A DNA stretch of 64,000 nucleotides from Octopus sinensis (lineage: Eukaryota): positions 2,695 to 66,694 of the forward strand of contig NW_021831856.1 in assembly GCF_006345805.1 (NCBI RefSeq), read 5' to 3'. Shown one piece after another: positions 1 through 64,000 of the stretch; positions within the stretch are counted from its first letter, which is position 1; each line of letters opens with the position of its first letter. The notes beneath the pieces are model-generated. The model worked only from the letters and a program-made list of their open reading frames with translations, was not told the DNA's origin and did not search any database. Made by a program: the position numbers and the translations under genes.

Positions 1-565
1 GAATAGGAAGTCAGACATAATCTTAATAGAGAAAGAAACCAAACTATGCTGGATCATAGATATAGCATACCCAGATGACAAGAAGGTATGCGATAATTTA
101 AATACAGTAATCCCTCACCATATCGCGATTCACCTATCGCGGTTTATTATTCAAGCTTACGTCGATTCCTCTGTGGTGTTGTTTTGCATTCGTAATAAAA
201 AATATATATACATACTAGAGCACAAACCTAGGCCAAGGCAACACCAGCGTCCTCTCAACGATTAGCCAAAGAAAGAAATGTCGATAGGTATGATAGGTTA
301 GCTTGGGAGGTAAAGCAGTTGTGGTCGATGGAAAAGGTGGTAGTGGTACCAATAATTGTCGGAGCCATGGGAACAATGTGTAAAAAAATCAAATACATGG
401 AACAGATAGGGCTACAATAAGGTTGGAACACTTGCAGAAAACAGCACTGCTTGGAACCGCTCGAAAACTCCGGAAGGCGCTCGAAAAATAAGGGGAATTA
501 CCTTAGTACACTGGTAGTGAACAGCTGACACGGTAGTACATTTCCAGCGTTAGAAGCTGTACAAA

Positions 566-567
<2 letters not shown>
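1..567 (+). mobile_element. 3' end of a degenerate R4/Dong-like non-LTR retrotransposon (restriction-like endonuclease domain), interrupted by an insertion at 95-272
   Basis: Translation NRKSDIILIEKETKLCWIIDIAYPDDKKVCD, resuming after the insert as RYDRLAWEVKQLWSMEKVVVVPIIVGAMGT...LQKTALLGTARKLRKALEK*. This matches the RPD..D/E..P and PII.GA.G..LQK..LLGTA pattern of R4-clade RLE domains. A short 3' UTR and a (TAA)n tail follow. Confidence 0.85.

Positions 568-648
<81 letters not shown>
568..648 (+). repeat. (TAA)27 microsatellite; tail and/or target site of the Dong-like elements
   Basis: 27 perfect TAA units directly between two R4/Dong-like copies. Confidence 0.95.
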
Positions 649-649
<1 letters not shown>

Positions 650-1970
650 TCGTGGTGAAATAATGAAGGCAATTCAACCTGGCAATACTTGAGGCAGATG
701 GAATCAAACACCACATCATAAAGGAAAAGGCAAAAGGAGAGTACTTGCGGCAAATTAGAAAAATATTGTCTTCAAAGCTGAATGCTAGAAGCATTTCGGC
801 AATAAACTCACGTACAGTCATAGTAGTTCGCTATGGTGCTGGAATCCCGAAGTGGACAGAGGAGGAGCTAAAGGAGATGGATTGAAAGTCAAGAAAGCTC
901 CTAACGATGCATGGAGCCCATCATCCACGTGCAGGCACTGATTGCCTATACATGAAAAGAGCAAATGGAGGAAGGGGACCGGTGAGTATGGAAGACTGCG
1001 TACGTATCGAACTCGAGAGCTTAATGAGATGCCTAGCCCAAAGTAAGGAAACCTTGTTAGTGACAGATTAGAACGAGGGACTATTGAGAGCAGAGTGAAA
1101 AGGGAAAACAAAGGAAGAAGGGCAAAAAGGATATGATGAAGAATTACGCAGGGGACTACACAATCAATTATATGTAGCTACTATAGAAGTTGCTGGAAAA
1201 AATAGGTAGGATTCGCTGATGAAAGGAACTCTAAAAAAAGAGACCGAGAGTACTATAGCGGTAGGTCAAAACCACGATCTGGTCACGAACTGGAGGGTCA
1301 AACCGCTGTGCTGTATCTGCAATAGAGTGGATGAAACCATTGACCATATCACGATCGAATGCTCTAGACTTGCCCAAAACCACTACAAGTGGTGACGACA
1401 CAATCAGGTAGCGAAAGTGAAAAGTGGGGGCTAGAGAGAGGCAAGACTTGATATGGACACAAACTGTACAGTGTAGTGGAACTGGAGACTAGCAAAATCT
1501 TCTGGTATTTCCCAATCCCAACAGATCAGGTGCTAGAGCAGAACAGACCGGACCTAGGGGTGGTGGACAAGATGTACCACATATTCTATATAGTTGAAGT
1601 TGCATGTCCCTTCGTTCCCCGAATAGTCCAGAAGGAAGGCGAAACGTTAGATAGATACAACCCTCTTAACCCGGCTGTGGAAAAGGAAGAAGGTGCAGAT
1701 AATGCCAATTATTGTTGGATCCTTGGGAACAGTATCAGAAGGCATCAAGAGGAATATAAATGAAATTGGAATAGAGTGCCCAGTAGAACTGTTACAAAAG
1801 GTTTGCCTGCTTGGCACGGCCAGAATAATCAGGAAAGTATTAGATACCTGGAAAGAACGAATAGCCTGGTCCCGTAGGCTGTAGGTAGCAAGCCCGCTAT
1901 GCATGCAAGACTTCAGGGGGCGCTTCAACAAAACCTGTGATAAAAACAAAATAATAATTCGTAAATAAGA
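649..1970 (+). mobile_element. 5'-truncated, frameshifted R4/Dong-like LINE (RT C-terminus, zinc knuckle, RLE domain)
   Basis: Pieces read YL.ILEADGIK..KEKAKGEYLRQIRKILSSKLN..AINS..YGAG..KW..EL..MD..RKLLTMHGAHHPRA..LYMKRANGGRG; C..C..ETIDHIT.EC..LAQ..YK..HNQVAK; NRPDLGVVDK..IVEVACPF; PIIVGSLGTV..LQKVCLLGTARIIRKVL. Stops and frameshifts are present. Confidence 0.88.
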
Positions 1971-1996
1971 TATTTGTAAGCAAAGAAATTTAAATA

Positions 1997-2560
1997 CAGT
2001 AATCCCTCACCATATAGCGATTCACCTATCGCGGTTTATTATTCAATCTTACGTTGATTCCTCAGTGGTGTTGTTTTGCATTCGTAATAAAAAATATATA
2101 TACATACTAGAGCACAAACCTCCGCCAAGGCAACACCAGCGTCCTCTCAACGATTAGCCAAAGATGATTTTTAAAATGCGAATATGTGAAATAAACTCGA
2201 CTGCTCTCACAAACGAGAATACTAAAAATGAACACGACCGCTCTCATAAATTAAGTAAAAGACCAGAAAAAAAATTCAGAATCCTTGTCCGGTACCGGAT
2301 CGATCCCAAAATCTAATCAGTTCGTGCCAGTCACAATGCCAATCATCCCTAAAATTTTCATCCGAATCCACCCAGCGATTCTTGAGATATCTTGTCCACA
2401 GACAAACAAAGCAAACAAACTAACATGACTGAAAACAATAACTCCGCCTTAGCGAAGGCGGAGGTAAAAATATACGGTAGTGTACTGTTTCTACTTCAAG
2501 TATTTTCACCTATCGCCGGGGTTTTAGAACGTAACACCTGTGATAGTCGAGAGATTACTC
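1997..2560. mobile_element. Tc1/mariner/pogo-type MITE with TA flanks, carrying a nested insertion
   Basis: TA|CAGTAATCCCTC at 1995-2008 and GAGAGATTACTC|TA at 2549-2562 form imperfect terminal inverted repeats with TA on both sides. Confidence 0.65.
2118..2467. mobile_element. Non-autonomous Helentron-associated (HINE/DINE-1-like) element nested in the MITE
   Basis: Starts ACCTCCGCC and ends with the hairpin CTCCGCCTTAGCGAAGGCGGAGGTAA, with a short ACAGACAAACAAAGCAAAC microsatellite near that end. This is a DINE-1/HINE-like layout; the class assignment is inference. Confidence 0.5.
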
Positions 2561-3369
2561 TAAATACTAATACAATTTTTAATGTAAAATAATAAATTAT
2601 AAAATCTATAATATAAGATGAAACTTGCAGTGAATTCCAAGAATCGTTTGAACTTTGAACAAAATACTTTACATTTTGATTTCAAACCCTACTGAGTTCA
2701 TCATTGCTTTTCATCCAACCTGATTGATAAAGTACCAGTCAAATATATGTGTTTATTTATTCAGCTAATCCTTATGCTCGATATAGCCTTTATATCAAGA
2801 CAGGGAAAGCTCCGACATTACTTTTTTTCTTTACCTGCCTTACAAAGCCAAATTAAAGTGAACATAAGATTAGTTGAGGAATTAAGAAACGCATCGTTAA
2901 AACATATGAGAGAAAGCAAACAATGACCCAGTATTCGGTAACCAGTGTGAATTAGCTAACACGAAGTCAGGAACAAAGTAACTAAAATCTTTCTTATAGT
3001 AAGTTGGAACATTCTTGATATTAAATTTTTCAGTCATTTAACTGCGGCCATATTGGGGCACCACCTTGAAGGGTTTAGCCGCACCACTCGACCGAAGTGC
3101 TTATCTTTTTTAAAAGTCTGCTACTTATTCTATCGGTCTCTTAGGCTGAACCATTAATTAACAGGGGCGTAAACAAACCAACACTGGCTGTAAAGCGATG
3201 GTAGAGTATAAATACAAAGACACATACATAGACACACACATATATGTATATGTATATATATATACGTATGTTGTATATGTATGTATGTATGTATGTATAT
3301 ATTTATCTGTCTGTCTGTCTGTCTATCTATATCCCTCTCTCTCTATATATATAATACAAACTCATACAG

Positions 3370-3530
3370 CGCGGCTGTGTGGTAAGTAGCTTGTCTACCA
3401 ACCACATGGTTCCGGGTTCAGGCAGTTAGATTAAGTACTAGGCTTACAAAGAATAAGTCCTGGGGTCGATTTGTTCGATTAAAGGCGGTGCTTCAGCATG
3501 GCCGCTTTCAAATGACTGAAAAAAAAAAAA
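3370..3530 (+). mobile_element. Internally deleted tRNA-derived SINE (head joined directly to tail)
   Basis: GCGGCTGTGTGGTAAGTAGC..GGTTCCGGGTTCA head fused to the TAAGTACTAGGCTTACAAAGAATAAG..GGCGGTGCTTCAGCATGGCCG tail seen in the full copy at 42393. Confidence 0.8.
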
Positions 3531-6500
3531 ATATGTATATATTAAATTCAACTTACGTTGAATGTCAACAAAGTTTGCTTTAGAAGCGTTGAGATGTTTG
3601 AAAGATACAGATAAGGAAATAATTTTATTCTCAGACGCAGGATAATCCTATTAATATAGAATGAACAGGATAAACTATCGACATTATACAGAAAAATCTG
3701 TCGGTGTCCAGCCATGAGACTCGAATTCACATCCCTGTCAAGTGTCAAGTGCTTTACCGTTAAGCTAAACATCCCGAACGAGAATTAGGATATATAAATC
3801 TTGCTTTATAAGACGCTATATAAGAAAGGAAAAAATGTAAGGTAAATAAACAAACGACATAGCGTATACTGAATATAAAAACGAACGGGAGACAAACAGA
3901 AGATCCGTAATTCTTCATCAGTTATTGACCAATATTCAGTGTCGCACCTTCACCGATAAGACTGAGTGTTTCCCACTTGGCGCTACTCGCAAAAATAGGG
4001 TTTTCTTCTCGAGAATTAGAGACGAGAGCAAAGAAAACAAAGCAAAACAAGCAAAACGACACAGTGCATAAAGACATTCGGTATTCCTCATACAAGATGA
4101 GAAACGGCTAATTTTTATTCCAAGCGAACAAGGACAAGTGGAAAGACCGCGCTACGAAGCTTGTGAACAAACTCAAGCATCCGCTCCAACTGAACATATT
4201 TTGATTCTTTTCGGACGAGAAAAATCTCTGCCAGATACTTTCCATGTATCTTGGAATTCAATGGAGAAGTATATTATGTCACAGATTTTTAGTTACGGCA
4301 AGATGTTCAGAAAGCAACATTACGATCTTGTAATACAGGTGAATGACAATAAACTAAGCATGTATGTATGAATGTATATATATATATATATATGTTTGTG
4401 TGTGTGTGCGTGTACGTATGTATGTATGCATGCGATGCTCCAGCAGGACCGCAACCTCATGGCTAAAACAAGTAAAAGAGTACATATACTATATGTGTGT
4501 TTGGAAAGAAGATTTTACTTTCTTTGTCACTTGCGTATTGATTTTTTTCAATGCTACTTAATTAGCTGACAAACATAATTAAGTAACAATAAAAGACTAC
4601 AAAAGCAACAGGAAACTCAAATTTACTTACTAAGATACGATGCAGCTATGAATGACTAAAAGCATAAAGGCCACTGCATGAAATCTGTAGCTTATCCTAG
4701 TTCATACAATCCAGACAAAATCACAGTGATGCAATTTTTTGAGATCTTTATGATTTTAATTAGCCAAACATAGTTAGAGTGATAAGTGGGGTATTTAAAT
4801 ATATTAAATAAAAAATATAACCTGAAGAGGAATTTACGTTCTCCATGTTTAGACTCTTGAAGAATGTTTCGATGCTTAGGAATAGAAATAGCTGTTTATT
4901 GATTAATGCCAGAAATTGCGTACATCTAATAACTCACTTGATTTATCACATAGGAAGATGACATATAAGTCAGCTATAATATGTGTTACAATTGGCTGAG
5001 AATGCCGACACTTTACGGTTTCAATGCATTATCTCTGCGCTGGCATTAAAACACATACTGCTTTTACTGTGTGGTGCATAACAGAAATTCCAGTAAAGTT
5101 TAAAGGAGAATAATTCTCAAAAACGAAGAAAGTACTGATAATTGTATATATGTAGAATTGGAATTACAAAGCGCGCACACACACACACACACTTGATTAC
5201 ACTTGGTTTTGTAATCAGGCAAGTAGGCTCTCGATCATGAGTTTGAAGTGTGACAGAGCACTCGGTCGGATCAAATTCACTTAACAGTATCAAAAAGTAT
5301 GACCCCGAATCTTCATTTAACTATTTTGTGCTCGCTTTCAGTAAAGGTTCCAGGCAACTCAAAATAAATCATAGATTTAGGAATATTATGTACGGTAGAG
5401 AGAAGCCCACTGTCTTCCCATCGTCTCTCTCTCCCTTCCTCTCTCTTTCTCTTTCTCTTTCTCCTTCTCGTCCCACGAAGTCGAGTAAGTGTAAGTGAAA
5501 CAGAGGTATTTTCCTTACAGATCGACCTACTACTGCTTGTTTAACTGAATTTTTGAAGGTATTCTGCTGTTAGGGACACTGGGAAGCTCGTTATTTATAC
5601 GGGTCCTGAACCAAATCATTAGCCCTTTAAAGATACCTGTAATAATTCACTTATTTACATTATACATATAATTGTATCATATTAGCCTCTCACATTTTGT
5701 TACGTCTATGTAAGAGAAATAGCAGTGGTCATGCCTTTTTTGCTAGGCATTACTGAATGCAGACCGAATGCATGCAACAAAGTGAAAAGCCAACCAAGTG
5801 ATATTCCTCGGTCGTTGGATTAAGTTTCCTCCTTAGAAAATACAGTTCATCCGACGGCTTCTACACAGTTTCTGTCTATGGAATTTCGAAAGGTTTGGAT
5901 GCATCTGAGGCACAGGAGAAGTGTGATTAGAAAGCAAACTTACTAGACATACATACATATATACAGATATATAAACTTATGTACATATACACATGTGCGT
6001 GTATGTATGTATGTGCGAATGTATGTTTACAAGCCGAGAGATAAAATAAATGTTTAAGCCTTATATACAATGTATATCGTTTACCTAAAATACGAGTTTA
6101 TAATCGAACATAAATTTATATGGGGCTTTGCCTGCGTTGTGAACTTAAGTAGAAGGGAGGCAGTAAATGTTTAATTGCCAACAACTGTAACTTAAAGCCA
6201 TACAGTTTATGATATCAGTGTTGATTTAATCTACTGCAATGTTTGACATGTACTTATTTTATCAGGAACAAAATCAAAGTAGATCCCAATCGGATTTGAA
6301 CTTAAGAGAACTCAGAGACGAAACTTATAGATTGCAAGATACTTTGAATGCATACACATAGATGTAATAATTTGAAATGCAAGTTAATGAAAGAATCAGA
6401 GCTTATCATTGGAAATTAAATAACGAAAACAATTTCAGGTATCAAGAGAAAAATTTTTTTAAACCATTAGTATGTATGGATCAATACGGATTTTAACGAC

Positions 6501-6872
6501 AGATGAAAAACTAACTAGGTATGTGACAAAACAAAAAATAAACAAAGATTATGTTCAGTCAAATTGCTCTGTTTATAGACTCATGATTTGTATAAATTTG
6601 AACATATTTTAAAAGAAGTCTGTAATACGAAGGATAATTATAGGATTAAAACATTTAAAAATAATTTTAAGTGTTCCAGTCATGTGCTTTGCTGAAATTA
6701 TGTTGGGATCAGTTGTGGAATAAGCCTTGAGTGTATACAACCAAACGATCAACAAACACGGACAAGGAGACAAGAAGACGAGCTTCAAGCTGTCTCGCCC
6801 TCGTCAGCGTCTGCTTAAGTGACTAGCACCGAGAACAGGGTTGATGAGTGAAGTAAATGGTATCCATTAGCT

Positions 6873-7104
6873 AAGGCGGCGAGCTGACAGAAACGTTAGC
6901 ACGCCGGGCGAAATGCTTGGCGGTATTTCGTCTGCGTTACGTTGTGAGTTCAAATTCCGCCGAGGTCGACTTTGCCTTTCATCCTTTCGGAGTCGATAAA
7001 TTAAGTACCAGTTACACACTGGGGTCGATGTAATCGACTTAATACCTATGTCTGTCCTTGTTTGTTCCCTCTGTGTTTGGCCCCTTGTGGGTAATAAAAA
7101 AATA
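6873..7104 (+). mobile_element. tRNA-derived SINE, second family (GTCGACTTTGCCTTTCATCC central domain), with 17-bp target-site duplication
   Basis: A-box/B-box-like head (GAGCTGACAGAAACGTTAGC..GAGTTCAAATTCC). GGTATCCATTAGCTAAG occurs identically at 6859-6875 and 7105-7121. Confidence 0.85.
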
Positions 7105-7367
7105 GGTATCCATTAGCTAAGTAGAAAATGTTACGTAACCCACAGACTGTTAAGCTAATTTGTGCAGTGGTCCAGGCTTAGCAACTATAAACAATTCTCG
7201 TTAAGTCAGACACTGTATGAAAAGTAATGGATTCAATTTTGACATAAAAATATATTTCGGTATATGGATCATATTTTTGAAAAGTGTTCAAGCTATGTAT
7301 GATATAAAGAGAATATGTAACAGAACACCTTATGTAATGCATGCATTTCTACAACCCCTGCTTACAG

Positions 7368-7481
7368 ATTTAAACGACAGCTAGCTGATATGCGAGCGGC
7401 TGAGTATCGGGCACTGATGGCATTGTCCAGAAACATTACCTGCACCCAGGTAGCGTGTGGGTTAGTTGATATTGAAAAGAG
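7368..7481 (+). CDS. Neuropeptide precursor, peptide exon A: (x)FKR-QLADMRAAEYRALMALSRNITCTQVACGLVDIEK(S/R)
   Basis: Acceptor CCCCTGCTTACAG|A, donor AAGAG|GTATAG, 114 nt, phase 2-2, open frame. Dibasic KR followed by Gln, a C-x4-C pair, and clear paralogy to the exon at 8400. Confidence 0.8.
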
Positions 7482-7709
7482 GTATAGTAAGCTCTAGTTC
7501 AACCCCCAAACACTATCCTTTTACCTAGTCAAGACCTAAACCAAAGCCCTTTCTCACTTACCCGCCTCAAATCCTTAAGTAAATGGTCAATGCATTACAT
7601 TGTTAATATTTTTTTTCGTGTTTTGTGTTATACCAATAATTAATAACGTAGCAATGATAGATTCAATTTTTACAGTTCAAATTTTTGTACCATTTCATTC
7701 ATAAATATT

Positions 7710-7770
<61 letters not shown>

Positions 7771-8399
7771 TATATATGTATATTATATATAGTACTCTAC
7801 CTTCATACTGTGTGGGCTGAGGTTCACACTTCATAAGCCGCTAATATGGCTTGGTTAAACTTCTGATTTAGGTAGCTAAATAATTTATCACTCTTGTGTC
7901 GTAGTTAACACGGCTATACACATTACAGCAGACTCGGAGTTCAATTTCCATAGATCATTTAATGCATATAAATAGTATATGCATATACACAGATATTAAT
8001 GTATAAGTATATATATATGGCCATTTTACGCACACATACACGCATATGCACGTGTATATAGTAATATTTAAGTAAATATTTTGACCATTTGTTAAAGGAA
8101 TATCGTGTTACCCTACCAACCACCTCCATTTCCAGTAAAACTCCATTGCCTCTTCTATAGTTATCTTTATCCAATGATACCCGTTCCTCACATTTCACAT
8201 AGTTGGTCACATTATAATTGTTATGTTATTACAAAAAGCAATATTGATTTTATTTTGTTGTCATTACCTTTTACGTTGATATGTGCAATTTTCCTTCGCA
8301 TTCCTTCTCGTATTTATAACGTTTGTTTCTTATCGACCTGTCAAATTGTTCTGTCATTATTGTTGATGTCCATTTGTGTGTTGTTTTACCTGTTTACAG

Positions 8400-8519
8400 A
8401 TCGAAGCGCCAGACAGGCGATATTAAAACAGCTGAATACCAAGCATGGTTAGCACTTGGTGGCATTGTACCACCGGGTTGTGTCGAGGTTGCCTGTGGGG
8501 TAGTCGATGTACACGCCAG
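8400..8519 (+). CDS. Neuropeptide precursor, peptide exon B: (x)SKR-QTGDIKTAEYQAWLALGGIVPPGCVEVACGVVDVHA(S)
   Basis: Long pyrimidine tract ending TTTTACCTGTTTACAG|A, donor GCCAG|GTACAG, 120 nt, phase 2-2. KR-Gln start and C-x4-C. Matches exon A at 16 of 37 aligned positions by my hand alignment. Confidence 0.85.
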
Positions 8520-8711
8520 GTACAGTAAAATACAAAAAAAACAGTAAAAGCCAAAATCCTGCTAAGCCATGAAAAATCCATTTTCAGGAATAGAAAAGAC
8601 GCAAAGTTTTATGTTCTACCCTCCAGTAACATTGCTCTCCCTTCTCAATTTGTTGATTGATAAATGTTGTTTGCGTGTTTGTACATATGTATATAGGCAT
8701 GTATTTATGTA

Positions 8712-8772
<61 letters not shown>

Positions 8773-8990
8773 TATATATGTATGTAGGTATGTATGAAGG
8801 TATGTATTACAATCCACCCAACTGAAAATGGAGGCCCCTGCTACAAACCAGGGTTCCATTTAAGAGTAATATAGGTCTTCCCGTATAAGCACTGTGGTGG
8901 CATCATTCGGGAGCTAACACAATGAGAAAGCGCACTGTGATCAACGGTGTACAACAACATTTGATAGTCTGGTCTATCTATACTGTGCTG

Positions 8991-9043
<53 letters not shown>

Positions 9044-9119
9044 AATATTAGGGAATAAATCCAAATTTACAGGGAAAAAATCAGATTTAGGATTAAATCC
9101 AATTTTATAGTAAAATATT

Positions 9120-9264
9120 ATATAATATTAATTAGAGACAAAACCACCATTTTGCAAAACATACAAGGAAAGACTTAATCAATACATAAAATTTTAATGA
9201 AAAGTAAAAACCGCCACTACAATGTTTCATTGTTTGTTTTGCAAAATAGTGGTTTTGTCTCTAA

Positions 9265-9276
<12 letters not shown>
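9120..9276. repeat. Inverted repeat (about 42-bp arms) embedded in (TA)n
   Basis: ATAATATTAATTAGAGACAAAACCACCATTTTGCAAAACA is mirrored by TGTTTTGCAAAATAGTGGTTTTGTCTCTAATTAATATTAT. Confidence 0.8.
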
Positions 9277-9342
<66 letters not shown>

Positions 9343-9344
<2 letters not shown>

Positions 9345-9540
9345 CCTCGTGTGTACCGTTGGCGATTTTTTTTCCTCTGTCTCCCTTCTCTGGATCTTTC
9401 CTTCTCCTATGTTTCCGAGGAAGAGCTCCGCTCGAAACGTTAAACCCCCCTTCTTCCCTTCATTCCTGAGCGTCCAATAATACTATATTTGTTCCACATC
9501 CTCGCGTTGTTGTGTTTTTTTTGTGTTTTCTTGTTTGGAT

Positions 9541-9545
<5 letters not shown>
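9343..9545 (+). mobile_element. Penelope-like terminal fragment within (TA)n, with a degenerate minimal hammerhead motif
   Basis: GTTT-CCGAGGA-A-GAGC TCC GCTC-GAAAC-GTT-AAAC has minimal type I hammerhead geometry, with the core CUGA changed to CCGA. Flanked by (TA)n on both sides. Confidence 0.5.
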
Positions 9546-9599
<54 letters not shown>

Positions 9600-10349
9600 T
9601 ACTATACGTATGTATTATGTATGTATATGTATATGTTGTTTAATGAGAATTTTATGAACATTCAAGAGAGCGTGGAATAACACTCTTTTTGGAATCTCGG
9701 AGTACATATAAAGCTATAGATAATATTCGGTTGAAAAACACTTTTGAAAATGATTCTATGTATTAGTCTGTGTATGACACCATGTGTATATGTGTATGTG
9801 TCCATAAAAGTTTTTAAATGCTTGCCGGTGTAAAACCTGGCATTGTGATATGTGTTGCGTCCCTCATTGTCATTCCATAACACGTGGAAAAGTGGTGCTC
9901 GGTATAAGGATTACTTGACTAAAAGAGTACTGCGACAGAGAAACGAAAATATTTGGTGGTTGTGGACACTTGTGGTCTAGTGTAGCCTCGTGTGACCTAG
10001 TGTGTGTGACACACACACACATACACGCATGCACTCACGTACACACACGCATGCACTCACACACACATACACACACACGCATATATACAATATACATAGT
10101 GCTGCATATATAATGAATATATTTATATATTGATATAAATATATTATATATATTTATTAAATAGATATATATATATATGTAAATATATATATATATATAT
10201 ATATTATTATATTATATTATATATATTATATATATATATTATATATATATATATATAGTCAAAAAAAGGGTGAAAAATTGGATATTAAGTTATAATATCA
10301 ATTTAAAAACCAGCGCCTTGCGTATAAAGACTGAGATTCAGTAAATAGT

Positions 10350-10583
10350 ATTAATACACAACAATGAGAGAGAATCCACTATATGGAAGCTCTTACGCAG
10401 ATATAGATCGGCAAAGGGACTCAACCACTAAGCATTGTTCTCAAGAAATAATTCAACGAACCAATAATTCAACACTTGGTGTGTTGAATTATTTTGTGAG
10501 AACAATTCTTAGTGGTTGAGTCCCTTGCGGATCTATCTAGCGTAAGAGCGTTCCATATAGTGGATTCTCTCTCATAGTGTGTA

Positions 10584-10589
<6 letters not shown>
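10350..10589. repeat. Fold-back palindrome with about 105-bp arms inside (TA)n
   Basis: ATTAATACACAACAATGAGAGAGAATCCACTATATGGAAGCTCTTACG..GAAATAATTCAAC is mirrored by GTTGAATTATTTT..CGTAAGAGCGTTCCATATAGTGGATTCTCTCTCATAGTGTGTATTAAT. Confidence 0.9.
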
Positions 10590-10630
<41 letters not shown>

Positions 10631-11644
10631 TCTATATTATAGATATATATATATATATATATAGCATATAATATATATATATATATCTATAATAATATAT
10701 ATATATATATATATATATATGAATATGGATATATAGTTTACTGTTCTGTTACAAATCAAACAACAGATATTCCATCCGGTGTGAAATATAAATATCTTTT
10801 AATATACATGGTATTAAAATAAGAACTATTTATAGTTTCTTGACATGAAGACACGTTGTTAGATAGGTTTTTATAACGTACCTTGTGTCTCCAAACTACC
10901 CTTTATGCTCTGAGTCCGTGGCTTGTTATATTTTTCAAATAGAACAAAACCATGAGCTCAGAGCCTGAAACTCCTATTAGCTCATATTGTAGTACAGTGT
11001 ACATCAAATGATATGGTGTATGTGTTTATATATGTTTGTATGTGTGTGTGTGTGTGCGTGTATTTGTATGTATGCTTGAGTGTGTGTATGCATATCTGTA
11101 CGTAGCTATATGTTGCTATATCTAAAGTTTGTACTGCCTTCTATTGTTCAGCTGCTATTTATATTTATCATTATCGTTTGTTGTAATCATATATCATTTT
11201 CTTTACTCTTATTTCAATCACTTATATTTTCAATTTTGCTATTACTTACAATCCGTCTTATCTTTGTTCTTCTTTCTGCTTGTTATTGTTGCTGTTTAAA
11301 TGTTCTGTTGCTGTTGGGGGTCCCTCTTTTTTTTATGTTTCCGTTTCAGTTCTTTTCTCGTTTGTTGTTCTCAATATTGTCGTGTTCTTTGTGTCTTATT
11401 TTCATATAGTTTTTCTACTTATATCGACATTCCCTTTCCTATGTCACGTTTCTTCAACGTAACAGAAAACGTCATTGAATAGAAGGGTGGGCAGAGTATC
11501 TGTGTGTGTGTGTGCATTTGAAAATATTATCAGCTCATAATTACCAATCTATCTACCTATACACATAACATATATATACATACATATGTATGTATATATA
11601 TATATATATATTATATATATATATGTGTGTGTGTGTGTGTTGTG

Positions 11645-11675
<31 letters not shown>

Positions 11676-11823
11676 TGTGTGTGCGTGTGTGTGTGTGTGT
11701 GTGTCTATAGTTCTATAAATATATATATATATGTCTATAGTTTTATATATATATATAAAATTTTCGGTATGTGGTTAAGCAACTTGTTGCAAATAACCCT
11801 TATTGTTATAATTATATATATAT

Positions 11824-11855
<32 letters not shown>

Positions 11856-12114
11856 TGTCATATGCACATACTTATAGACAGACAGGGGCACGGACACACA
11901 CATAAACACACAAACACACAGTTGTGTAGCTTAGTTTTGCATCTGATTTATCATTAACTGAGTATTATTACTGTAATTATAGATAATGTTGCAGTTACTG
12001 TAGGTATTAAAAACATATTTACACCCTTATATTTATTTTTATTATATTTCCCTTGTACACGCATGATCTTGTCCTTTGTAATCTACTTAAATAGGGTAGT
12101 ATATATATATATAT

Positions 12115-12992
12115 ATTCATAAATGAGGGTGAAAAATTAGATATTAATTTAATAATACCATCAGTTTAACACCAAGTGGCCTAGCACATAAAAAAACCAG
12201 GGAGACAGTACAAATTATACGTAAATATAAGAGAGTTAACGTTAAGTGGTTAACTCTAGTGCTAGAAATAGCTCCTTATTCTGGTATAGCCACCGAAATT
12301 GTTTCCACAAAAGAAATAACATTACCTTCAACGTAAGGAAAGCGAAATACAACGAAAAGATAGATTAATGCTGAACAATTGTTTCTTTATCAACATAATA
12401 TGCAATTATACTCACATATTTGTCTATAAGTCATCGGCAGCATTTGTCCTCGATTCAATTTATCAGACCCTCACGGGCGATAAATACCCGTGCGGTCTGA
12501 TCGATTGCATACATAGTTGTGGTTTAGCTTCCCCGCCAAAAAGCATGCTAAGACTTAGTGGAAACTGATACTGCATATAATATTTGCTGCAGCATATTAA
12601 ATTTATAAATTCATAAATGAGGGTGAAAAATTAGATATTAATTTAATAATACCATCAGTTTAACACCAAGTGGCCTAGCACATAAAAAACCAGGGAGACA
12701 GTACAAATTTATACGTAAATATAAGAGAGTTAACGTTAAGTGGTTAACTCTAGTGCTAGAAATAGCTCCTTATTCTGGTATAGCCACCGAAGTTGTTTCC
12801 ACAAAAGAAATAACATTTTATGTGCTAGGCCACTTGGTGTTAAACTGATGGTATTATTAAATTAATTTCTAATTTTTCACCCTCATTTATGAATTTATAA
12901 ATTTAATATGCTGCAGCAAATATTATATGCAGTATCAGTTTCCACTAAGTCTTAGCATGCTTTTTGGCGGGGAAGCTAAACCACAACTATGT
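12115..12992. repeat. Composite direct plus inverted duplication
   Basis: Direct repeat of about 210 bp (12115-12323 and 12609-12817), and a 177-bp inverted repeat (12511-12687 vs 12816-12992) with one mismatch seen. Confidence 0.9.
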
Positions 12993-14058
12993 CTGTCTAC
13001 ATACATACGTATGTAGACATACATACATACATACGTATGTAGACATACATACATACATATATACATACATACATGTATGTATTATGTATAATGAAAGTTA
13101 AAACAAAGTTTGTTTATAAAATATTTAATTACATTATCTTATGCGTAGGTGATTTACCATGAAAAATATCAGCCATTAAAAAGTAGACCTTATTAAGTCG
13201 TTTGCTTTGTGCTGTTAAATCTCCTGAAGTTGAGTTAATCTCATTAGAGTCCTTCTGTATTCTCACTCTGCACTTCCGACACTGTTATGGTATGGGCTAT
13301 CACAATCACAACTACAACGATATATTGAATGTGTGTGTGGATGTGTGGATGTGTGTGTGAGTGTGTATGTATATACATATACATATGCTTACCCATTTAC
13401 ATGCATGGACTTGAAGTGTATGTTTGGGTCATTTTTGTTTATTTGTCTGTGTGGACAGGGAGCGCTTTACATGCTTATAGTGATGTATATAATACGAACT
13501 GGTTCCTGTTTACTATATTGCTGCTTCTAGCCACTCCGAAATGACATTTCCCAAATGCTTTCTGTTTCTTCTCTTTGTTTAAATCTCATCTAATTAACTC
13601 GTATATTCAATTTCTGTAACCTAATCATATTCCTATCATTGTATTGTTTTCTACATCACACAGCAGAATATAGATGTTGCGTCGAACAAACAAACGAATG
13701 AACGAACTACTGCAATAAGATCCACACTGAGATACCACTAATATACTGTACTTAAATATGAGCCAGATATTATATTGTTTTATTGCCCTACTTCTCTATA
13801 TTTTCTTCTGTTAGGTGAAAGAAGAATCATTAACATGAAAACCAAATTCGATTATAAAAATTGTGGTAAAATGATGACACCAAAACCATTGTTTTTGAAA
13901 ATATTCATTCTTCTGTATTGTTGTATAATATGCCTGTCAAAATATAATGATTTGATTTATTGCAATTGTTTATAACATGTTAATATCATACTTTCAATTA
14001 TTTCAGCATAAATTTATATGGTATATTGGTTTGTGTGAGGGGATAGTATTTGTGCATA

Positions 14059-14135
<77 letters not shown>

Positions 14136-14147
14136 GCGCGTGAGTGA

Positions 14148-14212
<65 letters not shown>

Positions 14213-14218
<6 letters not shown>

Positions 14219-15060
14219 TGAGTAAATTGTCGCCACTATATAGTTTTAAGTTCGAGCATTCGCATAGTTCGTTTTTAATTTTATCGACTACACAGTATAG
14301 TAGGATCAGTTGGGCACCGTCTGTGGGAAAAACAGCACTATGACGCAATTCACTCTCCCTGAAATTTGGAAACGACATGCTGTACTGTTTGACATTCGTG
14401 CCAGAAGCTCCAATAGGAACATTTCAGAGTGTTTGTGTGTCAATCTGAGGACATGTACTGAGAGCGATAAAAATCAAACATCTAGTCAACATCATGGTGT
14501 TTGGAGTGATCGCTAGTGACGGCGAGCTTACGCCTCCATTCATCATCCCACGGGGCCTCAGACTCAACACGAAAGGCCTACATTAAGTGCCTGGAGGAGC
14601 TAGTGCTGCCCTGGGTGAAGCGGGTGACATCTAGGAGACCATATGTCTGGCAACACGATACTACACCATACCATATAGGCAGGACAATTTCTGCGACCCC
14701 ATCACCCCAAATATCTGGCCACATAACTTCCGAGACTACAACCGTCTTAATTATTACGTGTGGGGTGCATTTGACCGAGAGGCCAACAAAACTCCTTGTA
14801 ACACCAAAGATGAACTAAAGGGAAGGATCATGGCAGCATTCACCGACTTAAAAAAGGTGATCGTCCAGGAGAGTTGCAGGAGATTCCGAAGTTGTCTGGG
14901 GGCCATGGTTGAAGCTAATGGCGATTTTGTTAAATAATCTATTCTTTAGTATGTCAAGAAAGTCTATGTAATTTTGGTCAATATATCTATTAAAATGAGA
15001 TGTCAGTGTTACTTTCATTTTTTCGTAATTTAGACGACAATTTATTCACTGCACACTGTA
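14213..15060 (+). mobile_element. Internally deleted, decayed IS630-Tc1-mariner element (maT/DD37D-like or related)
   Basis: Fragments MTQFTLPEIWKRHAV, KAYIKCLEELVLPWVKRV..RPYVWQHDTTPYH, P.IWP.NF.DYN.LNYYVWG, CNTKDELK.RIMAAF. Terminal remnants with the GTAAATTGTCG / CGACAATTTATTCACTG..CTGTA pair. Confidence 0.75.
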
Positions 15061-15299
15061 TATATATGTGTGTGTGTGTTTGTGTGTGTATGTATATATT
15101 TATATGCGTGTTCCTGTGTGTGAGCGTGTATGGATGTAAATGTGTGCATATGTGTGTGTGTGTATACATATATAATATGTAATAATACAAATTACATATG
15201 TATTGTTATATAGATTTAATATTAAATATATTGTATATATGTATGTACATACACATGCGTGTGTATCTGTGATTGCGTGTATGTGTGTGCGTGTGCGTT

Positions 15300-15354
<55 letters not shown>

Positions 15355-16455
15355 GTGAGTCTGTTTCTACGAGGTTCGTCAGTGTGTATTTCTTTGGAGT
15401 CTTTCTTAAATGAAATTTCTGATTTTACTTCAGCGGTAAACGGACATCCTTCGACCAGAGGATAGCCGAATTAGAGCTCTTAAGGCCATGAGCAAAGTGG
15501 CTGGTCATGGCCAATTTGACTTTGCTGAAATGTAGGTATTCGAAATGTTCTCTGTCATCAGCGCTACACTCATAGTCGTACTGTCCGTCAAGAAATCACA
15601 GTGTTCGTCTGTTGTCACACTGTGCCGTGCTGTGTGTTATACGTCACGGTGTGACTGTTTAATTCGTTAGGGTGTGTTGTTTTTTACTATACGTTTGGTA
15701 CAGTTTTATTCTTCGTCAAACACCGTGGATCATTACGTCACACCAAGATTGTTCTTTTGTACGTTATGTTCTATCATTTTTCATACGTATTAACGTGCTG
15801 TTCCTGATTCTACGTCACCTCATCTCGTATATTTTACGTCATACTGTATTGTTATTACGTATATTTTTCATCAAACGCTGTTTGCTACATTATGCCGAAG
15901 GTAATTCTCTGCGTTACGTTCATTTGTTCTTTCTTCGTCTCACTGCCGATCACTGTTCTATTGCACATCAAATTATTTCTATTACGTCCCGCCGTGCTGT
16001 ACATTATGTTTCTTCCACGTTCCGTCATGTTCATCATTGCACCTTCGTCACGCTATGATGATCACCTATTTTCCGTTGCATTGATATTGGATCAATTCTT
16101 TTCTCTCACGTCACGTTTGATGTCCCCGTCTGTATTCTACGTTACAATGTACACTGATCTATGTTGCGTCTTATCCTCACTCTATTACATTGATCTTTTG
16201 CACAATTTCACTTATGTTACTAAGTTACACTGTCTTATTCATCCTTCGTCATATCATACCTTTCATTTTTCTCTACACTATAGAATACTGTATCCTACTT
16301 CATGTTGTCTATGTAGATATATTTCTACGACGTTATGTTAATATGTTTATTCTAAGTACTGTCTCGCTGTCACAATTTCGTTTCGCCGTGTGCCGTTTCC
16401 AAGTATTTCACAGTCCTTTTCTGTTACGTCAAAAAATTGTATCATAACATCATGT

Positions 16456-16486
<31 letters not shown>

Positions 16487-17492
16487 CATACATTTGTATA
16501 TATGATGCAGCTTCACTGCGTTACACCTAACTGTTCACTATGCCACAACGTGGATCTTCTTTGTGTGATGTAAACTTGTTTTGTTCGGAGTATGAACTGA
16601 CTGTTAATTAGTTCCATATATTTTTGTTTTTCTGTTATTTTCCGGATTGTATTCAGTGCGTCACGTGTGACTTTTCTTTAAGTATCTTATTTATTCCACG
16701 TCGTCTAGTGATGTTTTTCATTCGTCAAGTCTCATATTTTATTTTTTTATCATGTCAATTTATATTACGTCATGTCCAAATGTTCCTTTCATGGTATGTA
16801 ATTCTCTTTAATTCTTTACTCTATGCATTTTGAAAATTTGATATTTCATTTCTGTTCTAAATAATCTTATTCATTCTACGACATGCCGTACTGTTTCTTT
16901 ACATGCTCCTCCCTTTTTTTTTCAATATCTTTTATTGTTTCACTGCGTCAAAGTTTGATTACATCGTGTTCACCAAGACAAAGGCATGTTTCTTCACATG
17001 TGACACATGGATTTATCCTTTTTTTGTTACTTTTAGAGCACCCTGTAAACGTACACCCTATCAGCATAGCATGGCTATGTATTCTATATCATACCGTGAT
17101 GCTATGTACATCTTGTCAAAACGGATTTAGCTTATCTCTAAATTACGCTATATTCACACGTTCTAAAGAGTGCCTTATGTGCTACATTCGCCACTCTTCC
17201 AATATTTCACCTTGCAGATGTTTACAATTAACGCACCCAACTCTAACGTCACAGTGCTTCAACATATGTGTACATACATGAATGCATACATAGATAGATA
17301 CATACATACATATATACGTACATACATATATATGTATAAATTAATACACGCGTGCATACGTAATTCATACAGACATACTTAGATGCATACATATGTAAAG
17401 ACATATATATATACATGCATAAATTCATACTTACAAACGCACATGCATATGTACAAACATGCGTACGTACTTACAGCCTCAACGTGTATATA

Positions 17493-18625
17493 CAGTTGCG
17501 GCCAAAATGTTCAGAACGGCATTGTTTTTGTCAGAAAAGTAGATATAATTTTTAATAGAACTTGTGTTATTTTCTATAATTTTCACAGACAATAAATACG
17601 ATATTAATTGTTATTGTCTGAGATTTTGGTGTAATTTGAGAGGATAATACAAAAGTTATGGATGATTTAGTGATTTACTGCCAAACCCACGGCGGCCAAG
17701 ATGATCAGAACGGTTGCTTTTACTTCATGTTTTACTATATTTAACCGGTGAACTCTAATGCTTTGAATTTGTTTACTCGACGGTTTATTTACTAAACATT
17801 AGTAAGAGTATCTGCAGTGTACTTTGTTAATATAATGCCACTTACTCCGTTACTAATTCGTCAGCAGATTATTAAGCTTCGAAAGAAGGATAATTTAAGT
17901 ATTGGGTCTATTGCAAAGATTGTTAACAAGTGAAAAAGTGTTGTTCACGGTATTCTTAAGGTCTACGATGATTGTGGTTCGTGTGAAGCAAGAAAGTCTA
18001 CAGGTAGGCCATGAAAAACGACCAACAGAGAAGATCGTGCTATGGTAAAGTTGGTTAAAAAGGACAGATTTAAAACTGCTGCTGCTGTTTCTCTGGAAAT
18101 GTGCATTGTACTGAAGAAAACTTTATTTCGAAAAACTGTGTGTTGTCGTTTAGTTGAACATGACCTACAAGCAAGAGCACCTGCAGTGAAGCCACTAATC
18201 AGCTCCAAGAATAAAAAATGTCGTCTTACCTTTGCAACCGAACATATGTTGTGGTCTCAAGAAAAATGGCAAACGGTGCATTTCCGGGATGAATCTAAAT
18301 TTGTTATTTGGGTCAGATGGGAAAAGGTACGTTTGTCAAAAAGTAGGTGAAAAATTGTCGCCTAAATGCCTTAAGACTAGTGTTAAATTCGGTGGAGGAA
18401 GTGTCATGGTTTGGGGGATGATATCTGGAGATGGTGTGGGCCCTTTGGTGCGATTACATGGAAAGGTAAATGCAGGAGTTTATAAACAACTTGTAAAAGA
18501 TCATGTCTTGCCTGTGCTGAGAAATTCAACTAAGCGATCACCCATATTCATGCAGGACAATGCCCCATGTCACAAGGCTAAGGTGGTCATGAACTTTCTC
18601 AAGGCTAAAAGATTATTGTTAATAT
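17493..18625 (+). mobile_element. 3'-truncated Tc1-family (DD34E-type) transposon with a decayed transposase
   Basis: TA|CAGTTGCGGCCAAAATGTTCAGAACG terminus. ORF from ATG 17835 with stops: MPLTP..GRP*KTT.REDR, F.DESKF, GGGSVMVWG, GPLVRLHGKVNA, FMQDNAPCHKAK. It breaks off before the WP..SPDLNPIE motif. Confidence 0.88.
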
Positions 18626-18880
18626 AGCCACTGAAAAGTGGCTATATTTTTAAATCGAATTCATTTTAAATCGAATTTATTTTAATAGTATCGATTTTAT
18701 CATTATCGATTTAAAGATATAGTCCCCAAATGCGCGGAGTCAGTTTAATGTTTCTTTAATTTATTGATTTTTAAAAAATATATATTATAGTATATTTAAT
18801 TTTTTCTATATATGGATAATGTCTTTCACAATCGAATTGCTTTATAGAAGATATTTCTCTTAATAATATATGTGCATGAA

Positions 18881-18916
<36 letters not shown>

Positions 18917-18926
18917 TGTATGTATG

Positions 18927-18958
<32 letters not shown>

Positions 18959-19009
18959 ATATTATATATATATATATATGTATGTATGTATGTATATATA
19001 TATATATAT

Positions 19010-19067
<58 letters not shown>

Positions 19068-19275
19068 CATACACTAGAATACACAAACATTCGCAAACGT
19101 GTTCTGAAATCTAACAATTCCCATGCAAACATACACTCACAGAAGCACGAATGCATATTACAAAATACGTCAGAGGACACACACACACACTACGGAGATG
19201 TACCTGCATTGCAAGTAACATGATCTAAGATCGTGTGCTGAAGCAAAAACAATTGCAATGAGGAAGATGCCTGTC

Positions 19276-19439
19276 AGCCATTTAAGGCCAAAAAAAACGT
19301 CAGTTTCACTTCAACATTTAAATTAAATTTGTGTCAAAATATTTTCATCGCTTCCAAACCGCGACCTGTTCATTGACAACATTTTGTGTATTTAAATGTT
19401 GAAGTGAAACTAACGGTTTTTGTGAGTTCTTAAATGGCT
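19276..19439. mobile_element. Small MITE-like inverted-repeat element
   Basis: AGCCATTTAAG..AAAACGTCAGTTTCACTTCAACATTTAAAT is mirrored by ATTTAAATGTTGAAGTGAAACTAACGGTTTT..CTTAAATGGCT. Confidence 0.65.
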
Positions 19440-19583
19440 TACAAACATCTCCACGATGCAATTGTTTATATAACTGATATATTTATTCTATACACATTAA
19501 CACAAATTCGGTAAACATATATATATATATATATATAGATAGATAGATAGATAGATAGATAAATACACACATATGTGCCTGTA

Positions 19584-19627
<44 letters not shown>

Positions 19628-20421
19628 CAAATTAGTTACCACTCTATCTCAAGGAGCTAAAAGCCAAATGAGCTAAGCAGGACATAATAGACCTAGCTGC
19701 TAACCCATGGCAACCCACATCAGTTAGAAGCCTCTATTCCTGCCATTTTCTAACTAGTTCTTTATATTTCAAGCTCTTCCTTTCATGTAACCGGTCCCAT
19801 GCTTTCGATGAACAGAAAATCTAAGTGGAGTTTTCTTATGGATCATTTATACTCGATTTCAATCACTAATATTCAGCTGCTATATAAAGCAGTTATAAAT
19901 TAGGCTATAGCTTTGGTGGATTGCTTAGCTTATATAATTGTGCTTTTGACGAGTCGTCTTTAACAGATATATTATGCATAAAACAGTGTGAGTCAGAAAC
20001 ACTGAAATAAATATAAATATTAGAAGACCTGAATTTAAGAGAAACATTTAGCATGTAGACACATTTTTCTCTACCTGTGATGCGCAGAAAACAAAAGAGA
20101 AGTGTCATGCCTGACCGTTTTACGGTTTGTTAAGCGCTCATACATACATACATGCATTCATACATACATATATAAATACATACATACATGCATACATACA
20201 TACATACATAATTACAAAAATACATACATACAACAGTCTTTGAATTGAAGTTCGCACTTATATATAACACATACAGAGACATGTGCGCATAAAACACACA
20301 TACACGTACATGATGACTTTGTGCACTTGGTCGATCTCGTGATTAATATTGAATTATTTTCTATATCCTTATCTCTTTCTATACAAAAGCTCTTGGCAGT
20401 ATCGGTACAATCGCCACAGGA

Positions 20422-20422
<1 letters not shown>

Positions 20423-20464
<42 letters not shown>

Positions 20465-20550
20465 TGTAGTAGTAGTAGCTGTGGTGGAGGTGCCGTCGGT
20501 GGTGGTGGTGGTGGTAGTGTAGGTGGTGGTATTGGTGGTAGTTGTGGCTG
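20423..20550 (+). repeat. (TAG)n / (GGT)n trinucleotide microsatellite
   Basis: Visible runs; these are the source of the poly-Ser, poly-Gly and poly-Thr ORFs in the track. Confidence 0.9.
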
Positions 20551-23140
20551 AGTAAATTATGTCACTTAATCCGATTGGTTTGTTGGGAAACCCTTTAAAG
20601 TTTTCTATCTTAACTAAATATACATTGCAAGACAGAGTAACTAATATCCGGATAGTAGAGAAGATGTATGAAATCAGCATTGAGATAAACGGCTTGTCAA
20701 TTTTCCCGGAAACGATTGAAATACACGTGATCGAAAACAGTTACTCGAGAGAAGAAAAAACACATTGATCGAAGTACAACAATTAATCGAATTATAAATA
20801 AATATTCGAAGTACAGAAAATTGCTTAAAGGAAAATAGATTTTATTTTTTATTGCTATACAATATATAATCTCAAGTTATGAATGATTGCGAAGATATAA
20901 GTGTATGTGTGTGTACCTGTCGTGTTTATATTTAACAGTCTTGAACACTAGTTTCTAAATCGTTAAACATAAGCATAACAAGCTCAGACACATATAAGAA
21001 ATTATTTTATATTCTATTGTAATTTTTATAGTAAATTAGATATGAGATATTAAATAATTATATATACATACACACACACAGACACACACACACATATATA
21101 TATATATATGCATATAATGTTAATATAACATATATAGATTATATACTAATATATCATATTATATATCATATTATTTTATAGTCGTATTTTATATTTTGCG
21201 AGTTAGCAGGACCCTGTTTCTATAATTGGTATTACAGCCGATCATTTTCTATCAATTGCTTTCTTAGTGAGACAGTCAATGTTAGCTCAATCACCCATAA
21301 GAGTGTTATAGTTCCCTCAGCTATACTCGTGTAGATTTAGTTTAACTCAATATTGAAAGGTAGCCGAAATCTCTTCAATTTAATAGAATTTCTCGCTATT
21401 CTCTGTGGTAACTCATTGAACAACAATGAATACTTGCCAGCAATTTTCATGAAATGTTGATCATGATTTTCAATATGGCACGAAACAAGAAATATATTGT
21501 TTCAATAATGTAATTTTTTTCATGCACATCTGACCTGACATATTGCGATTTCAACAAGTTATATATAAAATACAAAATATAATATATGCTACTTAAATCT
21601 CCACCATGAGCTGTAATTTTTGAACGATCTCTGAAAATAAATTGCGAAGCACTGTCTCAAAAAACCTTACAATAAGGAAATAAAATCAGAAATAGTAGCC
21701 AAATCCCCCTTAAATGAAAGCGTTCTAACATATTAGATAATACTGTCCTAGACATATTGTATCTAGAAAATTTCATATGCTGGAGCACGTCTTATCATCG
21801 GATAAGATCTATTCGATCAGGGTTGACATTAAGTTCAATAGCTGCAGCAGTTGTCATTCACGTAACCAGTCGTCATTCACGTGCGAGTAAGACTTGGTAA
21901 CGTAATTCATGCGTATGCTCGTCGATTTCGGTGCCTAGGTTGTCATGAGCAGTCAGGGAAGTCCTTTGAGGAATCCTCTCATTCTTAACCTGGTGGAATA
22001 ACCGGGATGTGACAGCTGGAGTAAAAGAGAGGATTGCACTAGCACGCAACAGGTACTCGTAATATGTTGTCTGATTCAGGAATTCAAGTCAGAAATTATG
22101 ATCATAAGTTAATACCTCATCCAAAAAATGAAAATGAACTTAAATTATAGCAAATTCTACAGATAGTCGAAAATTGGCAAGTTGCGCTGGCAATGTAGGT
22201 TCTATTTCATGTAATACTTTTACATTTCGTTTAAAACTAAACAGTTATCAAATCGGCCTAATAAAAGCCTTTGAAAAACGGAAATAGAGCATCCGTCGAT
22301 CGCTGCTACTGCTTTGATATGTTGATGTAAGCAGACTTACTATGAATGATGCGAAGGACAAGTAAATCTATTAGTGCTCCATTTTTACACAGTACAATGA
22401 TATTCTATTGCATCAGGAGAATTGAGGGAGAATTGGTCTAATGTCGTACCTAGTGTCTTGATATTAAAATACCAATATTGAGAGTAGCCACCATCCTCAA
22501 TCCACAGTTGAAGGGAATATATAACACTTGTCCAACAGTTTTGCCTGGCTTTAGAATTCAGCATAAACCTAGATGAGTAGCCTAGATAGATTGCTACCAT
22601 TTGTCCAAGATGTTATCTCGAGTCTCCTGGGGAAAGGGGCAACTTAATATCCCTTTTACAGGTTGGCTTCTATAACTTAAGGCAAAGACCTTTCACAAAT
22701 AACAGGAAAGTACAACATTCGTTGGCGATCCAGTGAACTATAACGATTATAAAATTGAACAATATCGAGTGTTTTTTTTTATAGATAATAATCACTTATT
22801 AATGTCCATAATTCATGATACTGTTTCGATTTCGTTTGTAAGCTATAAACATAATCTTAGTTCCGTAGTTATAAATTGGTAATAAATTTGTAATCTTAGC
22901 TTAAACAATTAATTATATTTAAGAAAAGAGATGCTGCACTGTTATATTTTTGAGGTAAGTACACACACACACACACTCACACACAAACTCACAAACACAC
23001 ATCTTTCCAACAGCTTTTGATTTGAAAAGTTAAAATTAATTACTGGCGAGATCTTTCCACTTAATTTGATAAAATTTTAGTAACCAGACATTTTTTCCCT
23101 ACACTGGTTTCTTTACACTTAGTTTTACTTACGATTTTAG

Positions 23141-23246
23141 CGGCAAGAAAAAACGTAGTGACATATCAAGTGACGACATCAGACGTTCAACTCTGGCTCA
23201 AAGACTGATCCGATTTGCAGCAGAGAGACCTGCAAAGACTGAGTAA
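23141..23246 (+). CDS. Neuropeptide precursor, last coding exon C: (S)GKKKR-SDISSDDIRRSTLAQRLIRFAAERPAKTE*
   Basis: Acceptor TTTTACTTACGATTTTAG|C. The first base completes the AG left by exon A or B to give AGC (Ser), followed in frame by GGC AAG AAA AAA CGT (G-KKKR). Stop TAA at 23244-23246; a donor ATG|GTGAGG follows at 23258/23259. Confidence 0.8.
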
Positions 23247-25054
23247 TCTAAAGAAATGGTGAGGCATTTGATTTCTTTCTTTCTCTGTCTGTCTGTCTCT
23301 CTCTTTCTCTCACTCTCGCTCTCTGAAATTTCTTTATTTATTTCACTGTTTTAAAATGAAAGCTGTCCAGTTTTTATATTTACATATTTACAGTCACTTA
23401 GATTTAGAAACATTACAAAACTCATCCATGTTAGAACTTCGAGTTTTAGTCAATACATCGGACTTGGTGCAGCTGATTAACTGAATAGAATAGCTCCTTA
23501 GTATGTTAGATTAGTAGACTATAATTTGTAGATTAGTGAATTTGGATAAAGATAGATAAAAATTTAGGATCGATGGCAAGTTGAAGAATCGAAGCAGGTT
23601 GCAATAAATCCTATGCAGGTTCTAAATCATTAAAATACAGCGGTAACGATGATTATGGTAGCGACGACAACGACGACGACGACAATGATTAATATGTTGA
23701 TTAAGATGATGATGATGATGATGATGTAAATCACGTGAACTAAGGGAAGGAAACAGTATAAGACTACTGCTTTGGTAATCTAAGAAAAGTTTAAAAGTAA
23801 GGTTAACAACAACGGAAGCAGACTTTCACTGTTTCTCTTACGTTGTGTATTATTGCTGGAATGATGTTAGTATATTACAAAGAGGAAGCATCTAAGTAGT
23901 GGTTTTATCAACTACAGATGTCAACCAAATCTTCTTCGAACCACACTCCATCGTTTTATATAAGTGAGACTACATGAAATAATGTAGTCCTAGATAATCG
24001 TAGAAAAAGAGGGTCATAGTTGAAGTGTCTTTGATCATATGTCTGCTCAACAACAATTGATTTGAAGTTACACAAAATAGTCCATCTTAGAAAAGTGCCT
24101 GCAGCGTTTCTGGAAGTTTACAGAACTTACGATAATGAACAGGATGATAGAAAGAAATACGTCACACATTGCCCTGTGTAAAAACAGTAAGCTATGCAAC
24201 TAAAGAGGATAGGAACACAGCGAGTTGGCTTCGATTCTAGGTTGTAGCCATTTCACTACATCTTTATCGATTAGGTCTTTGATAATGAACTCTCCATAAG
24301 CTCAATGCCTTTCTCTTTAATGAAGAATTGTTTGAATTGACAGTATTCCATTGCTAGTACCTCTTCGACTCCATGAAGGCGAAATACAAAGAAGAATCTA
24401 TGTAGACTTGGACTTAATGGATTGAGGAATGAGGAATATGCGAGGGAAGTTTATGACTGACTTCTTTGATTTCCAGTGTACAGGGATTTCGAGGAAAGTT
24501 GACAGTTCACATACAAAGAAAAGAAACATCATCGATAAAAATAATAATATTTTAAAAAGATAATTTAAAATATGTTTTATTGATTGTAATTAAAAAATAG
24601 TAACAATAAAAGATGCAACAACTGAATAACAAATTAAGTTTATTCTTTTAATGAGCATTGCTTTTGTTCGTTTATTTCATTTCTATTTATACTTTTTTGG
24701 CGCTCGTGCATTTAGATATACAACCAGAAGTATGTATGTGTAATTCTTTTTTTTTAAATTAAGTATATTCACAAAAGTAGATTGCAAAACTTTGTTTGTC
24801 ATAGTAGGTCACAAACAGGTGATATAGCTAACAATTGAACAACTATATGTATGTAACATTAGGTATACACTTCACATTTGCATATCACTATTTTGTGCTT
24901 TTAGCTGAATTACTTGACACATGTCCTTAGTGGGTATTGATGAATAAATTCATAGATATTGAATACCAATGTGCTAATGGATTTACTAAATTTTATTGTT
25001 TACTAAGTATGTAATCCAATAGATGCAGGTGAAACTTAACGAGCAAAAATATTA

Positions 25055-27165
25055 GAAAATTTCAAAAAATTTTTGCAAAAATTTTCAAAAATTTTGGGGG
25101 AAAATTTTCAAAAACTTTGGGGAAAATTTTCAAAGATTTTTGGTGAAAATTTACAAAAATTTTGTAAACTTTCACCAAAAATTTTGGGGGAAAATTTTCA
25201 AAAATTTTTGAGGAAAATTTACAAAAATTTTTAGAGAAAATTTTCAAAAAATTTTCAAAAACAGATTACCGGAGATTCCCGGAAATTGCCGGATATGCCG
25301 GAATTTACCGGAAATTGCCGTAGATTGCCGGAAATCAACGGAAGTTGCCGGAGATTGGTGGAATAGCATTTTGGGAGATTTCCCAATAATGCAGGGAAAA
25401 GTTTTCAAAAATTTTTGGGGAAACATTTCAAAAATATTTCGGAAAATTTTGAACAAATTATGGGGAAAATTTTCAAAAATTTTTGGGGAATATTTTCAAA
25501 AATTTTCGGGGAAAACTTTGAAAAATTCTTTGGAAAAATTTTGGGGGAAAATGTTGAAAAGTTTTTGGGAAAAATTTTCAAAACGTTTCGGGGAAAATTT
25601 TCAAAAATTTTTAGCGGTAGTTGCCGAAGATTACCGGAGATATACTGAGCTTGCCAGAGATAGCCGGAGATTGCCGGAGATAGCCGGAGATAACCAAAGA
25701 TTGGCGGAATAGCATTTTTGGAGACTTCCCAATAATGAAGGGAAGAATTAAAAAAAATTTTGTGGGAAAATTCTGAAAAATTTTGTAAAATTTTTGGGGA
25801 AAATTTTGAAAAATTAAAAAAAATTTGGGGGAAAATTTTGAAAAATTTTTGCGAAAATTTTGAGGAAAATTTTTAACAATTTTTGGAAAAAATTTGAAAA
25901 ATTTCAGGGGAAAATTTTCAAAATTTTTCGAGGAATATTTGTTTCAGTTTTAGGGAAAATTTTAAAAAATTTTTGAGGAAAATTTTAGAAAAGTTTTTAG
26001 GGAAAATTTTCAAAAATTTTTGCGGTAATTGCCGAAGATTACCGGAGATATACTGAGCTTGCCAGAGATAGCCGGAGATTGCCGGAGATAGCCGGAGATA
26101 ACCGGAGATTGGCGGTATAGCATTTTTGGAGACTTCCCAATAATGAAGGAAAGAATTTTCAAAAATTTTTGGGGGAAAATTCTGAAAAATTTTGTAAAAC
26201 TTTTGCGGCAAATTTTGTAAAATTGTTGGGGAAAATTTTGAAAAATTTTTCGGAAAAATTAAAAAAAATATTTGGGAAAAATTTAGAAAAATTTTGGGGG
26301 CAAATTTTCAAAAATTTTTGCGAAAATTTTGAGGAAAATTTTTAACAATTTTTGGAAAAAATTTGAAAAATTTTGGGGGAAAATTTTCAAAAATTTTGGG
26401 GGAAAATTTTCAAAAATTTTTGAGGAAAATTTGTTTCATTTTTAGGGAAAATTTTAAAAAATTTTTGAGGAAAATTTTAGAAAAGTTTTTAGGGAAAATT
26501 TTCAAAAATTTTTGCGGTAATTGCCGAAGATTACCGGAGATATACTGAGCTTGCCAGAGATAGCCGGAGATTGCCGGAGATAGCCGGAGATAACCGGAGA
26601 TTGGCGGTATAGCATTTTTGGAGACTTCCCAATAATGAAGGAAAGAATTTTCAAAAATTTTTGGGGAAAATTCTGAAAAATTTTGTAAAACTTTTGCGGC
26701 AAATTTTGTAAAATTGTTGGGGAAAATTTTGAAAAATTTTTCGGAAAAATTAAAAAAAATATTTGGGAAAAATTTAGAAAAATTTTGGGGGCAAATTTTC
26801 AAAAATTTTTGCGAAAAATTTTGAAAAATCTTTGAGGAAAATTCTCAAAAATTCTTGCGAAAAATTTTTGGGAAAGGTATCAAAAATTTTTGAGGAAATT
26901 TTTAACAATTTTTGGGAAAAATTTGAAAAATTTTGGGGGAAAATTTTCAAAAATTTTTGAGGAAAATTTGTTTCATTTTTAGGGAAAATTTTCAAAAATT
27001 TTTGAGGAAAATTTACAAAAATTTTTAGAGAAAATTTTCAAAAATTTTTGCGGTAAATTAAAAAACATTTTTGTGGAAAATTACGGGAGATTGCCGGAAA
27101 TTGCCGGAGATTGCCGGAGATTGCCGGAGATTGCAGGAGATAGCTGGAGATTGGCGGAATATCAA
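25055..27165. repeat. A-tract satellite with 10-bp TTGCCGGAGA-type cassettes and 0.4-0.5 kb higher-order repeats
   Basis: AAAATTTT scaffold throughout. The cassette GCGGTA(A/G)TTGCCGAAGATTACCGGAGATATACTGAGC..GGAGACTTCCCAATAATGAAGG recurs near 25615, 26022 and 26514. Confidence 0.92.
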
Positions 27166-28098
27166 TGACTGATGATAGAGTATGGACGGATTTTTGAAGT
27201 ACCCTACACACATATTTGATTATGAAGATTTACAAACATATTTTCTCAGTGAAACTCAATATACCCACCATTATAGATAATACCAAATGTACATTTTCGG
27301 ATTTTTCATAATTTCATGTGATATAATTCTTTGGTATAGCAATTGCATGCGGCTGAAGAGAGCTTTAAACTATCTGTTATGTCGATTACACATTGATGTA
27401 AGAATAGGTTATTTTATAAAGCTTGAAACACGTGTTCCGTGACATCCTTTGTGTTTTGTTTTTCATTTCATTTGATGCATATATGTATATACTAACAGTA
27501 TAACCCGGATTTTCCCGCGATTAAGTTAGGATTATTAAGCTAATCAAGTTCTTTATTTCAAACCAAACTAAGTAATATCGATGTCAAATTTTGGCGAAAT
27601 CTGTTGAAATTGGTTTCTATATATATATATATGGGCAGCACACACATACACGCACGTACGTAATACACCCATAGCATACATGTTTTTTGTATGCATACAT
27701 GTTCATGTGTGTGTGTGTGTGTGTGTGTGCGTGTTTGTGTGTGCGTGTGTGTGTTGCCCGTATATCAACAAAACAATTTTTTCTTCGATGGAAAAAAAAA
27801 CAACAAAAGTCAACAAAAACTTACTCGTCGCTAGAAGGGGACTTAACTCCTGTTTGTAAACAATGGTGATTTCTCCGACTTGAAAATTGTTAAAAGTTTT
27901 GGTTGAAAATTTATTTTTACTGCTATTCGCTGGTGCCTCTGGTAAACAAAAAATAAGTTGACGAAAATACAGCTAGGTTCATGACGAATGTCCTCCTAAA
28001 GTTGGAGCGACATGCATCCTAATTTGTGGACGTGCAAAATGTACACACACACACACACACACACACTCACACACACATCCTGCCTTTTATATATACAG

Positions 28099-28162
<64 letters not shown>

Positions 28163-28234
28163 TATATATAGGAACACATGCGCGCGTGCACACACATAGT
28201 AGTTATCTTTTACCTTATACTTCTTTCCGTCATT

Positions 28235-28610
28235 AAACTGTGGCCATGCTGGGGCACCATCCTGAAAGGTTTAGTCGAACAAACGCTTCCAAGACTTACT
28301 TATTTTAAAGTCTTGTATTTATTATCGCGGCTCGTTTTTGCCGAGCTGCTAAGTTATGGAATGTAAAGAAACCAGCACCGGCTGTGAACGAGTGGGCGAA
28401 AACGCACACATAAGCACAAAGACAGACAGACACATATATACACACATATGTATACGATGGGCTTCTGCACAGTTTCCGTTCACCCACGAGTCATTGGTCA
28501 GTCCGGAGTTATAGTAGAAGACACTTACACAAAGTGGCACATAGTGTGACTGAACCTGAAACTTTCATGGTTGAAAAGCATGCTTCATTACCACACGAAC
28601 ATGCCTGCGC
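28235..28610 (-). mobile_element. tRNA/CORE-type SINE copy
   Basis: Reverse complement of the 42393 family, with substitutions. Confidence 0.8.
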
Positions 28611-29269
28611 CTCTACACATGGTTTCAAAATACATAAACTATGGGTCAATGAAATTTTCTATATTTATAATACTATCCTAAGATTCTCATTGTTCGTTGT
28701 TCTCTTATTAACCAATATTTGTAAAAATAAACAAAAAGTGTCTATATGGATATACATTCAATTTTCAGTATATTTATGAATACAGATATGCATTACATTA
28801 GAAAATATTAGTAACTTATAATCTGAAAGAAATAAATGCTTCTATATAATTTTGTATGTGTTAAATGATTTTGTATTTATATTGCTGGATTTTTCTGTCT
28901 ATAAAGGATTACCGATAAATTTGCAATTAAATATTCTATAGAGTTGACAGCAAAATAGTTGAGCGTATGTTTTACTTATCTCTTGACAGAAAGAAACTAT
29001 TTATTGCTTCAGTGTTAGAAATATGGATATTTTATATCACTCTGCTGGATAGATAGATATTTCGTCTGTGTTGTCCTTATGTATGTATACCTACCTACCT
29101 ACCTACCAACATACATACATACATACATACCTACCTACGTACCTAACTACCTCCCTACATACCTACCTACATACATACATACATACATACATACATACAT
29201 ACATACATACATACATACATACATACATACATACATACATACTTACCTACCTACCTACCTATCTAGATA

Positions 29270-29512
29270 TATACATACTTAAAACTTTCCAGAAGTTTAT
29301 CATTTAAGTATATATAAGCATGTCTAGATATGCAACAATAAGCATGGAAATTCATACATAAAACAAAACACTCAAATCTGCACCTATATATACATAAAAA
29401 ATACCCTATTGATGTTGTTGAAATTCCAGTGAAGGAGCTTTGGATTTAGGTTAGAAACCGGCTCTTTCTCTATTGGTAAGAAATCTTGAAATAAAACTGA
29501 ATAATAATATAC
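29270..29512. repeat. Dispersed repeat; an inverted copy lies at about 49345-49590
   Basis: TTAGGTTAGAAACCGGCTCTTTCTCTATTGG(T/C)AAGAAATCTTGAAATAAAACTGAATAAT and AAAACTTTCC(A/T)GAAGTTTATCATTTAAGTATA are shared in opposite orientation. Confidence 0.8.
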
Positions 29513-30092
29513 TTGATGATTGCGTCATGATGTCAAATGATAACCTTCATGCATACATTTAATAGAATTGTTCTGGTTTGCTTTCATCCTGCAATAGGAT
29601 TTCATAAAATACAAAACTGGTCAAGAAACGAAATGATAGTGAGACGTCTATACGTCGTCGGATTTAAGTGACAAAAGCTTGTACAACACTTTTCTTACTC
29701 TCTTGGTCGCCATAGTGGACTCAAATGACAAGCATTGCAAGATGACTCATACTATTTTGACTACGAGTCTTATGTTAGAGTATACTTCTCCTAGGAGAAG
29801 CATAGCTTTTTCAGAAATGACGGGAGCTTCCTATACCCGTGGAAAATCTATCTAACCCATACATACGCTGACAGGTACTACTGTTTTGAATTAGAATGAA
29901 CACGAGAGTAATGATAATATGGAGGTGACTCCACGTTCCCACACGACTCCAGAACTTCCGTACTGAAACCTCACTACAGGATGCAGTTTAATGGCATACT
30001 CCGTACAGCATAGATACATACATACATACATACATACATACATACATACATACATACATACATGCATACGTTCATTCATTCATTCATCCATT

Positions 30093-30124
<32 letters not shown>

Positions 30125-30359
30125 CACACATGCATACATTCATTCATTCATCCATTCATACATACATACATACATACATACATACATACATACATACATA
30201 CATAATGCATACATTCATTCATTCATCCATTCATACATACATATATACATACATACATACATACATACATACATACATGCATACATACATCTAGAGCGAA
30301 GATAGGGATTTTAACTTTAATGATCGTGCGTAAATGCAAGAAAGGAGAGAATACTGAAC

Positions 30360-31140
30360 CGACACCATGCTGGATGTGAAACTCTCAGCATACCAAAAAG
30401 TGACTATATATAGGTATATTTCCTAAAGATTTGAAGAAGACTAATATTGCATGAAGTGCAACCTCTCTTGGACTCGTAACCGTTACATTACATCAAACTT
30501 GGAAAGCTATGCATTTCAATCCAAGAACAGACGATTACTACGAAATACATAATAGGTAGAAGAGATAGTGAAGTGCTTAGAGCTCCAAGATCCAACCGAA
30601 AATGTTGATTGTGTCATAAATCCTACGGAAGGTATCATTCATGTGATTAGTAGCTTTCCAAAAATGTCATCAAGTTAGTACCTCGTTATGTGGCATGGCG
30701 TTGTCGCAAAAACAATATACAATGCTATTTGGAAAACCGACTGTCCTCGAATAAATATAGATAATCTCCCTGTTATCGAATGCATACACAAACGTCAACA
30801 CAAGGAATACTGGTGGAATATTCCCATCGAAACATTTGTCAAGTTCAAACGTAACAGTCTGGATGCCGTTGTTGGGGACAGGCAAGAAAAAGTACGCACT
30901 GTCAGAGCGCTCAGCTGTCCTTTTGATTGTGAATAACTGTTTGAAGATCAAAGAGAAAGAGGATATCTTTGCGCAACTGCTTCGAAGCCTCCAGCTTCTA
31001 TATCCAGATTATAAATTCACATTTATACAAATAATAATTGGTGCACTTAGTTTTGTAAGTAAATGCCTAAGCGACAATCTGGATAAGCTAGAGTTTTCTG
31101 CAAAAGGAACCAACAAACTTGTGCATTGCAAATACAATTT
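30360..31140 (+). mobile_element. Decayed R4-clade (RLE) LINE fragment
   Basis: IQEQTITTKYI, HVISSFPKMSS..WHGVVAKTIY, KEYWWNIPIET, LSCPFD, KIKEKEDIFAQLLRSLQLLYPDYKF..IIIGALSFV. Confidence 0.8.
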
Positions 31141-31242
31141 CCAGGTGGAACAGTAAAAATATGCAAGACTTTTCTCATGTTTAAAAACCTGCTCCATCTT
31201 CAGAGGAAGAACGTAAATGATTAAAATCAGAAGAGAACATGC

Positions 31243-31276
<34 letters not shown>

Positions 31277-31524
31277 ATGTGCGCGCGCATGAGAAAGTGT
31301 ATATGTATGTGAGTGTGTATAATCCTCTTTTTGTTTTGGGAAAAGGATCTCGAAGCACATACATGCTACAAATAATAGCATGTAAATATTGTGTTGGACG
31401 ACTAATTTTGATAGAAAAAGTCGGCGGTTGCCTTTCTTTAATTGCAATTATCTTTAACACTTATGTACATTGGAATCTTAATTCCCAAAAAATTATTTTA
31501 TATTCGTTTGAAAGCTTATGAAGT

Positions 31525-31815
31525 TTGCTTCCAACCACATGGTTCCAGGTTCAGTCTCACTGTGCGGTACCTTGCGCAGTTATGTCCTCTTGTATCCTCT
31601 GGTCAACCAAAGTCTTATCAATGGATTTGGTAAACAGAAACAGGAAGAAGCCCAACGTGTATATGTGTTAGTGCGTTTATGTCCCCGTAACTTAGCAGTT
31701 CAGCAAAATAGACAAATAGAATGTGTATTGGGGTCGATTCGTTCGACTGAAATTCAGCAAGACGCTGCCCCAGCATGGCCACAATCTAATGGCTGATACA
31801 AGTAAAATAATAAAA
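31525..31815 (+). mobile_element. Degenerate tRNA/CORE-type SINE
   Basis: CCAACCACATGGTTCCAGGTTCAGTCTCACTG..CCCCGTAACTTAGC..GCTGCCCCAGCATGGCC. Confidence 0.75.
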
Positions 31816-31950
31816 GAATATATACATGTATATATATTATGTGTGTGTGTTTGTGTGTGTGTGTATGTATGTATGTATGTATGTATGTATGTATGTATGT
31901 ATGTATGTATGTATGTATGTATGTATGTGTATGAATGTGTGTGTATGTAT

Positions 31951-32356
31951 TACTCTTTACTCTCATTTACTCTTTTACTTGTTTCAGTCATTTGACTGCG
32001 GCCATGCTGGAGCACCGCCTTTAATCGAGCAACTCGACCCCGGGACTTATTCTTTTGTAAGCCCAGTACTTATTCTATCGGTCTCTTTTGCCGAACCGCT
32101 AAGTGACGGGGACATAAACACACCAGCATCGGTTGTCAAGCAATTCTAGGGGGACAAACGCAGACACACAAACACACACACATATATATATATACATATA
32201 TACGACGGGCTTCTTTCAGTTTCCGTCTACCAAATCCACTCACAATGCTTTGGTCGGCCCGAGGCTATAGAAGAAGACACTTGCCCAAGGTGCCACGCAG
32301 TGGGACTGAACCCAGAACCATGTGGTTGGTAAACAAGCTACTTACCACACAGCCAC
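31951..32356 (-). mobile_element. Near full-length tRNA/CORE-type SINE
   Basis: Reverse complement of the 42393-42796 copy over its length. Confidence 0.9.
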
Positions 32357-32857
32357 GTATGTATGTATGTATGTATGTATGTATGTATGTATGTATGTAT
32401 GTATGTATGTATGTATGTATGTATAGCATTATCTACATTAATGCGAAGATTAAGCAGATCAGACATACATTAAAGGAGTCGATAGAAAAAATATGTTGCG
32501 TGAATATTTTATTTCTTTCTTAAATCTTACAGATGGAGTTTTCTTTTGAGTCCCAAATATTCAACGGTATATTGTATTGCGCACGCGCGTATATATGTAT
32601 GTGCAAGTGTGTGCCTGAGTGTGTATGTGTGTGTGTAAGTGAGTGTGCGAGAACTAAGATCAAGAGTAGCAAGAACATAGGAAAAGAAATGCGAATTACT
32701 TCGTAGTAGGAACGCGATTTAGTAACAAAAGCAGTAGATTAGTCTCCATTGTAATAATTCCGTTCGATTCATTATTTATAAATGTATGTTTGTTAGTATG
32801 TATGACTGTTTTGATTCATGTGTGTATGTGTGCGTATGTGTGCGTATGTGTGCGTGC

Positions 32858-32903
<46 letters not shown>

Positions 32904-33034
32904 TGTGTGTGTGTTCTTTATGTATTTAATTCTTTTGTTTGTTCTTAACGACCACAGCTTAGGCCATGTCAGAGGACATCTCACTGGTTTGTTTACTTGC
33001 TTAGATGAATATCACCAATATTACACACACACAA

Positions 33035-33095
<61 letters not shown>

Positions 33096-33340
33096 CACAT
33101 ACACACACGCACACACAGATGCATGATGTACCGAAATCATAAAAGGAGAAAGAAAAAATATTAACATTGCAAAATACCAACTGTAAAATACAAATTAATT
33201 TCCATTATGTGCCTATTAGAATGACTGTCATACAACAAGAAGATTTTAACAACAATACACAACGTGTACAACAAAAGTATAAAGAATATATTAGATATCT
33301 GTCTATGGATAATGGTCTGATTTTTGTTACATGTGTGCGC

Positions 33341-33375
<35 letters not shown>

Positions 33376-33484
33376 ACTTGTTTAATTAATGTGTTTTCGA
33401 GTTCTCACCAGTACAGGAATTACAAACTATCAATATTCCCAAAAAGTGAAAATCTGAACAAATACATTCAGGGAGGTAGACCAC

Positions 33485-33980
33485 ATTCATCATCATTGTT
33501 CGACCGTGGTCGAGACAATGGAATTTACCACGCTACGCCAGACTTACGGTCCATCATGGCATTACGGAGGTCCTGTTGCTGGATGCCTGTATCCCTGGAG
33601 ATTACATCAGGGTAGGAGAGTGTGCGCCCTCTGGTATGCGAGTAGATGGCTTCCAGAGGAGAAGAGTAGAAATTACTTCTTTTTCAGCTCTACAACAATG
33701 TCCAGCAAATGGACTCTCCTACCCTCCTCAAGAGATGACAAAGGTGGTAGTTTCCCATATATTTGCATTTTGGTTGGATGGCGGCTTCCACGAGAGATTT
33801 TTGAGCTCTCATAAGGAGGCGAGTGTAGGTTCCATCCAACCGCCTCTCAAGCTCTTTGATAACGTCCAGGTTTCTGAGCCATATAGTAGAATTGGTTCGA
33901 CTGTGGCTTTGAATATTTCAGGTTTGAAGTCTCTACTTAGATTGATGACCAGATCTATGCATGTCATTACAAGGCTGACA
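33485..33980 (-). mobile_element. 3' fragment of an RTE-clade LINE
   Basis: Minus-strand KPEIFKATVEPILLYGSETWTLSK motif, and a short (GAT)n-like tail at the left end. Confidence 0.8.
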
Positions 33981-34026
33981 GGCCATACACACACACACAA
34001 CACACCACATACATACACATACACCA

Positions 34027-34066
<40 letters not shown>

Positions 34067-34548
34067 TATAATGTATACATACGTGTGTGGCTGTGTTTAG
34101 GTAGTTTCTGTCTAACTGTGTACGCTTGCGTTTGTTTCTCTGCTTGTTTTGCAAATAGCACGTGTGAAATTGTGTATTTAATGAAATATTTTTGTATTTT
34201 TCGAATGTTCTGTTGCCCATTAAATCATACGCACTGATTAAATTTCACTTCTGCCATGCCCAGTTAATTGGATAATCAGCTAACTATTTATCTAATAAAT
34301 TAATTAAATAACACTTTGATTGGTTCTGTTGAAGTTATTTTGATAGTATCTGTCACTTAACAGCAGACGATCTATATTTCGCACTATCACACGCTTTGCG
34401 GTTCTCTGAGTGTTGCTATGTGAATTACGATTTTAACTGTTTATAATTCCACTTTATCCGTGTTTATATACATGGTGTGAGTGGGTATATATATATGTAT
34501 ATATTATATATATATATATATATGCACATACACACACACACATATATA

Positions 34549-35845
34549 CACGAGAGGATGCTGAAAATTTCCTGGCTTTGTGTAAAAGTAAATACAGGAG
34601 GATCAGTTAATTATGATTTTAGTATACTCCCCTCTCACATTCAAAAACTTATTACAGAGGGCCTTTAGTTTTTCTATGCCTTGTCAGTTTTTCTAAGCCC
34701 TGTTACAGAGGCCACCATTCAGGCCCCTGTATCAGCGATCACTTGCGAATCTCAGTGAAATTTCGTTCTCTTCAGTTGTGGAAAGAGGTGATAGTCGGAA
34801 AGGGCCAAGTCAGGAAATTAAGTCGGGTGGTCTACGAATTCGAAGCCAAAATTGCGTATTTTCCGTAGAGTTTATGTGCTGTGGGTGTTGGTGCCTTTTC
34901 CTGTAAGAACAGTCTCAGCTTCCCATGGCGTTTCTGCTTCAAAGTTTCAAGCAGTTCATCCAACAGACACGTGTAGTATTCTGCGTTGATGGTGCGACCC
35001 ATTGGCATGTGTTTTATGACAAGTACTCCATCTTTGTCCCAGAACAGTGAAGTCAGAATCCTTCCAGCTGACTTCTGGGTTCGAAATTTCTTGGGATGCG
35101 GTGAGCCGCTGTGACCCATTCCATTGATTGCTGCTTGGTATGGGAATCATAACTATGAAGCCAAGTTTCATCCATGGTGGTTAAACGAGCTATAAAATCA
35201 ACTTCTCTCTCTTCAAACCAGTCCAAAATTGCATTTGATGTCGTCAATCTGATATGCTTCTGATCTGCGTTCAAGCATTTGGGCTCTCATTTTACGGAAA
35301 TATTTCTCATGCCCAGAATATTGTGGCTGATGTGGCCAACTCTTCATGGTTGATGTGACCAACACGTGAAAGAGTTGCTGAAATGCGATGATCTTTAGCC
35401 GAAATGCGGCGATCCTCGAGATTCATGACGTGCACAACGTCATCTTTGTCTTCTGTGGTCGCGGAAGTTGGCCGTCCTGACTGCAGTTCATCTGTGACCT
35501 CGAAATGACCAGTCTGAATCCTTGATTTCTATATTTCAAAGTGGAGTAAGATGGGCAGCCATCCTTGAAGACTTCGTCCATTTTGGCATGGATTCTGTCC
35601 TCTCTTTTGCTTCGAAAAAAGAGGAACTTCATGAGCACCCGTGCTTCAATTTTACCAAAATCGTCGTCTGTAGGATTTGGCATCATGAGCTAAATTTGTA
35701 AAAAAAAGGAAGGATGTATTGTATACCATCGTGATTTTTTGTATATTTTCCACTAAATAGCTGTCCTACCCACACCTTGTAAAGGAAACAGTTCTACTCT
35801 CTCACGATCAACTTAAAGCTAAGAAATTTTCAGCACCACATCGTG
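34549..35845 (-). mobile_element. Near full-length, decayed mariner (DD34D-type) transposon
   Basis: TIRs CACGAGAGGATGCTGAAAATTTCCTGGCTTT and AAAGCTAAGAAATTTTCAGCACCACATCGTG. Broken transposase from ATG 35686: EARVLMKFLF, LTTMDETWLHSYD..TKQQSMEW, KKFRTQKSAGRILTSLFWDKDGVL, TINAEYY. Confidence 0.9.
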
Positions 35846-35911
35846 TGTGCGTGTGTGTGTGTATGTGTGTGCATGTGTATATATGTAATATGTATATATA
35901 TTTATAGATAC

Positions 35912-36230
35912 ACTTGGGCAAGTGTCTTCTACTATAGCCTCAGGCCAACCAAAGCATTTTAAGTGGATTTGGTAGACGGAACTGAAAGAAGCCCATCGTA
36001 ATATAATATATATATATATATAATATATATAGTATATTGTGTGTGCTATGTTTGCCCCCACACCAACATCGCTTGACAACTGATGCTGGTGTGTTTAGGT
36101 CCCCGTAACTTAGCGGTTCGGCAAAAGTGACCGATAGAATAAGTACCAGGCTTACAAAGATTAGGTCCTGAGGTCGATTTGCTCGACTAAAGGCGGTGCT
36201 CCAGCATGGCCGCAGTCAAATGGTTGAAGC
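35912..36230 (+). mobile_element. 5'-truncated tRNA/CORE-type SINE
   Basis: CTTGGGCAAGTGTCTTCTACTATAGCC through GGCGGTGCTCCAGCATGGCCGCAGTCAAATG. Confidence 0.85.
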
Positions 36231-36567
36231 AATATATATGTGTATATATGTATGCATATGTGGGTACAGAACGTCAAGAAATGTGTCCAACAAAAAAAAT
36301 AATAAAGCAGGAGTACATGGAATATGAACTATTCTTTCGAACAACGAAAGACACAAATGGAAAACAAAAAAAAAAACAACATAACGAACAAACCTTCATC
36401 AGTTGTTGGCTGTTCTCTAGTCTCGTATTCGAACATTTAACAACCATATACGCTTTCGATAAAACAGTCACTCCCGTAAAGCAAATTAAATAAAATTGGG
36501 ATTTTGCGGAGGTCAAAATTGGTAACAGAAACAGGACAATGAAAGCAAACAAGAAGGGCTCCTAAGC

Positions 36568-36623
<56 letters not shown>

Positions 36624-37096
36624 AGAGAGAGAGATCAAAACAGTTTGTTTCAGATTTCTTGGTACTCTAAGTTTCAAGCGTGTGGCTAGTCTTCGGTTAT
36701 CAGAGCCCAATGGCCGAAGACTAGCAGCACTCTTGAAACCCAGAATACCAAAGAGCTGAATCAAACTGTTTTGATCTAAACATGCAACTCCCAATAAATG
36801 TTGAGTGCCCTTTCGCCTGTCGATTCACTTGTATATTATATATATACATATATATATATAAAATATATAATATAATATATATATGTATATATATATATAC
36901 TTATATATATATACATATATAAATATGTATATATATATATGTATATATATATATGTATATATATATATAATATATATAATATATATATATATGATATATA
37001 TATGTATGTATGATATATATATATATATATGTGTATATATATATACTTATATATAATCATATATATATATGTATATATAATTGTATATATTATATA

Positions 37097-37132
<36 letters not shown>

Positions 37133-38039
37133 ATAGTATATATAATGTATGTATATATATATATGTATATATATACTTGCATATATATATGTATGTATAT
37201 ATATATATATATATACATATATATATGTTATATATATATATATTATATATAATATATATATATAATTATATATATATATATATATACAGGCAGATAGATA
37301 GATAGATAGATAGACAGGCATATATTTATACACACACACACAACTCAAACGCACATATGCATATATAGGTGCATGCGTGGCTGTATGTATGTATGTTTTA
37401 TGTATGTATAAGCATTATCCTTCGGCTACGATATGAAAACACAAAAAAAACGTGTAAATAATTTTTATTTATTTTATTTATTCATTTATTAGTTCAAGAG
37501 TTATTTGTTGAAGTCTTAATCATAACATAACCGTCAGGCAGCGGTCGTTCGCACGTAAAAGACAAATATTACAGAAAGTGCAATTCTTCTAAATCCAATA
37601 AATTCAGCTGGATCCATTGTGGATTATATTTGAAAAATTTTTTTTTCAAAACAATGTGATCAACTTAAAGCAACATAAAGCTGTACAAATTGCAATAGTT
37701 GGAGTTGTAATCATATCATAAACGTCACACAGAGGTTGTTTACATGAAGAAAACAAATATTCTGAAGGAAATAAATATTCTGAAGTTGAAGGATTCATTA
37801 GGAATTACAATTTCAAAATTATTATAAAGCCATTATTTTAATGATCTTACATCAAGGTACTCGTACGCAAAATACAATATGACGCTGGGATCTTCGACCG
37901 CCAGTCACAGTTTCTCGTAATATAGATGAGAGAAACAATAGTATTATTTACGACAACCAAAATGCTCAGTTCGTGAGTGTTATACATGTTGATTCGTACA
38001 CACAACGTGGACACACATATACACACACATTCATATATA

Positions 38040-38215
38040 TATAACGGGAAAGTTTACGAAAATAAACAAAAGACGAAGGCAGGTGGAGTACAAACAAACA
38101 AATGTGTTAGTATAGCGCTCAGGAATAGAAATAGAAAAAGTCTTTTACGTTTCGAGCCTACGCTCTTCGACAAAAAGATACAGAGAAAATAAAAGGAGAG
38201 AAAAAAATGCGTTTA
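38040..38215 (-). mobile_element. Penelope-like terminal fragment with a degenerate hammerhead-like motif
   Basis: Minus strand CTTT-TTGTCGAA-GAGC GTAG GCTC-GAAAC-GTA-AAAG. A related end lies at 38570-38620. Confidence 0.45.
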
Positions 38216-38472
38216 GGAGCTAACGATCTATCATGGCGGGATGGCATTATTAAAATACCATCACAAATGGTAAGCGAATTCTCAGCCGTACAGGCAAATT
38301 AATCAAATATATACATACAATATTAGATATGTACATATACACACAAGGGTACCACATGAGTACCTATATCGCCAATGACAGAAGTCAAAAATACTTCTGT
38401 ACCGCTGAATAGTCACAAATCTATTACAGACAAGATAGGAAAAAATAGCAGTGAACAATAATGTCTTACCTC

Positions 38473-38536
<64 letters not shown>

Positions 38537-38651
38537 TACTATATTATATATATATATATATATATATACAGGGAAATTCACAAAAACAAAAGACGAAGAC
38601 AGGTGGTGTAGACAACAAACATATTATTTACGTATGTACTTTCTGGGTTGA

Positions 38652-38733
<82 letters not shown>

Positions 38734-39069
38734 CGTTTTGGGATTTAGTTTGCAAGATTCTTTATATGAGTTCGTGTTTTGAAGCATATTCTATTGTGTC
38801 TGGGGAGAGTCATTTTCTTTTTGTGCCTTATAATGTAACACACTCACCGGTATAATTTTCACTTATTGTTCGAAGAATGTGTCCCCACTATGCGAACCCT
38901 ATGAAATGAAAAAACATATACAGAACTTCATGCACCGCATTCAGTTCTCTGGATATGATCAGAAAGATAGGGTTCGAGTACACAGGGGTTCTATAAACAA
39001 CGGCATAACTATGAAATTCATAAAGACCATTTGTTAATTTTGATCCTATTTTTCTCATACAGCTGCATA

Positions 39070-39310
39070 TCGCAGGCGCATGGGTTAGTGGTTAGGTTAT
39101 TTGGATCCCGATTAAGAGTTCGATTCCCAGAGGCGCGTGGTGTTCTTGAGCAACACATTCTGTGTCACGTTGAATTTCCCTGATTACTATATTAAGGACA
39201 CGCGAATCTGTGGAGTACTCAGCCACTTGCATGTTAATTTTACGAGCAGGCTGTTCCGTTGATCGGATTAATCGGAACCTTCCTCGTCGTAACCGACGGA
39301 ATGCCAGTTT
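39070..39310 (+). mobile_element. tRNA-derived SINE, third family
   Basis: GGCGCATGGGTTAGTGGTTAGG..GAGTTCGATTCCC (A/B boxes) followed by GTTCTTGAGCAA. A similar head is at about 48602-48720. Confidence 0.7.
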
Positions 39311-40519
39311 TCAGTAATTAATTTTTAGTACTAATCCCTTCCATGATTGGAACCGGATTTTACCTGTATACAAGACATAGAGACAAGACTTTCGATGGTA
39401 CCCTTACAAATGAAATGATAAGAAAAATTCGATATTACGATATTCCGGTAGACCAACCTTGGATAACAGATTATTGTTTTAATTATTAATATAGTTTAAC
39501 TATTCAGCCGTATTTAGTTCCTTACCTTATATATATATATATATAATACATTTTGGAGGGAGATACGAATTTGCCTGTCTATATAAATGTGGATATGCTA
39601 GTGGACTGTTATATCTTTCGATGTCGCCTGGTCGAATATATAATAGGTGAGTTTTTTCCTAGCATTTCTAGATTTATGGGAAATATTATGTTGATAAGGA
39701 AATGAACTTACGATTCTAATCCAGAAACGATCGTCCATAATTAATCCAGTAGACTGTGTGATTTTGTTGTCTTCCTTCTTTTTAACATATATAGGTTACA
39801 AATACTGTTGTTTGTGGAGACTTATTTTTGTAGTAATAGTAATAGTATGGGCATTTGACAAATGGGCATTTGACTGCTATTTCTAATATTTTCGGTATGT
39901 GGTTTAAGCAACTTGTTGCAAAAAAAACCTTTATTATAATCATATATACATATATATCTTTATGGCATCTTCTTCCTAAAATTCATTGTTACTTCTTACC
40001 TAATTTTACCGACATCAATATCTCAAAATAAAACCATTTATTAACACCCGTTCTCCTCTACATCGACCTGATATATTCTTCTGTCCTCATTATTGTGTGT
40101 AAAGACAAAAGTGCTGGAACTGGAGTGGCAAATTAGAGCTAGAGCGACTAACAAAATTCTTGAAGGATATTTAGTTACCTCCCTGTACTCTCTGAGCTTA
40201 AAATACTGCGTTGTTGTCAACCATAGATGAATTGATTGCAAAAATAGCAGTGAAGTACTGAGAGGAAAAATGATTTGCTGTTCTTTCCCTAAAAACTATT
40301 TTCGCCTGTTACCTGTGTTATAAAAGGATTTTATACTATTAGATGGGCTGATGGTGAGTATTGAAGCAAGGGATTAAATATGTCCTAGTATTTAACTAAT
40401 TTGCATTACATCCTGAATTCAAGTATCACGGAAGTCAACTTTGACTTTTATTTATCCGTAAGTCGATACAGTATATATCTATTAATTTATAAACTAATTA
40501 AATGCAAACAATAACTCTG

Positions 40520-40860
40520 AGCACCTTTCCAAACTCCACCCGTCTAACACCCGTGGATATATTTACAAAGTCAGAAAACAGTACAGCTCCCATGACTTTC
40601 GGAAACATTTTTACACGCTGAGAGTTGCTGAAGCATGGAACAAACTGCCGGCATCAGTTGTTAGTTGTCGGAGCACTGCATCCTTCAAAACTTCTATGCT
40701 TTCTGAGATTCGCCAACACGACACCTGATTTTCTCCCCTCCATACACACACAAGCATGTATCTGACTCATACAATATTCGCTTTCCAGACATTTGTACAT
40801 TACTGCATATACTTTATACGCACTTTCTGACACGTTGAGGTGCACCTGAGCACTGTATAC
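40520..40860 (+). mobile_element. 3' end of a CR1-type LINE
   Basis: TRGYIYKVRKQYSSHDFRKHFYTLRVAEAWNKLPASVV..F, a 3' UTR and a (TTA)n tail. A second fragment lies on the minus strand at 52495-52612. Confidence 0.8.
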
Positions 40861-41738
40861 AATAATTTCATTATTATTAAATGCACATGTAAATCTGGCA
40901 AGCCATGACAAACTGAGGAAGCAATATAAATACATCTTATACAAAAGAGTAGACAAAAACAAAAGCAAAATCTAGAAAGAAGGAAAAGTAGAACGAACAC
41001 ACAATGAACAATTAAAAGATTCTGTCGTTAAATCTTTTGTAGCCGCCATGAATTGGAAAATTATACTTATGGCTAGTGAATCTTTGAAAATATATTATAC
41101 AAGTAATAAACCCGAAGTTCAAACTATCTAATTTTATTTATATTGAAACAGTTCAGTCACTTGTATTTTCATATAGCTCCCCGCTATAGGCAACGATAGC
41201 GCTATTTTCTTTCGTCCTTATGCACTGTTGAATTCTAATCTTTTCTTTTCTGTATTGATATAAGCATCTAATAGTCTAGTACAGAGAGATAAATGGCCAC
41301 TAAAAACTCAACACCATTAAAACAAAGTTAAATAACACCCCACCACCATATATTGGGCCGTTTATATCCTATTGTTATATGATATTTACTAACATGTGAA
41401 GTAGAATAAGCTCAAGAACATTTTGTGCAACTCACTTCAACCACTAGAACAAATGGTGTGACCCTATACGATGGCTCAACATTGTAGAAAAAGTGGCTAA
41501 ATCTTTCTTAAATCGAACGCACATCTTTAAAAAAGTAGGAGAATAAATAATAATAAGAACAGGCTGTTGACCACCGCTGTGGTCTTTGCTCACACTTCTG
41601 CCAATTCAACGTTTTGGACTGGTGGCATATTATCGACCCGATTGGTGGAAAAGTCAATTTTGAAGTCTGTAGGATTTGAACCTCGAGCGCATTCAGTAGG
41701 AACATATACGGCGCGGTATTTTACCCAACTCTCTAGAG

Positions 41739-41939
41739 CAGTGGTTTTCAACCAGGGTTCCGCCAGAACAGTCCAGGGGTTCCGCAAGAAGTTACAAAAC
41801 TGCTAAAATCGACAGTAATTTTTAATTCTCCTGTGCAGATATGTGTGCATAAGTCTATTAAATTATTGCACAGGGGTTCCTCGAGCCAGTGGAATGTTTC
41901 CTTGGGGTTCCGCTCCAGCAAAAATATTGAAAAGCACTG
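41739..41939. mobile_element. hAT (Charlie-like) MITE, 201 bp, with an intact 8-bp TSD
   Basis: TIRs CAGTGGTTTTCAA and TTGAAAAGCACTG; CTCTAGAG is duplicated at 41731-41738 and 41940-41947. Confidence 0.9.
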
Positions 41940-42029
41940 CTCTAGAGGGTCTGTATCTGTGCGTGCCTGAGTGTGTGCATGTGAGTGTGTGCAAATGTAT
42001 ATGTACATATATATGCATATGTAAGTGTG

Positions 42030-42075
<46 letters not shown>

Positions 42076-42392
42076 TATATATGTATACACACACACACAC
42101 AGATTCGCATACGGATACACGCAGACGTATACATATACAGGCAAAAACATTCACAGGCATATATGTGGGTGTGCGTGTGCCGGAGTGTCTGTGCGAGGGC
42201 GTATTTGTGTACACAAGTGAACATTGCAACGGGGAAATAGTTTCACATATAACAATTTACGTAACTGTATGTATTCAATAAATGGTGAAATTATAGTTTC
42301 ATAGACTATAATAGCCGAAGAGAGTGTCTTAAGTATTCTAGGATTTAAAAGAGTGGAACCAATACAATAACTGAAAGATAAAAGAATATACA

Positions 42393-42796
42393 GGAGTGGC
42401 TGTGTGGTAAGTAGCTTGCTAACCAACCACATGGTTCCGGGTTCAGTCCCACTGCGCGGCACCTTGGGCAAGTGTCTTCTCTACTATAGCCTCGGGCCGA
42501 CCAAAGCCTTGTGAGTGGATTTGGTAGACGGAACTGAAAGAAGCCTGTCGTATATATGTATATATATATGTATGTGTGTGTGTTTGCGTGTCTGTGTTTG
42601 TCCCCCTAGCATTGCTTGACAACCGATGCTGGTGTGTTTATGTCCCCGTCACTTAGCGGTTCGGCAAAAGAGACCGATAGAATAGTACTTACTGGGCTTA
42701 CAAAGAATAAGTGCCGGAGTCGAGTTGCTCGATTAAAGGTGGTGCTCCAGCATGGCCGCAGTCAAATGACTGAAACGAGTAAAAGAGTAAAAGAGT
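42393..42796 (+). mobile_element. Full-length tRNA-derived SINE with a CORE-like segment (octopus OR-type, inferred)
   Basis: Pol III-like head GGAGTGGCTGTGTGGTAAGTAGC..GGTTCAGTCCC, CORE-like GGCACCTTGGGCAAGTGTCTT, an internal microsatellite, and a (GTAAAAGA)n tail. Confidence 0.88.
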
Positions 42797-44218
42797 GTGA
42801 GAAACACTTACAGTGTTATAACTGTCAAAGGAGACCACTCTTATAAACACTTGCGAATTACCTCCCTTGAAATGATTTTTTTTTTCCTTACAAAGTAGGT
42901 ATGTTTATTTATCTTTTCTGTAATTAACTTAGCCATTAAAGTACGGCCAAGCTGGAACGCCCCCACCCCTTTTTTTTTTTAGCTGAATGATCCGACCCCA
43001 GTGCTGGTTTCTTCTTTTTTTAAACCTGGTACATATTCTATCGGTTTTTGTTGCTGAAACGCTAGGTTACGCGGACGTAAACACTAACACCAGTTGTCAA
43101 CCGGTAGTGACGAACAAACATACATATATATATAAATGTATATATATATATATATAATATATATATATATATGTATGTATGTATACGAAGGGCTTATATG
43201 AGTTTTCGTCTATCATATTCATACACAATACTATAGCCGGATGCTATAGTAGAACAGACGAGCCCAAGGTGCCAGGTAGTGAGACTGAACCCAGAATCAC
43301 GTAGTCGCGAACCAAGGCCACGCAGCCTCGCCCGCGCAGACACGCCCGTGCAGTCACGTTCGCGCATGAAATAAATTTAAATAACTTTGCCGTGAAATCA
43401 TATTCATTATACTTCCGTTTTGCTTTAAATATTTATCAATAATACTGCTGCAGGAAAATACTAATGGTAAAGAAAGCAAGATCGTTCTGCAAACATGTGA
43501 CTCTCAGGTTCAGTCCCACTGCGCGGTACCTTGCGCGAGTAACTATTACTATAACACCGAAATGAAAACTAAAATACCTTGTGAGTGAATTTGATTGACG
43601 AAAACTGTTTCAAAGTCCATCCTGTGTTTACACACATACACACACACACACACATAGCTATATGCAAAATTTAGGTTAGTTAAAATATGTTTGTGACATT
43701 TTTCAACTGCTAAAAGTCAAATTCACTGCAGTTACTGTGGAGTAAATATCTCACTCATGGTAAAAAGGTGTCAAAACACCTGCTTTGTTCAGTGGCACCA
43801 TCTATCAGGAATCACAGACCTCGATTGTTCTAGTTCATTGACTCTTATCAATGGGATGTACCTAAGAGAGGCAATGCCGAACAAACTTATAAAGCTTTAT
43901 GTAAAATTCAGTCAATAACGTTTACTGATTTGCGCTGGTAGATCGCCCGATCTAGGAAAATCACGAAACGTTAGCGCTAAGCAGTGCTTAGGCATATAAT
44001 TATATGTAATTATAAGATCCAAGGATCTAAGTGCAGGAAGTTAATAAACTTCGAACAGTCCGTTGTAGGTATAACAAACAACTTTCAGGAACAATAATAG
44101 TTTTATGGCGTAGATGGTTGTAAGATTCCCCGCCCCCATATCGAGTAAGTTACTTTATATTTCGCGATTAGCATCTAGAGTTACTATGACGTTTACCTGC
44201 TTCATTCCTTCAATTTGA

Positions 44219-44270
<52 letters not shown>

Positions 44271-44450
44271 TATATATATATTTTATATATATATACAATA
44301 TATATGACACAATCGGTGACACAATCGTTTCATTCACAAATTGAATTCGGTGATACTAGTTGTGGATTCTGCTCGCTCTGATACTGAGTTGAGTTGGTGC
44401 CTTCTAGTATCTCAAAATTCAATATATAATCATTTATGATTATAGTATTC

Positions 44451-44557
44451 TACGCTGAAGAGAAAAGAAGTTTCGGTAAGATAGAATTATTTAATATTTA
44501 ATATTAAATTCTGTGCTTTCCTTCCTAAAAACTTGATTTCGAAACGTACGTCCGTAG
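44451..44557 (+). ncRNA. Candidate type I hammerhead ribozyme (Penelope-associated type) with a long stem II
   Basis: ACG-CTGAAGA-GAAA..(AAGTT..AGAA..TTTAATAT/ATATTAAA..TTCT..AACTT)..TTTC-GAAAC-GTA-CGT. The core is intact, but stem I is only 3 bp. Confidence 0.4.
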
Positions 44558-44817
44558 ATAACTTAAAAATGTATGATAGATTGCCGTCAATTCATTCTCT
44601 CTTACCTGTTTGTGTCTGCCTTCAAATTGCTGTTTTTTACTGAGAGTCCTTTTTAGTAGAAGAAATAGCTAAAACCCTTTAACTGCTATTTCTAAATTCG
44701 GTATGCGGTAAGGCAATTCGTTGCTAAACCCTTTATTGCTATATATATACACATATATATATCCTCGACTGGCTTATTTTATAGACCCCGACAGGCAAAG
44801 TCGAACTATATATATAT

Positions 44818-44859
<42 letters not shown>

Positions 44860-45003
44860 TATCCTCGACTGGTGCTTATTTTATAGACCCCGACAGGCAA
44901 AGTCGACCTCGGCGGTATTTGAACGTAAAACGGACGAAATACCACTAAGCATTTTACCCGGCATGCAAACGATTCACCCACTACTCACCTTATTAACACA
45001 CAC

Positions 45004-45034
<31 letters not shown>

Positions 45035-46892
45035 ACACACACACACACAGTATTATATATATATATATGGTTGTATATTATGGCTGTAAATACGTGTATG
45101 TATTTATGTTACGAAAAAGGAGGCAGTCAGATTTTTGGATAATTCTTTATTATCGCTTTCGTTTGTTTAACCAAACAAAAATTGAACCCAAATAATTAAA
45201 ACAGAACGTTTAATAGGTTTTATATATGAATAGAAGAGCGGATGTTTTTTTTTTATTGTTTTAATTTTTTTTTTGCTTAGAAGAAGAGAAAACGCTTTTT
45301 GTAGAAATTTTCTCCTCTTCTATAGAAAACAAAGAAATATCAGCTCTTCGGTTCATATAAAAATCGATGAAACGTTCTGTTTTTATTATTTTGGTTTAAT
45401 TTTGCCTTTTTTCAAACTCTTGGCATATATTTAGTATGGCTTGTGGTAAGAAGTTTGCTTCCCATCCATATGGCTCCGAATTCAGTCCTCCTGCGTGGTA
45501 CGTTGGCCAATGGTCTTCTACTATAGCCTCTGTATGTATGTATGTATGTATATATATATACGAGCAAAACGCCCCCGTCCAATGGACGGTACTGAGTTGT
45601 CAAACATTTAAACCAAATTTTCTCAAAACAACTTGTCGGACCGTCCCATAGGCCTCGCCTTTGAGAAACACTGATTTAACCTAAATTTGAGACACCAGCA
45701 AAAGAAGAACTAAAGATGGATTTTTTTTCTATTCCAAAGAAAAACGATTTTATTCACACAAATATGCAACTGAAGTGTTTAAAGTACCCGTAATGACTGG
45801 GAGAATATTCAAAACGGTAAACCAATCACGGTGTCTAATTGTATTTAAATGTGTTTACGAATATTTTTGCTCATATGTTGTCACGCTGTTTCACTTCTTT
45901 ACTTGATTCAATAATCGGTAACATGCAACTCAGAGTAAGGATTCAAGAAGCTTGCACTCCTAATATTATACATACAAACTTTAAGCACTGAGTACTTGGT
46001 TCCACTATTGCACAAGCACTTAATAACTTGTACAACTCGTACATGCACGCGCGTTACGGGTATGTATGTGTTGTGTGGATTGTTTTACAGAAAGCTTTAC
46101 TGTCTGAGATATATTTGGAGTCGAGTGTAACCTGAAGTTTTCAAGGCAGGCTGCCATCAAATATTCGCTTACTTAGTATCATGCTAACAAAATCTCTCTG
46201 ATTTTACACTTCCAGACATAATCCGCTTTTCGGCAGTGGAAAGCAATGATGAATAATTTTCAGTAGTTCAATTTGTGCTTGTTCCAACTGAAAATTTCTA
46301 CTCAATAAAGCTGTTAATCCATGTGTCGTTTGTGATCTTTTCCTACAAAGTAGTCAAGCGCTAATAGGAGATTGCCAAATTACAATGAAGCTTATGTTGG
46401 CACGTCATCAATTTAACTACTCGTGCTTTTGTCAATGTTTTTGAAACACTTGGTGGTCATCAATTACCGTCCAGTTAACATCAATTTAGAATACTGTAAT
46501 ACGTCGGTCGGTGTTCTGGCTACGTTCCTGAAAATGCCGGAGTAAATGAAACAACGCCACACGGAAGTCATGATATTATATAAATAGATACAAGGTTGGA
46601 AAGATCTTTTTAAACAGCAATACAAACACAGGTGAAAGGAATAGATATCTTTTAACAACTGAAAATTAAAAACAAAACTGCTGTTTTAGATAACCTCACA
46701 ATGTGATATTGCCTATATTCAAATGTTATGTTGAAATTAGATAACAATTTTAATATCGTTTATATATTTGTTGTGCAAGATTTTTTATGTGAAGTCGTGT
46801 GTTGAAACAGATATTGTTATATTTCGGAATTGTCATTTTTCCAGTTTAGCCAATATCAATAGTGTATTTGTAAATTAGTTTATATATTTTTC

Positions 46893-47107
46893 TTTACTAC
46901 CCACAAGAGAGGACAGACAAGGACAGAAAAACGGATTAAGTCGATTACATCGACCCCAGTGCGTATCTGGTACTTAATTTATCGACTCCGAAAGAATGAA
47001 AGGCAAAGCCGACCTCGGCGGAATTTGAACTCAGAACGTAACGGCAGACGAAATACGGCTACGCATTTCGCCCGGCGTGCTAACGTTTCTGCCAGCTCGC
47101 CGCCTTT
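46893..47107 (-). mobile_element. SINE of the 6873 family
   Basis: Reverse complement of the head and central domain of the 6873-7104 copy. Confidence 0.85.
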
Positions 47108-47587
47108 TCGTCCGATACGATACCCACTCTACGAAACCGCCAACATTTTCCTTCTATTGTTATTTCTGCTGTTGTTATATTTATTGTTGGTGGTGCTGGA
47201 GAGGTTAAGTGTAGTAATCTAGTTTTCCTGTTATTGTTGACTCTATTCTTCCCACCCACTCTTCGATTTAAGATTACTGCTCTTAGGGATTAATTACTGT
47301 CGTGTTTATGCTTTTTGTTTTACCGTTTTTTTTTTTTTGTTTAGCTTGATTGCTTCAATTATTTCTAAAATCAAAGAAAACATATCTCCATCATGTTAAG
47401 TGCAAACGTGATAGTGTGATTGATGGTTATCCAGTTTTTTACTTCTGATGTTTGATTGGAGTGTAACGGTAGGAAGGAGGGCAGCTGGAAAAGAGAGTGA
47501 GGGATATACACAAAACGCACACATTTATACATATATAAATATAAATATAAATACACACACACACACACACACAGACACACACACACA

Positions 47588-47662
<75 letters not shown>

Positions 47663-48248
47663 AGAGAGAGAGGGAGAAGGTGATAATGACAGAGATTGAG
47701 AAAAATATTCTGATCTACTGTATCTATTGGTTATATACCGTCTAGCAGCCGAGGGTGAGGTCCGGGATGGAGTTGTGAGCTGGTTACTCATTGAGCTTGA
47801 GATCATTCCTCTCCTTTTTATATTCGCAATGTTCTTTCCTTTCTCCTTTTTAATTTCTTCTCTTGTCTCACAATAGCTGTATTTCGCCAGCCCATACTTC
47901 TTCCTTCTCTTTGCTCACATACATACATACATACATACATACATACATACATACATACATACACACACACACATACATACATACATACACACACACGTAT
48001 ATATAAACAAAAATGCACACACACATGCACACATACATCTCAAAATTCAGCTAGGTTGTTGCAGCGTTTTAAGAGGTACTACTACAGTTGTCAAAGCTCA
48101 ACTGTCAGTTAAACACATTTCAAATCTGATGATTACTCTATGTATGAAAGCGCTAATTTAACTTTATGAGCATTACAAAATATTTTTTTAATGTTAAAAT
48201 ACCAAAATACAAAAGCGAAAACCAGACCATGATTTAACTTTACTCAAC

Positions 48249-48287
<39 letters not shown>

Positions 48288-48890
48288 TATTGTTGCCATA
48301 AGTATGGGACACAACAACGGACAGTTTGGCATTAACTAAATGTTTTCAATGAAGTGCAATTTCATTTTATATACGTCAGCAAGTATGTATTGTAGTGTAA
48401 ATAATTCAAATTAGCAATACTAGTTTTCTACGTAAAAGGAGTAGCAAACGTTATAGAACATGTGCGCGACAGTAGCTGGAGGGTAGGATATATCTTTAGC
48501 AGGATATATTTATCTCTTGCGAAATGTGATCGGACTTGGTTGTGGTATATCAGTCGTTAACTTGCGTAATTTTCATTTTACGAACTTATAAATAACAACG
48601 TGAAGGCGTGTGGCCTAGTAGTTAGGCTGTTGCACTTACGATCCCCAGATTGTAGGTTCGATTCCTAGATGCAACGGCGCGTTATGTTCTTGAGCAAAAT
48701 ACGTCATTTCAAGTTGCTCCAGTTATTTTCCGTTGTGTAACAACATCTGATAGTTTAGCCGGTCACGTGATCATGTGATACATAATAACAGGGCCCTAAA
48801 GAACCGGTTTCTACAACATTAAAGGAATAGAAGTCAAAATACCGTCTTGAATAAAGCGATATACCTTCGAATGTAGTTTTCTGTGTAGTA

Positions 48891-48937
<47 letters not shown>

Positions 48938-48975
48938 TGTACAAGCCAAACAATCACAATACAAACTCCGGGTAT

Positions 48976-49020
<45 letters not shown>

Positions 49021-49959
49021 AATACTGTTACTGCTACTGGTGTTGTTACTGACGCTGCTAATACCTACAATAGCGGCAATAAAAATTTACACGTTTATAG
49101 GGAGTATAATTTTCCAAGTGAAGGAATGCTCACAAAAATGAGATTATGAAGGTTCCTTTTGTGTGTATTCATTGAACACGAATAAAGGGAGCGAATATGG
49201 ATTCGTCGGTAGGAGTTGAGGAGGTAGTGGTATGTACGAACGTCCATTTGTATATATGTATGTATGTCTGTATGTAAGTCTGTATGTAACTACGTAGGTA
49301 TTTTTGTGTGTATGTATACATGTATGCATGTATGTATGTATGTCATTATTCAGTTTTATTTCAAGATTTCTTGCCAATAGAGAAAGAGCCGGTTTCTAAC
49401 CTAGATCCAAGGGTCTTTCATTAGAATTTCAACAACATCAACAGAGCATTTTTATATATATGTATGAATGTGTGCAGATTTGTATGTTTTTTTCTTTTAT
49501 GTATGTGTTCTCATGCATATAGTTGCCTATCTAGACATACTCATATATACTTAAATGATAAACTTCAGGAAAGTTTTACAGATGTTTACAGTTCCAGTGA
49601 TGGATTGGATCTGTAGTCTTCGAATTAGAATTCTTCTTTCTGGTTTTGAGAAGTCTAAGTTTTCATGATTGGTATTTAGGCGGCGTATTACTTATCCCAG
49701 GGCCCCAATAATTACAGGTGTAAACCTGAACTTGTAATCTGGATTGAGTAGCTGTAAATTTCCCAATAGTTTAGCGTAGTTATTTTCTTTCCCGTTGAGC
49801 ATCCGCTAGGAACTGATTTGCACAACTGCACAGTTCTCTTCTGTACCTCAAATCATTATTTCAAGCCTATTGTTTACATTTTACTGAGGTTTGCACTGGG
49901 ACATTCCACCAGTACTCGTTTTTTACTTTTTTTTATGAGTGGCTATAGCTTCCACAATA

Positions 49960-50630
49960 CGAGCTGGCAGAAACGTTGGCACGCCGAGCGAAATGCGTAG
50001 CCGTATTTCGTCTGCCGTTACGTTCTGAGTTCAAATTCCGCCGAAGTCGACTTTGCCTTTCATCCTTTCGGGGTCGATGTAATCGACTTAATCCGTTTGT
50101 CCCCTCTGTGTTTAGCCCCTTGTGGGTAGTAAAGAAATAGGTATTTCGGCTGCCGCTACGTTCTAAGCTCAAATTCCGCCAGGTCGACTTTGCCTTTCAT
50201 CCTTTCGGGGTCGATGTAATCGACTTAATCCGTTTGTCCCCTCTGTGTTTAGCCCCTTGTGGGTAGTAAAGAAATAGGTATTTCGGCTGCCGCTACGTTC
50301 TAAGCTCAAATTCCGCCAGGTCGACTTTGCCTTTCATCCTTTCGGGGTCGATTAAATAGGTACCAGTTACGCACTGGGGTCGATATAATCGACTTAATCC
50401 GTCTGTCTGTCCTTGTTTGTCGTCTCTGTGTTTAGCCCCCTGTGGGTAGTAAAGAAATAGGTATTTCGTCTGTCTTTACGTTCTGAGTTCAAATTCCGCA
50501 AAGGTCGACTTTTCCTTTCATCATTTTGGGGTCGATAAATTAAGTACCAGTTGCGTACTGGGGTCGATCTGATGGACTGGCACCTTCCCCAAAAATTTCA
50601 GGCCTTATGCCCAGAGTAGAAAAGAATACT
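49960..50630 (+). mobile_element. Head-to-tail tandem array of four SINE bodies (6873 family)
   Basis: Units restart at GTATTTCG at 50003, 50141, 50278 and 50461. Confidence 0.88.
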
Positions 50631-50650
50631 GTGGGTCTTATTTCTTTATT

Positions 50651-50900
50651 CTAGGGTTTATCCTTCAGAAGGATCTCGTTATGCTGTATTCTAGCTACAG
50701 TATCATGTCTCATTGGTAGATAATACCGTGATGAGATTTTTGGACAACTGCTTATGATGTTGGTGAAATCTTCGGTGTTAACTCCACAATGGATGCTTCG
50801 AGTGTCATATTTTGTTGCTTTTCCTGCTTCTCTGTCCCTTTTGTGCATCAGGTATTTGGTTGATATTTCCAGTTCTTGGATTGCAAGCGCCATACCCTTT
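50651..50900 (-). mobile_element. R4-clade LINE fragment (zinc-knuckle region)
   Basis: AIQELEISTKYLMHKRD..CGVNTEDFTNIISSCPKISSRYYLPMRHDTVA. Confidence 0.8.
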
Positions 50901-51082
50901 AAAAATGGGAGGTAGTAATCCGAATACACACACGCGCTCGTGATCACTCACACGCGCACGCGATCACACACATGTGCAGGTAATCACACACATACTTACA
51001 TAAATGCATCTGTGTATGTATGTATGTATGCATGAACGAAAGTATTCATGTATGTATGTATCTATCCCTCTATCTTTATCTG

Positions 51083-51155
<73 letters not shown>

Positions 51156-51339
51156 ATATATATATATATATCTATCTTTCTTTCTTTCTATCTGTGTGTC
51201 TGTCTATGTACACACACACACATATATCTATATACACGTATACATATATATGCATACATATGTATATATATACACATGTATATATATAAATATATACATA
51301 TATATATATGTGTATATATATGTGTGTGTATGTGTGTGT

Positions 51340-51394
<55 letters not shown>

Positions 51395-51971
51395 TGTGTG
51401 TGTATGATTAATTTTGCCTACTGTAATTAACAATACTACATGATGAAGCTTACGAAACAGCTGTATTTATATGGAAGTCATATGGAAAAAATAAGCCTAT
51501 ATTCACGTCTCATCTCCTGACATACTTTATTTACTTCCCTTGGCAACAGAAATAACTGCATGTTAACGAAGTTTGTTACACACACACGCGCACGCACACA
51601 CACCACACGAACACACGCACACACACACACGCACACACACACACACCTATACATATAAATTTAAATACACAACGGAAAGAGTTACTCATAGTTTCATGCT
51701 ATTATGAAACTTGAAAAGGCATAATTATAAAATATGACATGTATCTTAAAGCAGACCTTCAGGCTCTGCTTATACATTATATATATTAAAAACAAGAATG
51801 CTGGACAGTAAGATTGCATTAAGACACGTGGTGTATTTTATAAATATGCCTGTTCAAGTATCATAATAATATGAAACTATCAGTAACTCTTTCGGTTGTG
51901 TATTTAAATTGATATTTAATCTCTCACTGGAGTACTTTTTTGTTGATTCTACCTCTGTTGCATCTTTAAGT

Positions 51972-52004
<33 letters not shown>

Positions 52005-52385
52005 CTAGCAGTATAGCCCAGCGTTGCTCGGGTTTGTTTTCTTTTCGACCCTTAGAATTGGAATTTTTGAAAAGTAAGCTTATTATTCTCTTTAAGTGAA
52101 TATTTTTCTGGTTGAAATACACCGCAAAATGGCGACACAGCAGTCGAAAAGCCGTAAAATATGGGGATTTTCGTAGAAAAAAAGCATCTTTTTGATGTAA
52201 GTAATTTTTGGTCTAAACATGGTCTGATTTGAATTTTTTCTTCTACGGAATAAAGAGCAAGCCTTCTTCTATCATGCTTTCAATTTTGGTTAACCTGCGC
52301 CGCAGGGTCTCCGAAGATATAGTGTTAGTTGAAGGCTGCCAAACCTGCCACACACACACAGACAACTTCAGCTTTATTTATATAT
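52005..52385 (-). mobile_element. Non-autonomous Helitron-like element inserted in (TA)n
   Basis: Minus-strand 3' end CCCGAGCAACGCTGGG hairpin followed by ..CTAGT. The other end is ACAGACAACTTCAGCTT running into (TA)n. Confidence 0.65.
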
Positions 52386-52611
52386 ATATATATATATATA
52401 TACTGAATATCAGTGATTCACTCCACCGTTACTCCGAGTAGCAAATATATACATTCAGTGTATATTTAATCGTTAAAAGGGTAAATATTGCGTACAGTTT
52501 ATTCCATGTTTCAGCAACTCTGAGCGTGAAAAAATGTTTCCGAAAGTCATGGGAGCTGTGTTGTTTTCTGATTTTGTAGGCATGTCCACGTGTGTTAGAC
52601 ACATGGAGATC

Positions 52612-53255
52612 AAAAAAAATTTTTCGAAACTTTTTACTGAAAATTTTACCAAAAAATTTTTCGAAAATTTTCACCAAAAATTTTCTCCAAAAATTTTTCG
52701 AAAATTTTCACAGAAAACTTTCCCCAAAATTTTTCGAAAATTTTCACCAAAATTTCTTCACCGATTTTGGGCCCCCTGGCCTTCCATACTTTGTGATTTT
52801 GGCACAGCTGGCCTTCCATACTTTTTGATTTTGGCACCGCTGGCCTTCCATACTTTTTGATTTTTGGCACCGCTCGTCTTCCATACTTTTTGATTTTGGC
52901 ACCGCTGGCCTTCCATACTTTATGATTTTGGCACCGCTCGTCTTCCATACTTTAAGATTTTGGCCCCGCCGGCCTTCCATACTTTTCCAAAATTTTCCCT
53001 AAAAATTTTACGTAAATTTTCACCGAAAATTTTCCCCAAAGGTTTTTCGAAAGTTTTTCCAAACATTTTTTCGAAAATTTTCACCTCAAATTTTACCGAA
53101 ATATTTTTCGGGAATTTTCACAAAAATTTTTAAAAACTTTGACGGAAATTTTCCCCAAAATTTTTCCAAAATTTTTCCAAAAATTTTCATCGCAAATTTT
53201 CGCTTAAAATTTTCCGAAAATTTTCACCGAAAATTTTCCCTAAAATTTTTTGAAA
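52612..53255. repeat. A-tract satellite block with 31-bp TTTTGGCACCGCTGGCCTTCCATACTTTTTGA-type tandem units
   Basis: GAAAATTTTC scaffold flanking about seven contiguous 31-32-bp units (about 52765-52985). Confidence 0.9.
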
Positions 53256-53368
53256 CAGAGCCAGAGACAATGCCTGAAACTTAGATATGTTTCGATCAAA
53301 GAATGGTCCAAGCCATGTCTAACTTAATACCACCACCTGATATATATATAATGTATTGTATATAAACT

Positions 53369-53400
<32 letters not shown>

Positions 53401-53420
53401 TAATATATATATATATATAT

Positions 53421-53451
<31 letters not shown>

Positions 53452-53502
53452 TTATATATTATATATATATAATATATATATATATATGTATGTATATATA
53501 TA

Positions 53503-53563
<61 letters not shown>

Positions 53564-54744
53564 TATATATACATGTACAGTAAGTACTGCTTATGTATGC
53601 ATGTATGAAGGCACTGGAATATCTTAGTAATATCAACTTGGCACCCAATAAATGTGAACGAATTAAGTTAGCATGAATAATTTAGGAGATACGAAGGTCG
53701 TTTGTTCAGTTTTATTAGAGTTTAACAGTTTCAAGACGGTTACATTTTGCACATGCGTGCGTGCACACAGACGCGTGAGCGCACACAAACATACACATAC
53801 ACAAACAGACACAGACTCACACTTGTATACATCTATACACATTCACAGATATCAATACGCGTGAATTACCACACAGTCAATCCTGCGCTTATATACGTGA
53901 TTTCTTAACTGGGACTAGAGCTGTTCCTGCTTACTGAGCCTGAGAGCGAATGACACAATGAGATGACAGAGACGGTGAATATTCTCCTTAAGGTGTGGGA
54001 ACGACTTTAACGCTTGTATCTTTTGTTGTTTTTCTTTCTTTATCTTGAGCGGTCTTTTTCCTATGAGTGAAAAAATATATGGTGTTACCATATTTTCATA
54101 AATTTCATTTATTGGAATATCCCTATAGTTTTAGTACTTGTTGATTGTGCCATTTCGCCCATTATTCTGGACTCGTCAGTATAATATACATTGGAAATAT
54201 GAAATTCTTTAGTCTACATTTGGAAGGTTTACGAATTAAATACGATCGATTTTCCTATTCAGTTGCGTTTCGTTTTGTTATTGCCCTCTCTTTTAAGGAA
54301 AAAGAGATAGAGGCAAGGAGGCAAGGAGAGGAAACTCTCAGAGTCATCTAAAGTTAAAATTAGTATTAAATTTTAAGATTAAAATTAAAACTATAAATGA
54401 GGCTTAAATACGATCGATTTTTCTATTTTCATTATCCTTAAAAGTGGAGAGAAGAAGGAGAGGAAGAGAGATATAGTGATAGGAAGAGGGGAAATCTCTT
54501 ACACGTTTTAGTTTTCATCTTAGAAGTTTGGTAACATTTCATATTTTTTCTTCTAGTACGGATTCACCTTGTGTTCGCTTCTTGTAGACACGTTTAACGT
54601 TTTCTCCAAAACAACCTACAATTCCTTGTCTGTTTAGTTAGTGGAAACATGTTTTCAACAAAGTTTGTGTTAGGAACTCTTTCTCCGAATTTATGGGAAA
54701 CGCATGTAAGCTAACTGGAATAAAATGTATATATATCTATGAAA

Positions 54745-54812
<68 letters not shown>

Positions 54813-54859
54813 TATGCGTGTGTATATATATGTATATATATATATATTATACATATATA

Positions 54860-54935
<76 letters not shown>

Positions 54936-55305
54936 CTAGCAGTATAGCCCAGCGTTGCTCGGGTTTGTTTTCTTTTCGTCCCTTTAGAGTTGGAAATTTG
55001 AAAAGTAAGCTTATTATTCTCTTTAAGCGAACATTTTTCTGGTTGAAATACAGCGCAAAATGGCGACACAGCAGTCAAAAAACCGTAAAAGAAAAGGGAT
55101 TTTCATAGAAAAAAAAGCACCTTTGTGATGTAAGTAATTTTTGGTCTTAACATGGTCTGATTAAATAAAGAATAAAGAGCAAGCCTTCTTCTATCATGGT
55201 TTCAATTTTGGTTAACTTGCGCCGCAGGGTCTCCGAAGAGATAGTGTTAGTTGAAGGCTACCAAACCTGCCACACACACACACAGACAACTTCAGCTTCA
55301 TATAT
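54936..55305 (-). mobile_element. Second copy of the Helitron-like element
   Basis: Colinear with 52005-52385, same termini. Confidence 0.65.
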
Positions 55306-55453
55306 ATATATATATACTGAATATCAGTGATTCACTCCACTGTTATACCGAGCTGCAAATATATATATTCAGTGTATATTTAATCGTTAAATGGGTAAAT
55401 ATTGCGTACATATGACGAGAATTCTCCGTCGTGCAAATTTTACGTAAGTTGTC

Positions 55454-56105
55454 ACTTAAGAATAACTAAGTAACGGCGAGTGAACCGGGAGAAGCCCAAC
55501 GCCGAATCTCGTCGGCCGCGCCGGTCGTCGAGAGCTGTGGCGCAAGGGTCGTACACGGTCGATCGTTTCGCCCGGCTAGGTTCGGAGTCCCCTCGATCGG
55601 GGCTGCCCAGAGCGGGTGCCAGGCCCATTCGGAGCCGGCGGCGATCGGCGGTGTTCATCGGCCCGAGAGTCGGGTTGCTTGGGAACGCAGCCCAAAGCGG
55701 GTGGTAAGCTCCATCCAAGGCTAAATACGGGGACGAGTCCGATAGCCGACAAGTACCGCGAGGGAAAGTTGAAAAGAACTTTGGAGAGAGAGTTCAAGAG
55801 ACCGTGAAACCACCCAGGGGTAAACGGGTAGGACCGCTCACCGCGATCGCGAGGGGACTCAGTCCGCTGCTTCACGCCGAGGCGCCGTCGTCGTCGACGA
55901 ACGCGCCGGTGGCGGCCGCTCGTTCCGCGGGCAGTCGTCTGCCGTCTCGTCGGCGTTCGATTCCCGGGGCGCCGGCATCGGACGCACTTCCCCTCCGATC
56001 CGTCGTCGCGACCCGTTTCCCGTCGGGCCGGTAGGCGCGCGGCGTCCGCAGGTCGCAGACGAGAGCCCCGTCGCCGCCGCGCAAGCGGCGGTCGGTGGGA
56101 TCCAC
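55454..56105 (+). pseudogene. 28S: 28S rRNA pseudogene fragment (5' end, D1-D2 region)
   Basis: Conserved LSU blocks AGTAACGGCGAGTGAA, GAGTCGGGTTGCTTGGGAACGCAGCCC, GGTGGTAAGCTCCATCCAAGGCTAAATAC and ACAAGTACCGCGAGGGAAAGTTGAAAAGAACTTTGGAGAGAGAGTTCAAGAG. There is an internal deletion near the 5' end, and it stops just before the expected GACCCGTCTTGAAACACGGACC block. No 5.8S or 18S nearby. Confidence 0.9.
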
Positions 56106-56728
56106 GCGCTCTTCTCGACCGGGCCCGTCGCTTCCCGTTCCGCCACAGGCGACGCGGCGTCTCCGAAAGAGAGCGGTGCCGTGTCTGTCCCTTCTTCCCT
56201 GGACAGAACCGTGGCTTCAACTCCGGGTTTCGCTAGCGTTTCTGCAGCTTTTTTTTCCCTTCCCGGTATCACCCCGCCTTGGCGCGCGTCGTTTTCGTGG
56301 CGACCACCGTCATGGCACTCGCTCGTTGACCGCAGTCCGGACGCAGTTCGTCGCAGCCGTTTCGAAAGGATCGGGTGGAGGAAGCGACGACGACCACCGA
56401 CGCGTAGGGCGCCGGGCGAGTCTAAAAGCTGCAGCGGGCCCGCGCCAATCGCCGCTGCCCCTCTCGTCTGCCGACCTAGTCGCTGGCCTTCTTCGCCTTC
56501 TCCTCTTCCTCTTCCGCCCGGAACCGGCCCCACTTCAAATCGACCCGCACCGGAGCCCGTCCGCAGCATGACAATACACAGCCTAAGTTGATACCGACAA
56601 CTCTTGAAATTATAACTAGGAATATTCATTTTAAAATAAACACATGGGATACGGATGGATAGTTTTAAAAGAAATGTGTGAATGAAATATAAATGGGCAT
56701 ACAAACACAGTCACCAGCAGGTAAAGAG

Positions 56729-56761
<33 letters not shown>

Positions 56762-56762
<1 letters not shown>

Positions 56763-57154
56763 TTTTTATCTGTTTCAGTCATTTTGACTGCGGCCATGCT
56801 GGAGCACCGCCTTTAATCGAGCAACTCGACCCCGGGACTTATTCTTTGTAAGCCCAGTACTTATTCTATCGGTCTCTTTTGCCGAACCGCTAAGTGACGG
56901 GGACATAAACACACCAGCATCGGTTGTCAAGCAATGCTAGGGGAACAAACACAGACACACAAACATACACGCACATACATATATATATACATATATACGA
57001 CGGGCTTCTTTCAGTTTCCGTCTACCAAACCCACTCACAAGGCTTTGGTTGGCCCGAGGCTAAAGTAGAAAACACTTGCCCAAGGTGCCACGCAGTGGGA
57101 CTGAACCCGGAACCATGTGGTTGGTAAACAAGCTACTTACTACACAGCCACTCC
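56762..57154 (-). mobile_element. Near full-length tRNA/CORE-type SINE
   Basis: Reverse complement of the 42393 family. Confidence 0.9.
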
Positions 57155-57784
57155 CGCGCCGGTGTTAGGAAACACCTACCTTGCTAGAAATAAGGGCTAA
57201 ACCGCTATAATGCTGTAGTTAACGCACAGGAATTAAAACATATACAGTAACAGGGACCATAATCATCTGAAAAGGGCTGATTGAAAATTCATAATAATGA
57301 CGCGTCAGTTTCAGTGATTTCCGTTGCCTCATCAGTCAAGACCGCTCGATTGTTCGGCTCTTTTTAGATACGCCTATTAGTATTTACGATTTCGTCATCC
57401 AAATCATTGTTTGATGTAGCGATTCACTGTGTATATATACAATTAATATAAACATCAGTATGCAATCGATCGGTACTTTGGTCCATGTTAGTGTATGTTT
57501 TTATTCATGTGCGTTAACAACAACATTAGAGTGATTTAGCTCTTATTTCTAGCAATGTAGGTATTTCCTAACACCCTAGTCACATTTAGTGATATTTCTA
57601 ATTCTCCTTTTTGGTGAAATATTGCAAGCTGCTGTTTATATTAATTATATTTTTATATATATGTGTGTGTGTGTTTGTGTGTGTGTGTGTGGATAAATAA
57701 ATAAGTAGACAGACAGATAAAGATGAATGGCGGTGCCCCAGCATGGCCACAGCTCGTGAGCTGAAACTAGTTAAAATAAAAAAT

Positions 57785-60700
57785 AATTTTACTCAAAAAT
57801 TTACCGAAAATTTTCATAGAAAATTTACCCCAAAATTTAACGAAAATTTTCACCTAAAATTTTCCCCAAAGGCTTTTCGAAAATTTTACCCAAAAATTTT
57901 TTGAAAATTTATGCCGAAAATTTACCCAAAAATTTTACTAAAAATTTTCACGGAAAATTTTCCCCAAATGTTTTTCGAAAATTTTCCCCAAAAAGTTTTC
58001 CTAAATTTTCACCGAAAATTTTACGCAAAAATTTTTAGAAATTTTTGCCGAAAATTTTCCTAAAAATTTTTTGAAAATTTAACCAAAAAATTTTTCGAAA
58101 ATTTTCACAGAAAACTTTCCCCAAAAATTTTTCGAAAAATTTTGAACAAAATTCTTCACCGATTTTTGCCCCCCTGGCCTTCCATACTTTGTGATTTGGG
58201 CACCACTGGCCTTCCATAGTTTGTGATTTGGGCACCGCTGGCCTTCCATACTTTTTGATTTTGGCACCGCTGGCCTTCCATACTTTTTTATTTTGGCACA
58301 GCTGCCCTTCCATAATTTATGATTTGGGCACCGCTGGCCTTCATACTTTAAGATTTTGGCCACGCCGGCCTTCCATACTTTGTGATTTTGGCACCGCTGG
58401 CTTTCTGATTTTTCGAAAATTTTTCAAAAAATTTTTCCAAAAATGTTACCGGAAATTTTACCCAAAAATTTTTCGAAAATTTTCCCAAAAATTTTACGCA
58501 AATTTTCCCAAAAATTTTCCGAAAATTTTACCCAAAAATTTTTCGAAAATTTTCCCCAAGAATTTTTCGAAAATTTTCCCCAAAACTTTTTCGAAAATTT
58601 TCCCCAAAAATTTTTCGAAAATTTTCACCGAATATTTTACCCCAAAATTTTTCGAAAATTTTCACCGAATATTTTACCCAAAAATTTTTCGAAAATTTCC
58701 ACGAAAATTTTACTCAAAAGTCTTTCGAAAATTTTCACCGAATATTTTACCGGAAAATTTTTCGAAAATTTTCTCTGACCTAAAAATAGATTAATGTTAT
58801 GGCTAAAAATAGATTTTTAGGTGGCGTCTGCTGCTGCTGCTTTCTGTGTATATATAGAGTGAATTCTGGCTTACTACTAGAATCAAGATGCTTCATCATA
58901 CACGATACACCAGATTCTGCTTTACACTTAACAACTATGATGATGTCGTCGTTTGTAGATCTCAGCATATGGAGCATATTCGTTATGTGGTTTTTCGAAA
59001 GTTTTCACAGAAAATTTTACCCAAAAATTTTTCGAATATTTTCACCAAAAATCTTTCGAAAATTTTCACCTAAAATTTTACCCAGAAAAATAACTGAAAC
59101 ACGTGAAGAGTTAAAGAGAAAAAGAAGGAACACAAACACATATTTTCGAAAAATTTTGGGGTCAAATTTTCGGCAAAATTTTCGAAAAATTGTTGCTCAA
59201 AATTGTTGCTCAAATACACCAGATTCTGCTTAACACTTAACATCTATGACGATGTCGACGTTTATAGACCTTAGCATATTCGTTATATGATTTTTCGATA
59301 ATTTTCACCGAAAATTTTACCCAAAAATTTTTCGAAAATTTTCGCCGTAAATTTTCCCCCAAAATTTTTCGAAACTTTTCATCGGAAATTTTCTCGAAAA
59401 ATTTCTGGAAATTTTTGTCGAAAATTTTCCCAAAAATTTTTCGAAAATTTTCACCGAAAATTTTCCCGAAAGGTTTTTCGAAAATTTTCCCCCAAAATTT
59501 TTCGAAACTTTTCATCGCAAATTTTCTCGAAAATTTCTGGAAATTTTTGTCGAAAATTTTCCCAAAAATTTTACGAAAATTTTCACCGAAAATTTTCGGA
59601 AAGGTTTTTCGAAAATTTTCCCCCAAAATTTTTCGAAAATTTTCACCGAATATTTTACCAACAAATTTTTCGTGAATTTTCAATGAAAATTTTACTCAGA
59701 AATTTTCCGAAAATTTTACACAACAATTTTTTGAAAATTTTGCCGAAAAATTTACGAAAATTTTCACCGAAAATTTTACCCAAATTTAACTGAAAATTTA
59801 CCGAAAATTTTCATAGAAAATTTTACCCAAAAATTTTACGAAAATTTTCAACTAAAATTTTCCCCAAAGGCTTTTCGAAAATATTACCCAAAAATTTTTC
59901 GAAAATTAATGCCGAAAATTTACCCAAAATTTTACTAAAAATTTTCACGGAAAATTTTCCCCAAATGTTTTTCGAAAATTTTCCCCAAAAAGTTTTCCTA
60001 AATTTTCACCGAAAATTTTACGCAAAAATTTTTAGAAATTTTTGCCGAAAATTTTCCTAAAAATTTTTCGAAAATTTTCACTGAAAATTTTACCAAAAAA
60101 TTTTTCGAAAATTTTCACGAAAAATTTTCCCAAAAATTTTTCGAAAATTTTCACAGAAAACTTTCCCCAAAAATTTTTCGAAAAATTTTGAACAAAATTC
60201 TTCACCGATTTTTGCCCCCCTGGCCTTCCATACTTTGTGATTTGGGCACCACTGGCCTTCCATAGTTTGTGATTTGGGCACCGCTGGCCTTCCATACTTT
60301 TTGATTTTGGCACCGCTGGCCTTCCATACTTTTTTAATTTTGGCACAGCTGCCCTTCCATAATTTATGATTTTGGCACCGCTGGCCTTCCATACTTTAAG
60401 ATTTTGGCCACGCCGGCCTTCCATACTTTGTGATTTTGGCACCGCTGGCTTTCTGATTTTTCGAAAATTTTTCAAAAAAATTTTTCCAAAAATGTTACCG
60501 GAAATTTTACCCAAAATTTTTCGAAAATTTTCCCCAAAAATTTTACGCAAATTTTCCCAAAAATTTTCCGAAAATTTTACCCAAAAATTTTTCGAAAATT
60601 TTCCCCAAGAATTTTTCGAAAATTTTCCCCAAAACTTTTTCGAAAATTTTCCCCAAAAATTTTTCGAAAATTTTCACCGAATATTTTACCCAAAAATTTT

Positions 60701-63700
60701 TCGAAAATTTTCACCGAATATTTTACCCAAAAATTTTTCGAAAATTTTCCACGAAAATTTTACTCAAAAGTCTTTCGAAAATTTTCACCGAATATTTTAC
60801 CGGAAAATTTTTCGAAAATTTTCTCTGACCTAAAAATAGATTAATGTTATGGCTAAAAATAGATTTTTAGGTGGCGTCTGCTGCTGCTGCTTTCTGTGTA
60901 TATATAGAGTGAATTCTGGCTTACTACTAGAATCAAGATGCTTCACCATACACGATGCACCAGATTCTGCTTTACACTGGAGCATATGGAGCATATTCGT
61001 TATGTGGTTTTTCGAAAGTTTTCACAGAAAATTTTACCCAAAAATTTTTCGAATATTTTCACCAAAAATCTTTCGAAAATTTTCACCTAAAATTTTACCC
61101 AGAAAAATAACTGAAACACGTGAAGAGTTAAAGAGAAAAAGAAGGAACACAAACACATATATATATATTTTCGAAAAATTTTGGGGTAAAATTTTCGGCA
61201 AAATTTTCGAAAAATTGTTGCTCAAAATTGTTGCTCAAATACACCAGATTCTGCTTAACACTTAACATCTATGACGATGTCGACGTTTATAGACCTTAGC
61301 ATATTCGTTATATGATTTTTCGAAAATTTTCACCGAAAATTTTCCCAAAAATTTTACGAAAATTTTCACCGAAAATTTTACCCAAAAATTTTCGAAAATT
61401 TTCCCCAAAAATTTTTCGAAACTTTTCATCGGAAATTTTCTCGAAAAATTTCTGGAAATTTTTGTCGAAAATTTTCCCCAAAAATTTTACGAAAATTTTC
61501 ACGGAAAATTTTCCCCAAAGGCTTTTCGAAAATTTTCCCCAAAATTTTTCGAAAATTTTCACCGAAAATTTTACGCAAAAATTTTTAGAAATTTTTGCCG
61601 AAAATTTTCCTAAAAATTTTTCGAAAATTTTCACGAAAAATTTTCCGGAAAGGTTTTTCGAAAATTTTCTCCAAAAATTTTCGTAAATTTTCAACCGAAT
61701 ATTTTACCAACAAATTTTTCGTGAATTTTCAATGAAAATTTTACTCAGAAATTTTCCGAAAATTTTACACAACAATTTTTTGAAAATTTTGCCGAAAAAT
61801 TTACGAAAATTTTCACCGAAAATTTTACCCAAATTTAACTGAAAAATTTACCGAAAATTTTCATAGAAAATTTTACCCAAAAATTTTACGAAAATTTTCA
61901 ACTAAAATTTTCCCCAAAGGCTTTTCGAAAATATTACCCAAAAATTTTTCGAAAATTAATGCCGAAAATTTACCCAAAAATTTTACTAAAAATTTTCACG
62001 GAAAATTTTCCCCAAATGTTTTTCGAAAATTTTCCCAAAAAAGTTTTCCTAAATTTTCACCGAAAATTTTACGCAAAAATTTTTAGAAATTTTTGCCGAA
62101 AATTTTCCTAAAAATTTTTTCGAAAATTTTCACTGAAAATTTTACCAAAAAATTTTTCGAAAATTTTCACGAAAAATTTTCCCCAAAAATTTTTCGAAAA
62201 TTTTCACAGAAAACTTTCACCAAAATTTCTTCACCGATTTTGGCTTCCCTGGCCTTCCATACTGTTTGATTTTGGCACCGCTGGCCATCCATACTTTTTG
62301 ATTTCGGCACCGCTGTCCTTCCATTCTTTTTAATTTTGGAACCGCTGGCCTTCCATACTTTATGATTTTGGCACCGCTCGTCTACCATACTTTAAGATTT
62401 TGGCCCCGCCGGCCTTCCATACTTTTCGATTTTGGCTCCGCTGGCTTTGTAATTTTTCGAATATTTTTCCGAAAAAGTTTTTCCAAAATTTTCCCCAAAA
62501 ATTTTACGTAAATTTTCACCGAAAATTTTCCCCAAATGTTTTTCGAAAGTTTTCCCGAAAATTTTTTCAAAAATTTTGACCTCAAATTTTACCGAAATAT
62601 TTTTCGGGAATTTTCACAAAAATTTTTCGAAAACTTTGACGGAAATTTTCCTCAAAATTTTTCCGAAAATTTTACCCAAAAATTTTTCGAAAATTTTCAC
62701 CGAAACCTTTTCGAAAATTTTCATCGCAAATTTTCGCTTAAAATTTTCCGAAAATTTTTACCGAAAATTTTCACTAAAAATTTTTTGAAACTTTTCACCG
62801 AATATTTTACCCGAAAATTTTCGAAAATTTTGAACGAAAACTTTGCTCAAACCTTTTCCGAAAATTTTACAGAAAGAGTGCCGAAAATTTTACGAAAATT
62901 TTACCCAAAATTTCTCGAAAATTTTCCCCGAAAATTTTACCCAAAAATTTTTCGAAAATTTTCAAAGAAAATTTTACTCAAAAATTTCCCGAAAATTTTC
63001 ACAGAAAATTTTCTCCAAAAATTTTCCCCAAAAATTTATCGAAAATGTTCACCGAAAATTTTACCCAAAAATTTTTTGAAAATTTTCACCAGAAATCTTT
63101 TGAAAATTTTCACCGAAAATTTTCCTCAAGAATTTTTTGAAAATTTTCCCCGAGCTAAAAATAGATTTGTTATGGCTAACAATAGATCTCTAGGTGGCTG
63201 CTGCTGCTGCTTTCTGTGTATATATGGAGTGAATTTTGGTTTACAGTCAAGATACCTCATCATCCATGATACACCAAATTCTGCTTTACACTTAACACCT
63301 ATGACGATGGCGACGTTTATAGAGCATATTCGTTATATGGTTTTTCGAAAATTTTCACTGGAAACTTTCCCCAAAATTTTTCGAAAAATTTTGACCAAAA
63401 ATTCTTCACCGATTTTGGCACCCCTGGCCTTCCATACTTTGTGATTTGGGCACCGCTGGCCTTCCGTACTTTTGGATTTGGGCACCGATGGCCTTCCATA
63501 CTTTTTGATTTTGGCACCGCTGCCCTCCCATAATTTATGATTTTGGCACCGCTCGTCTTCCATACTTTAAGATTTTGGCCCCGCCGGCCTTCCATACTTT
63601 GTGATTTTGGCACCGCTGGCTTTCTGATTTTTCGAAAATTTTTCCCAAAAATTTTTCCAAAAATTTTACCGGAAATTTTACCCAAAATTTTTCGAAAATT

Positions 63701-63930
63701 TTACCCAAAAATTTTTCGCAAATTTTCCCCAAAAATTTTCCGAAAATTTAACCCAAAAATTTTTCGAAAATTTTCCCCAAGAATTTTTCGAAAATTTTCC
63801 TCAAAACTTTTTCGAAAATTTTCCCCAAAAATTTTTCGAAAATTTTCAAAATTTTCCACGAAAATTTTACTCAAAAGGTTTTCGAAAATTTTCACCGAAT
63901 ATTTTACCGGAAATTTTTCGAAAATTGGCT
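57785..63930. repeat. Complex satellite: GAAAATTTTC scaffold, 31-bp unit clusters and unique cassettes, about 2.0-2.05 kb higher-order unit, roughly three units
   Basis: AAAATTTACCGAAAATTTTCATAGAAAA recurs near 57797, 59795 and 61845. Cassette ATGs at 58888 and 60938 are 2050 bp apart. Confidence 0.93.
58888..58995 (+). pseudogene. Fragment resembling the N-terminus of a CRESS-DNA-virus (circo/nano-like) Rep: MLHHTRYTRFCFTLNNYDDVVVCRSQHMEHIRYVVF
   Basis: RCR motif I-like FTLNN preceded by R..C, then IRYVVF at the spacing of the next Rep beta-strand. It is cut off by satellite before motif II. Related copies at about 59213, 60938, 61237 and 63250. Confidence 0.6.
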
Positions 63931-64000
63931 GAAAGCTGGCTGAAACTTTAACAACATACTAGCAGAGCCAGAGACAATGCCTTAAACTTAGATATGTTTC

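Follow-up and report, generated by a model that had tools for sequence, protein, structure and literature searches.

We report that the 64,000-nucleotide stretch of Octopus sinensis DNA analysed here (the window) very probably carries, at 7368-23246 on the forward strand, four coding exons of the O. sinensis orthologue of the protostome QSGamide/PXXXamide/iPTH (invertebrate parathyroid-hormone-like) prohormone gene. For this locus we establish the exons, their phases, their paralogy and their family membership, together with annotated or published isoforms in sister species. The initial annotation recognised a neuropeptide precursor here, that is, a secreted prohormone with two paralogous KR-Gln...Cys-x4-Cys exons and a shared GKKKR exon, and homology bears this out; it also called the gene hidden, which cannot be upheld. 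RefSeq already holds models of it (LOC115211866 and LOC118761766, both named "uncharacterized protein"), and for O. bimaculoides three transcripts have been tabulated (Xie et al. 2020, PMC7224569, Table S1): 1-A-C, 1-B-C and 1-D-C, where 1 stands for the signal-peptide exon. The precursors are classified in that table as orthologues of the insect PTH-like peptide (iPTH), alias PXXXamide. With the octopus gene already published and annotated, the initial find is correct yet ordinary, and the gene was neither new nor hidden. The features of the window are as follows:

7368..7481, forward strand: cassette exon A (114 nt; acceptor ...cttacAG/A at 7366-7367, donor AG/GTatag)
8400..8519, forward strand: cassette exon B (120 nt; acceptor tttacAG/A, donor AG/GTacag)
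15434..15531, forward strand: cassette exon D, iPTH/PXXXamide-type (tblastn; acceptor cttcAG/C, donor AT/GTaggt)
23141..23246, forward strand: shared last coding exon C (acceptor ttttAG/C; stop TAA at 23244-23246 included)
23247..23608, forward strand: putative 3' UTR (to AATAAA at 23603-23608; a reading of the sequence only)

The window belongs to an unplaced contig (C8327 of assembly G000), and the same gene is also found on chromosome C5 and on contig C11358, so that one O. sinensis assembly contains three versions of the locus. Among the RefSeq models, LOC118761766 corresponds exactly to exon 1-A-C, XP_036355813.1 (P0009, from the sister contig C11358) exactly to signal-A-C, and XP_029636461.1 to 1-A-D-C; the junctions attributed to O. 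sinensis are those predicted by Gnomon models and seen in other species.

Sequence and translation confirm the coordinates, AG/GT sites and matching phases first assigned to exons A, B and C, with A-C, B-C and A-B all joining in frame. Exon A reads (x)FKRQLADMRAAEYRALMALSRNITCTQVACGLVDIEK + AG and yields, after x-F-K-R, the QSGamide-type peptide QLADMRAAEYRALMALSRNITCTQVACGLVDIEK(S), which contains Cys-x4-Cys; exon B reads (x)SKRQTGDIKTAEYQAWLALGGIVPPGCVEVACGVVDVHA + AG and yields, after x-S-K-R, QTGDIKTAEYQAWLALGGIVPPGCVEVACGVVDVHA(S), likewise of QSGamide type. The Cys-containing octopus peptides are of the spiralian QSGamide type (PMC8557429, PMC8398477). That A and B are paralogous peptide exons holds beyond chance (tblastn within the window, E=1.5e-7, 47% identity), and the same search returned no further copy of the A/B kind. 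Judged by peptide identity, exon B corresponds, as a conserved orthologue, to the exon of Sepia and Argonauta (76-78% identity to these, 53-55% to gastropod peptides), and exon A, which shares 43-50% identity with each of the other QSGamide peptides in the comparison, is a divergent paralogue. Exon A is identical on C5 and C11358 and is present in RefSeq models P0007 and P0009 as well as in O. bimaculoides 'transcript 1' of Table S1; exon B is present in models P0006, P0005, P0008 and P0010 and in 'transcript 2', and its variant on C11358 differs at 6 nt, all six nonsynonymous. One side observation perhaps merits follow-up: the substitutions that distinguish the mature-peptide exons of the gene copies are almost all amino-acid-changing.

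The proposal of two peptide exons and a shared exon stands for A, B and C, but it missed a third cassette, exon D, which is paralogous to A and B (tblastn) and shares their phase. It encodes (S)GKR-TSFDQRIAEL(R)ALKAMSKVAGHGQFDFAE(I), to which exon C adds GKKKR, and it matches 'transcript 3' of O. bimaculoides in Table S1. When a cephalopod profile was compared with arthropod iPTH precursors, a set that includes the deorphanised Tribolium peptide, hhalign aligned the two over exon D plus GKKKR (97.7%, E=2.5e-12); by this sequence evidence, exon D encodes the family-defining peptide. The name-giving Pro at position -4 is missing from the octopod PXXXamide-type peptide (DVDAI / DFAEI), and this residue is described as only 'mildly conserved' (Xie et al. 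2020, PMC7224569). In the window, exon D measures 98 nt rather than 99, one A being missing after 15473, which leads to an in-frame TGA at 15489-15491; an intact 99-nt copy lies on C11358 and a divergent copy on C5. If the deletion were real, D-containing transcripts from the window copy would be truncated, but an assembly indel is the likelier cause, given the intact copy on the sister contig C11358.

Exon C continues A or B in frame as S-G-KKKR and ends in a stop, as had been proposed. The codon that spans the junction is Ser when A or B precedes (AG+C) and Ile when D precedes, with the first base of C completing it, and the remainder of C reads GKKKRSDISSDDIRRSTLAQRLIRFAAERPAKTE and TAA, thereby supplying the Gly that serves as amide donor, KKKR, and a 29-residue tail, SDISSDDIRRSTLAQRLIRFAAERPAKTE. 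This tail is kept across the family (e.g., ...ERYxLL(K/R)ALIQRAA... in other molluscs), and exon C of the C5 copy shows three amino acid differences. The putative 3' UTR is similar in length to the 385-nt 3' UTR of a Sepia-type transcript (L009). An upstream signal-peptide exon, predicted but missing from the initial annotation, does exist and its donor is located: it reads MTRHILILSIVGMVLVSLVNA/RYIPEEEL- and lies outside the window, ~200 bp beyond the contig start and ~10.2 kb upstream of exon A. The accompanying suggestion that R-x-K-R sites would arise if this exon ended in AG or CG is borne out on C5 (AG, giving R-F-K-R / R-S-K-R), but the exon of the window-type copy ends in AA, giving K-x-K-R.

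The exons are conserved in O. bimaculoides, O. vulgaris, Argonauta and Sepia, and the family extends to gastropods, bivalves, annelids and brachiopods. Other cephalopods share the Cys pair and GKKKR, as had been expected, and both also occur outside cephalopods. A HMMER profile search gave 67 matches at E<=1e-3, 23 of them at E<=1e-10 and the best at about 1e-73, including sequences from Lottia, Haliotis, Mizuhopecten and Capitella, and the cephalopod profile matched the Platynereis QSamide precursor P0055 (E=3.5e-5). Annotated models of the family gene exist in five species, and a signal peptide with the same architecture is seen in O. bimaculoides (1-B-D-C), Argonauta and O. vulgaris. In addition, a 1223-nt Sepia-type RNA contig (L009, from SRR25158135) joins signal-B-C in one uninterrupted ORF. 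In the literature, (i) Table S1 of Xie et al. 2020 (PMC7224569) gives a two-transcript layout for Sepia, Lottia, Crassostrea, Lingula, Phoronis, Capitella and a termite, (ii) differential splicing of the oyster QSamide3/PXXXamide gene has been described and its peptides detected by MS (Réalis-Doyelle et al. 2021, PMC8398477), and (iii) QSGamide and iPTH/PXXXamide propeptides have been equated (Thiel et al. 2021). A Pfam search of the region returned no match, the family being without a Pfam model, and an AlphaFold model was uninformative (pLDDT 42).

We infer the isoform set of O. sinensis, the modifications of its peptides and their receptor. The signal exon would be spliced to one or more of the same-phase cassettes A, B and D, each starting with x-Lys-Arg, where A and B encode the Cys-x4-Cys QSGamide type and D the Cys-free SDQRIAEL...HG..D...I iPTH/PXXXamide type, and the last cassette would be joined to the common exon C with its Gly-Lys-Lys-Lys-Arg and conserved tail. 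Given this layout, exon choice would set which peptide or peptides are released and whether the one just before C is amidated. After removal of the signal peptide, prohormone convertases would be expected to cleave at (R/K)-x-K-R and KKKR, and the C-terminal Gly would be converted to an amide by carboxypeptidase and PAM; in the A and B peptides, the N-terminal Gln would cyclise to pGlu and the two Cys form a disulfide closing a 6-residue loop. By analogy with beetle and tick iPTH, class B1 GPCRs of the PTH/glucagon/secretin ('cluster B') group are the probable targets of the amidated peptides, the receptor itself probably being a class B GPCR of the PTH-receptor type. Receptor pairing of iPTH has been reported for Tribolium (EC50 63 and 413 nM; Xie et al. 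2020, PMC7224569) and for Ixodes (about 52-63 nM), and no lophotrochozoan QSGamide/PXXXamide has yet been shown in the literature to activate a receptor. The O. sinensis genome contains at least 16 HRM-domain exon matches, one of which is an intronless class B1 GPCR ORF with the glucagon receptor as best solved relative.

The A-C and B-C products envisaged initially are on record, as 1-A-C in RefSeq, as 1-B-C in the Sepia-type RNA, and as both in Table S1; they are, however, not the sole products, since D lies between B and C. A serious possibility, to which we would give somewhat less than an even chance, is that A, B and D are ordinary cassettes that often occur side by side in one transcript rather than excluding one another, with a multi-peptide precursor (signal-A-B-D-C or signal-A/B-D-C) as the main product, from which only the last peptide before C would be reliably amidated, A-amide and B-amide being minor or absent. 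The shared phase keeps any combination of cassettes in frame, among the RefSeq models the longer ones read 1-A-D-C and 1-B-D-C, A-B-D stand in tandem in the O. vulgaris model P0004, two to three tandem peptides are seen in oyster 'transcript 4', Lottia P0017, Bradybaena P0018, Mizuhopecten P0012 and Haliotis P0011, and the A-B junction ...IEK-RSKR-Q... makes a good cleavage site without Gly. Single-peptide forms are nevertheless annotated or observed (P0009, 1-A-C; L009, 1-B-C; P0005), and those of the oyster are listed as 'found' in Table S1 (Xie et al. 2020). Moreover, amidation of the peptide upstream of D in A-D or B-D isoforms is set by the D variant, and the window type (GKR, versus VKR on C5) still permits it. 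In any case, this question touches the proportions of isoforms and not the identity of the gene.

The shortened exon D, the three versions of the locus within one assembly, and an unplaced contig starting just downstream of the expected exon 1 might also indicate that the window copy is a non-functional duplicate or mis-assembled haplotig and that only the C5 gene matters. We consider this unlikely: A, B, C and all splice sites are intact, with A and B base-for-base identical to C5; C11358 has an intact exon D, an exon 1 and a RefSeq gene model; an O. vulgaris locus with five intact exons (L018) mismatches the window type by 1.3-2.0% versus 3.7% for C5; and loss of one A from the AA run after 15473 could reflect a long-read consensus error. 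That the exons are open frames arisen by chance, their AG/GT sites and dibasic motifs being equally accidental, has next to no probability. They are short (38-40 codons) and, as stated, lie in a region without a Pfam match, but their exon-by-exon conservation over cephalopods, molluscs, annelids and brachiopods, with HMMER matches reaching from the best down to the cut-off, the models in five species, the spliced Sepia transcript and Table S1 already refute this idea. Peptides of the family, detected by MS in oyster and originally characterised from the cuttlefish Sepia officinalis, also speak against it.

The prohormone gene is best compared with O. bimaculoides LOC106873782 (iPTH/PXXXamide 'transcripts 1-3', Xie et al. 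2020), which is the same gene as LOC115211866/LOC118761766: the signal peptide is identical, as is the exon B peptide when compared with the window and C5, exon A is one residue apart (N versus K), and the GKKKR-tail exon and the choice among A, B and D are the same. Exon D of the window, the second, unplaced version of the locus, is of the GKR...KAMSKVAGHGQFDFAEI type, as in O. vulgaris, whereas O. bimaculoides and C5 have the VKR...LAMSRVVGHGQ(I/L)DVDAI type. The Sepia officinalis PXXXamide precursor (Zatylny-Gaudin et al. 2016; 'gene 1 transcripts 1 and 2' in Table S1) has an orthologous architecture, its transcript 2 (signal-QTGDLKAAAYQAWLALGRTLPPDCPEVACGVVDVEAS-GKKKR-tail) being 76% identical to the exon B peptide and the SSDQRIAEL...HGQVNPEEI-amide peptide of transcript 1 being the counterpart of exon D. 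Sepia keeps the Pro at -4 (NPEEI), which is V or F in Octopus and Argonauta, and its Table S1 entries include no exon A-type second Cys peptide.

Beyond cephalopods, the Crassostrea gigas QSamide3/PXXXamide gene (PMC8398477) likewise yields QSamide-type (Cys) or PXXXamide-type peptides by splicing between common signal and GRRKR-tail exons, but it has one Cys and two PXXX exons, next to two separate QSamide-only genes, whereas the octopus gene has two Cys and one PXXX-type exon. Platynereis dumerilii QSamide/spiralian QSGamide (Conzelmann et al. 2013; Thiel et al. 2021) shares KRQ-x-x-D...C-x4-C-G-L-x-D...S-G-K-(R/K)-K-R and the tail at about 33-46% identity to A/B, and only the Cys form is listed for Platynereis. 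Tribolium castaneum and Ixodes ricinus iPTH have KR-x-SDQR(I/L)AEL...G..D...I-G-basic in common with exon D plus GKKKR; within the family, a receptor (a class B1 PTHR-type GPCR) has been demonstrated only for these arthropod peptides, which are longer in mid-sequence than that of exon D. Most arthropods have the Cys-free form only, and the termite has an alternative Cys exon. In vertebrates, PTH is the ligand of the orthologous receptor group, and CALCA (calcitonin/CGRP) offers an analogy in which exon choice within one prohormone gene gives different amidated class B GPCR ligands. Both serve as analogies only. Neither PTH nor CALCA has sequence similarity to the octopus gene, and identity between iPTH and PTH is <12% (Xie et al. 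2020, PMC7224569). The Cys loop, finally, is N-terminal in calcitonin/CGRP but lies near the C-terminus in the octopus A and B peptides.

The gene to which exons A, B and C belong is the octopus member of the described family of QSGamide/PXXXamide/iPTH (invertebrate parathyroid-hormone-like) prohormones. It consists of a signal-peptide exon (exon 1), three cassette exons of identical phase that open with x-K-R (A, B and D), and a common last coding exon that opens with G-K-K-K-R (C). On re-reading the sequence, the positions, splice sites and phases that the initial annotation had assigned to exons A, B and C proved exact, and the pattern formed by these exons is not due to chance. Likewise, its reading, from raw sequence alone, of a real multi-exon neuropeptide gene and of that gene's logic was correct, only the Cys-free exon D having been overlooked. 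The exons are as follows (a slash marks the splice boundary).

Exon A, 7368-7481 (114 nt), forward strand: acceptor ...cttacAG/, donor /GTatag; translation x-FKR-QLADMRAAEYRALMALSRNITCTQVACGLVDIEK-(AG).
Exon B, 8400-8519 (120 nt), forward strand: acceptor tttacAG/, donor /GTacag; translation x-SKR-QTGDIKTAEYQAWLALGGIVPPGCVEVACGVVDVHA-(AG).
Exon D, 15434-15531, forward strand: third paralogous cassette exon; acceptor cttcAG/C, donor AT/GTaggt.
Exon C, from 23141 with the stop codon at 23244-23246, forward strand: acceptor ttttAG/, followed by GKKKRSDISSDDIRRSTLAQRLIRFAAERPAKTE.
Exon 1 of the chromosome copy, C5:126823328-126823420, reverse strand: ATG ACA CGA ..., encoding MTRHILILSIVGMVLVSLVNARYIPEEEL + AG; donor gtaagc.
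Exon 1 of the sister contig, C11358:44204-44296, reverse strand: MTRHILILSIVGMVLVSLVNARYIPEEEL + AA; donor gtaagc.

Exons A and B match each other in a tblastn search inside the window (E=1.5e-7, 47% identity), and the first half of exon D resembles both (KR-x-x-x-D-x-R-x-AE-x-x-AL-x-A; E=6.5e-4 to exon A); tblastn found neither further A/B/D-like exons nor exon 1 in the window. By phase, A-C, B-C and A-B can be joined in frame, with the first base of exon C completing AGC (Ser) after A or B. The upstream signal-peptide exon that had been predicted does exist on C5 and C11358, about 9-10 kb upstream of exon A, its signal-peptide character being judged by eye, and alignment offsets place its counterpart about 200-300 bp past the 5' end of the contig from which the window is taken. 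Since exon 1 starts right after an acceptor (ttttAG/ATG), a non-coding exon may lie further upstream. Its 3' end reads TTG AG/gtaagc in C5 and TTG AA/gtaagc in C11358. Joined to the base A that opens exons A and B, exon 1 thus supplies the signal peptide and a short spacer with a dibasic site, (R/K)-F/S-K-R-Q; the furin-type R-x-K-R site anticipated at this junction is present in C5 (R-F/S-K-R), whereas the window-type copy has K-x-K-R.

In C11358, exon D is intact, comprising 99 nt that encode (S)GKR-TSFDQRIAELRALKAMSKVAGHGQFDFAE(I), with GKKKR then supplied by exon C. The window version has 98 nt, one A being absent at 15470-15475 (GAATTAGAGCT versus GAATTAAGAGCT in C11358), and the resulting frameshift leads to a TGA at 15489-15491. 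As exon D is intact in C11358 and in the O. vulgaris orthologue, and as the lost base is one of two consecutive A (AA read as A), this is probably an assembly indel, likely a long-read consensus error. The opening codons of the exon (15434-15437) include GGT (Gly) in the window, in C11358 and at the O. vulgaris locus L018, and GTT (Val) in C5 and O. bimaculoides.

The family assignment rests in the first place on a HMMER profile of five cephalopod precursors, which yielded 67 matches at E<=1e-3 among 1.84 billion proteins, including proteins from Haliotis, Mizuhopecten, Batillaria, Bradybaena, Mercenaria, Lottia, Elysia and Capitella as well as the Platynereis QSamide precursor (P0055, E=3.5e-5). 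These matches exhibit two recurrent peptide types that occur, alone or together, on a shared signal and tail: (i) a Cys type, KRQSADV(R/K)xAEYLAWIALGG..P..GC..VACGVVDV..S-GKKKR, and (ii) an iPTH type, R(R/K)SSSDQRIAELQALxALS...(A/G)HGQFDPxxI-GK(R/K)KR. It was the '...QS-G' endings among them that identified the QSGamide literature. Exons A and B carry the Cys-type motif KRQ-x-x-D-x-x-x-(A)-E-(Y)...C-x4-C-G-(V/L)-(V/I)-D-x-x-x-S followed by G-K-(K/R)-K-R, which recurs among the 67 matches and in Table S1 of Xie et al. 2020 (PMC7224569). Conservation of the Cys pair and of GKKKR, proposed initially as a check on the gene, is borne out by these occurrences and by our alignment A1, in which Q34, D37, A41, Y43, C57, V60, A61, C62, G63, D66, G104, K105, K107 and R108 are invariant.

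Exon D was compared with the iPTH-type pattern basic-basic-x-S-D-Q-R-(I/L)-A-E-L...G-x-x-D...x-G-basic-basic, and the motif is present as GKR-TSFDQRIAEL...GHGQFDFAE(I)-GKKKR; 'SD' and the amidation/cleavage signal are reported to be strictly conserved in iPTH (Xie et al. 2020, PMC7224569). Alignment of the cephalopod sequences with hhalign to 11 arthropod iPTH precursors from Table S1 of that study, the deorphanised Tribolium peptide included, gave a probability of 97.7% (E=2.5e-12) over exon D and GKKKR. The Pro at position -4 that constitutes the PXXXamide signature is absent from octopus (DVDAI or DFAEI) and Argonauta (DFDDI), and is retained in Sepia (NPEEI). Because this residue is only mildly conserved according to Xie et al. 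2020 (PMC7224569), it names the peptide and does not define the family. Finally, exon C provides the common last exon with its Gly-basic cleavage/amidation signal and conserved tail, a layout likewise seen in Sepia, Lottia, oyster, Lingula, Phoronis and Capitella (Xie et al. 2020 Table S1, PMC7224569).

PXXXamide was first found, and its precursor first characterised, in the cuttlefish Sepia officinalis (Xie et al. 2020, PMC7224569; Réalis-Doyelle et al. 2021, PMC8398477). In oyster, the precursors of QSamide and PXXXamide share their origin; a single gene gives rise to either type by differential splicing, and the peptides have been detected by mass spectrometry (Réalis-Doyelle et al. 2021, PMC8398477). 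Thiel et al. 2021 (PMC8557429) equate the iPTH/PXXXamide propeptides of Lophotrochozoa with the QSGamides published earlier.

Other affiliations were considered. The UniRef name 'Corticotropin-releasing factor domain-containing protein' is attached to P0016, an O. bimaculoides protein (A0A0L8GZR7), and to P0019 from Capitella; yet P0016, P0019, the tail peptide and the full precursors have no Pfam match to CRF, or to any other model, at E<=10, and the name, which would suggest the CRF/DH44/ELH family, could not be reproduced. Scans of six precursors, and then of the tail and further members, were likewise without a Pfam match; the family has no Pfam model. A relation to PDF/cerebrin, suggested by the C-terminal LPDLEKI-amide as compared with LVDIEKS-amide, and one to ELH/CRH/DH44 were both dropped once the HMMER matches and the literature had pointed to QSGamide/iPTH. 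P0016 itself is a 64-residue product in which the signal exon is joined to exon C and all peptide exons are skipped. The conserved tail may itself be functional. In an AlphaFold2 model of the 137-residue precursor (mean pLDDT 42), helices at residues 32-48, 76-89 and 113-135 are only suggestive.

Cleavage by convertases, trimming by carboxypeptidases, amidation by PAM and cyclisation of N-terminal Gln to pGlu are established steps of prohormone biochemistry. By analogy with these steps and with the family, the octopus precursors would be cleaved at (R/K)-x-K-R and at KKKR and trimmed by a carboxypeptidase, whereupon PAM would amidate the residue preceding the Gly of exon C, that is, Ser after A or B and Ile after D. 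The conserved N-terminal Gln of the A and B peptides would become pGlu, and a disulfide is predicted across Cys-x4-Cys. Annotated or observed products carry A, B, A and D, B and D, or no peptide exon, and exon choice would have chemical consequences since it decides whether a Gly follows the upstream peptide: an A-B join (...IEK-RSKR-Q...) lacks this Gly and would release an A peptide without amide; A or B joined to the window-type exon D (S-G-K-R) would retain the amide of the upstream peptide; and A or B joined to exon D of the C5 or O. bimaculoides type (S-V-K-R) would yield an upstream peptide without amide.

The receptors are, by analogy, likely to be class B1 GPCRs of the PTH/glucagon/secretin ('cluster B') group. 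PXXXamide is the ligand of insect parathyroid hormone receptor orthologues, with EC50 values of 63 and 413 nM (Xie et al. 2020, PMC7224569), and the same iPTH-receptor pairing is described for the tick Ixodes ricinus in a 2026 preprint, receptor activation having been demonstrated only for Tribolium and Ixodes iPTH; the Tribolium cluster-B reference TC010267 of Cardoso et al. 2020 is Tc-iPTHR2. For Lophotrochozoa, the pairing is explicitly given as unproven, with no mollusc pairing demonstrated (Thiel et al. 2021, PMC8557429). The O. sinensis genome contains at least 16 matches to HRM-domain exons, among them the following intronless open reading frame.

G000:C4:103910156-103911379 (L019 1157-2380), forward strand: class B1 GPCR reading frame, 407 codons, HRM and 7TM.

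Among PDB entries, the human glucagon receptor matches it best (E=9e-22; PTH1R, 3e-14), a measure too crude for assignment as a PTHR orthologue; the frame is a candidate for a PTH/glucagon/secretin-group receptor, or else a retrogene. As judged from their sequences, candidate class B1 receptors thus exist in O. sinensis, and no pairing with the peptides discussed here is implied.

Of the two Cys exons, exon B is the conserved orthologue, its peptide sharing 76-78% identity with those of Sepia and Argonauta and 53-55% with those of gastropods. Exon A is the divergent paralogue, with 43-50% identity to everything compared; it is at least as old as the group comprising O. bimaculoides, O. vulgaris and O. 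sinensis, since it is present in all three. Additional Cys exons also occur in Lottia and Bradybaena.

The window (C8327:2695-66694) belongs to an unplaced O. sinensis contig. The same gene is found at 126.79-126.82 Mb of C5 (minus strand) and on C11358, a contig that continues into C11597. Mismatches between the window and C11358 amount to 0.72% along roughly 25 kb; the corresponding figure for C5 is 2.6%, with numerous indels in addition. A three-way comparison, made to test whether the window is a mere consensus mosaic of the C5 and C11358 haplotypes, gave 100 private sites in the window, 63 in C11358 and 402 in C5. Private sites in all three imply three distinct versions within one assembly, a count that does not by itself separate duplication from assembly artefacts. 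The O. vulgaris locus L018 (OX597818.1, 125.67-125.70 Mb) contains all five exons and differs by 1.3-2.0% from the window type and by 3.7% from C5, and a second O. vulgaris model with C5-like exons (P0005) maps to the same chromosome. The simplest reading is that of two loci predating the split of O. vulgaris and O. sinensis; long-lived haplotypes, or haplotigs kept in both assemblies, would be a possible alternative source of the same versions.

Differences between the versions fall unevenly within the gene. The signal exon shows synonymous differences only, and no change affects the KR sites, AEY, the Cys pair, VACGxVD or GKKKR. Exon B of C11358 differs from that of the window and C5 at 6 nt, all nonsynonymous and in common with O. 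vulgaris L018, while exon D of C5 and C11358 differs at 15 of 99 nt, 14 of them nonsynonymous, and the Gly/Val difference in exon D would switch the amide of the upstream peptide on or off in isoforms with an A-D or B-D join. Counted by the Nei-Gojobori method over A, B and D, pN/pS amounts to 2.0 for C5 versus C11358 and to 2.95 for C5 versus O. vulgaris, and C11358 versus O. vulgaris has 9 nonsynonymous and 0 synonymous changes; in the peptide exons, pN exceeds the intron divergence by a factor of about 2.7. The nonsynonymous excess over the intron-rate expectation has Poisson P = 1.5e-4, 8e-5 and 7e-3 for these three pairs, respectively, and Fisher tests of nonsynonymous against synonymous changes are weak (p = 0.21, 0.03 and 0.09).

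It is tempting to speculate that two diverged copies, C5 and the window type, both older than the vulgaris/sinensis split, have their peptide exons under diversifying selection, with signal peptide, cleavage sites and Cys loop fixed. We consider this doubtful on present counts: the comparisons are not independent, the numbers are small, the intron rate derives from alignable blocks only, and gene conversion could itself have introduced the nonsynonymous patches. Hence, the excess of amino-acid change is a lead and not a result. Were diversifying selection real, it would amount to toxin- or pheromone-like evolution inside an ancient and otherwise conserved hormone gene, and it is the sole element here that might repay more work.

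The window contains several unrelated features. A fragment of eukaryotic LSU rRNA (55401-55877, forward strand; Rfam RF02543, 182.6 bits, model positions 24-664 of 3401) lies in a GC-rich block at about 55.4-56.7 kb, alone amid AT-rich intergenic DNA, and is suggestive of an rDNA fragment or pseudogene; the long reading frames on both strands of this block are artefacts of its high GC content. A 142-codon reading frame in the D-C intron (18199-18627, forward strand; Pfam DDE_3, E=0.0013, below the curated cut-off) looks like the remnant of a Tc1/mariner-type DDE transposase. Tandem-repeat blocks on both strands at 25.2-26.9 and 58.2-63.9 kb (frames ...KIFRKFSPKIF.../...ENFWGKFS...; GC skew +0.24 to +0.27 and -0.25 to -0.28) give rise to many spurious reading frames of 130-310 codons. 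An interspersed repeat (...TVIPHHIAIHLSRFIIQ.YVDSSVVLFCIRNKKYIYILEHKP...) occurs twice at the window start (2-265 and 1969-2157, within 1-2160), and an interspersed element of roughly 220 bp lies at about 46.9-47.1 kb; it is represented on the chromosomes by more than 40 copies of about 90% identity.

The gene had initially been regarded as hidden. When the conceptual A-B-C product served as a protein query, however, seven proteins were retrieved, all labelled 'uncharacterized' or 'hypothetical'.

XP_029636461.1 (LOC115211866), O. sinensis, 135 residues: signal-A-D-C.
XP_036355813.1 (LOC118761766), O. sinensis, 102 residues: signal-A-C.
XP_014776777.1 (LOC106873782), O. bimaculoides: signal-B-D-C.
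Argonauta hians protein: signal-B-D-C.
O. vulgaris: two models.
104-residue reading frame of a 1223-nt assembled RNA contig, run SRR25158135: signal-B-C.

Annotated or observed proteins, P0016 included, represent the isoforms 1-A-C, 1-B-C, 1-A-D-C, 1-B-D-C and 1-C, and XP_036355813.1 is exactly the signal-A-C product modelled from the window. The 104-residue frame matches the published precursor of Sepia officinalis almost completely and, being uninterrupted, provides direct evidence for the B-C splice in a cuttlefish. Literature searches under the LOC numbers or peptide strings found nothing; the uncharacterised RefSeq entries can now carry the name QSGamide/iPTH precursor. What is added here is this family name, exon D, the position and sequence of exon 1, the one-base defect of exon D and the pattern of amino-acid change between copies. 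The discovery value is small: the gene has been in print since 2020 for the sister species, with all three of its peptide exons and with its alternative precursors, and the O. sinensis copy is modelled in RefSeq. Table S1 of Xie et al. 2020 (PMC7224569) lists three O. bimaculoides transcripts, namely (i) signal-KRQLADMRAAEYRALMALSRKITCTQVACGLVDIEKS-GKKKR-tail, (ii) signal-KRQTGDIKTAEYQAWLALGGIVPPGCVEVACGVVDVHAS-GKKKR-tail, and (iii) signal-SVKR-TSSDQRIAE(L)KALLAMSRVVGHGQIDVDAI-GKKKR-tail. Transcripts 1 and 2 correspond to the two precursors first read from the window, the A peptide differing from that of the window by one residue and the B peptide being identical.

What the first reader, a model, noticed from the sequence alone, without database searches (positions are those of the whole stretch)
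7368..8519. Splice choice may act as an amidation switch between the two peptides
Seen: both exons end in a split AG codon. A joined to C gives ...DIEK-S-GKKKR (peptide A amidated). A joined to B gives ...DIEK-R-SKR-Q, because B begins with A. That creates a new KR site, so peptide A would be released shorter and unamidated while B takes the amide. B joined to C alone gives only amidated B. All three routes stay in frame. Inference: exon duplication gave a calcitonin/CGRP-like alternative-splicing system in which one split codon (AGC vs AGA) sets the C-terminal chemistry.
Basis: inference. Interest (0 to 1): 0.8.

Follow-up and report, generated by a model that had tools for sequence, protein, structure and literature searches.

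The report
Octopus PTH-like neuropeptide gene, cassette exons

Summary
Exon A (7368-7481) and exon B (8400-8519) are homologous, in-frame, phase-2 cassette exons with AG|GT borders. Exon C (23141-23246) begins C-GGC-AAG-AAA-AAA-CGT, which encodes the amidation and cleavage signal. The window is an unplaced scaffold of an Octopus sinensis-like genome.

The gene is a paralogous copy of the QSamide/PXXXamide ("iPTH") neuropeptide precursor, a protostome-wide family.
- There is a third homologous cassette, D' (15434-15531), which is frameshifted in this window.
- Exon 1, with the signal peptide, lies off the contig.
- Single-cassette octopus transcripts (A+C, B+C, D+C) are already listed in Xie et al. 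2020.

Differential splicing that gives amidated and non-amidated ("-like") peptide forms is described for the oyster orthologue.

Across about 60 family members, an alpha cassette joined to the tail exon always reads Ser-Gly-(K/R)n, so it is amidated. An alpha cassette joined to another cassette lacks the Gly, except in the gene-2 paralog, where D' itself opens with Gly. Splice-dependent amidation is therefore real and family-wide.

The specific A-to-B junction has no transcript support. The system also uses internal cassettes with a shared last exon, not calcitonin/CGRP-style alternative terminal exons. Verdict: a new member of a known kind, of modest interest.

The parts
7368..7481 (+). Cassette exon A. 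Alpha or 'QSamide' type, with a Cys-x4-Cys loop. Phase 2-2, 114 nt. It carries its own N-terminal FKR cleavage site and ends in the split codon AG|.
   Evidence: Identical in C5 and C11358, and 97% identical in O. bimaculoides. Present in RefSeq P0004 and P0006, and in O. bimaculoides 'transcript 1' of Xie et al. 2020.
7482..8399 (+). Intron between A and B, 918 nt, GT..AG, containing a (CA)n microsatellite. It is long enough that nothing steric prevents A and B from both being included.
   Evidence: Splice sites confirmed.
8400..8519 (+). Cassette exon B. Alpha or 'QSamide' type. Phase 2-2, 120 nt. It carries its own SKR cleavage site and ends in AG|.
   Evidence: 100% identical to O. bimaculoides exon B. 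The orthologous exon is present in Argonauta and in the Sepia-like cDNA L011. Present in P0002, P0003 and 'transcript 2'.
15434..15531 (+). Cassette exon D'. Beta or 'PXXXamide' type. It begins C GGT AAA CGG, giving S-GKR after A or B. In this window it is 98 nt rather than 99, because one A is missing between 15473 and 15474. That shifts the frame and creates an in-frame TGA at 15489-15491.
   Evidence: Intact at 99 nt in C11358, C5, O. bimaculoides and O. vulgaris.
23141..23246 (+). Common terminal coding exon C. Its first base, C, completes AG|C (Ser) or AT|C (Ile). It then encodes Gly-Lys-Lys-Lys-Arg, the amidation and cleavage signal, followed by the conserved C-terminal tail. Stop codon at 23244-23246.
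   Evidence: 100% identical to P0006 residues 68-102.

Best explanation
The region is part of a paralogous copy ('gene 2', LOC118761766-like) of the octopus QSamide/PXXXamide (iPTH, invertebrate parathyroid-hormone-like) neuropeptide precursor gene.

Gene layout:
- Exon 1 encodes the signal peptide. It is not on this contig.
- Three homologous cassette exons follow. A and B are alpha type, with a Cys-x4-Cys loop. D' is beta type.
- Terminal exon C comes last.

How the design works:
- Every cassette is phase 2-2 and a multiple of 3 nt, so any combination stays in frame.
- Each cassette carries its own N-terminal x-Lys-Arg cleavage site and a Gln or Thr start.
- No cassette carries its own C-terminal signal. 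The C-terminal fate of a peptide is set by whatever exon is spliced after it.
- Joined to exon C, the peptide reads ...Ser/Ile-Gly-Lys-Lys-Lys-Arg, so it is cleaved and amidated.
- Joined to another cassette, it reads Arg/Ser-x-Lys-Arg with no Gly, so it is cleaved, trimmed and left as a free acid.
- Gene 2 is an exception. D' itself opens with Gly, so alpha + D' would still give an amidated alpha peptide.

What is shown and what is inferred:
- Shown here: exon anatomy, homology, conservation, family membership, and the junction pattern across the family.
- Shown by others: single-cassette octopus transcripts are listed, and the oyster orthologue has differential splicing with peptides detected by mass spectrometry.
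- Inferred: that this particular copy is expressed, the relative use of A and B, and any A+B transcript.

The likely receptor is a PTH-receptor orthologue. That pairing is shown in a beetle and not yet in any lophotrochozoan.
For: Exon anatomy and in-frame junctions.

Annotated octopod proteins containing these exons:
- P0006: exon 1 + A + C
- P0004: exon 1 + A + D + C
- P0003 and P0005: exon 1 + B + D + C
- P0002: exon 1 + B + C
- P0013: exon 1 + C

Other evidence:
- The cDNA-like contig L011 carries exon 1 + B + C.
- A profile search found 67 homologues across molluscs, annelids and brachiopods. Several pairs share one signal peptide but differ in cassettes, for example Babylonia isoforms X1 (alpha+C) and X2 (beta+C), Bradybaena P0011/P0072, Haliotis P0008/P0030 and scallop P0009/P0040.
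- Junction tabulation: alpha joined to the tail is always S-G-[KR]n. Alpha joined to beta lacks Gly, except in gene 2.
- Alpha and beta modules are homologous to each other (hhalign 95.6%, E = 1e-8).
- Family identity: supplements of PMC8557429 and PMC7224569 list the O. bimaculoides transcripts 1-3, Sepia, Lottia, Capitella, Lingula and Platynereis sequences that match my hits.
- The oyster orthologue has differential splicing with amide and '-like' forms.
- Exons are conserved above intron level between species.
Against: - No RNA data for this species or this copy could be examined.
- The window copy lacks exon 1, because the contig starts about 270 bp too late. Its D' exon has a frameshift. 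It could therefore be a haplotig with an assembly error, or a decaying duplicate.
- The octopus transcripts in Xie et al. are given only as sequences in a supplement, with no statement of read support.
- The only model containing the A-to-B junction (P0001) looks like an ab initio artefact.
- The receptor pairing in Lophotrochozoa is assumed, not shown (PMC8557429).
Confidence: 0.85

Rival explanations
1. A and B, and also D, are used strictly one per transcript. Each peptide is then always joined to exon C and always amidated. On this reading, splice choice selects which peptide is made and does not set its C-terminal chemistry, and there is no amidation switch between A and B.
For: - All three O. 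bimaculoides transcripts listed by Xie et al. are single-cassette.
- RefSeq P0006 is A+C, O. vulgaris P0002 is B+C, and the Sepia-like cDNA is B+C.
- No database protein other than P0001 contains the A-to-B junction.
Against: - RefSeq models P0003, P0004 and P0005 join an alpha cassette to D.
- Two-cassette transcripts are reported as found in the oyster. They are also common in gastropod and bivalve annotations.
- Both cassette lengths are multiples of 3 and the A-B intron is 918 nt, so neither frame nor spacing enforces mutual exclusion.
Confidence: 0.4
2. The window copy is not an independently functioning gene. It would instead be a redundant haplotig or mis-assembled duplicate of LOC118761766, or a decaying paralog, and its peculiarities would carry no biological meaning. 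Those peculiarities are the frameshift in D', the gene-1-type exon B and the missing exon 1.
For: - It is collinear with C11358 over 26.6 kb at 98.1% identity, and with C11597 over about 7 kb.
- All three are unplaced scaffolds.
- There is a single-base deletion in D'.
- Exon 1 lies beyond the contig start.
Against: - Exons A, B and C and all their splice sites are intact.
- O. vulgaris has an intact orthologous second locus on a chromosome (L014), so the paralog itself is real.
Confidence: 0.5
3. A+B+C transcripts are made in a regulated way, so that peptide A is released short and unamidated while B takes the amide.
For: - The junction reads ...DIEK-R-SKR-Q, which creates an R-S-K-R site.
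- The analogous alpha-to-alpha junction appears in annotated models from Lottia (P0014, RRKR) and Bradybaena (P0015).
- The analogous alpha-to-beta switch is documented in the oyster.
Against: - There is no transcript-level evidence for the A-B junction in any octopus.
- P0001 lacks a signal peptide and has unrelated flanking exons.
- Exon A is absent from Argonauta and Sepia, so any A/B switch would be a recent octopodid novelty.
Confidence: 0.2

Closest known systems
Crassostrea gigas Cragi-QSamide3/PXXXamide gene (Réalis-Doyelle et al. 2021, PMC8398477)
   Same: It belongs to the same family and has the same architecture, with alpha and beta cassette exons ahead of a shared tail exon. Differential splicing gives QSamide3 or PYKIamide alone, or 'QS3-like'+PYKIamide, or 'PYKI-like'+PALIamide. 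So the upstream peptide loses its amide when a second cassette is included. The paper reports peptides detected by mass spectrometry.
   Different: The oyster gene has one alpha and two beta cassettes. The octopus gene has two alpha cassettes (A and B) and one beta cassette. Octopus gene 2 also has a beta exon that opens with Gly.
Octopus bimaculoides iPTH transcripts 1-3 and Sepia officinalis PXXXamide gene 1 transcripts 1-2 (Xie et al. 2020, PMC7224569, S1 Table)
   Same: These are orthologous exons. Transcript 1 is exon 1 + A + C, transcript 2 is exon 1 + B + C, and transcript 3 is exon 1 + D + C. Exon B is 100% identical and exon A 97% identical to the window.
   Different: They come from the single O. 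bimaculoides locus, which corresponds to 'gene 1'. The window is the second paralog, found in O. sinensis and O. vulgaris, with changes in C (P for L, T for I) and in D'. The listing is supplementary and does not discuss splicing or amidation.
Tribolium castaneum iPTH and its PTH-receptor orthologues (Xie et al. 2020)
   Same: It is the same peptide family, of the beta or PXXXamide type. It has a signal peptide, a KR site, the peptide, and then G + basic residues. This is the only family member type with a demonstrated receptor.
   Different: The beetle example is a single peptide with no alpha cassette. No receptor has been tested for any mollusc peptide.
Vertebrate calcitonin/CGRP (CALCA) alternative splicing
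   Same: One gene yields different amidated peptide hormones through alternative exon use.
   Different: By established knowledge, CALCA chooses between alternative 3' exons with different poly(A) sites, and each of those exons carries its own amidation signal. Here the cassettes are internal and borrow the amidation signal from one shared terminal exon. No sequence similarity was found.

Membership tests
QSamide/PXXXamide (iPTH) neuropeptide precursors | Significant sequence homology to published family members | tested here: met
   A profile built from the octopod proteins retrieves Lingula (P0031), Capitella (P0016), Lottia (P0014), Platynereis (P0052) and others at E = 1e-31 to 1e-5. These same sequences are labelled QSGamide/iPTH in PMC8557429 and PMC7224569. 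O. bimaculoides transcripts 1-3 contain the orthologous exons.
QSamide/PXXXamide (iPTH) neuropeptide precursors | N-terminal signal peptide | tested here: inconclusive
   It is not in the window or in the rest of contig C8327. Exon 1 (MTRHILILSIVGMVLVSLVNARYIPEEELK) lies about 10.3 kb upstream of exon A in the near-identical contig C11358. That position falls just beyond the start of C8327.
QSamide/PXXXamide (iPTH) neuropeptide precursors | Dibasic cleavage site followed by a mature peptide with the conserved N-terminal motif x-x-[AS/G]-D-x-[RK]-x-A-E | tested here: met
   A reads FKR-QLADMRAAEY, B reads SKR-QTGDIKTAEY, and D' reads GKR-TSFDQRIAEL. Family consensus is given.
QSamide/PXXXamide (iPTH) neuropeptide precursors | [quoted passage not shown] | tested here: met
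   Exon C opens with GKKKR. Xie et al. state that this signal is strictly conserved.
QSamide/PXXXamide (iPTH) neuropeptide precursors | QSamide type: Cys-x4-Cys-Gly loop and a C-terminal Ser-amide | tested here: met
   A has CTQVACG...EKS-G and B has CVEVACG...HAS-G. Cys, Cys and Gly are invariant in 28 family members.
QSamide/PXXXamide (iPTH) neuropeptide precursors | PXXXamide type: Pro at position -4 from the amide | tested here: not met
   Octopus D ends ...DVDAI and D' ends ...DFAEI, with no Pro. Xie et al. say this Pro is only 'mildly conserved', so it is not a strict criterion.
QSamide/PXXXamide (iPTH) neuropeptide precursors | Differential splicing of the peptide cassettes | not testable with these tools
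   No RNA reads were available for this species. Indirect support comes from RefSeq models with different cassette sets, the Sepia-like cDNA, and the literature.
QSamide/PXXXamide (iPTH) neuropeptide precursors | Peptide activates a PTH-receptor orthologue | not testable with these tools
   This is shown only in Tribolium. It is stated to be unproven in Lophotrochozoa.
Calcitonin/CGRP-type splicing system | Alternative 3'-terminal exons, each with its own processing signal and poly(A) site | tested here: not met
   A, B and D' are internal cassettes with GT donors. All of them share the single terminal exon C, which carries the only Gly-basic signal and the stop codon.
Calcitonin/CGRP-type splicing system | Calcitonin-family peptide features: an N-terminal disulfide ring and sequence homology | tested here: not met
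   The Cys-x4-Cys loop lies in the C-terminal third of the peptide. There are no Pfam hits and no PDB peptide-hormone hits with either profile.
CRF / vertebrate PTH peptide families | Detectable sequence similarity to CRF or PTH domains | tested here: not met
   UniProt labels P0013 and the Capitella protein 'CRF domain-containing'. However, Pfam gives nothing at E <= 10 and the PDB profile searches find no CRF or PTH chains. Xie et al. report under 12% identity to PTH.

The most novel reading that the evidence does not exclude
After the iPTH gene duplicated in the O. vulgaris/O. sinensis lineage, the second copy rewired the ancestral rule that the last cassette takes the amide.
- Its beta exon D' changed its first full codon from GTT (Val) to GGT (Gly). 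Alpha peptides would then stay amidated even in two-cassette transcripts.
- Its peptide exons accumulated almost only amino-acid-changing substitutions: B 6:0, A 4:0, D 12:3.
- Co-inclusion of the octopodid-specific exon A with B would yield a furin-site-terminated, non-amidated A.
Together these would give a regulated set of ligands with different C-terminal chemistry for PTH-type receptors.
Probability: 0.15. Interest if true: 0.5.

Novelty: new member of a known kind. Interest (0 to 1): 0.3.

Why it matters
The result shows that a reader working from raw DNA alone recovered a real design rule of a neuropeptide gene. The cassette exons carry only the N-terminal cleavage site, and they borrow the amidation signal from whatever exon follows. 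The rule holds across molluscs, annelids and brachiopods.

For cephalopod neurobiology, the result supplies exact exon coordinates for the octopus iPTH-like gene. It also shows that a second, fast-evolving paralog exists in O. sinensis and O. vulgaris. It identifies the peptides to synthesise for testing on octopus PTH-type receptors, whose ligands have not yet been demonstrated in any lophotrochozoan. It does not open a new class of mechanism.

Tried and rejected
- Aplysia R15 neuroactive polyprotein, the classic alternatively spliced molluscan neuropeptide gene. Rejected: the Aplysia homologue of this family is the 'uncharacterized' LOC106011723, not R15.
- PDF/cerebrin, on the resemblance of ...LVDIEKS to cerebrin's ...LPDLEKI recalled from memory. 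Dropped once the true family was found.
- CRF/DH44/ELH, following UniProt's 'CRF domain-containing' label. No Pfam or PDB support.
- Calcitonin. The loop is in the wrong place and there is no homology.
- Full-text literature searches for peptide strings, LOC numbers and accession numbers found nothing. The sequences occur only in supplements, where they were then found.
- The scallop neuropeptidome paper and its supplements do not contain the family.
- I looked for conserved intronic blocks between Octopus and Argonauta that might act as docking or selector sites for mutually exclusive splicing. Only exons 1, B, D and C are conserved and collinear. The other matches are dispersed repeats. I made no dedicated search for RNA pairing.
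- ARAGORN found no tRNA-like element in the repeat just upstream of exon A.
- A structure prediction was not run, because it would not bear on the question.

Full report
**1. What is in the sequence**

The window is G000:C8327:2695-66694, an unplaced 66.7-kb scaffold of a 2.72-Gb, 13,516-contig octopus assembly. Low GC content and abundant microsatellites fit this. RefSeq proteins named Octopus sinensis match it exactly.

The exons are as follows:
- Exon A, 7368-7481 (114 nt): ...cttacag|A TTT AAA CGA CAG ... GAA AAG AG|gtatag.
- Exon B, 8400-8519 (120 nt): ...tttacag|A TCG AAG CGC CAG ... CAC GCC AG|gtacag.
- Exon C, 23141-23246: ttttag|C GGC AAG AAA AAA CGT ... GAG TAA.

- A+C gives ...DIEK-S-GKKKR.
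- A+B gives ...DIEK-R-SKR-Q.
- B+C gives ...VDVHA-S-GKKKR.

All three are in frame.

**2.

*A third cassette.* A third homologous cassette, D', lies at 15434-15531: cttcag|C GGT AAA CGG ACA ... GAA AT|gtaggt. It encodes (S)GKR-TSFDQRIAEL.... In the window it is 98 nt. In every other octopus locus examined it is 99 nt. One A is missing between 15473 and 15474, which shifts the frame into a TGA at 15489-15491. This could be a real lesion or an assembly error.

*Exon 1 is off the contig.* Exon 1 (MTRHILILSIVGMVLVSLVNARYIPEEEL + split codon) is absent from the window and from the 2.7 kb of contig ahead of it. In the near-identical contig C11358 it lies 10.3 kb upstream of exon A. That position falls just off the start of C8327.

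*Two loci in the genome.*
- 'Gene 1' is on chromosome-scale contig C5 (LOC115211866). It is orthologous to the single O. bimaculoides locus LOC106873782.
- 'Gene 2' (LOC118761766) is represented by the unplaced contigs C11358, C8327 (the window) and, in part, C11597.

The window is collinear with C11358 at 98.1% identity over 26.6 kb. It is collinear with the O. vulgaris second locus (L014) at about 97.6%. Identity to C5 is 90-97.7%.

**3. Gene logic**

Exon 1 ends in phase 2...TTG AG|gt in gene 1 and ...TTG AA|gt in gene 2. A, B and D are all phase 2-2 and multiples of three, so any subset stays in frame.

Each cassette starts with the last base of a split codon followed by x-Lys-Arg. It therefore brings its own N-terminal cleavage site. 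None carries a C-terminal signal. The only Gly-basic amidation signal is the first full codon set of exon C. In gene 2, D' also opens with one (GGT AAA CGG). Gene 1 has GTT AAA CGG (S-VKR) at this position and Argonauta has A ACT AAA AGG (R-TKR).

So the split AG codon yields Ser before C or D, and Arg before A or B. What decides amidation is the Gly codon that follows. The Arg made at an A-to-B junction completes an R-S-K-R site.

The donor sites of A (GTATAG) and B (GTACAG) match the GTRAGT consensus at only three of six intron positions. The exon 1 donor (GTAAGC) matches at five of six. These weak donors are conserved in all five octopus loci. By general knowledge this is typical of regulated exons.

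**4. Conservation**

Between O. sinensis gene 1 and O. bimaculoides, exon B is 120/120 identical, A 111/114, D 97/99 and C 102/106. The 300-nt flanking introns differ by 4-12%.

Between Octopus and Argonauta, the only collinear conserved blocks are exons 1, B, D and C. Argonauta has no exon A. The published Sepia transcripts contain only one alpha and one beta type. Exon A is therefore an octopodid-specific duplicate of the alpha cassette. The alpha/beta pair is far older.

**5. Family**

Pfam finds nothing. A profile built from five octopod proteins, searched against 1.84 billion representative proteins, found 67 homologues. They come from gastropods, bivalves, a chiton, an annelid and a brachiopod.

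Two module types recur:
- Alpha: KR-QSADVRTAEYLAWIALGG..C....ACGVVDV..S
- Beta: RR-SSSDQRIAELQALMAL....AHGQFDP..I

The two are homologous to each other (hhalign 95.6%, E = 1e-8).

Full-text string searches found no paper. The sequences do occur in supplements. Thiel et al. 2021 (PMC8557429) label them QSGamide/iPTH. Their file reproduces 'Octopus bimaculoides transcript 1/2/3' from Xie et al. 2020, which are exon 1 + A + C, exon 1 + B + C and exon 1 + D + C. Xie et al. 2020 (PMC7224569) give the same sequences in their S1 Table. They also show that the Tribolium family member activates PTH-receptor orthologues.

Réalis-Doyelle et al. [quoted passage not shown] It gives Cragi-QSamide3, Cragi-PYKIamide, 'PYKI-like'/PALIamide and 'QS3-like'/PYKIamide transcripts. 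They report that all mature peptides except Cragi-QSamide2 were detected by mass spectrometry.

**6. The amidation rule across the family**

I tabulated 61 alpha modules and 42 beta modules.
- Every alpha module followed directly by the tail reads S-G-[KR]2-4.
- Every alpha module followed by another cassette reads R-x-[KR]-R, S-VKR, S-LRVRR or S-SRTKR, with no Gly. The exception is the gene-2 paralog, where D' begins with Gly.

Pairs with identical signal peptides but different cassette sets show that these are isoforms of one gene. Examples are Babylonia LOC143286572 X1/X2, Bradybaena P0011/P0072 and P0073/P0087, Haliotis P0008/P0030, and scallop P0009/P0022/P0040.

It is already implicit in the oyster '-like' forms.

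**7. What remains unsupported**

The A-to-B junction occurs only in O. vulgaris model CAI9723493.1 (P0001). That model starts with an ORF found at window 6472-6522 and ends with one at 17038-17127. It has no signal peptide. I regard it as unreliable.

RefSeq does join alpha cassettes to D, in P0003, P0004 and P0005. In gene 1, then, the likely switch is D inclusion against D skipping: ...VHAS-VKR versus ...VHAS-GKKKR.

No RNA reads could be examined for any octopus. Isoform usage by this copy is inferred.

**8. Comparison with calcitonin/CGRP**

The resemblance is limited to one gene giving several amidated peptides through splicing. By established knowledge, CALCA uses alternative terminal exons and poly(A) sites, and each exon has its own signal. 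Here internal cassettes share one terminal exon. No sequence relation was found.

**9. Verdict**

This is a new member, a paralogous copy, of a known neuropeptide gene family whose differential splicing is published. Interest is modest.

The small new points are:
- the octopodid-specific alpha duplication;
- the Gly at the start of D' in gene 2;
- the excess of amino-acid-changing substitutions in the gene-2 cassettes;
- the gene-1-type patch over exon B in this window.

Noticed in passing
window 15434-15531 (deletion between 15473 and 15474; TGA at 15489-15491): Cassette exon D' is 98 nt here and 99 nt in C11358, C5, O. bimaculoides and O. vulgaris. A single A is missing (GAATTA-GAGCTC against GAATTAAGAGCTC), which gives a frameshift and a premature stop. 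I could not tell whether this is a real lesion or an assembly error.
   Followed up: partly
window 8392-8512 (exon B and 8 nt of the upstream intron): All 7 sites that distinguish gene 1 (C5) from gene 2 (C11358) are of the gene-1 type here, while the flanking sites at 8338 and 8591 are of the gene-2 type. Exon B differs from C11358 at 6 of 120 positions, whereas the 600 nt of flanks differ at only 3. This suggests a short gene-conversion tract, or a retained polymorphism, over the peptide exon.
   Followed up: partly
Exons A, B and D of gene 2 (C11358 via L019-L023; O. vulgaris L014) compared with gene 1 (C5 via L015-L018): Differences between the paralogs in the peptide exons are almost all amino-acid-changing. 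Exon B has 6 nonsynonymous and 0 synonymous changes, exon A in O. vulgaris has 4 and 0, and exon D has about 12 and 3. Neighbouring introns differ by only 1-6%. This suggests diversifying selection or relaxed constraint after the duplication, but the counts are too small for a test.
   Followed up: partly
L014 18668-18766, C11358 D exon, and window 15434-15442: In gene 2 the first full codon of the beta exon is GGT (Gly). Gene 1 and O. bimaculoides have GTT (Val), and Argonauta has ACT (Thr). An alpha peptide joined to D' would therefore read S-GKR and would still be amidated.
   Followed up: partly
P0013 (UniProt A0A0L8GZR7) and Capitella R7TDY4: UniProt labels the exon 1 + C product (64 aa, no peptide cassette) and the Capitella precursor 'Corticotropin-releasing factor domain-containing'. 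The label therefore seems to attach to the conserved C-terminal tail (...RRSILAQKLIQFAAERLAKTE). Pfam and PDB searches give no support. Why the tail is conserved is unexplained.
   Followed up: partly
window 18015-18627 (+): A Tc1/mariner-type transposase remnant lies in the D'-C intron. It matches HTH_Tnp_Tc3_2 at E = 6e-16 and has a weak DDE_3 match, split over two frames.
   Followed up: partly
window 25055-27082: An A/T-rich satellite lies about 2 kb downstream of exon C. Its basic unit is about 23 bp (GAAAATTTTCAAAAATTTTTGGG), with a higher-order period of 492 bp (2.4 copies, 90% matches). It produces long spurious ORFs on both strands.
   Followed up: partly
window 7713-7768, 8718-8765, 8997-9042: There is a (CA)n microsatellite inside the A-B intron and (TA)n microsatellites just downstream of exon B. 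They account for most of the indel differences between the gene copies.
   Followed up: no
window 6472-6522 and 17038-17127: These are short ORFs that the O. vulgaris annotation (CAI9723493.1) uses as the first and last coding exons of a model joining A, B and D. They have no relation to the neuropeptide family and are probably prediction artefacts.
   Followed up: partly
window 6859-6875 and 7106-7122: The 17-mer ggtatccattagctaag occurs twice, about 250 bp apart, just upstream of exon A, which may mark a short interspersed repeat. ARAGORN finds no tRNA-like gene there.
   Followed up: partly
window about 56000-58000: GC content rises to 0.45 against a background of about 0.33, and the stretch has Arg/Gly-rich open frames on both strands. 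I did not examine it.
   Followed up: no
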